Source: Nitrospirota bacterium
GTDB taxonomy: Bacteria > Nitrospirota > UBA9217
Reading direction: 5' to 3'
DNA: 16,514 bases
Assembly (NCBI GenBank): GCA_029858565.1
Contig: JAOUEV010000067.1
Coordinates: forward strand, 1 to 16,514
The notes under the pieces are model-generated. The model did no database searches, was not told the DNA's origin, and worked only from the letters and a program-made list of their open reading frames with translations. Positions 1 through 16,514 of the stretch are shown piece after piece. The translations under genes were made by a program, and so were the position numbers. The stretch's first letter is position 1, and each line of letters opens with the position of its first letter.

Positions 1-30
1 CAGAGCTGTTAACTCTGTGCTCTCTGTGGT
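1..30. repeat. Right part of a REP-like inverted repeat (CAGAG-ctgttaa-CTCTGTGCTCTCTGTGG), left arm truncated by the window edge
   Basis: CAGAG (1-5) pairs with CTCTG (13-17). The arm has a 9-nt period (CTCTGTG at 13 and 22). It sits just 3' of the thyX stop. Confidence 0.5.
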
Positions 31-764
31 TAATTATTCTTTTTCACTCCGTACTTCTTCCTGACCTCTTCGATCTTGCCGCAGGTCATCTTGCCTTCGG
101 GACAGGGATTGTGCAGACATCCCGGTCCGGACTTGCCGAAGATCGTGGGCGCCGCGGCCTTTACCAGGTTCAGCATCTTCTCGGACATATCCCGGATCTC
201 CCACTGCGCCCGGTTGCAGCAGCGCACGCGGAAGAAGTGCAAGAGCTCCCGCGCGTTCATGGTGACCACGATCTTGGTCTCCGCCGCGTTCGGGAGGATG
301 TACCGGGCGTCCTGGTTCCCGTTCTCGCCCTTGATGCCCCGTTCTTCGAGCCCTTTCAGTATGGCCGTGTACCGCGCCTGCGCATCGGCCATGAACTGCT
401 CGAAAGCTTTCCTGCTTTCGGGATCCTGCTTGATCGTCGGAGGGATGATGTAATCAAAGGATTCTTCCCTCACGTAGCGCTGGCTCTGCTGCGAGTACGA
501 TGCCACCCGGTGGCGCACCAGCTGGTGCGAACAGGCCCGGGAGATGCCCTCGATCCCGAAGGTGAAGGACACATGCTCGATCGGAGACAGGTGACCCATG
601 GTGGCCAGCTTCTCCACGAATGCGGTCTGGTCCTTTGCCTCGATCTTGTCCTTTAATTCCTCCACGTTCGCCGGGCTGTAGCAGAGTTTCGCGGCCATGG
701 CCACGACCTCTTCCGGCTCGGGAGTGTGCCGAAGGAGAACAACGTTCAGTGATGCTTCTGGCAT
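30..764 (-). CDS. thyX: FAD-dependent thymidylate synthase
   Basis: ThyX signature RHRxxSxxxxSxR (QLVRHRVASYSQQSQRY), plus GHLSPIEH, DARYILP, MNARELLHF and RCCNRAQWEIR. Confidence 0.97.
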   Translation of the reverse strand: MPEASLNVVLLRHTPEPEEVVAMAAKLCYSPANVEELKDKIEAKDQTAFVEKLATMGHLSPIEHVSFTFGIEGISRACSHQLVRHRVASYSQQSQRYVREESFDYIIPPTIKQDPESRKAFEQFMADAQARYTAILKGLEERGIKGENGNQDARYILPNAAETKIVVTMNARELLHFFRVRCCNRAQWEIRDMSEKMLNLVKAAAPTIFGKSGPGCLHNPCPEGKMTCGKIEEVRKKYGVKKNN

Positions 765-833
765 GCATCGACCCCTTTCGGCCCCCTTAACTATCGAGAA
801 TCAGGATATAAGTCCTCGATTATAAGGAAGCTC

Positions 834-863
834 ATTATATGGAGAAGCTGTTTTTCGAGTCAA
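834..863 (-). promoter_or_regulatory. sigma70-type promoter for thyX
   Basis: Minus strand reads TTGACT (863-858)-N18-TATAAT (839-834), about 70 nt upstream of the ATG. Confidence 0.7.
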
Positions 864-920
864 GAGTAAATACATATGGTAACAGTCATTTTTTTTAATG
901 AAAATATAAGTTTCGCTCAT

Positions 921-955
921 AAAAGCAACGCCTCTGCTACTTTTCGTAGCAGAGG
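921..955 (-). terminator. Probable intrinsic terminator of panB
   Basis: Perfect 10-bp stem CCTCTGCTAC (931-940)/GTAGCAGAGG (946-955) with a 5-nt loop, followed on the minus strand by CGTTGCTTTT. Confidence 0.65.
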
Positions 956-994
956 TAGGCTCTTGATGGTTTCCAGCATGGACCTCTGACCTAA

Positions 995-1795
995 CTACTT
1001 GAAACTATGCTCATCAGAGGGAAATGTTCCGGATTCGACTTCCTTCTTATACTCCTGCACAGCAGCAAGTGCCTGCTCCCTCAGCTTCGCATACTTCTTC
1101 ACGAACTTTGGCGTGAACCTGTCGAAAAGACCCAGAAGGTCGTGGATGACGAGCACCTGGCCGTCGCAGGAGGGTCCCGCACCGATGCCGATGGTCGGTA
1201 TCCTGAGCATGGCAGTGATCTCTTTTCCGAGCGATGCGGGCACGCCCTCAATAACGACCGAGAAAGCTCCCGCATCCTGGACCGCTTTGGCGTCGGCAAG
1301 CAGCTTTTCCCGGGCCGCATCACCCTTGCCCTGCACTTTGAATCCGCCGAGCATGTGCTGATACTGCGGGGTCAGTCCAATATGGGCCACCACGGGAATG
1401 CCGGCGTTCACGATCGCCCGGATCACTTCCGCCATCTGGCTGCCGCCTTCGAGCTTCACCGACTCGGCGCCGCCCTCTTTCAGGAACCTGCCCGCGTTCC
1501 GGACCGCATCCTCTAAGCTCGTCTGATAGGACAGGAAGGGCATGTCCCCGACGACCATGCTTGTCTTCGCTGCCCGGGACACCATGCGAGTATGGTAGAT
1601 CATCTCGTCCATGGTCACCGGGATGGTGCTGTCCAGTCCCTGCACCACCATGCCGAGCGAATCGCCCACAAGGATCATGTCAATGCCTGCCTGGTCCACC
1701 AGCTGGGCAAAGGGAAAATCATAGGCCGTGAGCATAGAGATCTTCTTGCCCTCGGTTTTTTTCTTGTAGAGGTCGAGAATAGTGATCTTAGGCAT
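995..1795 (-). CDS. panB: 3-methyl-2-oxobutanoate (ketopantoate) hydroxymethyltransferase
   Basis: Motifs [42 protein letters not shown] and DGQVLV; 266 aa. Confidence 0.98.
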
Positions 1796-1847
1796 GGGTT
1801 TGATCTCGAATAGGGAGGAGATGCCGGGATCCTGTCCCGGAGTGCAT

Positions 1848-1853
1848 ATTATA
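1848..1853 (-). promoter_or_regulatory. Candidate -10 element for panB
   Basis: TATAAT on the minus strand about 53 nt upstream of the panB ATG. No convincing -35. Confidence 0.4.
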
Positions 1854-2040
1854 CTCCAAGTGGTCCAGTCATTTCCATTGCCATGATAAAAAAACCACGT
1901 CCCAGCGAGCGGGGAGAATGCTGCTCAAGTCGACGAGTTTCACATTCTCGCAACTGATCGTAATCGTGGAAGAAACAGGAAAAATCAGTAAGTCAAGCTC
2001 GATCCTCAACAGTCCCGCAAGCACATTCAGACATCACTTT

Positions 2041-2451
2041 TTATCCGAAGGGATTGATGACCTCAAGACCCGGATAGTAAAAGTCCCTGGCATTTCTTGT
2101 CACCAGCGCCAGATCATGATGCAATGCGGTCGCTGCAAGAAGACTGTCGATCGTGGGGACAGGGCGGCAGGCCTCGGCAAGCAGCCTGCCCCACCGGTCC
2201 GCGACAGCGAGGTCCACCGGAAGCACCCGCCCCTCGAACCAGCGCGGAAGCTCGTGATCGAGCCAGAGCCTCAGTTTCTCCCGGCGTTTCCTGTCCGCGA
2301 CCGCCTCGATGCCCTTCCGGATTTCCCCAAGCGTTAGCACGCTTACAAAGACTGACTCTGCGGGGAGTTGTTCGAGCCACGCGAGCGCCGTCTTATTGGG
2401 CGTTCGTCGGATGGTTTCGGACACAACGTTGGTGTCGAGCAGATAGCTCAT
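2041..2451 (-). CDS. vapC: Type II TA toxin, VapC/PIN-domain ribonuclease
   Basis: PIN acidic motifs YLLDTNVVSE, TLGEI, IDSLLAATA and LVTRNARDF; 136 aa; ATGA overlap with the upstream antitoxin. Confidence 0.93.
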   Translation of the reverse strand: MSYLLDTNVVSETIRRTPNKTALAWLEQLPAESVFVSVLTLGEIRKGIEAVADRKRREKLRLWLDHELPRWFEGRVLPVDLAVADRWGRLLAEACRPVPTIDSLLAATALHHDLALVTRNARDFYYPGLEVINPFG

Positions 2452-2699
2452 GCGATATCAGCCTCGCGCGTATGCGTCTGCTCGCGCCCGAGCTTAAGGT
2501 CAACGCCGAACAGCGGCGAACTGCGCATGAACTCGACAAAGCTTTTCTTCGGGCGCTTCAGCCGCTCATACTCCCCGCTCGAAAGGACGACGACGCTCGG
2601 CTGCCCGTGGACCGTGATACTCTGCGGGCCTTCCTTCTTCGCTTTCTTGATGACCTCGCTCAGGCGGGCCTTTGCTTCCTGAAGCTGCCACGTGTTCAT
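2448..2699 (-). CDS. Type II TA antitoxin, Phd/YefM family
   Basis: N-terminus WQLQEAKARLSEVI...GPQSITVHG..VVVLS..EYERL is typical of Phd/YefM. SD GGGAGG is present. 83 aa, coupled to the PIN toxin. Confidence 0.92.
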   Translation of the reverse strand: MNTWQLQEAKARLSEVIKKAKKEGPQSITVHGQPSVVVLSSGEYERLKRPKKSFVEFMRSSPLFGVDLKLGREQTHTREADIA

Positions 2700-2711
2700 A
2701 TGGCCTCCCTA

Positions 2712-2760
2712 TCTGGTCAGTCTGGTCAGAATTATAGCACCCGAGGAACCGGGCTGTAAA
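2712..2760 (-). promoter_or_regulatory. TA operon promoter with a tandem direct-repeat operator candidate
   Basis: Minus strand reads TTTACA (2760-2755)-N18-TATAAT (2736-2731) with an extended -10 TG. It is followed by CTGACCAGA x2 (2729-2712) over the expected +1, then the SD. Confidence 0.7.
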
Positions 2761-2909
2761 GACAATTATTGAAAGATCCCCTATAGGTATATTGGCGCAA
2801 ATAGAATTCCAACAGTATGAACCTGACCCCATGATGTTCCGGAACAAATAAAAAGGTTAAGAAATCAAGCCTAAAGTTTATTTTTATCCGGGCTTATCTG
2901 AGCTATCCC

Positions 2910-3332
2910 CTATGACTCTTTGTTGTTATCAGTCTTACGCATTTCGGCCAGTTGGCCTATGAAATTTAAGCCTTCTTCATCCCAAGAATCATGAGTAGGA
3001 TCCAGTTCCCGGCTAATAAAGAGAATCAAATTAGTATCAATAAAGACTGACTTCTCTTTTTCAAAATGAATTCTCAGTATTGTTATCAAGCCATTATATT
3101 TAATTTGAATCTGAAGTCTTTTGTCGTTAATATTGAACCTTAGTTTCTTGTACTGAATCCACCAGGCATCATTTATTACATAAAAGGCAACCTTTTTCCC
3201 GAACAAAAAACTTTTTACGAAACCGGTCGACGTACTAGATTCACCATCTTTCTCCCGCACAACACGACACTGACCATCATCAACGTTGAAATCGTAGACT
3301 TTCGCAAAACGATCCCACGAGTGTAGATACAT
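2910..3332 (-). CDS. AT-rich orphan hypothetical protein (140 aa from ATG 3332), possibly an immunity-type protein
   Basis: Open frame in a visibly AT-rich tract. GGAGA SD lies a few nt before ATG 3332, preferred over the ORF-track start at 3362. Acidic C-terminal motif LDPTHDSWDEEGLNF. No recognised family. Confidence 0.65.
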   Translation of the reverse strand: MYLHSWDRFAKVYDFNVDDGQCRVVREKDGESSTSTGFVKSFLFGKKVAFYVINDAWWIQYKKLRFNINDKRLQIQIKYNGLITILRIHFEKEKSVFIDTNLILFISRELDPTHDSWDEEGLNFIGQLAEMRKTDNNKES

Positions 3333-3420
3333 ATGATTCTCCCAAGGTAATGTTCTCAGCAAATCAAGTAGGCTAGCCTGCCCTAATAGATGCTTTCTCG
3401 TTGTTGGAAGCTCTGCAATA

Positions 3421-3447
3421 ACAAAAAGGCGAGGTTTCCCCCGCCTT
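3421..3447 (-). terminator. Intrinsic terminator of the cooC-metVF operon
   Basis: Minus strand AAGGCGGGG-GAAA-CCTCGCCTT-TTTGT: a 9-bp stem (one G-U), a GNRA tetraloop and a U tract, about 56 nt after the metF stop. Confidence 0.85.
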
Positions 3448-3468
3448 GTGTATGCTTTTTATTTTTCA

Positions 3469-3499
3469 AATCCGCATTCCGCAATCCGAAATCCGCAAT
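3469..3499. repeat. Heptamer tandem repeat (AATCCGC)x4
   Basis: AATCCGC ATTCCGC AATCCGA AATCCGC AAT, directly 3' of metF. Confidence 0.85.
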
Positions 3500-3503
3500 T
3501 GAA

Positions 3504-4475
3504 TCACACTTCCGGTCTCGGATACAGCCCTGCTGCCTTCACGATCCCTTCGATCGCGCTCTCCCACTCGATGGCCTGAATGTGCACGCCTTTGACCCCC
3601 GGCGTCTCGAGCGCCTGGTGGATCAGCTCGATCGTGATCTTGATGCCCTCCTGCTCCTGTAGTTCGCGCATCTTCTTCTTGTCTTCGCCCGCGGCCGACT
3701 TGGCTTTGTTCATGCGGTCGATCATCTCTTTGGGCACGGACACGCCCGCTACCGAGGAATCCATGTACTTAAGCATCATGGCGCTCTTCGGCACAATGAT
3801 ACCAGCTAAAATAGCGGTCTTTTCATGGAGGCCCATGTTCCGGATCTTCTCCATCTGCTTGCGGAAGAGCGACATGTCGTAGATGCCCTGGGTCTGGATA
3901 AAATCCGCGCCGGCGTTCACCTTCTTCATGAGGTTGATGGGCCGGAAATCGATGGGATCGCCCATGGGCGTCCATGATGCGCCGATGAAGAACTTGGGTG
4001 CAACTTCGAGCGGATCACCGCCTTCCTGCTTGCTCTCATCGCGCATCTTCTTGAGCATGCCCACAAGCTGGCAGGTATCGAGATCATAGACGTTCTTGGC
4101 TCCGGGGTGACCTTTGAGCTTGCCGGCTGCGCTGAACTTCTGGTGGTCGCCGGCAAGGCAGAGGCAGTTCTTGAGCCCCAGGGCTGCCGCGCCCAACAGG
4201 TCGGCCTGCATGGCGATGCGGTTCCGGTCGCGGCAGGTCATCTGCATCACCGGCTCGAGCCCGTTCTGGAACGCGATGGCTGCAGCCGCGATCGAGGATA
4301 TGCGCACCACCGCGGTCTGGCAGTCGGTGATATTCGCCGCGTCGCAGAATCCCTTCAGCAGTTTCGCCTTGTGCACCACTTCGTGGGGATCGGCGCTCAT
4401 GGGCGGGCCGAGCTCGGCAGTTACCGCGGGCTTGCCGCTGGCGAGTACTTTTTCAAGAGTGCTTCCGCTTTTCAT
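3504..4475 (-). CDS. metF: 5,10-methylenetetrahydrofolate reductase, MetF subunit (MetVF type)
   Basis: Motifs VTAELGPP, ANITD, MQMTCRDRNRIAMQADLLGA, LCLAGDH, KVNAGADFIQTQ and GVHIQA. Adjacent to metV. SD GGAGG. Confidence 0.95.
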   Translation of the reverse strand: MKSGSTLEKVLASGKPAVTAELGPPMSADPHEVVHKAKLLKGFCDAANITDCQTAVVRISSIAAAAIAFQNGLEPVMQMTCRDRNRIAMQADLLGAAALGLKNCLCLAGDHQKFSAAGKLKGHPGAKNVYDLDTCQLVGMLKKMRDESKQEGGDPLEVAPKFFIGASWTPMGDPIDFRPINLMKKVNAGADFIQTQGIYDMSLFRKQMEKIRNMGLHEKTAILAGIIVPKSAMMLKYMDSSVAGVSVPKEMIDRMNKAKSAAGEDKKKMRELQEQEGIKITIELIHQALETPGVKGVHIQAIEWESAIEGIVKAAGLYPRPEV

Positions 4476-4514
4476 CTATCTTTACCTCCACAAGGTTATC
4501 AAGAACAGGAATTA

Positions 4515-4594
4515 GACACTGAGGACACTGACAAGACTTATGAGGAACCCCTATTTGAACTCTTTTTCATAGGCTCTTCTGAGTCATCAGTGTC
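4515..4594. repeat. Imperfect ~29-bp inverted repeat (REP-like) between metV and metF
   Basis: GACACTGAGGACACTGACAAGACTTATGA (4515-4543) aligns with the reverse complement of 4567-4594, GACACTGATGACTCAGAAGAGCCTATGA. The arms have an internal 9-nt period. Confidence 0.7.
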
Positions 4595-4609
4595 GAAAAT
4601 CGTTTTGAT

Positions 4610-5317
4610 TTATTTTCCTGCTTTCGCTTCTTCTTTCTCTTCGAACTCCCGGATATGCTCCAGCGAAATGCGGCGCGGCCCGCCGTCGCGGGAGGTTGCC
4701 CAGTTCCGGGGCGGCAGCACCGTGCCGAGTTTGTCGAGCTGGCCAAGCTTGGTCATGCGCTCCACGATCAGGTACCATGCGCAGTCGATCTCGTTCGAGA
4801 CCTCGCACTTGCCCTTGTTCGTGCCCCCGCAGGGACCGTTCATAAGCGTCTTGGCGCAGCGCGCGATCGGGCAGATGCCGCCGGTCAGATGCAGGATGCA
4901 GTCCCCGCACCCCGCGCAAAGCTCCTTGAACACGCCGGGAGCCTCGACAGCTCCGTAGAAGGACGTATTGATGCCCGGCACCACCGGCACCGTTCCGGTG
5001 CGGTCGGACAGGAAGTTCACTCCCACGCCGCAGGCAGTCGAAACCACCATGTCGTACTTCTTCACGTCCTCGATGACATTGTCGAAGTACTCGGGCTCGC
5101 AGTGGCGCATCACGCCCATATGGCTGACCTCCATCTGCTTGCCTTCCTGGGACGCCTTCATGCGAAGAAGCGAGGCGATGGTCTCAGCCTCCTTTTCGCC
5201 TCCTGCATGACAGATAGCAACACAGGTGTTGCACCCGAACACGAGGACCTTCTTCTTGTCCTTGTCCTTGACCATGTTCCATATTTCATCAATGGGTTTT
5301 TGTGATCCGACGATCAT
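4610..5317 (-). CDS. metV: MetV, Fe-S/Zn subunit of methylene-THF reductase (MTHFR_C domain)
   Basis: GCNTCVAICHAGG, RHCE and TACGVGV, plus the MTHFR_C Cys pattern CAGCGDC..GGICPIARCAK..NGPCGG...GKCEV...DCAW. Lies directly upstream of metF. Confidence 0.92.
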   Translation of the reverse strand: MIVGSQKPIDEIWNMVKDKDKKKVLVFGCNTCVAICHAGGEKEAETIASLLRMKASQEGKQMEVSHMGVMRHCEPEYFDNVIEDVKKYDMVVSTACGVGVNFLSDRTGTVPVVPGINTSFYGAVEAPGVFKELCAGCGDCILHLTGGICPIARCAKTLMNGPCGGTNKGKCEVSNEIDCAWYLIVERMTKLGQLDKLGTVLPPRNWATSRDGGPRRISLEHIREFEEKEEAKAGK

Positions 5318-5359
5318 GGCAATGCTCCTTTATCATTCCCCCGTCTGCAAAAGGGGTGT

Positions 5360-7432
5360 TTACTTTACTCTCAAGCCCATCTTCTTCACCAGTTCCGAGA
5401 ACTCTCCGCATGATGACGCTGCGGGCAGGATCCCGATACGGTCAGGTTCCATGCCAAGGGTCTTGATCAGTTCCTGGCCGCGCTTCACCCGCGCCTGCAC
5501 GCGAGGCTCGATCTTCTCGTATTTGCAGTTCCTGTCCCCGCACCGCACGACCGCGACGCCGTCCGCCCCGGTTTCAAAGGCCCTCAGCATATCCAGCACA
5601 TCGACCCGGCTGGTGCAGTGCACGGGGAAGGGCCGGTAATTCTTTGGCAGGTCGGCGCCATGGACGCCCAGGCGGTTCGTGCAGACAAAAGCCACAATGA
5701 GGGGCTCGGTCCGTTTCGAGTCCACGCAGCCCACGGTCGTTGTCATGGACCCGCGGATCTCCTTCACATCATAGCTCACCATGCTTATTGCCTGGGCCGG
5801 ACACTCCGGGGCGCAGAGGCCGCAGGCCTGGCAATAATCCGGCCGAATCTCGGACCAGGCCTTCACCACCGGCGCTCCGTAGGGGCAGACGCGCAGGCAG
5901 GTGAGGCAGGCCATGCACTTGTTCGGATCCACCACCGCGCCGCCGCCGCAGCCGCGGCACCGGGAGGCCTCGGCCAGCGCCTCTTTCTCGGTGTAGGTCT
6001 TCTCGAAATTGTCCATTGTCTTGACGCGCACCGCGGGCTCCACATGGTGCACCTTCTGGCGCGGCATCTTGCAGATCTTCTCAAGCACATCCTTGGGCAT
6101 CTCGTTGATGCTGTCCTTTTCCTGGACCGGCAGCTTGCCCTCGATGGTTTCGCCCTGAAGGAAAAGATGCATTGCCAGCGCTGCGCGGTGGCCGCTCGCC
6201 ACGGCCGCGATCGCCGAGCCAGGACCGGTCACGACCTCGCCTGCAACAAAGACGTTCTTCGCACTGCTCTTCTGCGTCTTCTGGTCCCACTCCACGCGTC
6301 CCCGCTCATCAGCCTTGACGCTGCTGTCCTTGAGCGGAGCGAGGTTCGCCATCTGGCCGATGGTGATGATGATCGTGTCCGCCTCAAGCAGCGTCGTCAC
6401 GTTGTTGTCAAAGGTAGGCGCGAATCGCTTGTTGCCGTCGAACACCGACAGGACCTTGGTCACTTCCAGACCCAGGACCTTGTCGCCGTCCCGCTTGACC
6501 GCCTTGGGCCCCCAGCGGTAATTGATCTTGACCGCTTCCTCCACTGCCTCGTCCACTTCCCACTTCCATGCCGGTATCTCCTGCTCGTTCTCAAGGCAGA
6601 CCATCTCGACCTTCTCCACGCCGAGCCTCCGGGCGCTCCGCGCAACATCCATGGCCACATTCCCGCCGCCGATCACGAGCACCTTCTTGCCGAGCTTGGG
6701 GTCGCGGCCGAATGCAACATCCTCCAGAAAGGGGATGGCGAGCAGCACGTTCGGTCCGTCAACACCCGGAATGTTCAGCGACCGGCTCAGAGAGAGTCCG
6801 ATGGCGAGCAGGATCGCGTCGTGCTTTTTCGCCAGATCGTCGAGCTTGGCGTCCTTCCCGACCTCGAACCCGGTCTTGACCTCGATGCCGCGGCTGACCA
6901 CGTCATCGATGTCCTCTTTCAGCACCTCGCGGGGCAGCCGGTAGGGAGGAATGGCGGTGGAAAGCATGCCGCCGAGCACCGGATGGCGCTCGTAGAGCGT
7001 GACGCTGTATCCCAGGTCCGCCATGTCGCGCGCAGCGGTCAGGCCCGACGGTCCGGACCCGATGATGCCCACGCTCTTGCCCTTGTTCTGTGCCACAAGT
7101 TTGCGCTTATTGCGGCGGTATTCCTTTGCCTGCTCGATCGCGAACCGCTTCAGCGGCCGCACCGCGACCGCTTCGTCGATGCCGCACCTGCGGCAGGACC
7201 GTTCGCAGGGATGGTGGCAGATCATCGAACAGACCGAAGCGATCGGATTCGGCGCGGTGATCACCTCGAAAGCCTCGGTGTACCGGCCCTGGGCGATCAG
7301 GCCCACATAGGCCTGGACATCAGTATGCGCCGGGCATGCCGCGCGGCACGGCGAGTAGGGCCGGGTTTCCTTGATCTCGGCGCCGTAAGGCCGGTAGGGT
7401 TGTGTCAGATCACAGGTATCTTGAGCAGCCAT
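5360..7432 (-). CDS. Multidomain FAD/NAD(P)H oxidoreductase: GltD/Nfn-large-like module + 2x[4Fe-4S] ferredoxin domain + C-terminal MvhD/FlpD domain
   Basis: aa29-80 PCRAACP...CSMICHHPCERSC; FAD motif IIGSGPSG; nucleotide motif VIGGGNVAMD; EASRCRGC (aa488-495); CMACLTCLRVCP and CQACGLCAPECP; MvhD-like IVAFVC...VHCTSRVD..MLRAFETGADGV..VRCGDRNCKY (C584, C606, C631, C636). Confidence 0.9.
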   Translation of the reverse strand: MAAQDTCDLTQPYRPYGAEIKETRPYSPCRAACPAHTDVQAYVGLIAQGRYTEAFEVITAPNPIASVCSMICHHPCERSCRRCGIDEAVAVRPLKRFAIEQAKEYRRNKRKLVAQNKGKSVGIIGSGPSGLTAARDMADLGYSVTLYERHPVLGGMLSTAIPPYRLPREVLKEDIDDVVSRGIEVKTGFEVGKDAKLDDLAKKHDAILLAIGLSLSRSLNIPGVDGPNVLLAIPFLEDVAFGRDPKLGKKVLVIGGGNVAMDVARSARRLGVEKVEMVCLENEQEIPAWKWEVDEAVEEAVKINYRWGPKAVKRDGDKVLGLEVTKVLSVFDGNKRFAPTFDNNVTTLLEADTIIITIGQMANLAPLKDSSVKADERGRVEWDQKTQKSSAKNVFVAGEVVTGPGSAIAAVASGHRAALAMHLFLQGETIEGKLPVQEKDSINEMPKDVLEKICKMPRQKVHHVEPAVRVKTMDNFEKTYTEKEALAEASRCRGCGGGAVVDPNKCMACLTCLRVCPYGAPVVKAWSEIRPDYCQACGLCAPECPAQAISMVSYDVKEIRGSMTTTVGCVDSKRTEPLIVAFVCTNRLGVHGADLPKNYRPFPVHCTSRVDVLDMLRAFETGADGVAVVRCGDRNCKYEKIEPRVQARVKRGQELIKTLGMEPDRIGILPAASSCGEFSELVKKMGLRVK

Positions 7433-7496
7433 GCATCACTCCTGCACTACAAAATGAAATTTCACACCAGATCCGAATGCGGTCTGTAGTGTCGTG

Positions 7497-9005
7497 TTAA
7501 TCCTTCGGCAAGAGACCGCGCCCTGATCCGCCATCATCGGTCCTGATCTTAAAAAACGCGACGGCCTCCTGAAGTTCTTTTCCCTGCATGGCGAGCTGTT
7601 CCGCAAGGGTCGATGTTTCCCCGGCGGTCCCCGCGTTCATCTGGATCGCCTGGTTCAACTGCTGAATAGCGCCGTTGATCTGTTCGGCCCCGGACAACTG
7701 CTCCTTCGAGGCGGCGCTGATCTCCTGCACCAGCTCCGCGGTCCGCTGAATATCCGGGACCAGCCTGTCGATCATGATTCCCGCCTGTTCGGAGATCTGC
7801 AGGGTGGCGGCCGACCTCGCAGTGATCTCCGCAGCCGCGGCCTGGCTGCGTTCGGCAAGCTTGCGCACTTCCGCCGCGACAACAGAGAATCCCTTTCCCT
7901 GCTCGCCGGCACGGGCCGCCTCGATCGCCGCGTTCAGGGCTAGCAGGTTCGTCTGGCGGGCGATCTCCTCGATGATCGATATCTTCGCAGTGATGTCCTT
8001 CATCGCGGCGACCGCATCGGACACGGCCTTGCCGCTCTCCCGGGCGTCCCGGGCGCCCTGCAGCGCGATCTTCTCGGTCTGGTAGGCGTTATCGGCGTTC
8101 TGCCTGATCGTGGCGTTCATCTCCTCCACGGCCGCCGATGCCTCCTCAGCCGAAGCAGCCTGCTCGCTGGTGCTCTGGGACATTTGGGCCGCGCCACCCG
8201 ATATTTCGCTGCTTCCCTGCGCAACAGTGTCCGAGACAGCTTTGACGCTTGCGACGACCTCCGACATCCTCGCGACCATGCTGTTCAGCATGGCAGCCAA
8301 CACGCCGATCTCATCCTGCCGGTCCAGGGAGATGGCAACGGTCAGATCTCCCTCGGAGATGCGCTGCGCCGTATGCGACAGCCTCCGGACAGGATCGGAA
8401 ATGCCCTTGCCCACGAAGAGGAACACGAGCGCCAGCGCGACCAGCAGCGCAAGGCTGCCCGAGGCCAGTGACCAAAGGAGCATGCTCCGCACCTGTCGGT
8501 TGACAGCTGATGACTTGAGCGCGATGCGGATTATGCCGATGCGCTTCTTGTCGGCATCCATCAGAGGAATGACCTTTTCGTACACACTGCCGCTGCCAAG
8601 GGCATAGGAATGCAGCAGCGGTTCGGCCGCCGACAGCGCGCGCTTCGCAGGATCGTCGCCGAGGACCCGGTTCTCATCGGACACCGCGCTGGAATAGAGC
8701 ACCTTGCCGCCCAAGTCCATGACCATGGCGTGGGCCAGGTCCTCGTTTTGCTCGGTCAAAGCGCGGAATTTTTCTCCAATGCCGCCCAGACCGTCCAGCG
8801 GGATCCCGAATCCCAGGGATTTATCAATGTCCTTCTTGACCCCTTCGACGACCGTCGTCACCCGGTCAATGAGCGCTTCCCGGTAGCGCCCTGCAGCGGA
8901 ATAGGTAATGAAGAATGTGTTGAGGCTCAGCGCCAGGAACAGGACACCGGCTGTCGCCAGTACTGCTTTTGTCTTTAAGGTCATACGGGAAAACATGACT
9001 ATCAC
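7497..9005 (-). CDS. Methyl-accepting chemotaxis protein (2 TM, extracytoplasmic Cache-like domain, HAMP, signalling domain)
   Basis: Two hydrophobic helices flank a ~150-aa sensor. HAMP (ISDPVRRL...GDLT...DEIGVLA). Hairpin tip [40 protein letters not shown]. Start uncertain (GTG 9005 or ATG 8996). Confidence 0.95.
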
Positions 9006-9049
9006 TTGCCTGCGATGCTCCTGCCGTTGTTTTGGCGATACCGCAACCG

Positions 9050-9613
9050 TTATTCCCTCTTGCCCAGGAGCTCGAGCATTTCCATGCGCGTGGATTCCTT
9101 GGTACGGAAGATGCCGCGCACCGCCGACGTGACCACCCGGGAACCCGGCTTTTTCACGCCGCGCATGCTCATACAGAGGTGTTCCGCGTCGATCACGACC
9201 ATCGCGCCCTTGGGCTTCAGGCTCGACACGATCAGGTCGGCGAACTGGGTCGTGAGCCGCTCCTGCACCTGGGGCCGCTTTGCAAACACCTCAAGCGCCT
9301 TGGCAAGGGAGCTTATGCCGACGATCTTGCCGGCGCCGGGAATATAGGCGATGTGCGCCTTGCCGAAAAAGGGGACAAGATGGTGTTCGCACACCGAGTA
9401 GAACGCAATATCCCGGATCATCACCATCTCATCGTGCGTCTCGCCCGCTATGGGGACCAGCAGTTTTTCCGTGTCCGCTGCAATGCCGGAGAATATCTCT
9501 CCATACATCTCGGCCACGCGCTGCGGCGTGCTCTTGAGTCCGGGACGCTCCGCGTTCTCGCCGATCCCTTCAATGATCAGGCGAACGCCTTTTTCGATCT
9601 TCTTAATATCCAT
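9050..9613 (-). CDS. folE: GTP cyclohydrolase I
   Basis: Motifs [31 protein letters not shown] and [11 protein letters not shown] (Zn ligands intact). Confidence 0.97.
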
Positions 9614-9700
9614 GATCAGCCTTTATCACTGGATGCGCTGGAAATGACCGTCATGCAGTGAGCAAGCGCTTCCGCTTTTTTCATCCTGTGATCTCTATGT

Positions 9701-10255
9701 TCATTTGTTTACCACTAAGACCCGGTTTTCCGTCACGATCCTCTTGACCGGGATGTCATGATCATCAACAGGCACCGACGGCAGGACCTGGAGCTCGAAT
9801 GCCAGAGCGACGGTCGGACCGGAGTAAGCCGGGAGCAGCCGGTCGTAGTACCCCGCTCCATATCCGACGCGGTTTCCCTGTTCATCGAACACCGCTCCGG
9901 GCACCACGATCAGGCCAATGTCCGCAAGCGGGACCGGTGTCCCGCGCTCCGGTTCGGGGATCCCCCACGCGCCGGGCAGCATGTCTTTATCGAAGTTCGC
10001 GATCTCAAGCAGTACCAGTTCCTTACCCTTCACCTTCGGCAGGACGACCCGCTTGCCCTCGGCAAGAGCGCGCCGGATCATGAAGTGGGTCTCCACTTCG
10101 CTCTGAAACGATGCAAAGAACAGTACCACCGCTGCTGCCTCGAACTCCGGCAGGCTGAACAGCCGCTGCTCGATCGCCCTGCTCCGCGCCCTCCGCTCCT
10201 CAGGCGTCAGCGCAAAGCGCTCGTCGAGCACCTTCTTCCGTATCGCGCTCTTCAC
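9701..10255 (-). CDS. fau: 5-formyltetrahydrofolate cyclo-ligase (Fau/YgfA family)
   Basis: K..IR N-terminus, SEVET, VVLPKV, WGIPEP, IVVPGAVFD..GNRVGYGAGYYDRLL and HDIPV..IVTE. GTG start overlaps the cooC stop (GTGA). Confidence 0.93.
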   Translation of the reverse strand: MKSAIRKKVLDERFALTPEERRARSRAIEQRLFSLPEFEAAAVVLFFASFQSEVETHFMIRRALAEGKRVVLPKVKGKELVLLEIANFDKDMLPGAWGIPEPERGTPVPLADIGLIVVPGAVFDEQGNRVGYGAGYYDRLLPAYSGPTVALAFELQVLPSVPVDDHDIPVKRIVTENRVLVVNK

Positions 10256-11034
10256 TTCTTTTGTATCATCTGGTCCAGCGCGGCCTTGATGACCTTCGCC
10301 TCGTCGACCGCCGCGGGAGCGGCATCGAAGGCGGACCTGCCATCCAGATCAGCCTGTACCGTATCCGCGGAGAACCGCATGTATCCCAGGACCTGCATGT
10401 CTCCCAGGTTCTTTTCGATGAATGCCTTGTCCGTATCCCGCTGGATCTTGTTCCCGACCACGAATACCTGCTTGACGCCGAGCCCCTTCGCCAGGTTCTC
10501 CACATGGTGCGCTGTCTGCAGGCTCCGCTGACCGGGCTCAACGACCACGATAAAGGCATCCACGCTGCCCGCGGTACCGCGCGTCAGGTGCTCGATCCCC
10601 GCTTCCATATCCAGGATCACCACTTCATTACTGCGCAGAATAAGATGGCTGATCAGCCGTCGCAGCAGCACATGTTCGGGGCAGTAGCAGCCCGCTGCAG
10701 CTTCCTTGGACTTTCCCATGATCAACAGGCGGACACCGTCCCGCCGGATGCTGTACTTTTCCGGAATATCGTCGACCTTCGGATTGATCCGGAACATGCC
10801 GCCCGGTGCGCCCGGCCGGGAACCGGTCCGCTCCTCGATCATATCGGTCTGTTCGGCAAGCGGCAGCGCCTTTGCCGCTTCTTCCGGCGATATTCCGAGC
10901 GACGATGCCAGATTAGCATCAGGATCCGCGTCGACAGCCAGGACCGTGCGGCCCTCGGCAGCATAGAGACGCGCCAGAAGGCCGGCAAGTGTTGTTTTTC
11001 CAACACCTCCCTTGCCGGTAATCGCGATTTTCAC
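10252..11034 (-). CDS. cooC: CO dehydrogenase/ACS nickel-insertion ATPase (CooC/AcsF family)
   Basis: Deviant Walker A GKGGVGKTT, DADPDANL, Ni-binding CxC (GCYCPE) and DMEAGIEHLTRGT. GTG start with SD AAGGAG. Confidence 0.92.
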   Translation of the reverse strand: MKIAITGKGGVGKTTLAGLLARLYAAEGRTVLAVDADPDANLASSLGISPEEAAKALPLAEQTDMIEERTGSRPGAPGGMFRINPKVDDIPEKYSIRRDGVRLLIMGKSKEAAAGCYCPEHVLLRRLISHLILRSNEVVILDMEAGIEHLTRGTAGSVDAFIVVVEPGQRSLQTAHHVENLAKGLGVKQVFVVGNKIQRDTDKAFIEKNLGDMQVLGYMRFSADTVQADLDGRSAFDAAPAAVDEAKVIKAALDQMIQKK

Positions 11035-11063
11035 GGCAAAATCTCCTTAAATTCAGGTTGGGC

Positions 11064-11093
11064 AACATAGCATCTGAAAAGCAAAAGAGTCAA
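11064..11093 (-). promoter_or_regulatory. sigma70-type promoter of the cooC-fau-folE-mcp-oxidoreductase-metVF operon
   Basis: Minus strand reads TTGACT (11093-11088)-N18-TATGTT (11069-11064) with an extended -10 TG and an AT-rich tract upstream. Confidence 0.55.
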
Positions 11094-11223
11094 GGATTTT
11101 TTGTTATGTTTATTTTCATCGTGGTTACGGTTCGTAACGCGCAACCTTGTCTCCAGTGACATTTTTTCTAGTGCTCTAATGCGGGAACAAGGGCATGGTT
11201 TCCGCCTGAAATGATCGACGCAC

Positions 11224-11256
11224 AAAAAAAAGGGAATGGCTTGGTTGCCATTCCCT
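11224..11256 (-). terminator. Intrinsic terminator after the receiver-protein pair
   Basis: Perfect 10-bp stem AGGGAATGGC (11231-11240)/GCCATTCCCT (11247-11256), followed on the minus strand by a long T run. Confidence 0.9.
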
Positions 11257-11287
11257 GTCCCGTACTATCCGACGGACCTGGTGTCCC

Positions 11288-11665
11288 CTATGTAGCAGAT
11301 TCAAAGAGCTTAGCTATCAGCGCGTGCAGATCGCTCGGCTGAAAAGGCTTCTTCACATAACCGTTCGCACCGATGGCAAGACCGCGCTCCGTGTCCTCCT
11401 CCTTGCCTTCGGTACTGACAATGATGATCGGGATCTTGTCGAACTTGCCAAGAGCCTTTACTTTCTGGATGAACTCAAGCCCGTTCATGAGCGGCATGTT
11501 GATATCCACAAGCATAAGGTCCACATCTGCGTTCTGTTCCAGCTTATCCAGCGCTTCCTGACCATTCAAGGCATCAACAACCTTGCACCGGTAACGCATC
11601 AGCACCATTTTATACATCTGGTGGATCAGCGCTGAATCGTCCACAACCAGAACTTTCTTGAGCAT
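11288..11665 (-). CDS. Single-domain response regulator (CheY-like)
   Basis: VLVVDD, phospho-Asp in LVDINMP, IIVST and YVKKPF; 125 aa; SD AGGAGG. Confidence 0.93.
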   Translation of the reverse strand: MLKKVLVVDDSALIHQMYKMVLMRYRCKVVDALNGQEALDKLEQNADVDLMLVDINMPLMNGLEFIQKVKALGKFDKIPIIIVSTEGKEEDTERGLAIGANGYVKKPFQPSDLHALIAKLFESAT

Positions 11666-11713
11666 GGTCCCCTCCTGCTGCCTGCGCGTGCAAATCAGAT
11701 AACAACGATCCCG

Positions 11714-12109
11714 TCATTTTTCTACCGGGATTCCCAGTTCCTGGATCTTCCGCATCAACACTTTGATATCAACTGGCTTTGTATAGTATGCCACAGCACC
11801 CCGTGCATAGGTATCCTGCTCCACCTCTTCAGAACCATGTGCCGTCATAATGATGACCGGGGTGTCCGGCCAGTACCGTTTGATATAGGATAGGATCTCA
11901 AGTCCCTCGACGCCCAGCATGCCGGACATGCGTATGTCGGCGATGACCGCGTCGAAGCGGTGTCGTTTCAAGGCATCTTCCGCGGTCTCGAGCCTTCCCG
12001 CCGTTGATATTTCCACGCCCGTGGCACGCAATGCGTAGGACAATGTGAGCAGGATCGTCGGCTCATCATCAACGATCAGGATACGTTTTAACCCCGAACC
12101 ATCGTTCAT
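11714..12109 (-). CDS. Single-domain response regulator
   Basis: ILIVDDE, IADIRMSGMLGVEGL (short insertion after the phospho-Asp), IIMTAHG and YYTKPVD; 131 aa. Confidence 0.9.
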   Translation of the reverse strand: MNDGSGLKRILIVDDEPTILLTLSYALRATGVEISTAGRLETAEDALKRHRFDAVIADIRMSGMLGVEGLEILSYIKRYWPDTPVIIMTAHGSEEVEQDTYARGAVAYYTKPVDIKVLMRKIQELGIPVEK

Positions 12110-12154
12110 ACAAGATGCGTAATGCCCCCGAGGGACCTTTTCGAAAACATTTCA

Positions 12155-12163
12155 ATTATACCA
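12155..12163 (-). promoter_or_regulatory. Extended -10 promoter candidate for the receiver pair
   Basis: Minus strand TGGTATAAT about 46 nt upstream of ATG 12109. Confidence 0.5.
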
Positions 12164-12248
12164 AAAAATCAAACCGTTACCAGCATTCTTTTAATGAAGG
12201 CGCATGAGGGCATTGCAGACTCATATCCGATCCGGCCAGGGGTCCGGC

Positions 12249-12277
12249 TTGCATTTGGAGAACAAAGATGCTAATGT
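12249..12277 (+). promoter_or_regulatory. Candidate rlmN promoter
   Basis: TTGCAT (12249-12254)-N17-TAATGT (12272-12277) with an extended -10 TG. Confidence 0.45.
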
Positions 12278-12284
12278 GCCCAGG

Positions 12285-13337
12285 ATGGGTCCCGCAAGCA
12301 TTCTCCCGAACATCAAATCCCCTGGAGCCGAAGGTCTGGCGCCGCTCCTGATGGAGCATGGCTTCCCTCGCTACCGCGCCGGCCAGATCCTGCAATGGAT
12401 CTACCAGCACCACGCCGCGCGATTTGATGAGATGACCAATATTGCCAAGCCGGACCGTGCCCGCCTTGCCTCGCTCTTTTCGATCCTTTCGCTCGATCCG
12501 ATCCGTGTGGAACGTTCAACCGATGGGACCAGAAAGTTCCTGTTCCGCCTTGAGGACGACCATGCTGTCGAGAGCGTTCTGATCCCTGATGAGGAACGGA
12601 TGACGCTCTGCATCTCCTCCCAGGTCGGGTGCCGACAAGCATGCCGGTTCTGCCTCACCGGGAGCAGCGGATTCCTCCGGGACCTCCACGGTTGGGAGAT
12701 CGCCGATCAGGTCCTGCAGATCGCCCGTGTGCTCCGAAAGGAAGGCGACCGGACGATCACGAACATCGTGCTCATGGGCATGGGCGAACCGCTGGACAAC
12801 TATGACGAGGTCATCGCGGCGCTGAAGATCATTACCGCTGCCGACGGGCTCGGCCTCTCTCCCCGGAGGATCACGCTGTCGACTGCCGGCCTTGCTCCGC
12901 AGATCGTCCAGCTTGGGGCATCGGGCAACAGGGTGAACCTTGCTATCTCGCTCAACGCGCCAAACGATGCCGTCCGGGACCGCATCATGCCGGTGAACCG
13001 GCGGCATCCGCTGAAAGAACTGCTCGCGGCATGCAAAAAATATCCGCTGGACCCTCGCCGACGGATCACTTTTGAATACGTGCTGTTAAAGGGCGTGAAC
13101 GATTCCGAGGATGATGCCGTCGCCGTTGCACGGCTGCTCAAGGGCATCCGCTGCAAGATCAACCTCATCCCCTTCAATCCCTTTCCCGGCGCCCCCTTCG
13201 AGCGGCCGGATGATTCAACGGTCCGGCGCTTTCAGAACATCCTGCTTGACCGTCACTACACCGCGCCGGTCCGTGAGTCCCGGGGGCGGGATATATCAGC
13301 AGCCTGTGGGCAGTTGCGCGAGCGGATCTCCGGATAG
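12285..13337 (+). CDS. rlmN: 23S rRNA (A2503-C2)/tRNA methyltransferase, radical SAM
   Basis: TLCISSQVGCRQACRFC (CxxxCxxC), MGMGEPL, ISLNA, ITFEYVLL.GVND, NLIPFNP and RGRDISAACGQL. Start placed at ATG 12285 because the extension to 12204 does not look like RlmN. Confidence 0.95.
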   Translation: MGPASILPNIKSPGAEGLAPLLMEHGFPRYRAGQILQWIYQHHAARFDEMTNIAKPDRARLASLFSILSLDPIRVERSTDGTRKFLFRLEDDHAVESVLIPDEERMTLCISSQVGCRQACRFCLTGSSGFLRDLHGWEIADQVLQIARVLRKEGDRTITNIVLMGMGEPLDNYDEVIAALKIITAADGLGLSPRRITLSTAGLAPQIVQLGASGNRVNLAISLNAPNDAVRDRIMPVNRRHPLKELLAACKKYPLDPRRRITFEYVLLKGVNDSEDDAVAVARLLKGIRCKINLIPFNPFPGAPFERPDDSTVRRFQNILLDRHYTAPVRESRGRDISAACGQLRERISG

Positions 13338-13442
13338 ATCCAGCAGCAGCACGTCCACCCGGGAAACCTTTGCTGATTCGGCCCTTCCCCCCACTTCACA
13401 CTGCACATTCCAAAGAACTTCCGGAAAAGCGGCAGCACCACA

Positions 13443-13461
13443 ACCGGTCTCGAAGACCGGT
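13443..13461. terminator. Hairpin between the convergent rlmN and cheY-like genes
   Basis: ACCGGTCT-cga-AGACCGGT, a perfect 8-bp inverted repeat. No clear U tract on either strand. Confidence 0.4.
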
Positions 13462-13487
13462 GCCCTGCAGTCCCGATGTTAAAAGGA

Positions 13488-13868
13488 TTACTTCTTCCCT
13501 TCAAGGATCTGGGTTACGACATTCAGGAGATCGGCGGTCTGGATGGGTTTCGCGATATATGCGTTCGCCCCGAGCGAGAGTCCGCGCTTGCGGTCCTCAT
13601 CGGCGCCTTCGGTGGTGATGATGATTATGGGAATGGCTTTGTTCACGGGATCGTTCCGAACCATCGAGACAAGCTTCAGACCATCCATGATCGGCATGTT
13701 GATGTCCGTCAGGATCACATCGAATTTCTGGGTCGAAAGCTTCTTGAGCGCGTCGATGCCGTCATTTGCCTCGACGACCTTGCTTCCCGGAATGCGTTTG
13801 AGCGCGAACGTGATGAGCTGACGCATCGTGGGAGAATCTTCAACCACCAGAAAATTATGCTCCGGCAT
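13488..13868 (-). CDS. cheY: CheY-like single-domain response regulator of the che operon
   Basis: FLVVEDS, ILTDINMP, IIITTEG and YIAKPI. Last gene of the cheR-cheB-GAF run. Confidence 0.85.
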   Translation of the reverse strand: MPEHNFLVVEDSPTMRQLITFALKRIPGSKVVEANDGIDALKKLSTQKFDVILTDINMPIMDGLKLVSMVRNDPVNKAIPIIIITTEGADEDRKRGLSLGANAYIAKPIQTADLLNVVTQILEGKK

Positions 13869-13877
13869 TCCGTCCCC

Positions 13878-14702
13878 CTATTTCTCTTTCAGCAGATCAA
13901 GGAAGCTCTGGATAGTGGACAACTTGCGCTCTGATTGCGAATAGAGCTTTGAAGAGAAGAGCGCGGTCGCAGCATGTCCGGCGAGCATGGAAAAGAGCTC
14001 GTAGTCCATGTTCGAGAAGGCGGTTTTCTGGACCAGGAGCTTGTAGATAACGATCGATCCGATCACATGCTCCTTGATCTTGAGGGGAATGCAGACCAGC
14101 GGGTGGGAGTAGTCCACACCCTTCAGGTCGGTTGGATCGCCTTCCCGGTAGAAAGCCTCACCGGATTTGATGACCGTACCGATAATGCCCTCGCCGATCT
14201 TGATGGGATCATGCATTTCAGGCCCCATCCCCTCCTGGGCGACCACAATAAGATCATTGGTCTTCTCATCAAGCATCATGATGGAGAACTCCTCGGCGCC
14301 GATGAGGTTCATCACGATCTCGAGGATGATCTTGAGGGACTCATTGAAATCAAGGGTTGAATGAAGCTGATAGCTGGCTACGTAAAGGTTCGCCAGATTG
14401 TTGTTCTCCGACTCGACCTCGACGTAGCGGCTGGCAAAATCCTTGTTCTCTTCCTCGACCTGACGATACCGTTCGAGCAGGCTCTTGTTCTCTTCCTCAA
14501 GGAACTGGATCCGCTCCTCCATGGAGTGCACCTTGAAGTTCCCCTCCCGGTCCGAGAACTTGGAAACTTCCTCGAGCTGGGCAAGCCGGTAGCGAAGCTT
14601 CTCGTTCTCCCGAAGAATCTCCTGGGTGAATTCCTCTCCCTTTTTAAAGACCTGGAGGAATTCCTCCACCTTCTTGTTCAGGGATCCGGTTTCCTTGTCC
14701 AT
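13878..14702 (-). CDS. Coiled-coil + GAF domain protein with no output domain (274 aa)
   Basis: Strong SD AAGGAGG before ATG 14702 (MDKET...), preferred over 14777. N-terminal heptads. GAF hallmarks LHSTLDF, IGEGIIG.V..SGE, LVCIPLK, F...DYELFSMLA.HAATAL. Confidence 0.88.
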   Translation of the reverse strand: MDKETGSLNKKVEEFLQVFKKGEEFTQEILRENEKLRYRLAQLEEVSKFSDREGNFKVHSMEERIQFLEEENKSLLERYRQVEEENKDFASRYVEVESENNNLANLYVASYQLHSTLDFNESLKIILEIVMNLIGAEEFSIMMLDEKTNDLIVVAQEGMGPEMHDPIKIGEGIIGTVIKSGEAFYREGDPTDLKGVDYSHPLVCIPLKIKEHVIGSIVIYKLLVQKTAFSNMDYELFSMLAGHAATALFSSKLYSQSERKLSTIQSFLDLLKEK

Positions 14703-14815
14703 CCTGTCCTCCTTGTACGCCGGTTCGTGACCGTACCCGCACCGGCGAGAATCCAGCCGGACGCGTCCTTGCATCAACGTGGCATATTCGGTCCACCGAG
14801 CACCGAATAACGACC

Positions 14816-14844
14816 ATTATAGACGAGACGTTGTAATTTATCAA
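14816..14844 (-). promoter_or_regulatory. Internal sigma70 promoter for GAF-cheY
   Basis: Minus strand reads TTGATA (14844-14839)-N17-TATAAT (14821-14816), near consensus, within the 200-nt gap after cheB. Confidence 0.75.
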
Positions 14845-14903
14845 GCCCATTGTGGTTTGCAAAACTGCCTGCACGATGGTGCCAGCAGTCCCTGAAACCG
14901 GGA

Positions 14904-15989
14904 TCAGACCTCGCCGCCCCGCTCGCTGCATCGCCGGATGATCTCATCTGCCATTCTGGTCAAAGGCACGACCTTGTCCACGGCCCCGGTCCTGATCGCT
15001 TCCTGCGGCATCCCGAAGATGACCGCGCTTTCCTCGGCCTCGGCTAGGCACTGGCCCTGTCCTCGCTTGATGGCAAAAGTGCCCGCCGCCCCGTCATTTC
15101 CCATTCCGGTAAGAACTACACCGAGCGCTGCGGGGCCGCATGCTTCGGCCACGGAGATCATCATACGGTCCGCCGAGGGCGTGTACTTGTCGTCAGGGGT
15201 GGTCGGCTCGAGCGCCGTCACCAGTCCGTCACGCCCCCGCTTCACCAGAAGATGATGGTTTCCCGGCGCGATAAGGGCCATCCCGGGTCGCAGCCGTTCC
15301 CCCGCCGATGCCTCGCTCACGATTATCGACGACATCTTGTTCATCCGCTCGGCAAAGCTGCGCGTGAACCCCGCCGGCATATGCTGGGAGATGACGATGC
15401 TCGCTCCGAGATCCGCGGGCAATGCGGTCAGGATGGCCTGGATCGCCGGAGGCCCCCCGGTGGATGCCGCGATCGCCACCACCTCGACCGGTCCCTTCCT
15501 GCGCACAGGCTCGTCCGCAGGCCGGGCGACCGGCGCCGGCCGGTCCCGCGCGAGCAGGCTGATCGCGGACTGCACTTTCCGCATCTCCAGGTTGAGCATG
15601 CCGCGCACCTTGGTCAGCAGTTCATCGCGTATCGACTCGATGCGCTTCGAGATTCGCGCTTCCGGCTTGGCAACGAACTCCACGGCACCAAGTTCGAGCG
15701 CCCGGAACACGCTCCGGCTGTCCGAACGCGACGAGATCACCAGCACCGGAGTGGGACGCTCCTTCATGACCCAGCGGAGAAAGGTGTAGCCGTCCATATT
15801 GGGCATCTCGAGATCAAGCGTGATCACATCCGGCGCAAGCCGAAGCGTCTTGGCAATGGCGTCTACCCCGTCGGTGGCAAAGCCAACGACCTCGATGTCC
15901 CGTTCGCTTTCCAGCATGGTCGTGATCGCGCTCCGATTGAAAGCGGAGTCATCGACCACCATCGCCCGTATCGCCCGCTTACCCTGCAC
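14904..15989 (-). CDS. cheB: Chemotaxis response regulator protein-glutamate methylesterase
   Basis: N-terminal receiver (VVDDS, TLDLEMP) plus catalytic triad motifs ASTGG, QHMP and LTGMGNDG. GTG start overlaps the end of cheR. Confidence 0.96.
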   Translation of the reverse strand: MQGKRAIRAMVVDDSAFNRSAITTMLESERDIEVVGFATDGVDAIAKTLRLAPDVITLDLEMPNMDGYTFLRWVMKERPTPVLVISSRSDSRSVFRALELGAVEFVAKPEARISKRIESIRDELLTKVRGMLNLEMRKVQSAISLLARDRPAPVARPADEPVRRKGPVEVVAIAASTGGPPAIQAILTALPADLGASIVISQHMPAGFTRSFAERMNKMSSIIVSEASAGERLRPGMALIAPGNHHLLVKRGRDGLVTALEPTTPDDKYTPSADRMMISVAEACGPAALGVVLTGMGNDGAAGTFAIKRGQGQCLAEAEESAVIFGMPQEAIRTGAVDKVVPLTRMADEIIRRCSERGGEV

Positions 15990-16514
15990 GGTTCACCGTT
16001 CCCGGCCGCTCCGGCCGCTGGTACACCATGTCGTTCCGGAGGGTCCGGAGCGTGAAGGCCGTGGAAATATTGATGAGAGACTCCGAATGACCGAGCAGCA
16101 GGAACCCGCCCTCCCGCAGCTTGTCATGAAAACTCTCGATCACCTTTTTCTTGGCCTCCCGGTCAAAATAGATGATTACGTTCCGGCAAAAGATGATATC
16201 CAGGTCCCGGATCAGGCTTGTCTTGTAGGGGTCCAGCAAGTTCACGGAACTGAACGATACGAGATCCCGCACGGAATCCACGATCCGGTAATCGCCTTTG
16301 CCTTCATCGATGAAATACTTCTTCAGCATGTCCGGCGGCGTTGATCGATGGGAGCCCTTCTTGTACACGCCCTTTCGAGCGGTATGCAGCACACGCTGAT
16401 TGATATCGCTCCCCAGGATATCGATCTGCCAATCGCGCCACCAGTCGCCCGACTCCAGCAGCAGGATCGCTATGGTATAGGGTTCCTCGCCCGTGGAGCA
16501 GCCGGCGCTCCAGA
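15979..16514 (-). CDS. cheR: Chemotaxis protein-glutamate methyltransferase, 5'-truncated by the window edge
   Basis: The frame stays open to the window end: WSAGCSTGEEPYTIA...ILGSDINQRVL..ARKGVY, then DIIFCRNVIIYFD and GGFLLLGHSESL. Confidence 0.96.
   Translation of the reverse strand, partial: WSAGCSTGEEPYTIAILLLESGDWWRDWQIDILGSDINQRVLHTARKGVYKKGSHRSTPPDMLKKYFIDEGKGDYRIVDSVRDLVSFSSVNLLDPYKTSLIRDLDIIFCRNVIIYFDREAKKKVIESFHDKLREGGFLLLGHSESLINISTAFTLRTLRNDMVYQRPERPGTVNRAG

Follow-up and report, generated by a model that had tools for sequence, protein, structure and literature searches.

What supplies electrons to the MetVF-type methylene-tetrahydrofolate (methylene-THF) reductase of a sulfate-reducing Nitrospirota bacterium whose metV and metF genes follow a gene encoding a 690-aa flavoprotein fusion? 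Three genes lie in order on the minus strand of the window, the whole 16,514-nucleotide stretch of contig JAOUEV010000067.1 that was analysed: the fusion gene (P0001, 5360..7432; ORF call, Pfam, and NCBIfam), encoding a flavoprotein head, a ferredoxin domain, and an MvhD domain; metV (4610..5317; ORF call and Pfam), encoding the 235-aa reductase iron-sulfur subunit; and metF (3504..4475; ORF call, Pfam, and NCBIfam), encoding the 323-aa methylene-tetrahydrofolate reductase catalytic subunit. ORF coordinates confirmed that the fusion gene stops 42 nt before metV, whose ATG is preceded by AAGGAG, while metF follows metV after 134 nt with GGAGG ahead of its ATG. A terminator-like hairpin of nine pairs (six G-C) followed by a T run was located at 3426..3447 on the minus strand, 57 nt past the metF stop codon. 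As the sole minus-strand site of this kind within 3200-7800 it agrees with the terminator common to all three genes that the first-pass annotation had claimed, although terminator-like sites on both strands of this interval were not in excess (5 vs 3.8 +/- 1.9 in shuffles). The gene upstream of the fusion encodes a chemotaxis receptor (Pfam). MetV carries DUF5981 (PF12225) at residues 114-206 (Pfam, 2.8e-35) and 14 invariant cysteine columns in its alignment, and MetF carries MTHFR (PF02219) at residues 7-316 (Pfam, 2.4e-36).

MetF and MetV are described as having no NADH site, which type III enzymes supply by adding RnfC2 (PMC8760232); hence, a separate NADH module is needed. In agreement with the first-pass annotation, Pfam searches of the window ORFs revealed no hdrB or hdrC, HdrA core, or rnfC2 in the operon, and the window held no CCG ORF (Pfam), Complex1_51K protein, or NuoE/F-like gene. 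The host genome, which is 100% complete and includes an acetyl-CoA synthase cluster, gave one MTHFR match and one DUF5981 match, i.e., MetF and MetV are single-copy, and because the DUF5981 domain is single, an RnfC2 with a MetV-like domain is absent from the genome. FlpD domains were found twice, in the fusion and in a QmoB-like protein adjoining sat/apr-like genes, and CCG domains in two ORFs (contigs C85 and C132) unlinked to metVF. No FlpD or CCG gene besides the fusion was found near metF in this genome-wide domain search, and the fusion is the only candidate MetVF partner beside metVF in the genome.

The head of the fusion comprises an N-terminal two-[4Fe-4S] domain (Fer4_20, residues 27-105, 7118..7354, minus strand; Pfam 2e-14), FAD and NAD(P)H Rossmann domains (Pyr_redox_2, residues 120-414, 6191..7075, minus strand; Pfam 6.6e-35), which bear out the NAD(P)H/FAD module proposed at first pass, and a linker ending in an invariant R-C-x-x-C (C492 and C495; residues 465-495, 5948..6040, minus strand; alignments). 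The AF2 model of the whole chain was compact (mean pLDDT 90.7, pTM 0.89). NfnB shares the GltD/NfnB fold with FAD, NAD(P)H, and two [4Fe-4S] clusters (phmmer vs 4ylf_B, 6e-64 over residues 25-428; Foldseek target TM-score 0.79-0.82 vs 4ylf_B and 5jca_L), and the best sequence and full-chain fold matches were the GltD modules of StnC/NfnABC enzymes (8oh5_C, 9bov_A, and 9n5u_A; PMC10482914). C29 and C33 align with NfnB C47 and C51, and C72, C76, and C80 are invariant among family representatives. At the position of NfnB E117 (Thermotoga maritima) and StnC K170 the fusion has K95, so that a Glu ligand in NfnB is a Lys here. This residue is Lys in all 45 family representatives and in the solved chains 9bov_A and 9n5u_A, and StnC K170 is reported as a Lys ligand of the proximal cluster, next to a flavin shown to be non-bifurcating (PMC10482914). 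Residues 465-495 align with NfnB residues 12-42, which carry the distal-cluster C39 and C42, and the placement of this CxxC after the flavin domain constitutes a circular permutation relative to NfnB, also seen in 9bov_A and 8oh5_C. Its probable Lys ligand and permuted CxxC place the head nearest to the GltD module of the non-bifurcating StnC/NfnABC type. StnC differs in having NuoG/FdhF-like domains, in docking to HydBC-like StnAB, and in its YRR motif and use of NADPH (PMC10482914), whereas the fusion has C-L-E and a ferredoxin-MvhD tail. In the alignment, C279-L280-E281 replaces the NADP motif Y310-R311-R312 of NfnB, and across the 45 representatives this position reads x-L-E in 34 and Y-R-R in 11. 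YRR is reported to accompany NADP(H) use in NfnB and DsrL-2, while DsrL-1 enzymes without it use NAD(H) (PMC7596348). Because C-L-E occupies the YRR position, NADH is the more likely nucleotide, an argument that, like the one against bifurcation, transfers single positions from StnC, NfnB, and DsrL.

The tail consists of a 2x[4Fe-4S] ferredoxin domain (residues 499-558, 5759..5938, minus strand; Pfam and NCBIfam) and an MvhD/FlpD domain (residues 575-690, 5363..5710, minus strand; Pfam, NCBIfam, and alignment with 5odc_D). Pfam detected two Fer4 stretches around residues 500-558 and FlpD at 586-686 (1.4e-20). Residues 499-686 matched positions 572-765 of the NCBIfam HdrA2 model (1.6e-35) and residues 499-562 matched the ferredoxin portion at the C-terminus of solved HdrA chains, so the earlier assignment of the ferredoxin domain to the HdrA C-terminal type holds. 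All eight of its cysteines are invariant in the 45 representatives. The four [2Fe-2S] cysteines ascribed to the MvhD domain were likewise found, with C584, C606, C631, and C636 each aligning with a cysteine of the solved MvhD chain 5odc_D and kept in 41, 36, 43, and 39 of the 45 representatives, respectively.

On balance, the three genes probably specify one soluble, linear, three-subunit NADH:methylene-THF oxidoreductase of the Wood-Ljungdahl pathway. NADH would pass a hydride to the FAD of the NfnB/StnC-like head, from which single electrons would move to the proximal [4Fe-4S] cluster, probably held by K95 as the fourth ligand together with three of the cysteines C33, C68, C72, and C76, and then to the distal [4Fe-4S] cluster with the putative ligands C29, C80, C492, and C495. 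Both [4Fe-4S] clusters in the fused ferredoxin domain, a domain that starts 11 residues after C495, would relay them to the [2Fe-2S] cluster of the MvhD domain, the clusters of MetV, and finally the MetF flavin, where methylene-THF would be reduced. We infer this cluster order, NADH as the nucleotide, and a linear, non-bifurcating chain. In this sulfate reducer the flow may also be reversed, with methyl-THF giving electrons to NAD+, should the pathway serve to oxidise acetyl-CoA. For the step from MvhD to MetV, complex prediction of MetV with residues 485-690 scored 0.41 (best control, 0.01) and was rated weak. In the calibration behind this rating, 58 of 80 solved complexes passed the mark, as did 2 of 110 mismatched pairs, with 7 of the 80 solved complexes and both passing mismatches at 0.60 or below, such that a score this low is oftener wrong than right unless the pairing is likely beforehand. 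The runs gave 0.40, 0.41, and 0.44 with contacts agreeing to 100% and partner pLDDT of at least 76, and because the PDB copy searched holds no MetV structure, the score is not the memory of a solved complex. The prediction is weakly consistent with a putative contact between the tail and MetV.

Two described types of MetVF enzyme resemble this proposal in part. The type III enzyme of Acetobacterium woodii (RnfC2-MetV-MetF) likewise has three subunits, the extra one giving the NADH site, and is reported to be soluble and non-bifurcating, oxidising NADH with methylene-THF at full rate while ferredoxin is neither needed nor reduced (PMC8760232). RnfC2-MetVF, however, is described as having FMN, and RnfC2 as having a MetV-like domain ahead of its RnfC domain (PMC8760232), whereas the input subunit here would be an FAD protein unrelated to RnfC2, with the GltD/NfnB fold and an MvhD tail. 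With the type IV enzyme of Moorella thermoacetica (HdrCBA-MvhD-MetVF), as described (PMC8760232, PMC5861303), the locus shares the MetV-MetF core, an MvhD [2Fe-2S] module encoded directly before metV (here fused), a ferredoxin domain of the HdrA C-terminal type, and NADH as the proposed donor. Unlike type IV, it has no HdrB, HdrC, or thioredoxin-reductase-like flavin core of HdrA; a GltD/NfnB-like head is fused to MvhD instead, with three subunits in place of six. No description of such a three-subunit fusion-MetVF reductase was found in the literature searched, which agrees with the earlier statement that the architecture was not recognised as biochemically described, and the fusion is a candidate MetVF input subunit in a form that nobody has yet purified.

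The three subunits could also form a complex that bifurcates, the NfnB-like FAD splitting the NAD(P)H pair so that one electron reaches methylene-THF through MvhD and MetV while the other reduces ferredoxin; in a sulfate reducer oxidising acetyl-CoA, reduced ferredoxin would then help methyl-THF oxidation with NAD+. We regard this as unlikely. The NfnB fold of the head would suit bifurcation, as would R165, which is kept in all 45 representatives and aligns by residue offset with StnC R239, a residue equated with NfnB R201 (PMC10482914). Energetically, methylene-THF at -200 mV would leave spare free energy relative to NADH, and the Hdr-type partner present in most relatives that lack the fusion is thought to bifurcate (PMC5861303). 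Yet the operon contains no NfnA-like partner ([2Fe-2S] and a second FAD) to form a second branch, and the clusters are readable as one chain because the ferredoxin domain directly follows the distal-cluster CxxC. Moreover, the first four domains of the fusion recur in DsrL, for which plain NAD(P)H:acceptor oxidoreductase function is described (PMC7596348).

Whether the fusion belongs with MetVF at all was addressed through gene order. Among Nitrospirota, 27 loci in 26 genomes, which are kin and not independent samples, encode a full-length orthologue (61-100% identity), and in 23 of them a same-strand metV follows within 5 kb; some fusion-metV gaps (0.8-4.3 kb) contain small inserted ORFs. Two of the remaining four loci are cut by contig ends with no metV visible (G010 and G011), and two, from one genus (G087 and G144), place a 61-63% identical fusion among unrelated housekeeping genes, with MetVF preceded by a 1008-1014-aa HdrA and MvhD. 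Linkage of the fusion to MetVF is therefore not universal, and the fusion and Hdr do not strictly exclude each other; the linkage expected from the first-pass annotation held at most loci and failed in these two genomes. A metagenome scan seeded with P0125 (43% identical to P0001) returned 49 loci, of which 19, with no taxonomy attached, were usable (a fusion-type ORF and at least 300 nt downstream). All 19 had metV within 380 nt downstream, and 18 also had metF. A Planctomycetes contig (L016) showed the same order, while a Bacillota contig (L014) had no metV in the 574 nt past the fusion and metV on another contig. Of the 20 genomes in the phylum sample that have the fusion, only G010 (90% complete and cut at that contig end) showed no MetV.

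Most relatives without the fusion have hdrB-hdrA/L-mvhD-metVF instead. Six members of the same family lack the fusion and encode a stand-alone mvhD directly before metV; in four (G008, G013, G017, and G019) an hdrA or hdrL-like gene precedes mvhD, with an hdrB (CCG) match farther upstream, and in two (G012 and G016) the mvhD-metV pair was the only part seen. HdrL-like proteins of ~1490 aa precede mvhD-metV in relatives (G013, G063, G082, G094, G140, and G027) and in other phyla (L021, L052, L066, and L091). At the loci examined, among them those of Hdr type and, where mvhD was detected, of HdrL type, mvhD directly precedes metV, whether free or fused. Gene order, the alternative partners, and the lack of another candidate beside metVF in the host all fit the earlier proposal that one polypeptide forms the electron-input module, and these comparisons support a role for the 690-aa protein as the nicotinamide-reading electron-input subunit of MetVF.

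A free-standing, DsrL-like NAD(P)H:acceptor oxidoreductase that is a mere neighbour of metVF, serving sulfite reduction or another Fe-S enzyme while ferredoxin feeds MetVF, strikes us as quite improbable: the host is a sulfate reducer, two fusions are unlinked, type II MetVF is reported to run on reduced ferredoxin in vitro (PMC8760232), and MvhD-MetVF sets beside glutamate-synthase-like genes (L110 and L111) imply more than one setting for these modules, but adjacency extends to lineages of 35-43% identity, mvhD directly precedes metV even at Hdr-type loci, and fusion and MetV co-occur in the phylum sample. The likeness to DsrL lies in the order of parts, a two-cluster domain, an FAD domain enclosing the NAD(P) domain, a linker, and a 2x[4Fe-4S] ferredoxin, which by this described order corresponds to the first 560 residues of the fusion, and in the rule by which YRR or its absence marks NADP or NAD (PMC7596348). 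DsrL as described differs in that it lacks an MvhD domain and takes its definition from a link to dsrAB, the presence of dsrAB in the organism being criterion 1 (PMC7596348), whereas the fusion is linked to metVF. HdrL of Desulfobacterium autotrophicum, a heterodisulfide reductase/glutamate-synthase fusion, likewise joins a GltD-like NADH module to Hdr-type parts and neighbours MvhD (PMC2702500); it has an HdrA core and a separate MvhD, and the 690-aa protein has neither.

P0001, the 690-aa fusion protein, was encoded on the minus strand (5360-7432), followed on the same strand by metV (4610-5317, 235 aa; Pfam DUF5981, 2.8e-35) and metF (3504-4475, 323 aa; Pfam MTHFR, 2.4e-36). Intergenic gaps were 42 nt between the fusion gene and metV and 134 nt between metV and metF, and a Shine-Dalgarno-like AGGAG or GGAGG preceded all three start codons. 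Hence, ORF, Pfam, and NCBIfam results confirmed in every point the gene layout and domain content described in the first-pass annotation. The terminator-like hairpin 3' of metF (3447-3426, minus strand) was the sole such site on the minus strand in 3200-7800, although the five terminator-like sites on both strands of this interval were not in excess of shuffled sequence (3.8 +/- 1.9). A sigma-70 promoter scan of 3200-7800 found none, and Rfam returned no family above threshold in the window; thus no riboswitch was found ahead of the operon.

Within P0001, Pfam placed Fer4_20 at residues 27-105, Pyr_redox_2 at 120-414, two Fer4 motifs at approximately 500-558, and FlpD at 586-686. Residues 25-553 matched a GltD-like NCBIfam model below its cut-off, while residues 499-686 corresponded to the ferredoxin-plus-MvhD tail of HdrA2 (NCBIfam, 1.6e-35). 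The closest solved relatives of residues 27-545 were NfnABC from Caldicellulosiruptor (9bov_A, E 8e-89) and Thermococcus (9n5u_A, E 2e-85), followed by Sporomusa StnC (8oh5_C, E 7e-80) and NfnB proper (4ylf_B and 5jca_L, E 6e-64 and 5e-58). Residues 499-562 matched the C-terminal ferredoxin part of HdrA and residues 575-690 matched MvhD chains. An AlphaFold2 model built with 45 family members gave a confident single body (pLDDT 90.7, pTM 0.89), whose top Foldseek ranks were the same chains as in the sequence search.

Cofactor ligands were read from residue-level alignments set against the ligand lists in the available text of PMC7596348 and PMC10482914. C29 and C33 of P0001 aligned with C47 and C51 of Thermotoga maritima NfnB, and residues 465-495, ending in an invariant R-C-x-x-C, aligned with NfnB 12-42, the segment in which C39 and C42 ligate the distal cluster. 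This makes the head circularly permuted, like StnC and 9bov_A, and the fused ferredoxin domain starts 11 residues past the distal-cluster ligands. All sixteen assignable cysteines of the four [4Fe-4S] sites were invariant or nearly so, and the four MvhD cysteines aligned with those of 5odc_D. K95, a lysine in 45/45 family representatives, occupied the position of the Glu ligand E117 in bifurcating NfnB and of K170 in StnC. In StnC this Lys ligates the proximal cluster, and the flavin module concerned was found experimentally to be non-bifurcating (PMC10482914). Unlike StnC, 9bov_A, and 9n5u_A, which retain the NADP-phosphate motif Y310-R311-R312 of NfnB, P0001 has C279-L280-E281, which predicts use of NADH. 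Across the 45 representatives aligned, x-L-E occurred in 34 and Y-R-R in 11, with no intermediates. In measurements on three DsrL enzymes, NADP(H) was used where YRR was present and NAD(H) where it was absent (PMC7596348), and by this motif the fusion family probably comprises both NADH and NADPH subtypes. Current database labels of fusion homologs read 'FAD-dependent oxidoreductase' or 'formate dehydrogenase beta subunit', and among the named family members inspected, all derived from metagenome-assembled genomes.

The window corresponds to contig C25; the genome to which it belongs has a completeness rating of 100%, and the only MTHFR match and only DUF5981 match of that genome are both inside this operon. 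CCG (HdrB-type) domains were encoded by just two ORFs genome-wide, both on contigs other than C25. This is therefore the sole MetVF of a Wood-Ljungdahl genome and has neither Hdr nor RnfC2 alongside, bearing out the earlier remark that both partners are missing from the operon. The acetyl-CoA synthase, corrinoid protein, and methyltransferase genes clustered on C7 with NuoF-like and formate-dehydrogenase-like genes. There, the formate-dehydrogenase-like gene (L006:2443-5184, G000:C7), a neighbor of the acetyl-CoA synthase cluster and of a NuoF-like gene of 774 aa, reads as two ORFs of 368 and 540 aa, 12 nt apart; the break may be a selenocysteine TGA. A cluster on C134 encoded ATP sulfurylase together with an FAD protein, an Fe-S protein, a proton pyrophosphatase, and two HdrA-like proteins, of which one had an FlpD end; we take this cluster to be sat-apr-qmoABC, making the host presumably a sulfate reducer. 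Nearest homologs carried names from Nitrospirota and Thermodesulfovibrionia-type bins.

The first-pass annotation had proposed that P0001 serves MetVF, and we scrutinized its linkage to metV by comparing match coordinates of P0001 and PF12225 in 41 relatives and in 151 genomes across the Nitrospirota, with 20 of the regions fetched and re-read. Full-length orthologs (61 to 100% identity) occurred at 27 loci of the combined samples, spread over 26 genomes. At 23 of these, metV was downstream on the same strand within 5 kb, being directly adjacent in 16 and separated by small inserted ORFs in the others (0.8 to 1.1 kb in five, 3.0 and 4.3 kb in two). In two further loci (G010, G011) the fusion gene sat at a contig end in a genome with no detected metV. 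Only in two genomes of one genus (G087, G144) was it unlinked, lying amid unrelated genes, while metVF there was preceded by a 1008-1014-aa HdrA and MvhD; these genomes show that Hdr-type and fusion-type partners can coexist. The inserted ORFs in L098-L103 (G007, G003, G001, G024, G009, G006) were approximately 100 to 310 aa, some toxin-antitoxin-like on sight. The G014 ortholog (L106, G014:C1:429500-435500) reads as three ORFs (370, 174, and 150 aa); a single in-frame TGA precedes its MvhD part and may reflect either a selenocysteine ligating a cluster or a frameshift.

To sample beyond the window's own clade, metagenomes were scanned with P0125, the nearest representative (43% identity) outside the window's own 50% cluster, whose named cluster members were Spirochaetota. 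Among 49 loci, we counted the 19 in which a fusion-type ORF, or its C-terminal end, had at least 300 nt downstream, setting aside 3 complete or near-complete fusion ORFs with less than 180 nt downstream, 13 N-terminal or internal fragments at contig ends, and 14 other architectures. In 19/19 usable loci metV was no more than 380 nt from the fusion gene, and metF came next in 18, the other being cut by the contig end; two of the metagenome loci (L116, L117) have identical numbers and are possibly one sequence, and the query used did not detect an MvhD part in L134 or L159. A profile search of genome contigs with the 45-row alignment used generic patterns, and the best 80 of at least 591 confirmed candidates were mostly ordinary GltD-like genes, so that the seven with metV nearby (L016, L021, L027, L052, L066, L074, L091) are not usable as a rate. 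One Planctomycetes contig (L016) kept the fusion-metV order up to its end, whereas a Bacillota contig (L014) had 574 nt downstream of the fusion gene without metV, which was on another contig. A Bathyarchaeia locus (L033) considered as a fusion without MetV was rejected as two ORFs of 587 and 251 aa, and hence is no counter-example. The gene set thus recurred in Nitrospirota, one Planctomycetes contig, and many P0125-seeded metagenome contigs; for names from Bacillota, Chloroflexota, and Actinomycetota, the recurrence is one of fusion-protein architecture.

Six relatives from the window's own family without the fusion (G008, G012, G013, G016, G017, G019) carried a stand-alone mvhD directly before metV. 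In four (G008, G013, G017, G019) mvhD was preceded by either hdrA (1018-1080 aa) or an HdrL-like gene (~1490 aa), with a CCG (hdrB-type) match farther upstream, which is a Moorella-type cluster; in G012 and G016 the mvhD-metV pair alone was detected. HdrL-like proteins (~1480-1510 aa) contained a GltD module at residues ~170-670 followed by an HdrA-like part. They preceded mvhD-metV in all six Nitrospirota loci where detected, and also in Bacteroidota, Dehalococcoidia, Anaerolineae, and Desulfobaccia contigs. Wherever mvhD was detected in the loci examined, free or fused, it was directly before metV while the flavoprotein ahead varied, which fits MvhD as an adaptor docking on MetV with a partner module that differs between relatives. 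Individual HdrL-like genes before metV were found at L107:3519-7997 (G013), L021, L052, L066, L091, L136, and L137, usually with mvhD between, except that no MvhD was detected between the two in L137. Several stand-alone mvhD genes before metV (examined in G008, G012, G016, G017, G019, and G027) had one in-frame TGA that may encode selenocysteine at a cluster ligand.

Two loci, L027:679-3876 and L074:4779-7901 (Deltaproteobacteria and Dehalococcoidales bins), had a 1040-1065-aa protein directly before metV-metF and no MvhD. This protein combined a NuoE-like [2Fe-2S] and a NuoF-like FMN domain with a GltD-like module, an arrangement that resembles a Stn/HydBC-type module connected to MetVF and may represent another partner type. 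Second mvhD-metV-metF sets in L110 (G008:C15) and L111 (G012:C7) adjoined glutamate-synthase FMN-region genes and a nitrogen regulator of the NrpR type, and their surroundings lacked HdrA. A flavoprotein-head tree (FastTree, 148 rows), which bore on whether loss of the HdrA core could have turned an HdrL-like gene into the fusion, had its architecture classes intermixed: the fusion label needs 21 changes, at least 13 of them forced by starred branches, and many 'short' rows are fragments.

The PDB copy searched contained no MetV structure, making complex prediction an open test of the suggested MvhD-MetV contact. MetV (37-row alignment) was paired with fusion residues 485-690 (45-row alignment); runs scored 0.40, 0.41, and 0.44, with 100% agreement of contacts and partner pLDDT of at least 76. 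At 0.41 against a best control of 0.01, the pair passed a mark reached by 58/80 solved complexes and 2/110 mismatched pairs. Support was graded weak. At scores of 0.60 or less, the mark was reached by just 7/80 solved complexes along with both passing mismatches. We count the predicted contact as a small addition to a pairing already likely because of gene order.

Gene order and residue analogies make it very probable that the fusion protein is the partner of MetVF, supporting the earlier interpretation as a hypothesis. MetF and MetV have no NADH site, which is added as RnfC2 in type III enzymes, while HdrCBA-MvhD is added in type IV (PMC8760232). By the same two lines of evidence, a complete linear route from NADH seems reasonably likely: NADH would reduce the FAD of the StnC-like head, from which electrons would pass through the proximal and then the distal cluster, the tethered ferredoxin domain, and the MvhD [2Fe-2S] to MetV and finally MetF. 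The NADH potential lies near -320 mV. With methylene-THF at -200 mV (PMC5861303), the reaction would be downhill in the reductive direction. In the oxidative direction, subsequent steps would have to pull the reaction, as has been reported for the Acetobacterium woodii enzyme (PMC8760232). Alternatively, the three proteins could form a minimal flavin-based electron-bifurcating methylene-THF reductase, in which NADH reduces ferredoxin alongside methylene-THF. If true, this would be the more important finding, namely the energy-coupling form of this Wood-Ljungdahl step that has long been sought, made of just three subunits. We consider it unlikely: a linear chain is favored by the Lys ligand, the lack of an NfnA-like branch, and the single-file arrangement.

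Four methylene-THF reductase types are distinguished in PMC8760232, which argues that it is still unknown what donates electrons to the plain MetVF type. This scheme has no member like fusion-MetV-MetF, and the simplest reading is a fifth solution to MetVF electron input. In agreement with the claim of an undescribed three-subunit architecture, searches of the open full-text literature turned up no account of a GltD-ferredoxin-MvhD fusion associated with MetVF, and none was found in the available text of PMC2702500, PMC8760232, PMC9012536, PMC5736913, PMC5861303, PMC7325909, PMC9586279, PMC7596348, PMC10482914, and PMC12142623. All of the parts are known, namely the MetVF core, MvhD as adaptor, an NAD(P)H module resembling that of DsrL or StnC, and a tail like that of HdrA2; their combination is new. 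Electron supply to MetVF-type reductases is an open point in Wood-Ljungdahl energetics, and a self-contained input subunit should lend itself to expression and study much more readily than the Hdr form with its six subunits. The finding would add to an enzyme classification that is under active debate, and it offers a small system that can be expressed. Testing it would show whether NADH alone drives the methylene-THF step in sulfate reducers and relatives and whether energy is conserved there, and would improve metagenome annotation of fusion proteins now carrying generic labels.

The operon was surrounded by a folate-themed stretch (30-1795 and 9050-11034), with thyX and panB downstream and folE, a 5-formyl-THF cyclo-ligase gene, and a CooC/CbiA-like ATPase gene upstream. 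A PIN-domain ORF was located at 2041-2451. A methyl-accepting chemotaxis protein gene (7497-9005, minus strand; sCache, HAMP, and MCP signal domains) ended 64 nt before the fusion gene, and genes for CheB, CheR, and two response regulators were found farther up the window.
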